A stretch of DNA of 9,928 bases, taken from a virus. Its lineage: Duplodnaviria; Heunggongvirae; Uroviricota; Caudoviricetes. The stretch spans positions 1 to 9,928 of the IMG/VR virus record IMGVR_UViG_2698536618_000006. One strand, written 5' to 3'. The notes beneath the pieces were generated by a model. That model worked only from the letters and a program-made list of their open reading frames with translations, searched no databases and had not been told where the DNA came from. Of the stretch, positions 1-9,928 are shown one piece after another. Both the position numbers and the translations under genes were made by a program. Each line of letters starts with the position of its first letter. Within the stretch, counting starts at the first letter, position 1.

Positions 1-56
1 ACGGACTGCCCGTTGACGGACTTCAGGGGAAAAACGAGTATTTTTAGTCATCCTGT

Positions 57-689
57 TTACCTCTTTCTCAGGAAGTTTAGTCTCCAGGATTCCCGGGGCG
101 GTTCAATAAGGCGTTTTGCTTCCTCCTTTTCCAGCCATCTGACTCGCTTGTTTCTGACCGCTGGTATCTTGATGACAGGCGCTTTTTCCAGCCACTTCCA
201 GTCGCGTTCTGCAGCACGGAGAATGGCCTTTATCATGGCAAGATGCTTTGCCTTTGTCTGAGTTGATACTGGCTTTGGTTCATAAACAGGCAGTTCTTTA
301 CCTTTCCTGATGGCGGCCTGAACTTTCTGTTTCCATATTTCTTTCGTCTTTCTGTTATGCATTCTGCTTACAGCAGAGTAAATCTTTGCCTCCGAGATAT
401 CTTTAAGCCTTATACCCTCAAAATGTTCAAGCCAGAACTCAATCCGGCTTTTATCTGAATCGAGAGATTTTTTATCAGCTTTTTCCTCAAGCCATCTTAG
501 GCAGGCCTCTTCAAAAGTGACATCAGGTAAATCCCCTAGCTTTTCTACTCGCCAGAGTTCTGCTTTTCGCTTGTCGTGCAACTCCTGAGCTTGCCGCTTG
601 TCCTTTGTGCCAAGAGATTCCTTAATTCGTTTCCCGCCCGGGAGCGAATACGAGGCATACCATATTTCATTTCTGCGGAAGAGTGACAT
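57..689 (-). CDS. int: Tyrosine integrase, N-terminal 210 aa only; the ORF hits a stop at 57-59 before any catalytic domain, so it is probably frameshifted or truncated
   Basis: ATG at 689-687, TAA at 59-57. Sits directly downstream of and overlapping an excisionase-like gene, as in lambdoid int-xis modules. The 210 aa lack the R-K-H-R-H-Y catalytic region expected in a 350-410 aa integrase. A different minus-strand frame stays open from about 102 to the window edge. Confidence 0.55.
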
Positions 690-916
690 TTTCTTTCCTC
701 TGTTATGCCATCACCCGCGCTCACCTGGACAGTATGCAGCGGAGACTGAAGCGCCGCAATGCAGGCTTGCCGTGTTGTGAGGTAAGGAGATTTTGGCTTG
801 GTTGGATCTTTACGTGTTGCCTGTAGGCGGCCTGTTCGTATCCAGTTGGTGGCGGTTGGTCTGGATATCTTAAGAAACTGACAGGCCTCATCGAGTGTGA
901 GGCTGTATGATTCCAT
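545..916 (-). CDS. xis: Excisionase / AlpA-like HTH DNA-binding protein
   Basis: Start chosen at the internal ATG 916-914 ([33 protein letters not shown]...), preceded by AGAGG. The N-terminal ~70 aa resemble AlpA/Xis winged-helix proteins. The ORF runs 123 aa and overlaps int by about 145 nt, which is long for an excisionase. Confidence 0.6.
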
Positions 917-1166
917 GGTTACCTCTGCTTTTTGAACGCATGTCACGTAACTTCTTAATGTGTTCTGCCGTTTCGATCTCTTCTGCTATCCGATCTGCAT
1001 CAGCTTTATTCACAGGTTCAAAGTCATGATTAAAGCGGAACATGCTGGCGATACATGTTCTGCCTTTTCGGATGTAGTGAACTTTGTTGTGGGTAGAACG
1101 CAGGATTTTGCAGGGAGTGCCGTGGTGGTCGACGTACCAGGTGTTAGGAAAAATGATTCTGAACAT
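888..1166 (-). CDS. Hypothetical phage protein (92 aa)
   Basis: ATG at 1166-1164 with GAGGTG Shine-Dalgarno 7 nt upstream. Same orientation as the flanking early-left genes. No family recognised. Confidence 0.45.
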   Translation of the reverse strand: MFRIIFPNTWYVDHHGTPCKILRSTHNKVHYIRKGRTCIASMFRFNHDFEPVNKADADRIAEEIETAEHIKKLRDMRSKSRGNHGIIQPHTR

Positions 1167-1213
1167 TTTTACACCTCAGTTGGACGATGTTGAAATTTGC
1201 TGCTTTGAGGCCA

Positions 1214-1432
1214 TCACAGTCCCCATTGTTTGTTCTTAAGTTCGATCTCCTCCTGGCAACTTGCACAAGTCCGACAACCCTGAACAGCCAGGCGTCTTCG
1301 CTCATCTATCGGATCGCCACACTCACAACAATGAGTTGCGGATACAGTCTGGTAGTTCTGACGACGCATTTTTATTGCTGTATTGCGCTGTAATTCTTCG
1401 ATTTCTGATGCTGAATCAATGATGTCTGCCAT
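1214..1432 (-). CDS. TraR/DksA-family C4 zinc-finger protein (72 aa)
   Basis: ATG at 1432-1430. C-x2-C ... C-x2-C motif (CCECGDPIDERRRLAVQGCRTCASC) typical of phage TraR/DksA-like proteins. Confidence 0.7.
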   Translation of the reverse strand: MADIIDSASEIEELQRNTAIKMRRQNYQTVSATHCCECGDPIDERRRLAVQGCRTCASCQEEIELKNKQWGL

Positions 1433-1484
1433 CTTCCATTAATCCCTGAATTGTTGGTTAATACGCTTGAGGATGAATGCGAAC

Positions 1485-1508
1485 AATAAAAAAGGAGCCT
1501 GTAGCTCC
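1485..1508 (-). terminator. Candidate intrinsic terminator on the minus strand
   Basis: Hairpin GGAGC-ctgta-GCTCC (1494-1508) followed on the minus strand by a TTTTTTATT run (plus-strand A-run 1485-1493). Confidence 0.35.
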
Positions 1509-1530
1509 CTGATGATTTTGCTTTTCATGT

Positions 1531-1812
1531 TCACCGTTCCTTAAAGACGCCGTTTAACATGCCGATCGCCAGGCTTAAATGAGTCGGTGTGAATCCCATC
1601 AGCGTTACCGTTTCGCGGTGCTTCTTCAGTACGCTACGGCAAATGTCATCGACGTTTTTATCCGGAAACTGCTGTCTGGCTTTTTTGATTTCAGAATTAG
1701 CCTGACGGGCAATGCTGCGAAGGGCGTTTTCCTGCTGAGGTGTCATTGAACAAGTCCCATATCGGCAAGCATAAGCACACAGAATATGAAGCCCGCTGCC
1801 AGAAAAATGCAT
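1531..1812 (-). CDS. Hypothetical phage protein; start uncertain (ATG at 1812 or 1746)
   Basis: The track ORF starts at a TTG (1845). The first ATG is at 1812-1810, 11 nt after the methyltransferase stop; another ATG lies at 1746. Neither has a strong Shine-Dalgarno. No family recognised. Confidence 0.45.
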   Translation of the reverse strand: MHFSGSGLHILCAYACRYGTCSMTPQQENALRSIARQANSEIKKARQQFPDKNVDDICRSVLKKHRETVTLMGFTPTHLSLAIGMLNGVFKER

Positions 1813-1822
1813 TCCGTGGTTG

Positions 1823-2380
1823 TCATGCAGCCTCCCGACGGGCAAGAATCCTTGAGCCGAACGCCATCAACTCTCCACGATCAACGGTCGTAAAGTGGCA
1901 GTGTGTACGGGGGTATGGGTGCCAGATAATGAGCATCGAGCCTTTATTATTTCCACTGACGGGTTTCTCAGTGAGTGGGTTAATAAATGCCAGTCGTCCT
2001 GCCGTGATGAATCTGACCTCACTGGCGGTTTGTATCGCTTCATGAAACCATCCGACAGATGTGTCAGCAGGCAATAACATTACACATCCCACACTACTGA
2101 ATTTGTTTTCAGTGGCTGCCTTTTTCACAAAAGGGGAAATATTGCTGTATGGTGGATTCAACCAGACATAACCAGAGGCATATCCCATTGCTTCAGGCCA
2201 TGAAGTGGTTAATGTGTTCTGCTCCTGTGAGATAAAAAGCCGACATAGTCGGTTTTTTTCGCTGGCGGCAGCATCAAGTTGAAAAACGAACTCTGCATTA
2301 AGCGCAGCAAAAATCTCTGGTGGTGTGCGCCAGCTGTCGCGATGTTCGGCAGGAGTATTGCTTCCGGTGAAATCAGTCAT
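1823..2380 (-). CDS. Phage Dam-type DNA N6-adenine methyltransferase (orphan, 185 aa)
   Basis: ATG at 2380-2378 with a GGGGG Shine-Dalgarno-like run upstream. Contains the NPPY catalytic motif (VWLNPPYSN) of N6-adenine/N4-cytosine methyltransferases. Size and context fit the small phage Dam family. No restriction endonuclease gene is adjacent. Confidence 0.75.
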   Translation of the reverse strand: MTDFTGSNTPAEHRDSWRTPPEIFAALNAEFVFQLDAAASEKNRLCRLFISQEQNTLTTSWPEAMGYASGYVWLNPPYSNISPFVKKAATENKFSSVGCVMLLPADTSVGWFHEAIQTASEVRFITAGRLAFINPLTEKPVSGNNKGSMLIIWHPYPRTHCHFTTVDRGELMAFGSRILARREAA

Positions 2381-2534
2381 ACAGCCCCCGTTTATTATTT
2401 ATCGCCTCAGCCAGCCGCTGTGCTTTCAGTGGATTTCTGATAACAGAAAGGCCGGGAAATACCCAGCCTCGCTTTGTAACGGAGTAGATGAAAGTGATCG
2501 CGCCTACCCGGATATTATCGTGAGGATGCTTCAT
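2373..2534 (-). CDS. Small ORF (53 aa), translationally coupled to exo; resembles lambda orf60a by position and sequence
   Basis: Its ATG (2534-2532) overlaps the exo stop as ATGA, and its stop overlaps the methyltransferase start. Translation [53 protein letters not shown]. Below the ORF-track size cutoff. Confidence 0.4.
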
Positions 2535-3211
2535 CGCCATTGCTCCCCAAATACAAAACCAATTTCAGCCAGTGCCACGTCCATTTTTTCGATGAACTCC
2601 GGCACCATCTCGTCAAAATTCGCCATGTACTTTTCATTCCGCTCAATCACGACATAATGCAGGCCTTCACGCTTCATACGCGGGTCATAGTTGGCAAAGT
2701 ACCAGGCATCTTTTCGCGTCACCCACATGCTGTACTGCACCTGGGCCATGTAAGCCGATTTTATGGCCTCGAAACCACCGAGCCGGAACTTCATGAAATC
2801 CCGGGAGGTAAACGGGCATTTCAGTTCAAGGCCGTTGCCGTCACTGCATAAACCATCGGGAGAGCAGGCGGTGCGCATACTTTCGTCGCGATAGATGATC
2901 GGGGATTCAGTAACATTCACGCCGGAAGTGAATTCAAACAGGGTTCTGGCGTCGTTCTCGTACTGTTTTCCCCAGGCCAGCGCCTTAGCATTAACTTCCG
3001 GAGCCACACCGGTGCAAACCTCAGCCAGCAGGGTGTGGAAGTAGGACATTTTCATGTCAGGCCACTTTTTTCCTGAGCGGGGCTTTGCTATCACGTTGTG
3101 AACTTCTGAAGCGGTGATGACGCCGAGCCGTAATTTGTGCCATGCATCATCCCCCTGTTCGACAGCTCTCACGTCGATCCCGGTACGCTGCAGGATAATG
3201 TCCGGTGTCAT
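2531..3211 (-). CDS. exo: Lambda-type exonuclease (Red-alpha), 226 aa
   Basis: Full-length [43 protein letters not shown]... matches lambda Exo nearly residue for residue from memory. Its ATG overlaps the bet stop (ATGA). Confidence 0.95.
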
Positions 3212-3993
3212 GCTGCCACCTTCTGCTCAGTGGCTTTCTGTTTCAGGAATCCAAGAGCTTTCACTGCTTCGGCCTGTGTCAGTTCTGACGATGCGCGAAT
3301 GTCGCGGCGAAATATCTGGGAACAGAGCGGCAATAAGTCGTCATCCCATGTTTTATCCAGGGCGATCAGCAGAGTGTTAATCTCCTGCATGGTTTCATCG
3401 TTAACCGGAGTGATGTCGCGTTCTGGCTGACGTTCTGCAGTGTATGCAGTATTTTCGACAATGCGCTCGGCTTCATCCTTGTCATAGATACCAGCAAATC
3501 CGAAGGCCAGACGGGCACACTGAATCATGGCTTTATGCCGTAACATCCGTTTGGGATGCGACTGCCACGGCCCCGTGATTTCTCTGCCTTCGCGAGTTTT
3601 GAATGGTTCGCGGCGGCATTCATCCATCCATTCGGTAACGCAGATCGGATGATTACGGTCCTTGCGGTAAATCCGGCATGTACAGGATTCATTGTCCTGC
3701 TCAAAGTCCATGCCATCAAACTGCTGGTTTTCATTGATGATGCGGGACCAGCCATCAACGCCCACCACCGGAACGATGCCGTTCTGCTTATCAGGGAAGG
3801 CGTAAATTTCTTTCGTCCACGGATTAAGGCCGTACTGGTTGGCAACGATCAGTAATGCGATGAACTGCGCATCGCTGGCATCACCTTTAAATGCCGTCTG
3901 GCGAAGAGTGGTGATCAGTTCCTGTGGGTCGACAGAATCCATGCCGACACGTTCAGCCAGCTTCCCAGCCAGCGTTGCGAGTGCTGTACTCAT
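3208..3993 (-). CDS. bet: Bet (Red-beta) single-strand annealing protein, 261 aa
   Basis: [66 protein letters not shown]... recognisable as lambda Bet. Sits between gam and exo in the lambda order. Confidence 0.95.
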
Positions 3994-3998
3994 CCGTT

Positions 3999-4415
3999 TT
4001 ATACCTCTGAATCAATATCAACCTGATGGTGAGCAATGGTTTCAACCATGTACCGGATGTGTTCTGCCATGCGCTCCTGAAACTCAACATCGTCATCAAA
4101 CGCACGGGTAATGGCTTTTTTGCTGGCCCCGTGGCGTTGCAAATGATCGATGCATAGCGATTCAAACAGGTGCTGGGGCAGGCCTTTTTCCATGTCGTCT
4201 GCCAGTTCTGCCTCTTTCTCTTCACGGGCGATCTGCTGGTAGTGACGCGCCCAGCTCTGAGCCTCAAGACGATCCTGAATGTAATAAGCGTTCATGGCTG
4301 AACTCCTGAAATAGCTGTGAAAATATCGCCCGCGAAATGCCAGGCTGATTAGGAAAACAGGAAAGGGGGTTAGTGAATGCTTTTGCTTGATCTCAGTTTC
4401 AGCATTAATATCCAT
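3999..4415 (-). CDS. gam: Gam, RecBCD inhibitor, 138 aa
   Basis: [61 protein letters not shown]... matches lambda Gam. The internal Met at MNAYYIQ corresponds to the short Gam form. Confidence 0.95.
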
Positions 4416-4513
4416 TTTTTATAAGCGTCGACGGCTTCACGAAACATCTTTTCATCGCCAATAAAAGTGGCGATAGTGAATTTAGTCTGGATAGCCATAA
4501 GTGTTTGATCCAT
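4370..4513 (-). CDS. kil: Kil, host-killing / cell-division inhibitor, 47 aa
   Basis: Internal ATG at 4513-4511 of track ORF 4370-4639 gives [47 protein letters not shown], matching lambda Kil. Overlaps the gam 5' end and the cIII 3' end as in lambda. Confidence 0.85.
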
Positions 4514-4646
4514 TCTTTGGGACTCCTGGCTGATTAAGTATGTCGATAAGGCGTTTCCATCCGTCACGTAATTTACGGGTGATTCGTTCAAGTAAAGATT
4601 CGGAAGGGCAGCCAGCAACAGGCCACCCTGCAATGGCATATTGCAT
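4482..4646 (-). CDS. cIII: CIII, FtsH (HflB) protease inhibitor, 54 aa
   Basis: Internal ATG at 4646-4644 preceded by AAGGAG. Translation [54 protein letters not shown] matches lambda CIII. Confidence 0.9.
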   Translation of the reverse strand: MQYAIAGWPVAGCPSESLLERITRKLRDGWKRLIDILNQPGVPKNGSNTYGYPD

Positions 4647-4718
4647 GGTGTGCTCCTTATTTATACATAACGAAAAACGCCTCGAGTGAAGCGTTATTGG
4701 TATGCGGTAAAACCGCAC

Positions 4719-5087
4719 TCAGGCGGCCTTGATAGTCATATCATCTGAATCAAATATTCCTGATGTATCGATATCGGTAATTCTTATTCCTTCACTACCA
4801 TCCATTGGAGGCCATCCTTCCTGACCATTTCCATCATCCCAGTCGAACTCACAAACAACACCATATGCATTTAAGTCTTTCGAAATTGCTATAAGCAGAG
4901 CATGTTGCGCCAGCATGATTAATACAGCATTTAATAAAGAGCCGTGTTTATTTAGTTGGTATTCAGAGTCTGACCAGAAATTATTAATCTGGTGAAGTTT
5001 TTCCTCTGTCATTACGTCATGGTCGATTTCAATTTCTATTGATGCTTTCCAGTCGTAATCAATGATGTATTTTTTGATGTTTGACAT
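4719..5087 (-). CDS. ea10: Ea10-like protein (lambda Ea10/Ssb-type), 122 aa
   Basis: MSNIKKYIIDYDWKASIEIEIDHDVMTEEKLHQINNFWSDSEYQ... matches lambda Ea10 from memory, in the same position between cIII and ral. Confidence 0.85.
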   Translation of the reverse strand: MSNIKKYIIDYDWKASIEIEIDHDVMTEEKLHQINNFWSDSEYQLNKHGSLLNAVLIMLAQHALLIAISKDLNAYGVVCEFDWDDGNGQEGWPPMDGSEGIRITDIDTSGIFDSDDMTIKAA

Positions 5088-5105
5088 CTGTTCATATCCT
5101 CACAG

Positions 5106-5133
5106 ATAAAAAATCGCCCTCACACTGGAGGGC
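5106..5133 (-). terminator. Intrinsic terminator on the minus strand (tL3-like position between ral and ea10)
   Basis: Stem GCCCTC (5116-5121) / GAGGGC (5128-5133) with a 6-nt loop, followed on the minus strand by TTTTTTAT (plus-strand A-run 5108-5113). Confidence 0.55.
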
Positions 5134-5290
5134 AAAGAAGATTTCCAATAATCAGAACAAGTCGGCTCCTGTTTAGTTACGAGCGACATTGCTCCGTGTA
5201 TTCACTCGTTGGAATGAATACACAGTGCAGTGTTTATTCTGTTATTTATGCCAAAAATAAAGGCCACTATCAGGCAGCTTTGTTGTTCTG

Positions 5291-5470
5291 TTAACCAAGT
5301 TCTCTGGCAATCATTGCCGTCGTTCGTATTGCCCATTTATCGACATATTTCCCATCTTCCATTACAGGAAACATTTCTTCAGGCTTAACCATGCATTCCG
5401 ATTGCAGCTTGCATCCATTGCATCGCTTGAATTGTCCACACCATTGATTTTTATCAATAGTCGTAGTCAT
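5291..5470 (-). CDS. ral: Ral (restriction-alleviation protein), C-terminally truncated by a premature TAA: 59 aa where the lambda-type frame predicts 66
   Basis: ATG at 5470-5468. Translation MTTTIDKNQWCGQFKRCNGCKLQSECMVKPEEMFPVMEDGKYVDKWAIRTTAMIARELG then TAA (5293-5291). The same frame continues QNNKAA to a TGA at 5272-5270, which would give the 201-nt lambda-type gene. Confidence 0.8.
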   Translation of the reverse strand: MTTTIDKNQWCGQFKRCNGCKLQSECMVKPEEMFPVMEDGKYVDKWAIRTTAMIARELG

Positions 5471-5540
5471 ACGGATAGTCCTGGTATTGTTCCATCACAT
5501 CCTGAGGATGCTCTTCGAACTCTTCAAATTCTTCTTCCAT
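5454..5540 (-). CDS. Small acidic ORF (28 aa), lambda orf28-like
   Basis: ATG at 5540-5538 with AAGGTGA Shine-Dalgarno. Translation MEEEFEEFEEHPQDVMEQYQDYPYDYDY. Its 3' end overlaps the ral start. Confidence 0.5.
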   Translation of the reverse strand: MEEEFEEFEEHPQDVMEQYQDYPYDYDY

Positions 5541-5683
5541 ATATCACCTTAAATAGTGGATTGCGGTAGTAAAGATTGTGCCTGTCTTTTAACCACATCA
5601 GGCTCGGTGGTTCTCGTGTACCCCTACAGCGAGAAATCGGATAAACTCTATTCACCCCTACAGAGAGCAAAAGAGAAACGCCG

Positions 5684-6265
5684 ATGAACAACTCATGGTG
5701 GCAGGAACTAATGCATTTTTTCCTGCAAGGAATGACACTTAAACAGTTGATTCATATGCTAATCATCCTGATCATATTGATTATTGTTATGCCGGTAAGC
5801 GTAAAAGAATGGATAAACCTGCATAATCCAGAAATCCTTCCTCATTATTGGATGTATTACATCCTGTTGTTCTGCGTTAGCTATGTGCTTAACGGTGTTG
5901 TTAATTCCGCTTATCACGCTGTGACTGAAAGAATTGAGGTATCCGCTGCTCAGAAGCGCAAATCTAAAGAAGAAAAATATGTGCAAGATTTGTTTGATTC
6001 GTTAACTCTTGGAGAAAGAGCGTATTTGGCATTCGCTGTAGCCGCGAATAACCAGCTAAAGACAGAAAAGGGAAGCCCTGAAGCAATCTCATTGCTCGAA
6101 AAAGGGCTTCTTATTCGGATACCTTCTGCTACTGGATATCCTGAAATCGACCGTTTTGTTATCCCGGAACGCTATAGAAATGAGTGCTACATTAGGTTTG
6201 CTGGGAAGAAAGACAGTCTTATGGATGAACTTATCGCTCAGGATAAGCATGGCAAAAACAAGTAA
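5684..6265 (+). CDS. sieB: Superinfection exclusion protein B (SieB), membrane protein, 193 aa
   Basis: ATG at 5684. Hydrophobic N-terminal segment (LIHMLIILIILIIVMPV) and a sequence recognisable as lambda/P22 SieB. Plus-strand gene between ral and N, as in lambda. Confidence 0.85.
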   Translation: MNNSWWQELMHFFLQGMTLKQLIHMLIILIILIIVMPVSVKEWINLHNPEILPHYWMYYILLFCVSYVLNGVVNSAYHAVTERIEVSAAQKRKSKEEKYVQDLFDSLTLGERAYLAFAVAANNQLKTEKGSPEAISLLEKGLLIRIPSATGYPEIDRFVIPERYRNECYIRFAGKKDSLMDELIAQDKHGKNK

Positions 6266-6280
6266 TTAGCAAATGATTTA

Positions 6281-6553
6281 TCATCTCGCCGTCAGTTGTT
6301 TTGATTTCCTGTAGCCTGCCGCGTAAATGGCTACGTTTGGCAGGCAAACACTTCCACTGCATTCATCAACTTTCTTGCAGCGAAGACTTCCGAGTGATGC
6401 TGCTTTGTCTGCTCTGACGCAACCAGAGAGCTTTAGCGCAATTTTTCGCGCCAGTCGCTGCTCTTGCATCGCCTGTTCACGTTGAGCCTGTCTGCGTGCT
6501 CTGCGGCGATTTCTGGCGTTATCGTCAGCCAGATATGTAATGACTACTGTCAT
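6281..6553 (-). CDS. N: N-type transcription antitermination protein, 90 aa
   Basis: Internal ATG at 6553-6551 preceded by GGAGG (the track ORF begins at a GTG further upstream). Arginine-rich N-terminal motif DDNARNRRRARRQAQREQ and a C-terminus CLPNVAIYAAGYRKSKQLTAR like the N proteins of 933W and P22. First gene downstream of pL/nutL. Confidence 0.8.
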   Translation of the reverse strand: MTVVITYLADDNARNRRRARRQAQREQAMQEQRLARKIALKLSGCVRADKAASLGSLRCKKVDECSGSVCLPNVAIYAAGYRKSKQLTAR

Positions 6554-6863
6554 GTTGACCTCCGATGAAACAACTTTGGAATTGATAGTGATTGCAAAGT
6601 GGTTTCTGGCCCCTCGAATTGAGGGGCAGAAAGAGCATCTCGCCACCTAATAGGTCGATGCTCGGATCGAGAGATTTAATTAACCTCGGTTTTGAAGTTA
6701 TGCATTCACATAAATCCTCCTGTTGCATGTGCAGCATTGGCTGTGTTTGGCGGCTGCATTTCGCCTATGGAATTGACTTTGGCGGTGACGCGCCGGGTGC
6801 TTATCTTCCGGTTGCCGTCGTGCAGCTGCACTTCACGTCACCCCAAAGCCAACTACTCTTTGG

Positions 6864-6905
6864 TTCCCGCATTTCGGCGGGACAATCCCATCAATGTTAA
6901 AGAGC
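6864..6905 (-). promoter_or_regulatory. nutL: nutL: boxA GCTCTTTAACA plus boxB hairpin
   Basis: On the minus strand, GGCTCTTTAACA (plus 6895-6905), a 12-nt spacer, then UCCCGCCGAAAUGCGGGAA (plus 6864-6882). The same boxA core and an identical 19-nt boxB recur on the plus strand between cro and cII (8534-8578). Confidence 0.7.
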
Positions 6906-6951
6906 CTGCCAATCTGTTCCGTTTGGCTACCAGCGTCCTGCTGATGGTTAA

Positions 6952-6980
6952 AGAATACTGTAGGTATTTTATTTTGTAAA
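6952..6980 (-). promoter_or_regulatory. pL: pL early-left promoter: -35 TTTACA, 17-bp spacer, -10 TATTCT
   Basis: On the minus strand the -35 is at plus 6975-6980 and the -10 at plus 6952-6957. The -10 lies inside the OL1 operator and the -35 abuts OL2. The same -10 hexamer is used by the candidate pR. Confidence 0.6.
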
Positions 6981-7037
6981 TACTCAAGGTATTTATTTTG
7001 GTGAAATAATGATAAGCAAATGAATACAAAGGATATT
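6954..7037. promoter_or_regulatory. OL: OL operator array: three 15-bp sites with consensus AATAC-N5-GTATT
   Basis: AATACTGTAGGTATT (6954-6968), AATACTCAAGGTATT (6979-6993) and AATACAAAGGATATT (7023-7037, one mismatch). The first two are 25 bp apart, the same spacing as the OR sites. Confidence 0.6.
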
Positions 7038-7123
7038 TATTTTTTCGGCGTCTGCTTGTTCAGTGCTTTTTATGCGGGATATGTGAAGTGGATCCCGATA
7101 GCTATTGCTGCCGGGATTATGGG

Positions 7124-7492
7124 TTAGTCAGCGAAGGTTAAGACGAGAATTACCTTAATGATGTCTGCTACAACAGACACGGCCATAGATAAACCAAAGA
7201 CGATCCAAGCCATAGAGATGTCTTCACTACCATCGTATAGAGTTCCGTAATCACTGGTATAAGGCGTAAATGTCGCGCCTTGATACAATAGGTATAAGCT
7301 TGATCCATAGAGGATAAATGCAGATATCCCTTGTATTGCTATGATCACCAGAATCATGAAACGAGCTGATCTATGCGCCCAAGCCTGGCTTATTTTTTCT
7401 GATAGAGATTTCGCAAGAAAAGCATGCGCTAAGCCGTAAATTGTCGAGATTGCCAACATCCCAAAAAAGCTTGCTATAGCGGTTCCAACCAT
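7124..7492 (-). CDS. Small integral membrane protein (122 aa, three predicted TM helices), co-transcribed downstream of cI; function unknown
   Basis: ATG at 7492-7490 with AAGGGG Shine-Dalgarno 5 nt upstream; the track's 7513 start is a TTG. It begins 17 nt after the cI stop on the same strand. Three hydrophobic stretches: residues ~2-27, ~45-70, ~94-120. It occupies the position that rexA/rexB hold in lambda. Confidence 0.65.
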   Translation of the reverse strand: MVGTAIASFFGMLAISTIYGLAHAFLAKSLSEKISQAWAHRSARFMILVIIAIQGISAFILYGSSLYLLYQGATFTPYTSDYGTLYDGSEDISMAWIVFGLSMAVSVVADIIKVILVLTFAD

Positions 7493-7509
7493 AAGCGCCC
7501 CTTGCGTGA

Positions 7510-8226
7510 TCAAACCAGCCTTAGTTTTGTCTCAATTGCAACGCCTATAATCTTGCAGTTTCCATTGATTGGCACGAGAGGCCATGCAGGATTAAGTCCC
7601 TTGAGGTATTTATTTCCGCCGTCGATTATCAGCTTCTTGAATGTTGCTTCGTTAGAGTCAGAAAGTTTTGCTATGACCAAGCTGCCGTTGACCGCCTCCC
7701 TTCCGGTATCGAAAAGAACGAATGTTCCCTCTGGAATGCTTAACCCAACCGGTGCCGTCATTGAATCACCTTCCACTTTAAGCCAGAACGCATTACCTTG
7801 AATATGCGCGTCAGACTCAAGCCAAACATCTATGTCTTTAATGGTGTATGGTTCGCATGCTTCACACCACGAGCCAGCCTGGATACTGCTTAACACCGGA
7901 TACCTCTTTCCTGCTCTGTATTCCCCTGCATACCTTACGTTGGCATCGCTCTTAAGGCTTTCTGCCTGTTCTGCAACCTTGGCAGCAATTGACTGGCTAA
8001 AATCAGCAATTGAGACTTGCAACAACCGTGCAAAACCAGATGCAACCTCAACGTTTAGCGCGTTTCTGCCATTAAGATAATGCCCTACCGCTCCTTGGGT
8101 GATACCCAGTTCATCAGCGATTGAGTATTGGGTTATTCCCAATTCTTTCTTTTTTGACTCATACAAAGCCTTAAGCCGCTTAGCGTCTTCGAGCTGTTCT
8201 GTCGTCAGTGATTTTTTATTTTCCAT
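7510..8226 (-). CDS. cI: CI-type prophage repressor (HTH N-terminal domain, LexA-like S24 autopeptidase C-terminal domain), 238 aa
   Basis: ATG at 8226-8224. The N-terminal region resembles lambda CI (LTTEQLEDAKRLKALYESKKKELGITQ). The C-terminal domain resembles 434 CI / P22 C2, with an Ala-Gly cleavage site (IQAGSW), the catalytic Ser in GDSM and Lys in FKKL. Divergent from cro with operators in between. Confidence 0.9.
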   Translation of the reverse strand: MENKKSLTTEQLEDAKRLKALYESKKKELGITQYSIADELGITQGAVGHYLNGRNALNVEVASGFARLLQVSIADFSQSIAAKVAEQAESLKSDANVRYAGEYRAGKRYPVLSSIQAGSWCEACEPYTIKDIDVWLESDAHIQGNAFWLKVEGDSMTAPVGLSIPEGTFVLFDTGREAVNGSLVIAKLSDSNEATFKKLIIDGGNKYLKGLNPAWPLVPINGNCKIIGVAIETKLRLV

Positions 8227-8237
8227 AGCTTAATTCT

Positions 8238-8303
8238 AATAGCTAAGGTACTTAAACTAAAAATACCCTGAGTATTGATTGATTTGAATACCTGTAGTAT
8301 TCT
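8238..8303. promoter_or_regulatory. OR: OR operator region with pR (-35 TTGATT 8275-8280, -10 TATTCT 8298-8303) and a candidate leaderless pRM
   Basis: OR1 AATACCTGTAGTATT (8287-8301) and OR2 AATACCCTGAGTATT (8262-8276) are 25 bp apart; a degenerate third site AATAGCTAAGGTACT lies at 8238-8252. The pR -10 sits inside OR1. On the minus strand a TAGAAT hexamer (plus 8233-8238) lies 6 nt upstream of the cI ATG, suggesting a leaderless cI mRNA as in lambda. Confidence 0.6.
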
Positions 8304-8332
8304 TTGTTCATGGTTAATAACGGAGAGTGCAT

Positions 8333-8527
8333 ATGATTCGAATGACACTTGCCGATTACGCCAAAATCCATGGACAGGCTAAAGCAGCCAGTGACTTTGG
8401 TGTAATCCAGTGCGCTATCAGCAAGGCCATTCTGGCAGGCCGTAACATCATGGTTACGGTAAAGCCTGATGGCAGTGTGATTGGAGAGGAAGTTCGTCCT
8501 TTCCCAAGCAACAAGAAAAACAAATAG
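8333..8527 (+). CDS. cro: Cro repressor, 64 aa
   Basis: ATG at 8333 with GGAGA Shine-Dalgarno 6 nt upstream (the track start at 8327 is a GTG). [64 protein letters not shown] resembles lambda Cro. First gene downstream of pR. Confidence 0.85.
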
Positions 8528-8533
8528 TAACAC

Positions 8534-8578
8534 CGCTCTTTAACAGTCATGGTCATCACTCCCGCCGAAATGCGGGAA
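8534..8578 (+). promoter_or_regulatory. nutR: nutR: boxA CGCTCTTTAACA plus boxB hairpin
   Basis: boxA at 8534-8545, a 14-nt spacer, then UCCCGCCGAAAUGCGGGAA at 8560-8578, identical to the nutL boxB. A GCGCA...TGCGC hairpin with a T-rich tail at 8585-8618 may mark a tR1-like region. Confidence 0.7.
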
Positions 8579-8635
8579 TACAACGCGCATAATTTGATGC
8601 GCATAACTTCTTATTTGTTAAGGAAATACTTACAT

Positions 8636-8914
8636 ATGCAACTTACAAGTACTCGCAAGAAAGCGAATGCAATTACAAGCAACATCCTGAATCGAATTGC
8701 TGTACGTGGTCAGCGAAAGGTTGCCGACGCGTTAGGGATTAATGAATCGCAAATTTCGCGATGGAAAGACAGCTTTATCCCAAAGATGGCCATGCTTCTG
8801 GCTGTGCTGGAGTGGGGTGTTGAAGACGAGGAATTAGCAAAGCTAGCAAAGAAAGTAGCCATGGTGCTGACAAAAGAAAAGCCTCAAGACTGCTGCAACA
8901 GTTTTGAGGCCTGA
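8636..8914 (+). CDS. cII: CII transcriptional activator, 92 aa
   Basis: Start re-set to ATG 8636 (AAGGAAA upstream); the track ORF start at 8549 lies inside nutR. HTH region ...GINESQISRWKDSFIPKMAMLLAVLEWGV resembles lambda CII (...QISRWKRDWIPKFSMLLAVLEWGV). Confidence 0.85.
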   Translation: MQLTSTRKKANAITSNILNRIAVRGQRKVADALGINESQISRWKDSFIPKMAMLLAVLEWGVEDEELAKLAKKVAMVLTKEKPQDCCNSFEA

Positions 8915-8939
8915 TGTAGAAAGACTGGATCAATCCACA
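8872..8939 (-). ncRNA. oop: oop-like antisense RNA, candidate (terminator hairpin in the cII 3' end; promoter pO in the O 5' end)
   Basis: Minus-strand hairpin GCCTCAA...TTGAGGC (plus 8881-8910) followed by TTTTCTTTT (plus A-run 8872-8880). Candidate minus-strand promoter -35 TTGAGT / -10 CATAAT at plus 8946-8974. This matches the lambda oop arrangement. The 5' end is estimated. Confidence 0.45.
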
Positions 8940-8948
8940 GGAGTCATT

Positions 8949-9848
8949 ATGACAAATACAGCAAAAATACTCAACTTCTGCAGAGGTAACTTTGCCAAAC
9001 AGGAGCGTAATGTGGCAGATCTCGATGATGGTTACGCCAGACTATCAAATATGCTGCTTGAGGCTTATTCAGGCGCAGATCTGACCAAGCGACAGTTTAA
9101 AGTGCTGCTTGCCATTCTGCGTAAAACCTATGGGTGGAATAAACCAATGGACAGAATCACCGATTCTCAACTTAGCGAGATTACAAAGTTACCCGTCAAA
9201 CGGTGCAATGAAGCCAAGTTAGAACTCGTCAGAATGAATATTATCAAGCAGCAAGGCGGCATGTTTGGACCAAATAAAAACATCTCAGAATGGTGTATCC
9301 CTCAAAACGAGGGAAAATCCCCTAAAACGAGGGATAAAACATCCCTCAAATTGGGGGATTGCTATCCCTCAAAACAGGGGGACACAAAAGACACTAATAC
9401 AAAAGAAAAAAGAAAAGATTATTCGTCAGAGAATTCTGGCGAATCCTCTGACCAGCCAGAAAACGATCTTTCTGTGGTTAAACCGGATGCTGCAATTCAG
9501 AGCGGCAGCAAGTGGGGAACAGCAGAAGACCTGACCGCCGCAGAGTGGATGTTTGACATGGTGAAGACTATCGCACCATCAGCCAGAAAACCGAATTTTG
9601 CTGGGTGGGCTAACGATATCCGCCTGATGCGTGAACGTGACGGACGTAACCATCGCGACATGTGTGTACTGTTCCGCTGGGCATGCCAGGACAACTTCTG
9701 GTCCGGTAACGTTCTTAGCCCGGCCAAACTCCGCGACAAGTGGACCCAGCTCGAAATCAACCGTAACAAGCAACAGGCAGTCGTGACAGCCAGCAAACCA
9801 AAACTCGACCTGACAAACACAGACTGGATTTACGGGGTGGATCTATGA
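8949..9848 (+). CDS. O: Replication initiator O, 299 aa
   Basis: Start re-set to ATG 8949 (AGGAG upstream). MTNTAKILNFCRGNFAKQERNVADLDDGYARLSNMLLEAYSG... closely matches lambda O along its whole length from memory. It contains the iteron origin internally, and its stop overlaps the P start. Confidence 0.95.
   Translation: MTNTAKILNFCRGNFAKQERNVADLDDGYARLSNMLLEAYSGADLTKRQFKVLLAILRKTYGWNKPMDRITDSQLSEITKLPVKRCNEAKLELVRMNIIKQQGGMFGPNKNISEWCIPQNEGKSPKTRDKTSLKLGDCYPSKQGDTKDTNTKEKRKDYSSENSGESSDQPENDLSVVKPDAAIQSGSKWGTAEDLTAAEWMFDMVKTIAPSARKPNFAGWANDIRLMRERDGRNHRDMCVLFRWACQDNFWSGNVLSPAKLRDKWTQLEINRNKQQAVVTASKPKLDLTNTDWIYGVDL
9296..9420. repeat. ori: Lambda-type replication origin: four iterons (about 9296-9381) plus an A/T-rich region (9382-9420) inside O
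   Basis: Four tandem ~19-24 bp repeats, each an inverted repeat of the form TCCCTCAAAACGAGGGA (ATCCCTCAAAACGAGGGA, AAATCCCCTAAAACGAGGGA, ACATCCCTCAAATTGGGGGA, ATCCCTCAAAACAGGGGGA), followed by ACAAAAGACACTAATACAAAAGAAAAAAGAAAAGATTATT. Confidence 0.8.
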
Positions 9849-9928
9849 AAAACATCGCCGCACAGATGGTTAACTTTGACCGTGAGCAGATGCGTCGGAT
9901 CGCCAACAACATGCCGGAACAGTACGAC
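9845..9928 (+). CDS. P: Replication protein P (helicase loader), 5' end only; continues past the window
   Basis: ATG at 9845 overlapping the O stop (ATGA). MKNIAAQMVNFDREQMRRIANNMPEQYD matches the lambda P N-terminus. Confidence 0.9.
   Translation, partial: MKNIAAQMVNFDREQMRRIANNMPEQYD

Follow-up and report, generated by a model that had tools for sequence, protein, structure and literature searches.

An IS629/IS1203-group insertion very probably splits the integrase gene of a lambdoid prophage beside an intact P22-type xis

The stretch of DNA analyzed here (the window) is 9,928 nt long and is the entire contig CYGF01000063.1 of the Escherichia coli assembly GCA_001285485.1. The integrase gene (int) of a lambdoid prophage at its left end has, with high confidence, been split by an insertion sequence (IS) of the IS629/IS1203 group, while the neighboring excisionase gene (xis) is intact. 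According to the proposed mechanism, a 1,310-bp IS would have inserted itself at codon 195/196 of int in a prophage whose type appears, from related genomes, to sit at the argU tRNA-Arg site. The int frame would then continue for 15 codons within the inverted repeat of the IS before reaching a stop, giving a product with the N-terminal half of Int and without the catalytic core, which would be incapable of recombination. The 3' half of int would persist on the far side of the IS. The initial annotation, made from the window alone, had described the same region as a decayed int-xis module, with an integrase frame ended early by a frameshift or by local sequencing errors and an unusually long xis.

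The junction between int and the insertion sequence

The features at the left end of the window are as follows.

Positions 1-105, minus strand: left end of an IS3-family element of the IS629/IS1203 group, comprising the inverted repeat (from 105), the leader and the start of orfA.
Positions 1-51, minus strand: first 17 codons of the transposase gene orfA (MTKNTRFSPEVRQRAVR), which runs off the contig end.
Positions 57-689, minus strand: chimeric int'-IS open reading frame (ORF) of 210 aa, with ATG at 689-687 and TAA at 59-57.
Positions 103-105, minus strand: junction bases TGA, common to the IS terminus and to intact int by coincidence.
Positions 106-689, minus strand: 5' half of intD (DLP12/P22 type), encoding the N-terminal half of the protein, residues 1-195 of 387.

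To the right of the junction the window is ordinary prophage sequence. Positions 103 to 4500 match an intact locus (L001), in which intD encodes 387 aa and adjoins tRNA-Arg and fimZ, at 99.8% identity over 4,398 nt with zero gaps; this gap-free match means that neither int nor xis contains an indel. When 5,426 complete E. coli genomes were searched by megablast with window 1-1500, 770 of them covered at least 80% of the query, and the best matches are 100% identical, each starting exactly at base 103. Alignment with intact loci detected no similarity to int or intD to the left of that base. When the window, an IS copy and intact intD were aligned together, the break fell at the first base of the IS inverted repeat, the exact breakpoint being ambiguous within the 3 nt from 103 to 105.

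The sequence on the other side of the break is the end of a common transposable element. The terminal inverted repeat, which at window 105 begins TGAACCGCCCCGGGAATCCTGGAG..., opens a segment (105 to 1) for which more than 1,800 E. coli records contain an IS3-family element identical at 105 of 105 nt, and across thousands of E. coli replicons an IS3-family element with the matching end bears the annotation "IS3 family transposase". A complete copy at another locus (L008, positions 1601-2910) is 1,310 bp long and aligns base for base with the window end. This copy has imperfect terminal inverted repeats starting TGAACCGCCCCGGG, and it encodes an OrfA of 108 aa that starts MTKNTRFSPEVRQRAVR and carries an HTH_Tnp_1 domain, together with an OrfB of 296 aa that carries HTH_21 and rve domains. 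A programmed frameshift is included in the PGAP annotation of IS copies with the identical end. The terminal inverted repeat specific to the group (5'-TG, TGAACCGCCCCGG) was recognized by comparing window 105 to 64 with the left repeat of complete copies. The right end of the element reads ...CCCGGGGCGGTTCA, and the IS in the window has the same orientation as int.

The naming of the element is deliberately broad. IS629, IS1203 and IS3411 are isoforms, and the sub-types of IS629 are 4-5% apart (PMC3271280), so the element is assigned here to the IS629/IS1203 group only. The Stx2a phage PA4 carries an IS629 copy of 1,310 bp at nt 24,350-25,659 (PMC4587872). Over the 105 nt that could be compared, the window is identical to the PA4 copy at 98 positions (93%). 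With 7 of the 105 terminal bases differing from this O157 sub-type, the window copy probably represents another sub-type.

These alignments bear directly on the frameshift near positions 60-100 that had been suggested first, in which the catalytic domain would continue leftward in another minus-strand frame. There is indeed another open frame on the minus strand, which starts just after the TGA at 105-103 and extends from 102 to the edge of the window. Its translation, however, gives the IS leader and the N-terminus of OrfA (MTKNTRFSPEVRQRAVR) and does not resemble a continuation of IntD; the DNA to the left of 103 has no intD resemblance and is 100% identical to the IS end, whereas everything from 103 rightwards aligns without gaps to intact intD. 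A frameshift or a sequencing error in this interval is thus left with almost no probability.

The same junction is found on a 3,738-bp contig of GCA_017117465.1, which likewise ends inside the IS. The features listed above belong to the deposited sequence and are no product of chance. A break inside a multi-copy IS is what one expects of short-read assemblers, and the contig studied here ends 105 nt into the element because it was not assembled any further through the repeat. That circumstance could also favor an assembly chimera, in which the real int is intact and reads from an IS were misjoined to int reads at the contig end: the junction lies about 100 nt from the end of a draft short-read contig, and it occurs in none of the 5,426 complete E. 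coli genomes. We nevertheless regard a chimera as highly improbable. The 210-aa ORF is present on contigs of both GCA_001285485.1 and GCA_017117465.1 (recorded in 2 and 3 samples), and the break lies at the very base where the terminal inverted repeat of the IS begins, as expected of transposition and not of a random misjoin. Two assemblies with a junction exactly at a transposon terminus thus argue against the chimera, as do independent insertions of the same IS group in this prophage region of finished genomes.

The searches for the junction itself gave the following results. Megablast with a junction-spanning query recovered the exact junction in none of the 5,426 complete E. coli genomes; matches with at least 80% coverage occurred at two places, one of which (H31) is an insertion at another site and the other (H32) a weak match of 87.6%. 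A 39-nt junction string had no match in species-representative genomes. Two hits of the first search (H1 and H2) had seemed to span the whole query and were set aside, the IS of H1 being located elsewhere, in the DUF4222 gene.

The transposition that we favor makes a prediction for the side of the element that lies beyond the contig. The target-site duplication is predicted to be TAT, and the right junction would consist of the IS right end, TAT and TGATGAGTGCCCC..., continuing to tRNA-Arg; the int sequence after TAT is expected to read TGATGAGTGCCCCGAACCACTG..., again on to tRNA-Arg (argU). A search for the predicted right junction (the IS right end, 0-6 nt, then TGATGAGTGCCCCGAACC) had no match in species-representative genomes. 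Since the window holds the left IS junction only, the insertion could have been followed by an IS-mediated deletion or inversion that displaced or removed the 3' half of int, possibly together with the attachment site and its flanks, and elsewhere in E. coli the DLP12-type prophages at argU frequently show extensive rearrangement by IS elements (K-12; 1916D18). We consider this sequel unlikely, though with a larger share of the probability than the artifacts discussed above. No positive sign of a deletion was seen, positions 103 to 9928 have the appearance of a lambdoid early region free of damage, in which the genes from xis to O are all complete, and the sole comparable finished case, that of 1916D18, is a simple insertion with a 3-bp duplication.

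The interrupted integrase and its product

The minus-strand int ORF had been reported as 210 aa long with a stop at 57-59, and this reading was confirmed. The ORF consists of Int residues 1-195 followed by 15 unrelated residues encoded by the IS. Residues 1-195 are identical at 195 of 195 positions to those of the intact, 387-aa IntD (WP_001299447). The 15-residue tail also terminates an unrelated ORF that enters another IS copy (L008, 1230-1649).

In a Pfam scan, PF00589 covers residues 184-355 of intact IntD with 160 bits, and the truncated 210-aa ORF gave no match to this profile. The initial statement that int stops before any catalytic domain is correct as far as the catalytic residues go, none of which is kept, and slightly too strong for the domain as a whole, of which about 12 residues, beginning at 184, remain in the truncated product. 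The catalytic residues of IntD (R215, H314, R317 and Y349) and the conserved W340, assigned by the standard motifs of tyrosine recombinases, are all located past residue 195. The N-terminal homology to tyrosine recombinases of the IntD/P22 Int type is therefore present and the R-H-R-Y catalytic domain absent. Judged by its sequence, the window int is a gene fragment and not a working member of the tyrosine recombinase family. With all catalytic residues beyond the break, this copy of int is dead and would catalyze no recombination.

The loss of this copy means that the prophage is probably unable to excise unless Int is supplied in trans; excision could be restored by another prophage of the host whose Int has the same specificity. 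The earlier conclusion that the prophage can no longer excise is thus reasonable, int being dead before its catalytic residues, but the cause is the IS and not a frameshift.

We also noticed some features of the chimeric frame in its own right. Its TAA (59-57) is located 5 nt upstream of the ATG of orfA (51-49; window 49-62, minus strand), and the stop overlaps the GAGG Shine-Dalgarno sequence of the IS orfA. Given this proximity, ribosomes that translate int' could be passed on to the start codon of the transposase. In another IS copy (L008, 1230-1649) the inverted repeat is likewise open in this frame.

The excisionase gene

Two further genes are located to the right of the int fragment.

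Positions 545-916, minus strand: P22-type xis of 123 aa, with ATG at 916-914, TAG at 547-545 and a 145-nt overlap with int.
Positions 888-1166, minus strand: DUF4222 gene (PF13973, 69.4 bits), directly upstream of xis with a 29-nt overlap.

The length of the xis ORF and its overlap with int agree with the initial description. The coordinate 946 that had been given as the limit of the module belongs to a mechanical, GTG-extended ORF of 133 aa. The true start codon is the ATG at 916: a GAGG ribosome-binding site lies 7 nt before it, and it agrees with the N-terminus of P22 Xis. The Pfam domain HTH_17 (PF12728) was detected at residues 6-36 with 35.5 bits against a cut-off of 27, and it was the only Pfam match at E ≤ 0.01; the profiles for the lambda excisionase and Phage_AlpA did not match Xis. 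A search of PDB sequences with Xis gave a best E-value of 0.068, to an unrelated protein.

Xis had been judged unusually long against a yardstick of about 70 aa for AlpA/Xis proteins. That yardstick comes from a different family, that of lambda Xis and AlpA. For the P22-type excisionases a length of 115-126 aa and an int overlap of 124-145 nt are the norm, as the following homologs illustrate.

P22: Xis of 116 aa (length taken from the NC_002371 annotation), 124-nt int overlap, 76-78% identical to the window Xis.
SfI: Xis of 116 aa, 124-nt int overlap, 78-81% identical.
mEp213: Xis of 115 aa, 124-nt int overlap, 41% identical.
APSE-1: Xis of 126 aa, 145-nt int overlap, 45% identical.

In tblastn searches, residues 1-122 of the window Xis aligned to P22 at 76% identity, and residues 1-123 to APSE and mEp213 at 41-47%. 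Full-length homology, length, and position upstream of int with an overlap all place the protein in the P22-type excisionase family, and the extra C-terminal heptapeptide of the window Xis is present in APSE-1. The Xis of P22 itself was reportedly purified and characterized by Mattis, Gumport and Gardner in 2008, a study to which PMC7498355 refers.

The proposed decay of xis is at odds with its conservation. Fifteen phage records encode the protein at 99.2-100% identity. At the DNA level, 99.8-100% identity to window 103-1200 was seen in nine phage entries submitted as complete genomes, namely PhiR26_1, PhiR30_1, Turner, 2G7b (two records), ev243 (two records), PhiR68_2 and PhiR34_1. Several of the nine give laboratory propagation hosts. 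A literature search found no paper describing the PhiR phages, whose viability is read from the type of GenBank record and the host fields. In a simulation with synonymous recoding, the xis frame stayed open for at least 116 codons in 29% of the random recodings, which makes the openness of the frame weak evidence; the case for an intact gene is instead built on homology to annotated excisionases and on identity to phage genomes. From these comparisons xis is a normal and intact P22-type excisionase gene and not a decayed one, and the presence of an identical gene in free phages gives indirect support to a role of its product in stimulating Int-mediated excision.

The annotation of this gene in public records deserves a separate comment. 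RefSeq/PGAP reduces xis to a 66-nt HTH pseudogene labeled "incomplete, missing C-terminus" (window 851-916, minus strand). The same call was seen at the equivalent positions of L001, L002 and L014, and in every E. coli genome that we inspected, while the PhiR26_1 and Turner phage records carry no annotation of the 123-aa ORF. This seemingly systematic artifact is probably caused by the long overlap with int.

Genomic context

The order DUF4222-xis-int is also that of intact prophages and phages. The rest of the contig is a mosaic lambdoid early region in which every gene was called at full length, and the early genes comprise DUF4222, TraR/DksA, dam, exo, bet, gam, kil, cIII, ral, sieB, N, cI, cro, cII and O. 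A promoter and terminator scan of positions 1-1300 gave nothing above the shuffled expectation.

Two observations concern the region farther to the right. The Rfam family Lambda_thermo, the lambda cIII thermoregulator, was found at the 5' end of cIII (4601-4659, minus strand) with 88.5 bits against a gathering score of 50. The right end of the contig (9849-9928) is located about 80 nt past O, the replication gene, at a point where one would expect to find a P-like gene, and this end is probably an assembly break in sequence common to co-resident lambdoid prophages.

Comparison with known prophages and insertions

Among the closest known relatives is DLP12 of K-12 (intD b0537, xisD b4633, argU), to which window 103-784 is 99.85% identical and with which it shares the IntD-type integrase; genomes related to the window type share the site by tRNA-Arg(UCU) and fimZ. 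The two prophages differ in which gene of the module is damaged. K-12 has a full-length intD and, in xisD, a pseudogene without its 5' HTH part, whereas in the window xis is complete and int is interrupted by the IS. The window prophage also keeps the full lambdoid early region, unlike DLP12 of K-12.

K-12 xisD (L013, NC_000913.3, 1859-2080) can be recognized as a 5'-deleted remnant of the same xis: the homology ends at window 784, and an exoD fragment follows directly after that point in K-12. The window thus displays the undeleted, ancestral int-xis arrangement of DLP12.

Another is the int-xis module of P22, found also in SfI/SfV, ST64T, mEp213 and APSE-1, which pairs an Int of 387 aa with a long Xis that has an N-terminal HTH and overlaps int. 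The window Xis has 7 more C-terminal residues than those of P22 and SfI, in the form seen in APSE-1. The attachment site of the window's relatives is of the argU type, in contrast to thrW for P22, and int is disrupted in the window.

As to the element, IS629/IS1203/IS3411 copies are found in E. coli prophages, for example in Stx2a phages of O157:H7, as elements of 1,310 bp with TGAACCGCCCCGG... termini, orfA and orfB joined by a frameshift, and target duplications of 3-4 bp. Insertions of the IS629 type are known from the literature as a leading cause of disrupted prophage genes and of broken contigs (PMC4587872; PMC3271280). The window differs from the known cases in its site in intD, which is occupied in none of the 5,426 finished E. 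coli genomes, and in the 7 of 105 terminal bases that distinguish it from the O157 sub-type.

A further comparison is with strain 1916D18 (NZ_CP046000.1), whose intD at argU is split by an element of the same group (IS1203-type) in the same orientation. The insertion in 1916D18 is at about nt 984 of int, against nt 585 in the window, and belongs to another IS sub-type; both halves of int and a 3-bp duplication, GGC, are visible. By analogy, 1916D18 probably shows the likely complete structure of the insertion in the window.

Beyond this comparison, the small int-xis region of the argU prophage type has been hit repeatedly by elements of the IS629/IS1203 group. The insertion in intD of NZ_CP046000.1 (L014, 1309-2522) is located about 400 bp from the window site, and an independent insertion is found in the DUF4222 gene beside xis in NZ_CP074879.1 (L002, 3931-5144).

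Discussion

The event described here is a known kind of prophage inactivation and contains essentially nothing new. We think it very doubtful that the IS-truncated int represents more than decay, be it through a functional 210-aa product or through in-place replication with packaging. In the first variant, the 210-aa product, putatively expressed, may act as a dominant-negative factor or as one that binds the attachment site; if so, the prophage would be anchored, or the integration and excision of related phages would be blocked. In the second, the excision-defective prophage may replicate in situ upon induction and package fim/argU DNA, as in lateral transduction.

The value of the finding is mostly for annotation, in that what looks like a "frameshifted integrase" where a contig ends is an IS junction. 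The int of this window should be labeled as an IS-disrupted intD and not as a sequencing error, and the automated call of a 66-nt pseudogene on a genuine P22-type xis invites the same misreading. For the prophage family, the insertion very likely adds another case in which IS629-group elements immobilize lambdoid prophages of E. coli, which is already a well-documented process.

Follow-up and report, generated by a model that had tools for sequence, protein, structure and literature searches.

[quoted passage not shown] Its orthologous genes in lambda and Phi24B are transcribed from pL early in lytic growth, and its small ORFs other than orf73 shift the balance between lysis and lysogeny (PMC8614690; PMC4195576). 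A conserved core of orf60a, orf63, orf61, orf73 and ea22 has been described (PMC8614690). Experiments have established that the product of lambda orf73 binds RNA polymerase and inhibits rRNA and ribosomal-protein promoters (PMC9239242), and roles have been described for its DxxDxA motif and for a pair of arginines in the globular domain (PMC9239242; PMC8614690). Two further systems bear on the locus considered here. The phage Dam enzymes of the PF05869/TIGR01712 family (M.EcoVT2Dam, T1 Dam, HP1 Dam) are small, single-domain, orphan N6-adenine methyltransferases, of which the VT-2 and HP1 Dam-like genes and M.EcoVT2Dam are listed as Dam-type, without assays displayed (PMC7556043; PMC6602927). 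RgdR (ECs1581) is encoded by a prophage and regulates both motility and LEE type III secretion; an RGD motif at residues 20-22 is important for its activity (PMC3378721).

The locus lies in a window of 9,928 nucleotides, the whole stretch of DNA analysed, in which genes follow the lambda order from int to O and the lambda cIII thermoregulator RNA is present. Positions 888-2540 very probably constitute the exo-xis region of a lambda-like Escherichia coli prophage of the argU-integrating type (intD-type integrase, DLP12 site). Gene map and lambda alignment agree in placing this block between exo and xis in pL-operon orientation, the same position and strand as in lambda, Phi24B and 933W. All of its genes run in the minus-strand direction, as do N, cIII, kil, gam, bet and exo, and most neighbours are chained through overlapping stop and start codons. 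The block would form the distal portion of the pL operon, the leftward early one. Its minus-strand order, from 5' to 3', is orf60a, a Dam-family methyltransferase gene, a 27-aa ORF, orf61, a 31-aa micro-ORF lying over the hairpin t2, orf73, a DUF4222 gene and xis. An earlier note, made from the bare sequence, had described four ORFs and an orf60a-like small ORF, all of which are indeed there, the four on the minus strand at 888-1166, 1214-1432, 1531-1845 and 1823-2380 and the orf60a-like one at 2373-2540, and its description of the block as accessory is supported, exo-xis being a non-essential accessory region. Rfam and ARAGORN searches of the block returned no matches.

The comparison with lambda can be drawn to the nucleotide. 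Positions 1237-1826, spanning orf73, the intergenic hairpin, orf61 and the 27-aa ORF, are 95.9% identical to lambda 30418-31008 (blastn), and the window from 2378 onward is 97.1% identical to lambda from 31194 onward; the homology stops exactly at 1826/1827 and 2377/2378. Judged from this alignment, the block holds only two non-lambda pieces, a PF05869 methyltransferase gene in place of orf63 and a DUF4222 gene in place of ea22/ea8.5/orf55. The former replaces orf63 exactly, from start codon through stop codon, and the final three codons of the orf60a homologue are part of the swapped cassette. [quoted passage not shown] The earlier note was thus right that orf63 and ea22/ea8.5 (and, it can be added, orf55) had given way to other genes, but it counted orf61 among the losses when it is retained, and its view that the orf60a-like ORF alone resembles lambda is refuted by the 1237-1826 stretch. 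Its two ORFs of unknown kind are placed by profile searches in the DUF4222 and orf61 (PHROG 303) families. A broader reading in the same vein, in which the exo-xis genes of lambda gave way to a novel module with an accessory or anti-restriction role, orf60a alone staying lambda-like and the TraR-like gene being separately regulated beyond a terminator, draws on the fact that the methyltransferase and DUF4222 genes have no lambda counterpart. We consider it highly unlikely, since identity to lambda is 96% across orf73, orf61, the two micro-ORFs and the hairpin, and since this combination of alleles occurs frequently.

That frequency is apparent from related genomes. Escherichia phage PhiR30_1 (PV340558.1) matches the 1653-bp block at 99.8% identity, and the argU prophage of E. 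coli S10 (NZ_CP010229.1), which sits beside tRNA-Arg and intD, matches it at 99.9%; gene order and annotation are the same in both. Part of the block is carried by 3447 of 5426 complete E. coli genomes and at least 80% of it by 232, while the methyltransferase cassette is present at full length in 244 of the 5426. Over 122 non-identical viral loci the orf63 slot is never empty, being filled by orf63 in 109 and by a methyltransferase of the present type in 13, and a DUF4222 gene follows orf73, directly or behind ea22, in 42 of 124 loci. Both replacements are therefore common alleles, and with orf63 and ea22 replaced so recurrently the ‘core’ of the literature is not universal. The block is, in short, already known, a common and already annotated combination of alleles of a region that has been studied in its own right.

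At the exo-proximal end, the orf60a homologue (DUF1317; 55 aa, 2373-2540, minus strand) scores 109.9 bits against Pfam PF07026 and, from 2378, matches lambda DNA at 97% identity. Within it, on the minus strand at 2448-2470, a terminator-like hairpin detected by a consensus scan, of 9 pairs, 6 of them G-C, lies at what we take to be the position of lambda tL3. Its sequence is that published for lambda and Phi24B as t1, a predicted terminator (PMC4195576).

A second terminator-like hairpin with a T-run occupies 1484-1510 on the minus strand, upstream of the TraR-like gene, where the earlier note had marked a candidate terminator. The G+C-rich hairpin spans 1492-1510, with 7-8 pairs plus TTTTTTATT, the T-run tail extends to about 1484, and the fold reaches -19 kcal/mol (z = -3.0). 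Covariation was uninformative, the stem being nearly invariant in 193 related sequences and so leaving nothing to covary. N-modified pL transcripts are expected to pass t2. A consensus scan, the fold and identity to the t2 sequence in Table 4 of the Phi24B and lambda study, itself a predicted terminator, agree in making the element a predicted terminator, and in lambda mRNA levels measured by RT-qPCR drop beyond it (PMC4195576). A real hairpin with a T-run and the fall in lambda mRNA beyond it are also what the novel-module reading would cite for separate regulation of orf73. Against this, a consensus scan of 700-2700 detected no sigma-70-like promoter site on the minus strand, and the published promoter p1 is purely a BPROM prediction (PMC4195576) whose -10 element shows a single-base change in this copy (TTTTATTGT versus TTTTATTAT). 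Separate regulation of orf73 is a prediction.

The gene beyond t2 (1214-1432, minus strand; 72 aa) encodes a TraR/DksA-family C4 zinc-finger protein. Its product matches Pfam zf-dskA_traR PF01258 at 37.3 bits (cut-off 24.9) and PHROG 54 at 3e-26, falls slightly below the cut-off of TIGR02419 (54.8 versus 59.7 bits), and carries the finger named in the earlier note in the form CxxC-17-CxxC (C35/C38 and C56/C59). Because the gene lies in the stretch at 96% identity to lambda, it is the orthologue of lambda orf73. The two proteins are 86% identical, with ten substitutions, mainly at residues 25-30 and in the C-terminal tail, and 72 versus 73 aa. The features of lambda Orf73 and F-plasmid TraR (PMC9239242) are all present: D3-I-I-D6-S-A8 (DxxDxA) and E44-R-R-R47-L48 (ExxRL, with the arginine pair of the globular domain), both identical to lambda Orf73, the C4 finger and the two extra cysteines of lambda. 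By this resemblance, which also favours the earlier proposal of a secondary-channel binder, the protein would bind in the RNA polymerase secondary channel and inhibit rRNA promoters.

Between t2 and the methyltransferase gene, the ORF at 1531-1845 (minus strand) allows three lengths: 104 aa at its maximum, 93 aa from ATG 1812, and 71 aa from ATG 1746. The 71-aa form (1531-1746), matched by PHROG 303 at 7e-43 and called by PGAP, is most likely the true orf61 product. The alignment at 96% DNA identity contains one gap, so that the reading frame of orf61 in lambda is shifted with respect to the present one; the gene is truncated in lambda and intact here. The family is narrow, essentially confined to E. 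coli, and residues 24-93 have been modelled as homeodomain-like (PMC8614690). Annotations of orf61 frequently give 93 aa from ATG 1812. Seemingly ‘divergent’ homologues at 51-53% identity proved to be double-frameshift variants, and the name ‘ZapA’, attached to some homologues at NCBI, was rejected at 16.1 bits against a Pfam ZapA threshold of 23.8 (E = 0.014). NCBIfam has no models for orf61, orf60a, DUF4222 or the 27-aa ORF.

The 27-aa hydrophobic ORF, MTTTECIFLAAGFIFCVLMLADMGLVQ, occupies 1743-1826 on the minus strand and encodes a peptide identical to that of lambda. It has an ATGA overlap at each end and a GGAGG upstream, is predicted by gene callers on 981 contigs, and is open in 201 of 201 related sequences, one copy having a stop at the last codon (26 aa). 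Distinct substitutions are synonymous in its own frame in 13 of 24 cases and in the frame of an orf61 extension in 4 of 24. On the other side of orf61, a micro-ORF of 31 aa from a GTG that overlaps the orf61 stop (GTGA), or of 29 aa from ATG 1528, can be read at 1439-1534 (minus strand), overlapping the t2 hairpin. Its lambda homologue is MNMKSKIIRELQAPFLLFAFTLKRINQQFRD, and a 31-aa peptide has been reported from ribosome profiling of lambda (PMC8614690); equal length and place suggest that the micro-ORF is the counterpart of this lambda peptide, orf2313.

The cassette in the orf63 slot (1823-2380, minus strand) encodes a phage Dam-family N6-adenine DNA methyltransferase of 185 aa, matched by Pfam Dam PF05869 at 190.5 bits (cut-off 28.1) over profile positions 1-168 of 169 and by TIGR01712, an ‘equivalog’ model, at 165.6 bits (cut-off 97.05). 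Its best PADLOC matches are ‘orphan methyltransferase’ models, and PADLOC found no other defence-system match in the block. The enzyme has the NPPY motif (N75-P-P-Y78) named in the earlier note and is, as that note had held, an orphan: no endonuclease gene is adjacent, the flanks being orf60a/exo and the 27-aa ORF/orf61. It has in common with M.EcoVT2Dam, T1 Dam and HP1 Dam the W.TP, LD.AA and NPPYS motifs, and neither the catalytic N75-P-P-Y78 nor D36 (of LD.AA) varies between this enzyme and the Stx2-phage, HP1 and T1-like ones. Identities to the Stx2-phage, T1-like and HP1 enzymes are 49%, 42% and 36%. M.EcoVT2Dam is a nin-region product of the Stx2-phage pR operon, whereas the present gene belongs to the pL operon and sits in exo-xis. 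The closest relatives form a group of their own at 65-85% identity, from Enterobacteriaceae prophages and from Enterobacter and Erwinia phages, and homologues at 66-84% identity retain 59 invariant positions. An AF2 model (pTM 0.80) adopts a Rossmann-type methyltransferase fold whose best PDB matches are N6-adenine methyltransferases; a sequence search of solved structures gave a chance match only, with no close homologue.

By analogy with the VT-2, HP1 and T1 relatives, for which GATC is reported, the target is probably GATC. The assignment is a weak one because identity to these relatives is just 36-49%, because solved structures include no close homologue, and because the Dam-type listings come without assays. 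The window contains 33 GATC sites where 38-50 are expected, an unremarkable count that is uninformative on specificity. Low identity, the separate grouping of the nearest relatives, the seeming redundancy of a GATC enzyme in a Dam-plus host and the existence, in other families, of prophage adenine methyltransferases with relaxed specificity (PMC7556043) would fit instead an enzyme of other or relaxed specificity, serving as a broad anti-restriction device against several host restriction systems. We regard this as unlikely, though with appreciable weight, given that family-wide conserved positions are kept, that the TIGR01712 ‘equivalog’ cut-off is reached, and that relatives from three distant PF05869 branches are all described as Dam-type, presumably with GATC as target. 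An active enzyme would be produced early in lytic growth through translational coupling to orf60a, and on the GATC reading its methylation would keep fast-replicating phage DNA fully methylated or see it methylated in hosts lacking Dam; an anti-restriction role is plausible.

The variable distal member of the region is the DUF4222 gene (888-1166, minus strand; 92 aa), which at its 3' end runs into the start of xis (ATG at 916). The protein matches Pfam DUF4222 over residues 3-53 at 69.4 bits (cut-off 27), and RgdR scores 82 bits with the same model. Like RgdR it is prophage-encoded, single-domain and within about 90-100 aa; unlike it, it has no RGD in the region aligned with residues 20-22, shares only 24% identity with RgdR, and is encoded in a lambdoid exo-xis region rather than beside the primase gene of a P4-like cryptic prophage. 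By sequence comparison, then, it belongs to the DUF4222 domain family and is not an RgdR orthologue. Its predicted structure is a Tudor-like barrel, and it may be a small adaptor with a regulatory role, sharing its domain family with RgdR.

The window differs from PhiR30_1 and S10-type prophages in that its integrase, at the left end, is interrupted at about position 102 by an IS3-family element, so that expression of the block in the source strain depends on whether inducibility remains. This truncation, and DLP12 remnants in B strains that retain 67% of the methyltransferase gene, might indicate a prophage in decay that carries the block as inert cargo, the genes of the block being no longer selected or expressed. 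We think this very unlikely: all block ORFs are intact, the block of the plaque-forming phage PhiR30_1 is 99.8% identical, synonymous changes are in excess in the 27-aa ORF, and the methyltransferase homologues keep their 59 invariant positions despite divergence.

As a catalogued combination of alleles, most of whose genes PGAP already names, the block is a finding of small weight. Its use for understanding the region is modest. A more speculative proposal, improbable in our estimation, would make DUF4222 proteins, RgdR included, Tudor-like RNA polymerase-binding modules and, linked with this, hold that the N-terminus of lambda and Stx orf61 is misannotated, the stretch really comprising a conserved 27-aa membrane peptide and a 71-aa homeodomain-like protein. 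Were the first part true, the block would encode two adjacent host-takeover factors aimed at RNA polymerase, Orf73 at the secondary channel and the DUF4222 protein at the beta lobe; were the second, published phenotypes of orf61 deletions could stem in part from loss of the 27-aa peptide. In any case the 27-aa ORF bears on the interpretation of orf61 experiments in lambda and Phi24B, and the modelled DUF4222 fold may offer a testable lead on the mechanism of RgdR, a regulator of EHEC type III secretion. Finally, the exo-xis ‘conserved core’ is open to change: a single slot takes, as gene-precise alternatives, either an orf63 or a Dam-family methyltransferase cassette, which suggests that either is tolerated at that point of the early operon.

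The accessory block between xis and exo (window positions 888-2540, minus strand) is the exo-xis region of a lambdoid phage, in an allele combination that is frequent and already present in public genomes and annotated. The minus-strand gene order in the window is lambda-like (int, xis, accessory block, exo, bet, gam, kil, cIII, ea10, ral) and continues past ral, as in lambda, with N, cI, cro, cII and O, and the lambda cIII thermoregulator RNA at 4601-4659 (minus strand, 88.5 bits) confirms an early-left operon of the lambda type. ORFs were listed in lambda 27700-32100, which was then aligned to the window: window 1237-1826 is 95.9% identical, with a single gap, to lambda 30418-31008, and the window from 2378 on is 97.1% identical to lambda from 31194 on. 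The former segment holds most of orf73 (the TraR/DksA-like zinc-finger gene), the intergenic hairpin, orf61 and a 27-aa ORF, so that the earlier note, although every sequence feature it listed is real (the ORFs, the NPPY motif, the zinc finger and the hairpin with its T-run), was wrong in placing the block instead of lambda orf61 and in regarding only the orf60a homologue (2373-2540, minus strand; 55 aa, DUF1317 by profile search) as lambda-like. Replacement does hold for orf63, ea22 and ea8.5. The non-lambda stretch 1827-2377 belongs to a 185-aa methyltransferase (1823-2380, minus strand) that takes the place of orf63, start codon through stop codon: the ATG of the methyltransferase lies at 2380 with lambda homology restarting at 2378, and its TGA at 1823-1825 with homology restarting at 1826, the A in the start codon of the following ORF. 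Left of 1237, the position of lambda ea22, ea8.5, orf55 and xis is taken by a gene for a 92-aa DUF4222 protein (888-1166, minus strand; profile search) and by a non-lambda xis. Farther left, the gene for the intD-type integrase is truncated near position 102, and window 1-102 matches an IS3-family (IS1203-like) element in place of integrase sequence, an interruption that probably leaves this prophage copy unable to excise by its own integrase.

The Pfam Dam (PF05869) and TIGR01712 profiles place the methyltransferase in the phage Dam family as a full-length member, with NPPY at residues 75-78. Identity to the enzyme encoded in the nin region of an O157 Stx2a phage is 49%, falling to 42% for the enzyme of a T1-like phage and to 36% for HP1 orf13, with the family-wide motifs conserved among them; nearer relatives (65-85% identity) abound in prophages of Enterobacteriaceae and in phages of Enterobacter and Erwinia. 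Some Enterobacter homologues, 72-73% identical (P0244, P0254, P0262, P0263, P0266, P0281), are predicted as single proteins with a further domain, a C5-cytosine methyltransferase (PF00145), which may reflect either genuine fusion or gene calls that run on. A structure-sequence search found no solved structure of a close homologue, and the best PDB matches of the predicted model (pTM 0.80) were N6-adenine methyltransferases (CAPAM/PCIF1, TrmM, MmeI), with TM-scores of only ~0.5. The Dam enzymes of T1, HP1 and VT-2 methylate GATC. Because the related VT-2, HP1 and M.EcoVT2Dam enzymes are given as Dam-type (PMC7556043, PMC6602927), GATC is the most likely target, a prediction we favour with moderate confidence; its frequency in the window is unremarkable. 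The proposed lack of a partner endonuclease is borne out, as no nuclease gene was found among the neighbours and the best PADLOC matches are orphan-methyltransferase models. Since the gene shares 8 nt with orf60a, and its stop codon lies across the start of the next ORF (ATGA), translational coupling inside the pL transcript would be the natural reading of its expression.

That next ORF (1743-1826, minus strand; lambda 30925-31008), between the methyltransferase and orf61, encodes a hydrophobic 27-aa peptide, MTTTECIFLAAGFIFCVLMLADMGLVQ, with ATGA overlaps at both ends and GGAGG upstream. The identical lambda peptide, absent from the reference annotation, lies in a different frame inside the annotated orf61 N-terminus. 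The 27-aa frame is open in 201 of 201 related sequences, one copy having a stop at the last codon. Synonymous changes make up 13 of 24 distinct substitutions in this frame versus 4 of 24 in that of the orf61 extension, as well as all nine of the substitutions found in at least five sequences (T3A and F8L aside), a pattern that favours the 27-aa frame but, because the counts are of sequences and not of independent events, is suggestive and not proof. Orf61 itself (PHROG 303, function unknown) spans at most 1531-1845 on the minus strand (104 aa); a start at one of the internal ATGs would yield 93 aa (1812) or 71 aa (1746). The former accounts for the ~93-aa protein described previously; the substitution pattern, the PGAP start at the downstream ATG (1746), the N-terminal variants of the family that start at this same methionine and the gene callers' predictions of the 27-aa peptide on 981 contigs together make a 71-aa protein more likely, preceded by a separate small predicted membrane peptide. 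The 93-aa form has been treated as full length and lambda Orf61 as truncated relative to Phi24B and 933W, and residues 24-93 of Phi24B Orf61, modelled as a homeodomain-like three-helix fold (PMC8614690), are exactly the 71-aa protein from the ATG at 1746. The single gap in the alignment means that the laboratory lambda orf61 (reference 30839-31024) is frameshifted, by one base, relative to window 1531-1746, and the same frameshift separates lambda from related viral loci retrieved with an intact 71-aa protein. Re-annotation of orf61 as a 27-aa peptide plus a 71-aa protein may be warranted. Many identical or near-identical 71-aa proteins carry the NCBI name "cell division protein ZapA", which looks like over-annotation, given a Pfam ZapA match below threshold (16.1 bits versus 23.8).

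The exo-xis literature describes transcription of this region from pL, early in lytic growth, and assigns pro-lytic behaviour to orf60a, orf63 and orf61 and pro-lysogenic behaviour to orf73 and ea22 (PMC8614690). Lambda and Phi24B have two predicted terminators, t1 and t2, and lambda mRNA levels are lower downstream of t2 (PMC4195576). On the minus strand of the window, the t1 sequence matches a hairpin at 2448-2470 and that of t2 matches 1492-1510, where consensus scan and folding place a hairpin with a T-run tailing to ~1484. A promoter overlapping the T-run was also predicted (PMC4195576), whose -10 element differs by one base in the window; scanning window 700-2700 gave no minus-strand promoter-like site. 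A 31-aa micro-ORF (1439-1534, minus strand) begins on the orf61 stop codon and passes through the t2 hairpin, with GTG as start versus ATG in lambda, and equals in length and place the 31-aa lambda peptide orf2313, detected by ribosome profiling (PMC8614690).

Characterised by experiment in lambda, orf73 is the best-understood component of the block: purified lambda Orf73 binds RNA polymerase, and the protein inhibits promoters of rRNA and ribosomal proteins, complements a dksA-null strain, slows host growth and raises phage yield ~four-fold (PMC9239242). The window gene (1214-1432, minus strand; 72 aa, zf-dskA_traR by profile search), a TraR homologue without annotation in lambda, encodes a protein 86% identical to lambda's that retains its DxxDxA, C4 finger (C35/C38 and C56/C59), two extra cysteines and ExxRL motif. 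HMM searches, suggested earlier for the two "unknown" ORFs, assigned them to PHROG 303 and DUF4222. In the AlphaFold model of the DUF4222 protein (pLDDT 85.6) a small barrel of five strands leads into a long helix, and Foldseek returned weak matches of SH3/PWWP/KOW type only. Homologues are confined to Enterobacteriaceae, sharing residues 1-80 and varying in the tail, which overlaps xis. The Pfam DUF4222 domain is present in RgdR (ECs1581, from the Sakai genome), a prophage-encoded protein that regulates LEE1/type III secretion as well as motility (PMC3378721, PMC10877973) and the one characterised DUF4222 protein found in the literature; the window protein is 24% identical to it and does not conserve its RGD motif. 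A speculative reading is that DUF4222/RgdR proteins bind RNA polymerase.

The block (1653 bp) shares 99.8% identity with isolated Escherichia phage PhiR30_1 and 99.9% with prophages of many E. coli strains, and in strain S10 the prophage bearing it adjoins tRNA-Arg and an integrase of the intD type. Of 5426 complete E. coli genomes, 3447 have some of the block and 232 have at least 80% of it; the methyltransferase cassette, counted by itself, is full length in 244 and truncated in the DLP12 prophage remnants of B strains. In BL21 and other B strains (for example NZ_CP060121.1 536209-536575), DLP12 keeps only the 3' two-thirds of the gene, and in related strains the fragment adjoins a gene for replication protein P, an arrangement suggestive of a deletion within the prophage. 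Among 122 non-identical IMG/VR loci that share orf61, the slot from orf60a to the 27-aa ORF is occupied by orf63 in 109 and by this methyltransferase in 13, with no empty slot and no other content, and DUF4222 follows orf73, directly or behind ea22, in 42 of 124 loci. These identities and allele counts identify the block, once taken for a novel replacement, as one frequent allele combination of a mosaic region, and its methyltransferase and DUF4222 protein are ordinary members of known families with putative roles here.

Follow-up and report, generated by a model that had tools for sequence, protein, structure and literature searches.

The ral locus and its neighbourhood

The window, i.e. the whole stretch of DNA analysed here, is 9,928 nucleotides long and comes from a virus of the Caudoviricetes. 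It contains a short allele of the restriction alleviation gene ral, in a region with the gene order N - sieB (opposite strand) - orf28 - ral - hairpin - ea10-like - cIII - kil - gam - bet - exo. The slot of ral in the pL operon, between N/sieB and ea10-cIII-kil-gam-bet-exo, agrees with what is found in lambda, SfI and BS15R-A. The features discussed below are:

1823..2380, minus strand: phage Dam-type N6-adenine methyltransferase, 185 aa (PF05869, E 2e-56)
5104..5135, minus strand: intrinsic-terminator-like hairpin with a T-run (scan: 8-bp stem, 5 GC pairs, then TTTTTTATCT)
5270..5290, minus strand: untranslated remnant of the ancestral ral tail and the old TGA (window sequence, lambda-type tail haplotype)
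5291..5293, minus strand: TAA stop at codon 60 (alignment with lambda, which has AAA, Lys60, there)
5291..5470, minus strand: short ral allele, 59 codons and the TAA stop (ORF list, PF11058, PHROG 1055, identity to SfI)
5454..5540, minus strand: orf28-like acidic ORF of 28 codons, MEEEFEEFEEHPQDVMEQYQDYPYDYDY (lambda/SfI annotation; phrog_16060, E 7e-19)

The minus-strand ORF that runs from 5470 to 5291 encodes a protein of 59 aa, MTTTIDKNQWCGQFKRCNGCKLQSECMVKPEEMFPVMEDGKYVDKWAIRTTAMIARELG. It is recognised by the Pfam family PF11058 (Ral) with an E-value of 4.4e-44 and 148.3 bits, compared with a cut-off of 25, and by PHROG 1055, 'restriction alleviation ral', with an E-value of 2e-45. The Pfam match covers profile positions 1-59 of 66. 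Positions 60-66, the C-terminal tail, are unmatched and the protein is thus not a full-length match to the profile, which is a weak criterion because the length of the Ral tail varies across the PF11058 family.

When the ral region is aligned with the lambda genome (NC_001416, ral at 34087-34287), the sole difference in the stretch they share is a T for an A in the first base of codon 60. A 231-base query spanning ral is 99.6% identical to lambda, and 100% identical to SfI and phi458 (megablast). The first-pass annotation of this DNA had described the frame as lambda-type ral except for the TAA codon, and its account of the lambda sequence is accurate. The alignment also agrees with its proposal that one AAA to TAA change removes the residues KQNNKAA. 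As it had read as well, the frame continues after the stop, and the window has CAG AAC AAC AAA GCT GCC TGA, i.e. QNNKAA*, with the TGA at 5272-5270.

Upstream, the end of the orf28-like ORF overlaps the ral start codon, as it does in lambda (lambdap47). Downstream, the terminator-like hairpin at 5104..5135 stands between ral and the ea10-like gene, which we take to be the position of tL1 in lambda. A second, weak hairpin followed by a T-run (GCTGCCTGATAGTGGC CTTTATTTTT) extends over the old ral stop, window 5263-5294 on the minus strand, and is not above chance.

At the DNA level the substitution changes TAAACA to TTAACA, a better -35-like hexamer. It is conceivable that the A to T change was selected for a DNA-level effect, by creating a weak leftward promoter toward ea10-cIII, and the promoter scan does return a single minus-strand site at 5294-5266 with 9/12 matches, where TTAACA lies 17 nt upstream of GATAGT. 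We consider this very improbable. The -10 element GATAGT is poor, the candidate has no comparative support, and a terminator-like hairpin and a tL1-like terminator follow directly downstream. As the one site found compares with 2.0 expected in shuffled sequence, i.e. the count is not above expectation, a promoter made by the mutation is given no weight.

The window opens (positions 1-103) with the terminal part of an insertion sequence of the IS3 family, for which there are thousands of matches annotated as 'IS3 family transposase' and whose presence accounts for the contig ending here. The integrase ORF at 57-689 (minus strand) is interrupted by it, with 210 aa left compared with 387 aa in the related intD, and the prophage can probably no longer excise. 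The N gene (window 6281-6646, minus strand) is of the phage-21 type (PF25694). Its true start is uncertain, since the source record calls a protein of 90 aa and the longest ORF, from an upstream GTG, gives 121 aa. An ORF of 122-129 aa at 7124-7513 (minus strand) lies between N and the repressor, where rexAB is located in lambda. Its match, with an E-value of 7.5e-79, is to the family phrog_6534, whose function is unknown, and it is a candidate for a lysogen-expressed exclusion or defence gene.

The PF05869 methyltransferase is a common lambdoid accessory gene. The truncated ral and this Dam had been put forward as a notable pair, and here the earlier reading is not supported, with counter-examples in both directions. 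E. coli 2014C-3061 has the same Dam in the same slot beside a full-length 66-aa Ral, and SfI, phi458 and BS15R-A carry the TAA allele without that Dam. Among the IMG/VR loci with enough flanking sequence, Dam is present in 3/17 with TAA and in 6/26 with AAA (Fisher p = 1.0). There is no association between Dam and the short allele and no known mechanistic link, Ral acting through the HsdM of type IA enzymes, a pathway apart from that of a GATC-type orphan methylase (PMC3874165, PMC12707154).

Prevalence and origin of the short allele

The short form, K60*, is a common and naturally segregating allele of lambda-type ral, which is already known, as RefSeq and a published phage genome both contain it. 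A 71-mer centred on the variant base has exact matches in 57 complete E. coli records, whose sources are pig, cattle, human, chicken, yak and pond water, and the lambda version of the same 71-mer has them in 434. Among IMG/VR viral contigs, 30 have ...GGT TAA and at least 120 have ...GGT AAA. At least 1000 contigs carry the exact 59-aa protein, which is named 'MULTISPECIES: antirestriction Ral family protein [Enterobacteriaceae]', and in E. coli BS15R-A it is called by PGAP as a normal CDS (WP_000213971.1). The Shigella flexneri phage SfI has the identical 231 bases and an annotated 180-nt 'restriction alleviation ral', and this phage could be induced and formed plaques and lysogens (PMC3636060).

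The window being the whole of a short contig (9928 bases, CYGF01000063.1) from a draft assembly (GCA_001285485.1), the T at 5293 might be suspected to be a sequencing or assembly error. The window as such is absent from the complete E. coli records, where the best hit has 86% coverage and 98.5% identity. The same T recurs independently in the 57 complete E. coli records, in SfI, in phi458 and in the 30 IMG/VR contigs, and the occurrence of the exact protein on at least 1000 contigs also counts against an error. With identical DNA in independent finished genomes and phage genomes, this explanation is for practical purposes excluded. Excluded too is that the database matches stem from one contaminating sequence, as the flanking genes are varied.

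The truncation is consequently not a notable property of this prophage, contrary to what the first-pass annotation had implied. A 59-aa Ral is natural in SfI, phi458, WP_000213971.1 and many prophages. Related phages (SfI gp42, phi458) naturally encode a Ral that ends at exactly this position, which the annotation had itself named as evidence against its reading.

The only copies that came from a scan of species-representative genomes were of the lambda-type AAA form, in unrelated taxa, and these are apparent lambda contamination and uninformative on prevalence. Exact lambda-type ral is seen at loci L115-L131 (genome_contigs) in assemblies of unrelated bacteria, among them Pseudoxanthomonas, Nocardioides, Paenibacillus, Bradyrhizobium and Shewanella. 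Most of these contigs are either very small or about 48.4-48.5 kb, many contig names give a low coverage, and the copies have the appearance of contaminating or spiked-in lambda DNA.

The homologues from Citrobacter, Salmonella, Cronobacter, Kluyvera, Proteus and Providencia all extend beyond position 59. Since distant homologues in other genera read past this position, K60 is ancestral and the TAA codon derived. In all 30 TAA loci of IMG/VR, the tail and the bases that follow it are of the lambda type (CAGAACAACAAAGCTGCCTGATAG), save for a C to T change, giving TAATAG, in three of them. The AAA alleles in IMG/VR are divided between the lambda-type and other tail haplotypes. That every TAA locus has the lambda-type tail (three with TAATAG) suggests a single origin of K60* on the lambda-type haplotype, followed by spread through recombination.

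Several ral haplotypes bear the TAA codon: the lambda type, A21G, A21G with G111A, and A20C/G45A, the last being the second commonest haplotype among the full-length ral alleles. The repressors near TAA alleles are 100, 52, 44, 38 and 34% identical to the cI of the window, i.e. they represent at least five types. These several haplotypes and diverse repressors indicate that recombination has carried the allele from one lambdoid phage to another and that it is not recent. According to this scenario the A to T change would have happened once, on a lambda-type haplotype, and recombination would then have brought it into many different lambdoid phages and prophages.

Conserved core and variable tail of Ral

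In alignments of 28-30 family members, the invariant or nearly invariant columns are all within M1-L58, and all of them are present in the window protein. The conserved residues include W10, C11, C17, C20, C26, the MVKPEEM stretch and W46...R56 E57 L58. Residues 11-26 (window 5393-5440, minus strand) form a nearly invariant CX5CX2CX5C motif, made of C11, C17, C20 and C26. The motif suggests a small metal-binding knuckle; AlphaFold is unsure in this region, with a pLDDT of about 50.

Past L58 the tail is polar and differs among members of the family in sequence as well as in length, which goes from three residues in Pantoea/Erwinia to 10. The C-terminus reads RELEKLKAA in Salmonella, RELGKQNNKAA in lambda and RELENQKKQQDA in Citrobacter. 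Among the homologues aligned, none has a native end as short as the RELG of the window, which leaves one residue past L58. In the close lambda-type clade KQNNKAA is mostly preserved through synonymous changes, a pattern that hints at some constraint on the tail.

A search found no solved structure related to Ral. The AlphaFold model obtained from the alignment is of low confidence (mean pLDDT 59.7, pTM 0.40), too low for judging the role of the tail. In this low-confidence model residues 45-64 are predicted as one helix, residues 60-64 are located at the C-terminal end of the helix, and the last residues have a pLDDT below 50.

Probable activity of the 59-residue Ral

The small early protein Ral targets the HsdM of type IA restriction-modification enzymes (the EcoKI class) and turns a maintenance methyltransferase into a fast methylator of unmodified sites (reviews PMC3874165, PMC12707154). 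As the altered methyltransferase quickly methylates unmodified sites, the incoming phage DNA is modified and not cut. We estimate a probability of roughly 0.6 that the 59-aa Ral still alleviates restriction and enhances modification like the 66-aa form. Judged from the alignments, its activity is probably retained because the whole conserved core is kept. The product lacks only the poorly conserved polar tail, and the anti-restriction action would be preserved. In the literature searched we found no functional assay of the 59-aa Ral, and the Ral validated in a recent screen is the 66-aa HK544 protein, AFH20603.1 (PMC12373910).

Clear ral nulls are also present in IMG/VR. Among about 180 loci, a recurrent 103-nt internal deletion is found in about 10, and W10*, G19*, a codon-46 stop and the loss of the start codon were each seen once. 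The deletion lies between short repeats (…AATGGTG / …AAATGGG) and frameshifts ral, on both AAA and TAA alleles. Loci with this deletion are L012, L075, L076, L092, L111, L132, L133, L157 and others. Some full-length alleles have substitutions at conserved positions, e.g. C26Y and E25K, and the non-synonymous change T50A is also found. Among the nonsense alleles, K60* is present at 25 loci in the IMG/VR sample, compared with one each for codons 10, 19 and 46. No second lesion is seen in 25/30 TAA alleles, and those decayed further include L030, with G19*, and L132 and L133, both with the deletion and TAATAG.

It is also quite possible, if less probable, that K60* is a loss-of-function or strongly hypomorphic allele. 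According to this explanation ral is dispensable and only weakly selected in prophages, the short allele has become common by drift and by hitch-hiking with successful phages or clones, and its presence here would be a further sign of prophage decay. The prophage of the window has damage of its own, the IS3-family element having interrupted the integrase, and ral nulls are frequent in the same IMG/VR sample, where full-length alleles also bear many non-synonymous changes at conserved positions (e.g. C26Y, E25K, T50A). The tail has at least three residues past L58 in all homologues, and its preservation via synonymous changes in close relatives points the same way. However, no part of the family is less conserved than the segment that is lost, which is also variable in length, and K60*, found in inducible, plaque-forming phages, is about 25 times commoner than any other single nonsense allele, with most TAA alleles (25 out of 30) free of a second lesion. 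The high frequency of K60* proves no function, since ral is non-essential and clear nulls are common as well. Too few changes are restricted to the TAA allele (three synonymous, two non-synonymous and one nonsense) for constraint and drift to be told apart.

We think it unlikely that positive selection maintains K60* on account of some difference in behaviour between a Ral without the tail and the 66-aa form. Such a difference may concern its stability, the range of type I enzymes it works with, or escape from a host factor that recognises the lysine-rich tail. If true, it would explain both the excess of K60* over other nonsense alleles and its presence in at least five immunity backgrounds.

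The allele is overall of little significance, being already in the databases as an ordinary Ral. Its natural abundance still makes the 59-aa Ral a ready-made C-terminal deletion for mapping the regions of Ral that are needed. As ral is often inactivated in prophages, annotation pipelines should not presume that every ral is active.

Among known systems, lambda Ral (NP_040622.1, 66 aa, PF11058) has residues 1-59 identical to the window protein, and its gene likewise lies between orf28 and ea10 in the pL operon and overlaps orf28 in the same way. The window Ral differs from it by being without the last seven residues, KQNNKAA, owing to the AAA to TAA change in codon 60. SfI Ral (gp42, YP_009147488.1, 59 aa) and the RefSeq entry WP_000213971.1 are the same protein as that of the window and are annotated as a normal CDS, while in Escherichia phage phi458 the DNA is the same as the window allele but ral is not annotated. 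The genes around ral are not the same, SfI combining a lambda-like cI/rexAB region with an Sf6-type N and having no Dam in its exo-int slot, whereas in the window there are a different repressor, a phage-21-like N, sieB and Dam.

The Pantoea/Erwinia proteins (P0040, P0043, P0056, P0059) also belong to PF11058 and have a natural length of 59 aa, with three residues past L58. They differ from the window Ral in being 68-74% identical to it and two residues shorter at the N-terminus. Their tail, RELAAM or RELAAK, is a native end, whereas in the window there is a nonsense codon followed by intact tail codons. A functional analogue of Ral is Lar of the Rac prophage. Lar, reportedly described by King and Murray in 1995, is a small protein with the same two effects on type IA enzymes, less restriction and more modification. 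Lar and Ral belong to different sequence families.

Follow-up and report, generated by a model that had tools for sequence, protein, structure and literature searches.

What fills the unusually long stretch between the pL promoter and the N gene of phage HK140, and what could it do there? Once a phage infects or a prophage is induced, N is the first regulator to be made, and how much of it there is affects whether lysis or lysogeny follows; in lambda, the N leader is a classic example of control by a transcription factor together with RNase III. We examined the question in the window, the whole stretch of 9,928 nucleotides of viral DNA analyzed here, which is 100% identical to phage HK140 and carries the pL operon on its minus strand. 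The untranslated N leader is 392 nucleotides long in HK140, compared with 222 nucleotides in lambda and 188 nucleotides in HK620. Alignment indicates that the HK140 leader is a composite, in which a leader of the lambda/HK620 type spanning 6945-6771 is combined with an optional cassette of 204 nucleotides, and this structured cassette of about 204 bases is previously undescribed. The main features of the locus are as follows.

6952-6980, minus strand: pL promoter (-35 TTTACA, 17-nucleotide spacer, -10 TATTCT), from a promoter scan and alignment to the annotated HK620 pL
6865-6905, minus strand: nutL, with boxA GCTCTTTAA at 6905-6897 and boxB TCCCGC-CGAAAT-GCGGGA at 6882-6865
6771-6854, minus strand: long stem-loop of 21 bp, with its 5' arm at 6854-6834, its 3' arm at 6792-6771 and a bulged G at 6783
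6568-6771, minus strand: optional leader cassette of 204 nucleotides, delimited by the HK140/HK620 alignment and absent from HK620
6563-6559, minus strand: N Shine-Dalgarno sequence GGAGG, upstream of N
6553-6281, minus strand: N coding sequence (Pfam PF25694 N_peptide, 1.8e-15; HK140 annotation)

Homology with the lambda pL start, AUCAGCAGGACGC, places the +1 of the pL transcript at 6945, and the initial 13 transcribed bases, ATCAGCAGGACGC, are the same in HK140 as in the lambda pL transcript. Measured from this inferred start, the 392 nucleotides agree with the spacing of about 390 nucleotides given in an earlier note on this DNA, which had described a long structured leader between nutL and N. 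The description was correct. The full leader folds at -143.8 kcal/mol, against -114.0 +/- 5.1 kcal/mol for shuffled sequences (z = -5.8). A pairing of the boxA-boxB spacer with 6593-6580, seen in the minimum-energy fold of HK140, is not kept in the CUS-3 type and was rejected. At the upstream end of the leader, nutL is annotated in both the HK140 and HK620 records; a boxA-like sequence is followed by a boxB hairpin upstream of the PF25694 N gene, and the 6-bp boxB hairpin appears in the fold. When contigs were scanned with the N protein as query, only 6 loci were found.

Past nutL (6905-6865) and before the N start codon at 6553, the pL transcript is predicted to form a long bulged stem-loop (fold -41 kcal/mol; z = -4.7 for the region 6860-6770). 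The inverted repeat GGTGACG/CGTCACC, which the earlier note had described as flanking a palindrome in a GC-rich element, lies at 6836-6842 and 6784-6790 exactly as proposed, and forms only the middle of the 21-bp stem. The 12-bp palindrome GTGCAGCTGCAC also exists (chance expectation 0.01), although at 6820-6831 rather than 6810-6821, and together with a CCGG...CCGG hairpin it makes up the apex of the stem. Other prophages swap this apex wholesale while the stem itself is kept, and all 13 of the 13 leaders examined have a stem of at least 20 bp, or about two helical turns. The arms are homologous to those of lambda (GGCUUUGGGGUG.../...CACC-N-CCAAAG), with the bulge at the matching place. Across 10 leader types, 11 of the 21 pairs show compensatory change, and covariation in the stem is strong; in the same set, stem cells are paired in 92.9% of cases versus 33-45% in slid controls, and none of 500 shuffles reached the observed values.

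The long stem of the lambda N leader is the mapped RNase III site. Because the HK140 stem is homologous to it in sequence, bulge and post-nutL location, and covaries as well, reading the GC-rich inverted-repeat stem as the homologue of the lambda RNase III site is well supported, and cleavage there is predicted. An RNase III or processing site had been suggested earlier for these elements in general; the suggestion is well supported for the GC-rich repeat. The palindrome, which sits in the replaceable apex, is not itself the conserved feature. The stem also differs from that of its relatives in one respect. Its 3' arm adjoins the N Shine-Dalgarno sequence in HK620 and in Cronobacter phage ENT47670, and lies about 12 nucleotides from it in lambda, whereas in HK140 the two are not adjacent, a gap of 208 nucleotides separating the end of the arm (6771) from the Shine-Dalgarno sequence (6563).

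This gap is where the cassette lies. Imperfect direct repeats, CCAAAGTCAATTC (6782-6770) and CCAAAGTTGTTTC (6579-6567), flank it, and comparison of a P22-type prophage leader with that of ENT47670 reveals a similar arrangement, an indel of 206 nucleotides between perfect 14-nucleotide direct repeats. Absent from lambda, HK620 and ENT47670, the cassette was found in 163 of 5426 E. coli genomes, in about 64 IMG/VR contigs and in 11 plasmids. It occurs with N genes of the HK620, P22 and phi21-like types, and its length is nearly constant among copies; on the 11 plasmids, which are conjugative, a core copy is found with no N-like gene downstream. Given that HK620 and ENT47670 were deposited as complete phage genomes and lack it, the cassette appears to be dispensable. 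From these alignments we infer that it is optional and mobile among lambdoid N leaders, recombining at the stem arms. The CUS-3 record labels this region only as a 'boundary sequence' (bsq5), and in S88-type recombinants the crossover lies inside an invariant 18-mer.

Within the cassette we distinguish four hairpins, a start-stop element and a second mini-ORF:

6730-6758, minus strand: hairpin H1, UGCAGC / GCUGCA with a variable loop (RNAalifold consensus)
6706-6721, minus strand: start-stop element, an exact match with Shine-Dalgarno AGGAGGA (6721-6715), UUU, AUG (6711-6709) and UGA (6708-6706)
6676-6705, minus strand: second mini-ORF of 9 codons, MHNFKTEVN, ending in the AU-rich block UUAAUUAAAU (read from the sequence)
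6633-6663, minus strand: hairpin H2, GAGCAUC...GAUGCUC plus an inner stem (RNAalifold consensus)
6603-6632, minus strand: hairpin H3, with a core at 6609-6627 and a lower stem UUUCU/AGAAA with a bulged C
6567-6606, minus strand: hairpin H4, GAAAC.CUUUG.AAU / AUU.CAAAG.GUUUC (RNAalifold consensus)

The hairpins are preserved as structures. The H1 stem is invariant in 33 sequences with loops that differ in sequence and length, and H2 shows compensatory changes at four pairs. H3 corresponds to the hairpin GCCCCTC-GAATT-GAGGGGC noticed earlier at 6609-6627, rightly described as having no U-tract; it extends beyond the 7 bp then claimed, to about 12-13 bp in total (6632-6603), and folds at -18.4 kcal/mol (z = -4.3 for 6636-6600). 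The same hairpin is built from other stem sequences in the CUS-3 type (UCCCCGUC/GGCGGGGA), in the diverged copy L106 (UCCCCACC/GGUGGGGA) and in the plasmid copy. H4, whose base overlaps the H3 lower stem by 4 nucleotides and whose 3' arm is the distal direct repeat, ends 3 nucleotides upstream of the N Shine-Dalgarno sequence, and a C-G pair is replaced by U-A in P22-type variants; a further link between H4 and the N Shine-Dalgarno sequence is not conserved in the P22 type or in L106. L104 and L106, the most diverged pair of copies, maintain H2, H3 and H4 with differing sequences, and loop sequences are not conserved in the cassette hairpins. Overall, 99.3% of cassette stem cells are paired, as opposed to 36-44% in slid controls, and compensatory change affects 6 pairs. 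With only about 7-8 independent variant lineages these statistics are modest, and 20 of 500 shuffles reach the observed number of pairs with a change on both sides. The G-U pairs in the long stem and in the cassette stems are possible only in the pL-sense strand. Taken together, the comparisons indicate that the cassette is under selection as a sense-orientation RNA.

The most strictly conserved element is the start-stop. A strong Shine-Dalgarno sequence followed by ATG-TGA-ATG, AGGAGGATTTATGTGAATG, had been placed at 6693-6711; it exists at 6703-6721, and its second ATG is not conserved in the commonest variant. AGGAGG-N4-ATG-stop was found in 64 of 64 cassettes anchored on H1 and in 38 of 38 anchored on H2/H3, both search anchors excluding the start-stop itself. 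The stop is TAA instead of TGA in L104 and L106, the only stop change seen, and the Shine-Dalgarno-ATG-stop array is retained in copies with barely alignable flanks. The element AGGAGGA-UUU-AUG-UGA therefore reads as a minimal ORF conserved beyond the level of the sequence around it. Start-stop and reinitiation in the AUGUGA context have been studied experimentally (PMC9841429), and start-stops of E. coli bind ribosomes (Meydan et al., bioRxiv 10.1101/520783). The GUG frame that overlaps AUGUGA has 3 codons in HK140 and 9 codons in the CUS-3 type, while L104 and L106 have AUGUAA with no GUG. A likeness of the cassette Shine-Dalgarno and start to the lambda N start (CAGGAG...AUG.AUGCA) is too short to be meaningful.

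Coding by the second mini-ORF has weak support. An ORF of 8-9 codons from the second ATG is retained in six variant types. In the CUS-3 type the ATG is changed to ATA with an in-frame stop, and there the 9-codon GUG ORF ends in the corresponding AU-rich block; in the commonest E. coli type the second ATG is lost. The only single-stranded AU-rich stretch of the leader lies directly behind the mini-ORF. In a simple folding model in which the mini-ORF region was forced to be unpaired, mimicking a bound ribosome, the predicted accessibility of the N ribosome-binding site was unchanged in 8 of the 8 variants folded, and attenuator-like coupling was rejected on this ground.

Other candidates in and around the leader were set aside. 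No minus-strand intrinsic terminator was found in 6450-7100, where H3 is followed by CAGAAACCAC and no U-tract; pL was the sole promoter-like site in a promoter scan of the leader region, and the leader had no Rfam match at E <= 1. The suggestion that the leader holds a small regulatory RNA is thus not borne out for an independent gene, which would lack a promoter, terminator and Rfam match of its own. Over the whole window, the sole real Rfam match (E <= 1) is the cIII thermoregulator at 4601-4659. The prophage small RNAs AgvB/AsxR and PasA-D are located near pR' and late genes, not in a pL leader, and are unrelated. Among the ORFs, that of HK140_048 (41 amino acids, 6831-6706) is broken by 2-nucleotide and 1-nucleotide indels in relatives and has no Pfam match, and a 70-amino-acid ORF at 6737-6525 was likewise rejected for want of a Pfam match. 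The antisense ORFs called by PGAP in UTI89 and other strains (129-138 amino acids) and the plus-strand ORFs of the window at 6592-6900 and 6692-6979 run through nutL and pL, have no Pfam match and are considered spurious. A lead to an 'ECs_2282 family zinc-binding protein' was also dropped: the match is antisense to the stem-loop and falls in an N-terminal extension that was probably called in error, and the true zinc ribbon of that protein is found elsewhere. The annotations of HK140_048 and of several antisense 'hypothetical proteins' called by PGAP in this leader should be corrected, as these are very unlikely to be genes.

How, then, might the composite leader work? In lambda, the RNase III cut relieves the repression of N translation exerted by nutL-bound N. 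Translation of N is described as repressed when N and Nus factors occupy NutL, and the intervening leader as highly structured (PMC5725501). By analogy, nutL of HK140 would recruit N and Nus factors, and host RNase III would, judging from homology only, cut the 21-bp bulged stem, which would separate nutL from the N-coding part of the mRNA. The cassette, having presumably spread among lambdoid N leaders via recombination at the stem arms, would form the newly created 5' terminus of the N mRNA after processing. Ribosomes at the start-stop or short ORF, together with the stable hairpins H2-H4, would shield the untranslated stretch from RNase E and Rho, and H4 would recreate beside the N Shine-Dalgarno sequence the stem context that the RNase III stem supplies in cassette-less phages. 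In this way the cassette would tune the amount of N. The start-stop and hairpins could plausibly be a translational control element for N, one of the roles suggested earlier, but the simple folding model showed no coupling to the N ribosome-binding site. Because the 3' arm is 208 nucleotides from the N Shine-Dalgarno sequence, the lambda logic may not transfer unchanged. Action of the cassette in cis on the N mRNA is the most likely reading, its mechanism being conjectural, and we put about even chances on the full picture of a lambda-type RNase III stem joined to an optional cassette that acts in cis.

That a core copy is found on 11 conjugative plasmids, with no N-like gene downstream, speaks against a role restricted to N. 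An extended reading, possible though rather doubtful, is that the cassette is a mobile, self-contained RNA regulatory module placed, in a subset of lambdoid phages, in the leader of N, the master early regulator, and combining 'ribosome parking' at the start-stop with three hairpins. N synthesis would then depend on the host's translational capacity or on RNase E/Rho activity, and recombination at the arms of the RNase III stem would carry the module from phage to phage and also onto plasmids.

Could the cassette instead have no function, having arisen through unequal recombination or duplication as the remnant of an older leader or N start, with conserved blocks that merely reflect recent spread and use as recombination joints ('boundary sequences')? 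The direct repeats at its flanks are indeed copies of the stem's 3' arm, and H4 looks like a collapsed stem base; cassette-less phage genomes are on record, S88-type crossovers fall inside the invariant 18-mer, the second ATG has been lost in the commonest E. coli type, and the CUS-3 record gives the whole region no other label than 'boundary sequence'. Such an origin sits poorly, however, with the near-constant length, with the compensatory changes that keep H2, H3 and H4 in the quite different sequences of L104 and L106, and with a Shine-Dalgarno-ATG-stop that survives where flanks barely align and whose stop has changed only from TGA to TAA; we regard it as unlikely. We think it equally unlikely that the role is transcriptional, with translation of the tiny ORF and tight structure shielding a leader of about 400 nucleotides from Rho termination before N exists. 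The exceptional length (392 versus 222 and 188 nucleotides) and strong structure (z = -5.8) of the leader, the conserved strong Shine-Dalgarno sequence and the lone AU-rich single-stranded stretch immediately behind the mini-ORF would all suit such a shield, yet lambda and HK620 manage with no leader ORF, and the extra length in need of protection comes from the cassette itself.

Two further readings look for a product of the cassette. RNase III or RNase E might free it, or a fragment such as H2-H3, as a trans-acting small RNA independent of N, for which one can cite its stable conserved hairpins, the RNase III-type stem immediately upstream and the plasmid core copy with no gene downstream. 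Against this, there is no promoter, intrinsic terminator, U-tail or Rfam match in the leader, the non-conserved loops leave no obvious seed region, and conservation is highest at a ribosome-binding site rather than at a region for pairing; we regard a small RNA as improbable. Still less probable is a functional small protein, either the 41-amino-acid HK140_048 or the 9-amino-acid MHNFKTEVN (6705-6679). HK140_048 is annotated in GenBank, yet besides its broken frame and missing Pfam match it has its first half inside the stem-loop. The 9-codon ORF has a strong Shine-Dalgarno sequence upstream and persists at 8-9 codons in six variant types; eight stop-free codons are, however, expected by chance about two-thirds of the time, the peptide is poorly conserved (MPTFNFEIN, MHEYQDYK), and the commonest type has ATA in place of this ATG, as well as a stop in the frame.

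HK140 carries, exactly between the predicted RNase III site and the ribosome-binding site of N, a natural, optional cassette whose start-stop is strictly conserved. The cassette-less twins HK620 and ENT47670 provide a natural comparison for the effects of distance, structure and upstream ribosome loading on N autoregulation, and the cassette offers a test case for what bacterial start-stop elements do. On the module reading, if true, the lysis-lysogeny decision would receive another physiological input in addition to RNase III.

The closest known system is the lambda N leader itself, with which HK140 shares the order pL, nutL, long bulged stem and N, the homologous arms and a variable apex (about 40 nucleotides in HK140 versus about 100 in lambda). 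Passages of PMC5725501 that cite Wilson et al. 1997 and 2002 describe lambda N autoregulation as relieved by RNase III; for HK140, cleavage and autoregulation are predicted from sequence homology. Unlike lambda, HK140 sets the stem apart from the N Shine-Dalgarno sequence by an additional 204 bases, and its boxB and the arginine-rich motif of its N are of the HK620 type. HK620 and HK140 have 6945-6772 in common, and in HK620 the stem stands directly at the N Shine-Dalgarno sequence, as in lambda.

Similar to the start-stop and AUGUGA sites of E. coli, the HK140 element has a strong Shine-Dalgarno sequence, an AUG and an immediate stop, with an overlapping GUG and an adjacent AUG for possible reinitiation. 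The described E. coli start-stops are inside genes or at gene starts, whereas the candidate in HK140 is in a phage 5' leader and precedes the regulated gene by about 155 nucleotides; L104 and L106, with AUGUAA and no overlapping GUG, depart from the AUGUGA pattern. Leader peptides and upstream ORFs occur in long bacterial 5' leaders (for example mgtL, corL and toiL), where, as here, several hairpins lie between a short ORF with its own Shine-Dalgarno sequence and the gene under control. In contrast to these leaders, folding of the HK140 cassette and its variants gave no ORF-linked alternative-pairing switch; the cassette has no intrinsic terminator or regulatory codons, and its ORF is reducible to a single codon. 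The bar minigenes of the lambda pL operon (barI and barII) are two-codon ORFs (AUG AUA stop) that act via peptidyl-tRNA drop-off. They too are tiny pL-transcribed ORFs with a strong Shine-Dalgarno sequence and no protein product of known use, but their location differs, and the HK140 ORF has one codon (AUG UGA), with next frames of 3 or 9 codons; having one codon only, the start-stop cannot act by peptidyl-tRNA drop-off as a bar minigene does. Finally, like the lambdoid 'boundary sequences' annotated in HK620 and CUS-3, the cassette borders are short conserved delimiters where phages recombined; unlike ordinary boundary sequences, those of HK140 are the arms of an RNA stem, and the piece they enclose is structured and conserved.

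The pL-N leader consists of a lambda-type part (6945-6771) followed by an optional insert, here called the cassette (6771-6568). Over 6400-7100 the sequence agrees at 100% with Enterobacteria phage HK140, and the records of HK140 and its richly annotated relative HK620 place the leftward early operon on the minus strand, in the order cI, a small gene, pL/OL, nutL, N, sieB (on the other strand), ral and further genes. The only sigma-70-like site in a promoter scan of 6450-7100 coincides with the annotated pL of HK620. Because the alignment of HK140 to lambda shows the initial 13 bases of lambda pL RNA, AUCAGCAGGACGC, without any change (6933-6945, minus), the HK140 +1 falls at 6945 and the leader measures 392 nt, close to the 'about 390' nt given in the earlier note. 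These 13 nt (AACAGCAGGACGC in P22-type leaders) are kept despite differing repressors, operators, boxB types and N genes (window and loci L012, L002, L052 and L069).

Features of the leader and its flanks
6980-6952, minus: predicted pL promoter, TTTACA-17-TATTCT
6905-6897, minus: nutL boxA
6882-6865, minus: nutL boxB hairpin
6854-6834 and 6792-6771, minus: arms of the long stem, 21 bp with one bulged base (fold)
6771-6568, minus: cassette, 204 nt, missing from HK620 (alignment)
6758-6730, minus: cassette hairpin H1, UGCAGC/GCUGCA, stem invariant, loop variable
6721-6706, minus: start-stop, AGGAGGA-UUU-AUG-UGA
6705-6676, minus: 9-codon ORF ending in an AU-rich single-stranded block
6663-6633, minus: cassette hairpin H2 (alignment and RNAalifold)
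6632-6603, minus: cassette hairpin H3, the hairpin of the earlier note plus a lower stem and bulge
6606-6567, minus: cassette hairpin H4, its 3' end 3 nt before the N Shine-Dalgarno
6553-6281, minus: N gene, Pfam PF25694 'N_peptide' (1.8e-15)

Two observations concern the wider operon. A 129-aa ORF between cI and pL (7124-7513, minus) is the homologue of HK620 hkaS and sits where lambda has rexB; its N-terminal part is hydrophobic as read from the DNA, and a Pfam search gave no match. Rfam RF01804, the lambda cIII thermoregulator, matches in full length at 4601-4659 (minus; 88.5 bits, E = 4.7e-21), and HK140 therefore has a lambda-type cIII translational RNA switch.

The leader is indeed structured, as had been claimed, and well beyond shuffled sequence, with a folding energy of -143.8 versus -114.0 +/- 5.1 kcal/mol for shuffles (z = -5.8); the sub-elements 6860-6770 and 6636-6600 reach z = -4.7 and -4.3. 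The inverted repeat at 6836-6842 and 6784-6790 had been placed correctly, and its 7 bp are the centre of the 21-bp bulged stem. The hairpin at 6609-6627 was likewise correctly located. Two further elements exist but lie elsewhere than described: the 12-bp palindrome at 6820-6831 (not 6810-6821), and the Shine-Dalgarno with ATG-TGA-ATG at 6703-6721 (not 6693-6711).

Judged by alignment with lambda and by lambda's own fold, the 21-bp stem is the homologue of the long stem in the lambda N leader, which is the mapped RNase III processing site of that leader. Its arms read GGCUUUGGGGUGUGUG / CACACACC-A-CCAAAGC in lambda and GGCUUUGGGGUGACGUG / CGCGUCACC-G-CCAAAGUC in HK140. When the arms were taken from 13 leaders (lambda, HK620, HK140 and ten prophage leaders), each gave a stem at least about 20 bp long and bulged at the same position. 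Across 10 distinct leader types and 21 pairs, 92.9% of the cells were paired, versus 33-45% with the partner slid by 1-3 columns, and none of 500 shuffles reached the observed values. Compensatory double changes occur at 11 of the 21 pairs. The apex of the stem is variable: a number of E. coli prophages and IMG/VR contigs carry 100-150 nt of unrelated sequence in place of the about 40 nt that include the palindrome, and the upper stem changes along with it, from GUGACGUG/CGCGUCAC to AUUGGAUG/CAUCCAAU. Since the apex is replaced while stem pairing is kept, selection acts on the stem and the palindrome is incidental. By homology with lambda, RNase III probably cuts the HK140 stem as well. In the accepted lambda model, NutL-bound N and Nus factors repress N translation across a highly structured leader (PMC5725501, which credits Wilson et al. 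1997 and 2002 for N repression and its RNase III modulation). One alternative apex (about 150 nt replacing 6833-6793; L007, L011, L006) has a 34-codon ORF, MNEQADARPMYKQRSWQAVTNLRLKTASLVVRAL, and shares with HK140 a sub-hairpin, (G)CCGG-N9-11-CCGG(C), beside the 3' arm.

Several gene annotations in this region are doubtful. HK140_048 (GenBank CDS, 41 aa, 'hypothetical protein', 6831-6706, minus) starts inside the stem apex, has its frame disrupted in relatives by 2-nt and 1-nt indels, and has no Pfam match; it is very probably a mis-annotation and not a gene. On the strand opposite pL, UTI89 and other E. coli genomes carry PGAP 'hypothetical proteins' of 129-138 aa that span nutL and pL (L004 1119-1508, L008 1419-1835, L010 1392-1808); these are probably spurious products of the GC-rich structured leader. 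In an E. coli XJ55 prophage (L003 1152-1706), where N is not annotated downstream of the leader, an 'ECs_2282 family putative zinc-binding protein' carries a long N-terminal extension encoded antisense to a stem-loop 3'-half copy that has 88% identity with window 6836-6770, and its start codon has probably been called too far upstream.

The cassette is a mobile, optional element. From pL through the stem 3' arm, HK620 hardly differs from HK140, and it then passes directly to the N Shine-Dalgarno (…CCAAAGUCAAU-CAUCGGAGG…), the short arrangement also found in lambda. Cassettes are rare among sequenced phages, with only HK140 and CUS-3 in the phage collection, and occur in 163 of 5426 complete E. 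coli genomes, in about 64 IMG/VR contigs and, as a core copy, on 11 nearly identical conjugative plasmids of Klebsiella, Serratia, Citrobacter and E. coli, where no N-like gene was found downstream. Most E. coli and IMG/VR copies accompany an HK620-type N and boxB; others precede a P22 gp24-type N with P22 boxB, a phi21-like N (L106) or two other downstream genes. The plasmid copy (L104 2001-2122, p08A21CPO005_A; 11 PLSDB plasmids of 169-219 kb) comprises an upstream hairpin, AGGAGGATTTATG-TAA, the 9-codon ORF MHKFKSESK, H2 and H3; it lies downstream of a 166-aa Cys-rich ORF and beside a convergent hok toxin gene, with no gene after it.

A cassette-bearing P22-type leader is matched by a twin without cassette in Cronobacter phage ENT47670: both flanks agree at about 99%, and the 206 nt that differ lie between two perfect copies of the 14-mer CAAAGCCATTTCAC (L052, L107). 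In HK140 the boundary repeats are imperfect: CCAAAGTCAATTC (6782-6770) forms the 3' arm of the RNase III-type stem, and CCAAAGTTGTTTC (6579-6567) that of H4. Because the flanking direct repeats copy the stem 3' arm, the cassette is gained or lost by recombination at that arm, and its insertion once more puts a stem with the same 3'-arm sequence in front of the N Shine-Dalgarno. H4 has the look of a collapsed second copy of the stem base, and the repeats suggest an origin by unequal recombination or duplication. Cassettes are also mosaic: the E. coli S88 type (L009) is CUS-3-like to the left of an invariant AGGAGGATTTATGTGAAT block and HK140-like to its right, and L008 changes type between H3 and the H4 loop.

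Selection in the sense strand acts on the RNA structures of the cassette and on its start-stop. In an alignment of 33 distinct copies (consensus by RNAalifold), 99.3% of cells at 37 pairs were paired, versus 36-44% in slid controls, and compensatory changes occur at 6 of the 37 pairs; the statistics are only moderate because independent lineages are few. Stronger evidence comes from the two most diverged copies, on the plasmid (L104) and in the phi21-like leader (L106): each, folded separately, forms H2 and H3 from differing stem sequences, and L106 forms H4 as well. H3 stems read GCCCCUC/GAGGGGC in HK140, UCCCCGUC/GGCGGGGA in CUS-3 and UCCCCACC/GGUGGGGA in L106. The stems include G-U pairs, possible only in pL-sense RNA. 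A boxB-like protein site recognised through its loop is unlikely because the loops are unconserved, and as to transcription signals, H3 is followed by no U-tract, as the earlier note had it, and the scan of 6450-7100 predicted no terminator or internal promoter. H3 and H4 cannot both form fully, because the H3 lower stem and H4 base share 4 nt; no conserved switch tied to this overlap was identified. In minimum-energy folds the N start codon lies in a small hairpin, AUGAC-AGUA-GUCAU (6540-6553, minus), and the N Shine-Dalgarno (within 6551-6564, minus) can pair with GUUGUUUC, the H4 3' arm, a pairing not kept in P22-type or L106 leaders.

The most conserved block of the cassette is AGGAGG(A/G)TTTATGT(G/A)AAT. 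To guard against circularity, IMG/VR was searched with two anchors, H1 and H2/H3, both excluding this block. The former retrieved 64 cassettes, with the exact 18-mer in 63 and an A-to-G spacer change in one; the latter retrieved 38, all with the block. It persists as CAGGAGGATTTATGTAAATGCAT in L104 and L106, though their flanks are barely alignable to HK140, and the sole stop-codon change, TGA to TAA in these two, is still a stop. Of the ATG-TGA-ATG in the earlier note, the first ATG and the stop are conserved, but the second ATG is not kept throughout. This second ATG opens the 9-codon ORF of HK140, and an ORF of 8-9 codons from it is retained in six variant types (peptides MHNFKTEVN, MHNFKTEIN, MHNFKTQIN, MPTFNFEIN, MHNFKSEEK, MHKFKSESK and MHEYQDYK). 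The CUS-3 type, which is the most frequent one in E. coli, has ATA at this position and then a stop in frame; here a 9-codon frame runs from a GUG overlapping the first AUG to the same AU-rich block. As the second ATG varies while the start-stop block is kept, the constant core is a strong ribosome-binding site and a start codon with a stop directly behind it, after which some short translation is possible. AUGUGA has been found experimentally to act as a start-stop where termination depends on RF2 and reinitiation uses the overlapping GUG (PMC9841429), and E. coli start-stops bind ribosomes and slightly modulate expression (bioRxiv 10.1101/520783).

RNase III cleavage in the stem would yield an N mRNA with the cassette as its 5' part. 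Ribosomes loaded at the start-stop, together with the compact H2-H4, might protect or tune this processed leader against RNase E or Rho, and H4 might restore the stem context beside the N Shine-Dalgarno. Against a simple model of this kind, forcing the mini-ORF region single-stranded left the predicted accessibility of the N ribosome-binding site unchanged in all eight variants. The plasmid copy without a downstream gene and the phage genomes on record without a cassette count against it too.

No Rfam family matched the leader, literature searches on HK620 with nutL and on HK140 yielded no description of the cassette, and the CUS-3 record labels the region only 'boundary sequence'. The small RNAs AgvB/AsxR and Pas map to other parts of the prophage. 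Among known systems, the first part of the leader is a member of the lambda N-leader kind, differing only in that its stem is not adjacent to the N Shine-Dalgarno, because the cassette separates them. The cassette itself resembles upstream-ORF or leader-peptide elements and bacterial start-stops.

Follow-up and report, generated by a model that had tools for sequence, protein, structure and literature searches.

Putative nutL and nutR of phage HK140 and the association of boxB type with the arginine-rich motif of N

The two copies of the 19-mer TCCCGCCGAAATGCGGGAA described here are very probably nutL and nutR of phage HK140 and belong to the HK620 specificity type, as judged by sequence comparison. 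The window, by which we mean the whole 9,928-nt stretch of DNA that was analysed, is 100% identical to HK140, and its immunity region is ~97% identical to that of phage HK620. The GenBank record of HK620 labels the same boxA plus boxB stretches putative nutL and nutR, while the HK140 record labels the boxA sites; the HK140 nut sites are thus already known, being annotated as putative in this close relative. Comparison of natural mosaics further supports the view that the type of boxB tracks the arginine-rich motif (ARM) at the N-terminus of the antitermination protein N, rather than the rest of N or the immunity genes.

Position of the repeats in the early region

The 19-mer is present in exactly two copies in the window, at 6864-6882 on the minus strand and at 8560-8578 on the plus strand. 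A further match could not be found in the window even when up to 2 mismatches were allowed, and 200 shuffles of the window gave 0 matches. The boxA core GCTCTTTAACA (RNA GCUCUUUAACA) is matched exactly at 6895-6905 (minus) and 8535-8545 (plus), with a boxA-boxB spacer of 12 nt in nutL and 14 nt in nutR, and the combined pattern of boxA, 12 to 14 nt and boxB has 2 matches in the window as against 0 expected. This exact-match search agrees with the sequence-only reading that preceded the present analysis, in which the 19-mer had been placed once in the pL transcript and once in the pR transcript, 12-14 nt past boxA. At both sites boxA conforms to the consensus (C/U)GCUCUU(U)A and, read as transcript, is on the 5′ side of the hairpin. 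The core is the same as that of P22 nutL and of both nutL and nutR of phi21, and we take the HK140 boxA to be rrn-like, in part on account of this identity. The features of the early region are as follows.

6952..6980, minus: pL (−35 TTTACA, 17-nt spacer, −10 TATTCT), from the promoter scan; coincides with the HK620-annotated pL and OL1
6895..6905, minus: nutL boxA core GCTCTTTAACA, exact match; inside the HK620-annotated nutL; the HK140 record has 'putative Nut boxA' here
6864..6882, minus: putative nutL boxB; 5′ arm 6882-6877 UCCCGC, loop 6876-6871 CGAAAU, 3′ arm 6870-6865 GCGGGA, trailing A
6281..6553, minus: N antitermination protein, 90 aa (HK140_047 annotation, Pfam and phrog matches)
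6491-6520, minus: ARM NARNRRRARR, N residues 12-21, from the translation
8275..8310, plus: pR (−35 TTGATT 8275-8280, −10 TATTCT 8298-8303), predicted by homology to the HK620 annotation
8333..8527, plus: cro, between pR and nutR (Pfam Cro, E = 3.6e-26; HK140_051 annotation)
8535..8545, plus: nutR boxA core GCTCTTTAACA, exact match; inside the HK620-annotated nutR, boxA marked in the HK140 record
8560..8578, plus: putative nutR boxB; 5′ arm 8560-8565, loop 8566-8571, 3′ arm 8572-8577, trailing A
8585..8602, plus: candidate tR1 hairpin GCGCAU-AAUUUG-AUGCGC followed by a U-rich stretch, from the fold; between nutR and cII

The promoter pL was the sole promoter-like site called by the consensus scan in 6200-8950, and the nutL boxA begins ~40 nt downstream of its probable start. 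The scan missed pR because the latter matches the consensus at only 8/12 positions; it was placed by adding 5987 to the coordinates of the HK620 pR (L001 2288-2323) to give those of the window. The pL transcript accordingly carries one of the two sites, upstream of N, and the pR transcript the other, after cro and before cII: the nutR boxA starts 8 nt past the cro stop codon, and cII starts at 8636. The HK620 record places tR1 directly after nutR. Since the scan made no intrinsic-terminator call at 8585..8602, we assign terminator function to this hairpin only provisionally; if it does act as tR1, it would be the first barrier for N to override on the rightward transcript.

The product of the gene at 6281..6553 is a member of the N family, scoring 57.7 bits against Pfam PF25694 (N_peptide; cutoff 27.9) and matching phrog_271 (N-like) with E = 2.4e-34. 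A search of the sequences of solved structures with N returned chance matches only and no relative. The N-terminal ARM reads ...DDNARNRRRARRQAQREQ, and the motif NARNRRRARR, which the earlier reading had taken as an arginine-rich motif peculiar to this N, was confirmed at residues 12-21. With the nut sites at the lambdoid nutL and nutR positions and an N-family protein in the N position, the assignment of pL, pR and N made in that reading is upheld, and the early-transcription map of HK140 (pL, nutL, N, pR, cro, nutR) is fixed.

The boxB hairpin and its variants

Each 19-mer can form a hairpin with a 6-bp stem, UCCCGC/GCGGGA, and a 6-nt loop, CGAAAU. The loop length proposed from the letters alone therefore stands, whereas the 5-bp stem CCCGC/GCGGG proposed with it is only the core of the longer one. 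The predicted fold has an energy of −10.7 kcal/mol (z = −3.85), and the nutL hairpin is also present in the minimum-energy fold of the entire 401-nt pL leader. Its dimensions and its distance from boxA fall within those of a boxB (stem of 5-7 bp, loop of 4-7 nt, up to a few tens of nt past boxA). When the entire window was searched permissively against Rfam, neither nut site matched a family; the one real Rfam match in the window is the cIII thermoregulator, located elsewhere.

Being stable, rich in GC and located in early transcripts shortly downstream of pL and of cro, the hairpins might act as terminators or attenuators rather than as sites for the loading of N. We find this scarcely credible. 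Both copies lack a U tract downstream (left, AACCAAAG; right, AAUACAAC), and neither boxB hairpin was called in the terminator scan; boxA, moreover, precedes each hairpin at a fixed distance, and the hairpins co-occur with a particular ARM of N, as simple terminators would not.

The variation of the stem among relatives argues for a function of the hairpin in RNA. In a small set of 14 distinct sequences, retrieved with a pattern that prescribed the loop, every cell of the six core pairs except one holds a standard pair. Pairing is retained through the changes seen, which are U-A to C-G, C-G to U·G and G-C to A-U. Two-sided changes occur at four stem pairs, a number matched by 1/500 shuffles; none of the registers slid by −1 to −3 reaches four two-sided pairs, and those slid by +1 and +2 reach at most 2. 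Loss of the hairpin in homologues was one of two observations that the earlier reading had named as fatal to its proposal; in the 14 distinct variants pairing is kept. That the variants preserve pairing and not sequence points to selection at the RNA level.

This observation also bears on the idea that the 19-mers act mainly as DNA, whether as border or recombination sequences on either side of the exchangeable immunity module or as an inverted repeat bound by a protein, with any role in RNA being secondary. Both copies lie within ~10-65 bp of homology breakpoints between phages with different cI/cro alleles, and in the record of CUS-3 a 'boundary sequence' is marked between cI and N. However, the conserved flanks (from nutL to N and from nutR to cII) extend over hundreds of bp, to which the 19-mers would add little; recombination between repeats in inverted orientation would lead to inversion of the module, not to its exchange; and the order boxA then boxB is always that of the transcript, while the stem variants keep their pairing at the expense of sequence. 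We therefore consider a mainly DNA-level role highly improbable. The position of the nut sites at module borders would be expected in any case, because the specificity of N must travel with both of them.

Linkage of boxB and ARM in natural mosaics

The evidence that boxB type follows the ARM comes from phages in which the parts of N have been reassorted. The HK620-type ARM is found on four C-terminal modules (HK140/HK620, CUS-3, mEpX2 and Escherichia sp. E1V33), and in all four contexts it is accompanied, at both nut sites, by the boxB described here. Likewise, the phi21 ARM occurs on three C-terminal modules (HK629, imm21 and Kapi1) and always with phi21 boxBs. The N of HK629 is particularly instructive, as it combines the phi21 ARM with HK620-like residues 34-90, and the phage carries phi21 boxBs. 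Among the loci examined, there was none with the HK620-type ARM and another boxB, nor any with its boxB and another ARM. These mosaics bear out the proposal of the earlier reading that N and nut form a co-evolved pair.

Both boxBs are present in 73/80 IMG/VR loci encoding an HK140-type N, and these loci comprise four unrelated immunity (cI/cro) types. The HK140-type boxB is invariant in close relatives, where the flanks are ~97% identical too; because the flanks are equally conserved, boxB conservation in the 73 loci does not constitute independent evidence. The association was also approached from the DNA side, with sites retrieved solely by boxA and the loop CGAAAT. In this DNA-anchored test, 126 distinct sites were evaluable; 67/126 are followed by an ORF with DNA[RK]NRRRx[KR]R and 50/126 by a cII-like ORF. 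A scan of a genome collection with N gave 6 loci, too few for statistics; it contributed the E1V33 mosaic as well as two N/nut types from Pantoea.

Antitermination specificity would accordingly travel with the N-terminal ARM and the two flanking nut modules, which are retained unchanged as phages exchange cI/cro alleles and the C-terminal portions of N. Such modularity is textbook lambdoid biology. By analogy with characterised systems, transcription from pL or pR would expose on the nascent RNA boxA GCUCUUUAACA, the 12-14 nt spacer and boxB UCCCGC-CGAAAU-GCGGGA. As in lambda, P22 and phi21, boxA would be bound by the host NusB/NusE (S10), while the N-terminal ARM (...DDNARNRRRARRQAQREQ...) of the phage's own N may bind the loop and upper stem of boxB; N's central and C-terminal regions, with NusA and NusG, would then render the polymerase resistant to termination. 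The resistant polymerase could pass terminators beyond N on the left and, on the right, those in the cro-cII interval and beyond it. For the HK140 nut sites, the binding, the dependence on Nus factors and the antitermination are thus all proposed from the behaviour of these related systems.

Relation to known nut systems

The nutL and nutR of HK620 (AF335538, 7753-7794 and 9423-9468, 'putative N-utilization') have boxA and boxB identical to those of HK140, the same spacing and position, and the same N ARM. The two phages differ at one or two spacer positions of nutR and at a few residues in the C-terminal half of N, and HK140 has 204 bp inserted between nutL and N.

Outside the HK620 type, the nearest boxB is that of P22 nutR. 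The P22 boxA core GCUCUUUA is as in HK140, and the N-terminus of the P22 gene 24 protein (MTVITY...) resembles that of HK140 N (MTVVITY...), with xNA(K/R)xRRxxRR in common, whereas the remainder of the ARM is different (RRHERRRKLAIER in P22 against RRRARRQAQREQA in HK140). The stem of the P22 nutR boxB, CCGC-C-GACAA-C-GCGG, is nearly that of HK140, CCGC-C-GAAA-U-GCGG, and both are mismatched beside the loop; the loop core, however, is GACAA in P22 and GAAA in HK140. In addition, the nutL and nutR stems of P22 differ from each other, while the HK140 pair is identical over 19 nt. The sequence that marks a boxB of P22 specificity (GACAA pentaloop; GCGCU/AGCGC on the left, CCGC-C/C-GCGG on the right) is not that of HK140, whose loop core is GAAA.

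With lambda, HK140 shares the order boxA-spacer-boxB, the placement relative to pL/N and cro, the purine-rich GAAA loop and the ARM pattern A-x-x-RRR-x-RR. Lambda N requires its Trp to stack on boxB, and the HK140 ARM is without an equivalent of this residue, Trp18. The lambda boxA, CGCUCUUA(A/C), is unlike that of HK140. The lambda boxB, read from NC_001416 as GCCCUGAA(G/A)AAGGGC, forms GCCCU-GAA(G/A)A-AGGGC, with a 5-bp stem and a pentaloop as opposed to the 6-bp stem and 6-nt loop of HK140, and the spacer is 8-9 nt in lambda against 12-14 nt. Stem, loop length and spacer all differ from nutL and nutR of NC_001416, so that the HK140 sequence is not that of a lambda-specificity boxB either; this direct comparison agrees with the earlier statement that the boxB is not that of lambda.

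The phi21-type sites (imm21, HK629, Kapi1) have a boxA GCUCUUUAACA identical to that of HK140, a similar spacer length and a 6-nt loop, and the central module LARKIALKLSGCVRADKAASLGS is common to phi21-type N and HK140 N. Their loop CUAACC, their stems UCUCAAC/GUUGAGA and CACC/GGUG and their ARM GTAKSRYKARRAELIAERR are all unlike those of HK140. The VT2-Sakai and 933W/HK97 types also consist of boxA and hairpin sites; VT2-Sakai has the boxB GGCU-GAAA-AGCC, with the GAAA loop core of HK140, and its N shares with HK140 N the C-terminal tail CLPNVA(I/L)YAAGYRKSKQLTAR. Both types differ in having a ~25-30 nt spacer with an extra hairpin, and other stems and ARMs. The comparison with catalogued nut sites that had been suggested earlier thus separates the HK140 boxB from those of lambda, P22, phi21, 933W/HK97 and VT2-Sakai. 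Because its nearest relative is the P22 nutR boxB and the ARM is P22/lambda-like, it belongs, as a divergent member, to a known series and is not an unrelated solution.

The same resemblances raise the question of whether the HK140 nut sites share the specificity of a characterised N, that of P22 or lambda, in which case the claim of a specificity of its own would be wrong. The HK620 boxB CCGCCGAAAUGCGG does resemble the P22 nutR boxB CCGCCGACAACGCGG, each having a non-Watson-Crick pair beside the purine loop, C·U in HK620 and, in the right boxB of P22, a C·C pair that flanks the loop (PMC6023938); the ARM shares xNA(K/R)xRRxxRR with P22 and AxxRRRxRR with lambda. Nevertheless, the length and sequence of the loop are unlike those of lambda, P22, phi21, 933W/HK97 and VT2-Sakai, many positions of the ARM are different, it has no counterpart of the Trp of lambda N, and the exclusive partnership of ARM and boxB in the loci examined would not favour a common specificity. 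We consider shared specificity unlikely.

It is tempting to speculate, with slightly less than even confidence, that the HK620/HK140 pair represents a functionally orthogonal specificity class, structurally uncharacterised. Such a class may be defined by an ARM of the form DNA(R/K)NRRRx(K/R)R together with a boxB whose CCGC/GCGG stem carries a GAAA core between C and U. If so, a Trp-less ARM would read a hairpin with a true GNRA tetraloop, which a C·U mismatch closes, in contrast with the extruded-base pentaloops of lambda and P22. Searches of the literature on HK620 nut sites and antitermination found no paper describing or testing the HK620 boxB, nor did the searchable literature yield a binding or antitermination experiment on the HK620/HK140 N-boxB pair. 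The residual value of the present finding may lie here, as a pair apparently never studied biochemically could add one more orthogonal RNA-peptide pair and, were orthogonality confirmed, serve for peptide-RNA tethering. The HK620/HK140 ARM-boxB type is widespread in enterobacterial prophages, where it has sub-variants of its own.

The two nut sites and their setting

Two exact copies of the 19-mer TCCCGCCGAAATGCGGGAA (boxB), one on each strand, are present in the window; a third is absent from it even at two mismatches, and 200 dinucleotide-preserving shuffles gave no match. The boxA core GCTCTTTAACA is likewise matched exactly at two positions, and the composite pattern boxA-N{12,14}-boxB was found twice against zero expected, with a spacer of 12 nt in nutL and 14 nt in nutR. 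These elements and their surroundings are as follows.

5684-6265 (+), sieB (Pfam SieB)
6281-6553 (-), N, 90 aa (Pfam N_peptide, 57.7 bits, cutoff 27.9; phrog_271)
6864-6882 (-), boxB of nutL
6895-6905 (-), boxA core of nutL
6980-6952 (-), pL (promoter scan: TTTACA, 17 nt, TATTCT; coincides with the HK620 pL annotation)
7510-8226 (-), cI (Pfam HTH_3 and Peptidase_S24)
8275-8310 (+), pR (placed by HK620 homology; -10 TATTCT as in pL)
8333-8527 (+), cro (Pfam Cro)
8535-8545 (+), boxA core of nutR
8560-8578 (+), boxB of nutR
8585-8602 (+), hairpin GCGCAU-AAUUUG-AUGCGC followed by a U-rich stretch, between nutR and cII at the HK620 tR1 position
8636-8914 (+), cII (Pfam Phage_CII)

The only promoter-like site called by the scan within 6200-8950 was pL, and its agreement with the HK620 annotation places the start of nutL boxA about 40 nt into the pL transcript. 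The scan missed pR because this promoter has just 8 of 12 consensus matches. On the right, boxA starts 8 nt after the cro stop codon.

Folded in isolation, the boxB RNA is predicted to form a 6-bp stem (UCCCGC/GCGGGA) with the 6-nt loop CGAAAU (-10.7 kcal/mol, z = -3.85), and the hairpin is also present in the minimum-energy fold of the entire 401-nt pL leader. Every detail of the sequence-only reading, which had described one 19-mer per transcript, 12-14 nt downstream of boxA and forming a stem-loop with a 6-nt loop, was correct. The two hairpins might instead be terminators, but this is unlikely, as neither has a U tract on its 3' side and the intrinsic-terminator scan called neither; the scan also made no call on the 8585-8602 hairpin.

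The feature is a standard nut-site pair that is already known. The stretch 6200-8950 matches phage HK140 (JQ086370) at 100% identity; with the immunity regions of HK620, HK630, mEpX2 and several Stx phages, the identity is ~97%. The GenBank record of HK620 (AF335538) lists 'nutL; putative N-utilization leftward' and 'nutR; putative N-utilization rightward' together with pL, OL1-3, pR, OR1-3, tR1 and pRE. Aligned to the window, its nut features are the identical boxA-spacer-boxB stretches, and the HK140 record annotates both boxA sites, so that the nut sites were already in public annotation.

We regard the classical lambdoid nut-site explanation as very probable for both boxA-boxB sites. The earlier interpretation along these lines is supported by sequence, structure propensity, placement, N family membership and the linkage between boxB and the arginine-rich N-terminal motif (ARM) of N. 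In this mechanism, boxA RNA would recruit NusB/NusE, the ARM of the cognate N would bind boxB RNA, and the complex with NusA and NusG would let RNA polymerase resist termination in the pL and pR operons. A summary of what the ARM-boxB interaction does in general is given in PMC11480772; for the HK140 pair we infer N-boxB binding, Nus dependence and readthrough.

Two further elements of the window may be mentioned. A 129-aa hydrophobic ORF (7124-7513 (-)), an hkaS homologue directly downstream of cI in the rexA/rexB position of lambda, has no Pfam match but hits phrog_6534, a family of unknown function; the product may be a prophage-expressed membrane or exclusion protein. A lambda-type cIII thermoregulator RNA (4601-4659 (-)), at the start of the cIII gene, is matched full length by Rfam Lambda_thermo with 88.5 bits against a gathering score of 50.

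Comparison with catalogued nut sites

A single procedure was used to extract the nut sites of lambda, P22, lambda imm21 (phi21 immunity), HK629, Kapi1 and CUS-3, as well as those of mEpX2, VT2-Sakai, Stx2 phage I (933W-like) and HK106.

Table. ARM and boxB of the nut-site types (type; ARM; nutL boxB; nutR boxB)
lambda; MDAQTRRRERRAEKQAQW; GCCCU-GAAGA-AGGGC; GCCCU-GAAAA-AGGGC
P22; GNAKTRRHERRRKLAIER; GCGCU-GACAA-AGCGC; CCGC-C-GACAA-C-GCGG
phi21; GTAKSRYKARRAELIAERR; UCUCAAC-CUAACC-GUUGAGA; CACC-UCUAACC-GGGUG
933W/HK97/HK106; GNSRSRRRERLKAKALA; GCGCU-GACAA-AGCGC; CGCU-GACAA-AGCG
VT2-Sakai; GTAASRRRARRANLQSQE; GGCU-GAAA-AGCC; CGCU-GAAA-AGCG
HK140/HK620; DDNARNRRRARRQAQREQ; UCCCGC-CGAAAU-GCGGGA; UCCCGC-CGAAAU-GCGGGA

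The boxB had earlier been described as non-lambda. This description holds, since the HK140 boxB is distinct from each of the catalogued sites against which a check had been proposed (lambda, phi21, P22, 933W/HK97) and unlike all other types compared. The boxA core of HK140 is the same as that of P22 and phi21 and is presumably the rrn-type consensus, unlike lambda's slightly deviant CGCUCUUA. It is unlikely that HK140 has the same nut specificity as lambda or P22, even though the nearest relative of its boxB is P22 nutR: the CCGC/GCGG stems are almost identical, both have a non-canonical pair beside a purine loop, and the N-termini are visibly related (MTVITY... in P22, MTVVITY... in HK140). 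The pair flanking the loop is C·U in HK140, whereas in the P22 right boxB it is C·C, '6C-12C for right' (PMC6023938). The nutL boxB of the 933W/HK97/HK106 type, GCGCUGACAAAGCGC, is that of P22 (comparison loci L091 and L092, ~3008 (+); L087, 3137-3170), and the ARMs behind it, GNSRSRRRERLKAKALA and GNAKTRRHERRRKLAIER, differ considerably.

The boxB type follows the ARM of N

The N proteins (HK140; loci L084-L093, L002 and L096) are mosaics built of three parts, namely ARM, central module and C-terminal tail, and thereby provide natural swap experiments for ARM versus boxB. Four different downstream modules were found joined to the HK620-type ARM: a phi21-like centre with a 933W-like tail in HK140/HK620 (933W/P22-like in HK140), a phi21/lambda-like tail in CUS-3, a P22-like remainder in mEpX2 and a Kapi1-like tail in Escherichia sp. 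E1V33. All four mosaics carry UCCCGCCGAAAUGCGGGA at both nut sites. Conversely, the N of HK629 has the phi21 ARM and is of the HK620 type from residue 34 on; phi21 boxBs are carried by HK629, imm21, Kapi1 and one metagenomic relative. Two Pantoea N relatives have other ARMs and yet other hairpins. Only the C-terminal CLP(D/Q)V(A/S)IYAAGYRKS tail is shared by these prophage proteins (L099, L100), and their candidate boxA/boxB pairs differ, e.g. CUACCUG-AUG-CAGGUAG.

Larger samples show the same linkage, in line with the matched N-nut pair proposed from the sequence. Among 80 IMG/VR loci with N identity of at least 96%, both boxBs were present in the expected orientation in 73; in most of the remaining 7, one or both nut positions lie beyond the retrieved DNA, the exception being L035 (phage mEp213), with a truncated boxB remnant only and no boxA. 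Reciprocally, a DNA-only scan of IMG/VR (boxA, 16-22 nt, then CGAAAT) gave 126 evaluable distinct sites, followed within 1 kb downstream by an ORF with DNA[RK]NRRRx[KR]R in 67 cases and by a cII-like ORF in 50; a crude regex found neither ORF type at 9, several of which are visibly nutR.

In the N-anchored loci, the DNA between the nut sites belongs to four unrelated immunity types. Homology between these types ends ~65 nt upstream of boxB in nutL and, in nutR, a few bases before boxA. The nut sites therefore move together with the N and cII flanks rather than with cI/cro, and for this reason the invariance of boxB in this sample does not count as separate evidence that the hairpin is under selection. 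The inverted 19-mers could also be viewed as a DNA-level boundary repeat, given their position near these junctions; this is unlikely.

Diverged hairpins, the N leader and mEp213

In diverged relatives from the DNA-anchored scan, the ARMs include DNARNRRRAKRAAEREQ, DNARNRRRAKRAAERNT, DNARNRRRARRAEAQSQ and DNAKNRRRDRRAAEYDK, and the remainder of N is very different. Loss of the hairpin in homologues would have spoken against the sequence-only reading; pairing is kept in the variants, with stems such as CUCCGC...GCGGGG, UUCCCGC...GCGGGGAA, UUUCCGC...GCGGGAAA and GCUCCCAC...GUCGGAGC. Across 14 distinct boxB sequences, all cells of the six core pairs but one show standard pairing. Two-sided changes affect four pairs: U-A becomes C-G in the outer core pair, G-C becomes A-U in the second pair from the loop, and both optional outer pairs are affected as well. 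This number was equalled by 1 of 500 shuffles and reached in none of the registers slid by -1 to -3, with at most two pairs at +1 and +2; sliding the 3' partner lowered the paired cells from 88% to 33-62%. With so small a sample, and a loop that the search pattern held constant, we consider this supportive rather than strong. Among these relatives, nutL differs from nutR; identity over 19 nt, as in HK140, is therefore not required.

Relative to HK620, the N leader of HK140 is longer by a 204-bp insertion (6569-6772), which lies between nutL and the ribosome-binding site of N and was found only in HK140 among 50,697 phage records. It holds the annotated 41-aa ORF HK140_048, which has no PHROG match, and, shortly before N, the strong hairpin GCCCCUC-AAUUC-GAGGGGC. 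In IMG/VR relatives, nutL and N are separated by 125 to 579 nt, which marks the N leader as an indel hotspot.

The pL operon of phage mEp213 (L088, 1718-3773) contains two N genes. A lambda-type N (2016-2348) comes first and has nutL and nutR sites of lambda type; an intact HK620-type N (3501-3773) follows. The sole cognate element of the latter is a boxB 3' half at a recombination junction (~3125), and mEp213 has neither boxA nor a matching nutR for it. Judging from this arrangement, the HK620-type N of mEp213 is apparently an orphan antiterminator.

Follow-up and report, generated by a model that had tools for sequence, protein, structure and literature searches.

We are confident that the region described here is a lambdoid immunity region of the HK620/HK140/mEpX2 type, carried by a prophage, and that it most likely forms a lambda-style bistable switch. 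This reading is based on phage identity, the relations of the repressor domains, site statistics, promoter geometry, and the finding that sites and promoter hexamers are conserved from genus to genus. Over positions 6900-8600 (1,701 bp) of the window, by which we mean the whole 9,928-nucleotide stretch of DNA analysed, the sequence has 100% nucleotide identity to HK140 (JQ086370) and 98.5% to HK620 (AF335538; Clark et al. 2001). Identities to HK620, mEpX2 (98.8%), HK630, HF4s and some Stx2c-converting phages range from 98.2% to 98.9%, with near-identical cI, cro and operators. The immunity region is thus not new: its CI and operators are shared unchanged with HK140 and at about 98.5% identity with HK620, mEpX2, HK630 and some Stx2c phages, and the type has already been sequenced and annotated. 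The module was found in 146 of 5,426 complete E. coli genomes. A search of the accessible literature, which did not include the original HK620 paper, found no binding, footprinting or induction work on this CI or Cro.

The window shares cI, hkaS, cro, pL and pR with the HK140/HK620/mEpX2 group, while the surrounding genome differs from that of the HK620 group by mosaicism. For example, HK140 encodes a RecT-type annealing protein and lacks lambda-type exo/bet, whereas the prophage analysed here carries lambda-type exo/bet/gam and O genes, as the earlier reading of the sequence alone (the sequence-only reading) had said in describing its recombination and replication genes as lambda-like. That reading had also proposed an immunity specificity distinct from that of lambda, and this proposal stands: neither the lambda nor the 434 operator consensus is present, and the near-identical mEpX2 forms a separate immunity group. 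Specifically, mEpX2 and lambda are listed in different immunity groups, and double lysogens carrying both phages have been constructed (PMC3442831). The published mEpX2 cI primers match the window exactly and, judged by the mEpX2 data, the phage should be heteroimmune to lambda.

The operators are 17 bp long and have the form nAATAC-N5-GTATTn, with the symmetry axis passing through the central base pair. A motif search found exact copies of AATAC-N5-GTATT starting at 6954, 6979, 8262 and 8287, a copy with one mismatch at 7023, and a sixth, degenerate copy with two mismatches at 8238-8252 (AATAGCTAAGGTACT), in agreement with the five good copies and one degenerate copy in two arrays reported from the sequence alone. 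In the left array, OL1 (6953..6969, GAATACTGTAGGTATTT; position weight matrix (PWM) score 20.2) and OL2 (6978..6994, AAATACTCAAGGTATTT; PWM score 22.0) are both exact and lie over the -10 and the -35 hexamer of pL, respectively. In the right array, the degenerate OR3 (8237..8253, TAATAGCTAAGGTACTT) has two mismatches and lies over pRM, OR2 (8261..8277, AAATACCCTGAGTATTG) is exact, adjoins the pRM -35 and lies over the pR -35, and OR1 (8286..8302, GAATACCTGTAGTATTC), likewise exact, lies over the pR -10. The HK620 record annotates OL1-3, OR1-3, pL and pR, and its OL1, OL2, OR1-3, pL and pR fall at these positions. Four of its operator 17-mers (OL1, OR1, OR2 and OR3) occur exactly in the window and OL2 agrees in position with one spacer base changed; in all, five of the six annotated operators map exactly onto sites picked out by the sequence-only reading.

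The first two sites of each array are 25 bp apart from centre to centre (OL1-OL2 and OR1-OR2), the distance originally claimed; OR2-OR3 measures 24 bp, OL2 and the probable OL3 discussed below are 44 bp apart, and OL is separated from OR by about 1.33 kb. The three operators between the divergent cI and cro genes overlap pR and pRM in the lambda register, with the pR -10 within OR1, the pR -35 at the edge of OR2 and the pRM -10 at the edge of OR3. Their centres lie 19 (OR3), 43 (OR2) and 68 bp (OR1) upstream of the cI ATG, compared with 19, 42 and 66 bp in lambda. The description of these operators as not lambda-type therefore holds for their sequence, where the half-site is nAATAC as opposed to TATCAC in lambda, but not for their geometry (17 bp, a central base pair, and nearly the same distances from cI); moreover, the half-site bases A2, A5 and C6 are common to both phages. 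The symmetric lambda operator consensus (TATCACCGC-type half-sites) had no match at three or fewer mismatches, and 434-type ACAA-N6-TTGT sites are absent from OL and OR.

Both control regions are AT-rich, and the palindromes might be chance matches or the sites of another factor and not the CI/Cro operators. We give this explanation almost no weight. Searching with AATACNNNNNGTATT at one mismatch or fewer returned five matches (6954, 6979, 7023, 8262 and 8287) where 0.25 would be expected by chance, a 20-fold enrichment; all five are confined to the two arrays in the two intergenic control regions, and none of 200 shuffles gave five matches. The sites also occupy the positions relative to cI that the operators of lambda occupy. 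Conservation argues in the same direction. Upstream of cI, the operator arms and promoter hexamers are all that stays conserved in about 20 relatives belonging to other Enterobacterales genera: across 20 upstream regions with overall identities of 48-67%, the columns with at least 90% conservation fall in the AATAC/GTATT arms of three sites, including the OR3 position, and in the -10 hexamers. The arms persist across genera while spacers and flanks drift, a pattern that reads as a clear phylogenetic footprint. The relatives' CI recognition helix is always (T/S)QG(A/G)(V/I)(G/A)HY. In phage Fostie, CI has Ser45 in place of Gly45 and the sites are TAGTAC-N5-GTACTA; the sites and the helix of the repressor thus change together.

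The promoters had been described as overlapping the operators and sharing the -10 hexamer TATTCT, and this description was borne out by a promoter scan for pL, by reading of the sequence for pR, and by the HK620 record for both. On the minus strand, pL (6952..6980) has the -35 TTTACA (6980..6975), a 17-bp spacer and the -10 TATTCT (6957..6952); the scan scored it 9/12, and it coincides with the pL of the HK620 record. A 36-bp block, 97% identical, maps the 5' nucleotide of pL in the P22 record to position 6945, and the pL transcript probably starts near there. A GTATTcTT block at pL is kept in the relatives. On the plus strand, pR (8275..8303) combines the -35 TTGATT (8275-8280) with a 17-bp spacer and the -10 TATTCT (8298-8303). 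It scores 8/12 against the consensus, just below the threshold of the scan, which for this reason did not call it; it coincides with the pR of the HK620 record, and the final T of its -10 and the TTG of its -35 are kept in relatives.

A putative pRM, which the HK620 record does not annotate, occupies 8233..8261 on the minus strand, with the -35 TTTAGT (8261..8256), a 17-bp spacer and the -10 TAGAAT (8238..8233). Reading of the sequence places this -10 6 nt from the cI ATG, the same register as the TAGATT-N6-ATG of lambda, so that the cI mRNA would be leaderless, as in lambda, and the hexamer (TA.aAT) is kept in the 20 diverged upstream regions. Two further control sites match the HK620 record exactly: nutL (6865..6906, minus strand) and the pRE/CII-binding region (8620-8659, plus strand). 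The cII gene (8636-8914, plus strand) matches Pfam Phage_CII at E 2e-44.

The cI gene (7510..8226, minus strand) encodes a protein of 238 amino acids, 100% identical to HK140 CI, with a lambda-type helix-turn-helix (HTH) and arm at its N-terminus and a 434-type S24 domain at its C-terminus. Both Pfam matches pass the curated cut-off (HTH_3, E 8e-10; Peptidase_S24, E 1.3e-23), as is characteristic of the LexA/lambda-CI class of autocleaving repressors, and the protein matches the lambda repressor structure 3bdn in the PDB at E 2e-52 over residues 3-232. The QAGSW (A117-G118), GDSMT (S155) and TFKKL (K197) motifs align with A111-G112, S149 and K192 of lambda, supplying an Ala-Gly cleavage site and a Ser/Lys dyad.

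We compared the two domains separately, taking as the 434-type reference the CI of phage Huey, which over residues 2-70 has exactly the sequence of the 434 repressor in the PDB. Residues 1-92 match lambda at 47 of 92 positions (51%), whereas the 434-type and P22 C2 proteins are not detectably similar there (15/64 and 17/66 in partial alignments, 23-26%). Residues 108-238 match the 434-type protein at 94 of 131 positions (72%), P22 C2 at 70 of 131 (53%) and lambda at just 51 of 130 (39%), and the blocks AGSWCEACEPY and NGNCKIIGV are common to this cleavage and oligomerisation domain in the window, 434 and P22. These values bear out the mosaic structure, lambda-like at the N-terminus and 434/P22-like at the C-terminus, that had been noticed at the outset. 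The activation-patch residue Asp38 of lambda is kept. The recognition helix reads T43 Q44 G45 A46 V47 G48 H49 against G Q S G V G A in lambda, differing at residues 45, 46 and 49; with QGAVGH in place of QSGVGA, the protein is not of the imm-lambda type. Nor does it belong to 434 immunity, given its dissimilar N-terminal domain and the lack of ACAA-N6-TTGT in OL and OR.

The word chimeric, which had been applied to CI, is apt for its mosaic domain architecture; it should not be taken to mean a recent recombinant. A natural or laboratory-style joining of the 5' half of lambda cI to the 3' half of 434 cI or P22 c2 would make the module a new hybrid immunity. It would account for the split in identities, with lambda nearest to one domain and 434 to the other, and lambdoid repressors do exchange domains in nature; two loci (L051 and L052), for example, match only residues 95-238, at 76%. 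We nevertheless regard such an origin as highly improbable and rejected it because the DNA has no blocks of high identity to lambda or 434. At the DNA level, no match of the window cI to lambda cI was detectable, and its identity to the 434-type cI reaches only 73%. The N-terminal domain is only 51% identical to that of lambda and carries a different recognition helix. More than 20 species of other genera have the same pairing of domains, at 54-76% identity and in each case with operators to match, and the protein is identical to that of HK140, which its record describes as a phage isolated in Hong Kong.

Cro (8333..8527, plus strand; 64 amino acids, with a recognition helix of 10 residues) belongs to the lambda Cro family across its whole alpha+beta domain. 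It covers positions 1-59 of the 59 in Pfam Cro PF09048 (E 3.6e-26; 91.3 bits against a cut-off of 32.7), matches lambda Cro in the PDB at E 4.7e-19, and is 63% identical to lambda Cro. In the published 'evolutionary code' of Cro proteins, Gln at H1 goes with A2, Ala at H3 with A5, and Lys at H6 with C6 (PMC6649833); applied to the Cro of the window, this code predicts nAnnAC, the half-site that is observed. Among 19 loci of the relatives, tblastn found a cro in 17, and in these the Cro helix is Q-x-A-I-S-K, with Gln for Lys in one of them (L020).

Between cI and OL, in the position of rex, lies a gene for a hydrophobic protein of 122 amino acids (7124..7492, minus strand) that is presumably co-transcribed with cI. 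Lambda has rexA and rexB here, while the window has this one small gene, probably for a membrane protein. Its homologue is named hkaS in HK620, and it matches phrog_6534, a family of unknown function, at E 6e-79; significant Pfam, PADLOC or NCBIfam matches were not found.

The window and the HK620 record part ways at the third left operator. The sequence-only reading had placed OL3 at 7023-7037, whereas the HK620 record labels this stretch tIMM and puts OL3 elsewhere. The 17-mer at 7022-7038 (GAATACAAAGGATATTT) has one mismatch to the motif and scores higher than any other 17-mer of the window once the five training sites are set aside. A PWM score as high as its 12.1 turns up at some place in 28% of shuffled 9.9-kb windows, and the case for OL3 here draws on position and conservation, not on score alone. 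A site 44-45 bp from OL2 is kept in six diverged relatives, each with at least one near-perfect AATAC half-site, while the half-site matrix gives -21.4 for the 17-mer where HK620 has its OL3 annotated. On both counts, OL3 at 7022-7038 is better supported than the OL3 of the record.

If instead the record is right, the 7022-7038 palindrome terminates the cI-hkaS transcript and the real OL3 lies about 22 bp from OL2, near 7000-7016. Besides the annotation itself, this alternative is favoured by a conserved A-run that flanks the element on the cI-sense strand, by the U-rich sequence that follows it, and by its location: in every class-A relative it comes directly after the final gene of the cI operon, a place that would suit a terminator as well. 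However, the RNA does not form a stable hairpin (minimum free energy -6.5 kcal/mol, z = -0.30, unstructured centroid), and a terminator scan had no match there; a fold of 7013-7043 no better than its shuffles led us to set the terminator back to a minor rival. The spacing points the same way, since at 21-22 bp from OL2 no class-A relative carries a site, whereas at 44-45 bp six do, and a terminator would not need a fixed phase to OL2. The poor score at the annotated position counts against the record as well. We therefore consider the terminator reading unlikely, though worth keeping in view; a dual role of 7022-7038 as operator and terminator is a further alternative.

On balance, we lean somewhat towards placing the OL3 of HK620-type phages at a weak distal site 44-45 bp from OL2, here 7022-7038, and not at the position given in the 2001 record. 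The OL3 of lambda lies about 20 bp from OL2. If our placement is correct, an OL layout of 25 + 45 bp would stand beside the lambda-like 25 + 21 bp as a second, conserved arrangement within a widespread lineage of repressors with a lambda-type N-terminus and a 434-type C-terminus, and the distal OL3 could alter repression of pRM by OL-OR looping.

The switch that we propose would operate as follows. CI dimers would bind the 17-bp nAATAC-N5-GTATTn sites through the lambda-type HTH, whose recognition helix differs from that of lambda at base-contacting positions. The OR1/OR2 and OL1/OL2 pairs, with their 25-bp spacing, would be filled cooperatively by way of the 434-type C-terminal domain, and bound CI would block the -10 and -35 hexamers of both promoters, pR and pL. 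At OR2, centred at about -43, CI would be placed to activate the weak pRM, which would make a leaderless cI-hkaS transcript. At high CI, the weak OR3, probably with OL3 at 7022-7038, would shut pRM down. RecA-stimulated self-cleavage at Ala117-Gly118, using Ser155 and Lys197, would induce the prophage, and the lambda-type Cro made from pR would bind the same sites. Binding, cooperativity, activation, looping and cleavage are put forward as proposals, those for binding, cooperativity, pRM activation and looping by analogy with lambda.

For annotation, we can confidently call the region an HK620/HK140-type immunity module, predicted to be heteroimmune to lambda; the prophage that carries it is a mosaic and has red and O genes of lambda type. 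Beyond annotation the importance of the region is small. As a by-product, OL3 and tIMM can probably be corrected in the reference record of HK620. The analysis also defines the putative operator nAATAC-N5-GTATTn for the whole lineage of repressors with a lambda N-terminus and a 434 C-terminus, which helps to predict the immunity groups of prophages.

The immunity span and its flanks show the classic lambdoid early-control gene order. N (6281-6553, minus strand) is followed by nutL, between N and the left control region (about 6950-7040); then come a gene for a small hydrophobic, probably membrane, protein of 122 amino acids (7124-7492, minus), cI (7510-8226, minus), the right control region (8227-8332), cro (8333-8527, plus), cII (8636-8914, plus) and O (from 8949, plus). 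Upstream of the span are sieB and three lambda-type genes, exo, bet and gam.

We searched the window for AATAC-N5-GTATT, allowing at most one mismatch, and found five matches (starts 6954, 6979, 7023, 8262 and 8287), all within the two control regions. The expectation by chance is 0.25, and none of 200 shuffles contained five or more. A sixth, degenerate copy with two mismatches lies at 8238-8252. The repeated arrays described by the sequence-only reading are thus present, as is its 25-bp spacing of the first two sites: centre-to-centre distances are 25 bp for both OL1-OL2 and OR1-OR2, 24 bp for OR2-OR3 and 44 bp for OL2-OL3. OL1 (6953-6969), OL2 (6978-6994), OR1 (8286-8302), OR2 (8261-8277) and OR3 (8237-8253) supply ten half-sites, which in a 17-bp register read R-A-A-T-A-C-(C/T)-n; A2, T4 and A5 never vary, and A3 and C6 occur in nine of the ten. 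A pattern search of the control regions found neither lambda-consensus nor 434-type sites. The mirror-image promoters with a common -10 TATTCT, also proposed earlier, are real. pL (6980..6952, minus strand; TTTACA, 17 bp, TATTCT) was called by the promoter scan, and pR (-35 TTGATT at 8275-8280, 17 bp, -10 TATTCT at 8298-8303, plus strand) was read from the sequence, since its score of 8/12 fell one short of the scan threshold. Their -10 hexamers are embedded in the promoter-proximal halves of OL1 and OR1, respectively.

A scan with one genome per species gave 80 loci encoding CI relatives, of which about twenty are full length, at 54-76% identity, from Lelliottia, Siccibacter, Enterobacter, Tatumella, Lonsdalea, Serratia, Pantoea, Providencia, Proteus, Yersinia, Pectobacterium, Scandinavium and Kluyvera. 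Every full-length relative has the helix (T/S)QG(A/G)(V/I)(G/A)HY and at least one nAATAC-N5-GTATTn site upstream of cI; most have three, with centres grouped at 18-20, 41-44 and 65-69 bp from cI. Using tblastn, we found a divergent lambda-type cro in 17 of 19 relatives, with the Cro helix Q-x-A-I-S-K, except that one (L020) has Gln for Lys. We aligned the 100 bp upstream of cI, over which the relatives are only 48-67% identical to the window. Conservation reaches 90% or more in the operator arms, in the T that ends the pR -10 and in the pRM -10 (TA.aAT), and 70% or more at the G of the pR -35 TTG; the spacers (five bases) and the DNA between sites drift. This footprint argues strongly, if indirectly, that these are the sites that function. 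Phage Fostie points the same way: in its CI (62% overall identity) residue 45 is Ser, against Gly in the window CI, and its sites, TAGTAC-N5-GTACTA (L005 1907-2000 and 2800-2831), carry G for A at half-site position 3, a possible residue-base co-variation. The Fostie record has no annotation of its lambda-type cro.

CI (238 amino acids; Pfam HTH_3 and Peptidase_S24) matches the full-length lambda repressor structure (PDB 3bdn, E 2e-52) over residues 3-232. We measured identity domain by domain against repressors from phage records, with phage Huey CI, whose residues 2-70 are identical to crystallised 434 repressor, as the 434-type reference. Over residues 1-92, identities were 47/92 to lambda, 58/92 to Fostie, 15/64 to the 434-type, 24/69 to mEp213 and 17/66 to P22 C2; over residues 108-238 they were 51/130, 86/131, 94/131, 89/131 and 70/131, respectively. 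With identity divided in this way between lambda (N-terminal) and 434-type (C-terminal), the earlier description of CI as chimeric is correct. We judge that the mosaic is not a recent event, because the cI DNA is far from both sources (73% identity to the 434-type gene in the C-terminal coding half, and no DNA-level match detectable to lambda cI) and the same domain combination occurs in many other genera. Some loci match CI only in part: two from Yersinia (L051, L052) over the C-terminal domain only (residues 95-238, 76%), the partial matches among these and L025, L027-L029 and L031 covering either residues 95-238 only or residues 21-238. Such loci show that the 434-type C-terminal domain is paired in nature with other N-terminal DNA-binding domains.

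Alignment predicts cleavage at Ala117-Gly118 and catalytic residues Ser155 and Lys197. The recognition helix reads T43 Q44 G45 A46 V47 G48 H49 Y50 L51 N52 G53 R54 N55, compared with G Q S G V G A L F N G I N in lambda CI; Gln44 and Asn52/55 are retained, whereas positions 45, 46 and 49, which contact bases in the lambda co-crystal, are altered. Both Pfam (PF09048, E 3.6e-26) and PDB (lambda Cro, E 4.7e-19) matches place Cro in the lambda Cro family, and it shares 63% identity with lambda Cro; in its helix, H1 is Gln, H3 is Ala and H6 is Lys. A published "evolutionary code" for Cro associates these residues with A at +2, A at +5 and C at +6 (PMC6649833), so the predicted half-site is nAnnAC.

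The operators had been called not lambda-type, which holds only in part. They differ from lambda TATCAC at half-site positions 3 and 4 (A2, A5 and C6 are common), but their geometry is lambda-like: each spans 17 bp, and the dyad axis passes through a base pair. OR3, OR2 and OR1 are centred 19, 43 and 68 bp upstream of the A of the cI ATG, compared with 19, 42 and 66 bp measured on the lambda sequence. The pRM -10 keeps its register (TAGATT, 6 nt, ATG in lambda; TAGAAT, 6 nt, ATG here), and the predicted -35, TTTAGT, is weak and abuts OR2; from this we infer that pRM would yield a leaderless cI mRNA and would need CI at OR2. Asp38 of the lambda activation patch is kept in CI (QYSIADELG vs QESVADKMG).

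Distinctness from known immunity types, by contrast with distinctness from lambda, did not survive comparison. Window positions 6900-8600 are 100% identical to phage HK140 and 98.2-98.9% identical to HK620, HK630, mEpX2, HF4s, phi296/phi367, HZ41, 611R6 and two Stx2c-converting phages; the module occurs in 146 of 5426 complete E. coli genomes. In the record for HK620 (Clark et al. 2001), cI carries the note "similar to 434 and L cI" and cro the note "similar to lambda and HK97 cro", and OL1-3, OR1-3, pL, pR, nutL/R and pRE are marked as well. Its OL1, OR1, OR2 and OR3 are exact in the window, and OL2 differs by one spacer base. Non-lambda immunity already has experimental support, because Refardt (2012, PMC3442831) assigns mEpX2, whose cI primers in that paper match the window exactly at 7669-7691 and 7744-7764, to a different immunity group from lambda and constructed lambda/mEpX2 lysogens, both double and triple. 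Our literature search turned up no biochemical work on this CI or on this Cro.

Several features of the surrounding DNA were also noted. A 36-bp block at 6917-6952 (L004 2239-2274) is 97% identical to phage P22 and begins exactly where the pL -10 ends on its downstream side, which marks a sharp mosaic junction between immunity-specific DNA and an early-left leader that is shared. The 5' nucleotide annotated for pL in the P22 record maps to 6945. The 122-residue protein gene, a homologue of HK620 hkaS, occupies the place of lambda rexA/rexB between cI and OL. It matches phrog_6534, a family of unknown function, and nothing in Pfam, PADLOC or NCBIfam; presumably expressed in the lysogen, it could be an exclusion or defence factor. 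A SieB superinfection-exclusion gene lies beside N (5684-6265, plus strand; Pfam SieB, E 1.4e-25), and the early-left region encodes a phage DNA methyltransferase (1823-2380, minus strand; phrog_111). The window opens, over its initial 100-120 bases or so (1-118), with the end of an IS3-family insertion sequence that is multicopy, present at thousands of places in E. coli genomes. This element breaks the integrase gene (57-689, minus strand) after about 195 codons; we call it interrupted because the ORF matches integrase families over the N-terminal part only, and int is probably inactive as a result.

The HK620 record and the sequence-only reading disagree on OL3 (7000-7043; L001 1601-1644). 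The record places it in a 17-mer 22 bp from OL2 (about 7000-7016) and labels the stretch that includes the alternative site, 7022-7038, as a terminator, tIMM. On our half-site matrix the annotated 17-mer scores -21.4, without resemblance to the other operators, against 12.1 for 7022-7038, the top score in the window apart from the five training sites. At least one site scoring 12.1 turns up in 28% of shuffled windows; simple scaling puts the probability of such a site in the ~130 bp beyond OL2 well below 1%. Six diverged relatives (L013, L014, L015, L065, L030, L022) have the same layout, with 25 bp from OL1 to OL2, 45 bp to the distal site and no site at 21-22 bp, and four (L012, L016, L017, L024) combine lambda-like 25 + 21 spacing with a degenerate remnant at 45 bp. 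As for a terminator, the fold of its supposed RNA is no better than that of shuffles (z = -0.30), and a terminator scan found none at the supposed tIMM. On the scores, the relatives' layouts and the lack of a terminator fold, we prefer 7022-7038 as OL3 with moderate confidence and regard the OL3 and tIMM of the HK620 record as probably misplaced. A conserved AAAAATAAATA A-run flanks the distal OL site in relatives, and because of it we keep in view that 7022-7038 may have a dual role. A probable re-placement of OL3 is all that is new here; the module very probably operates as a standard lambda-type switch whose specificity has changed.
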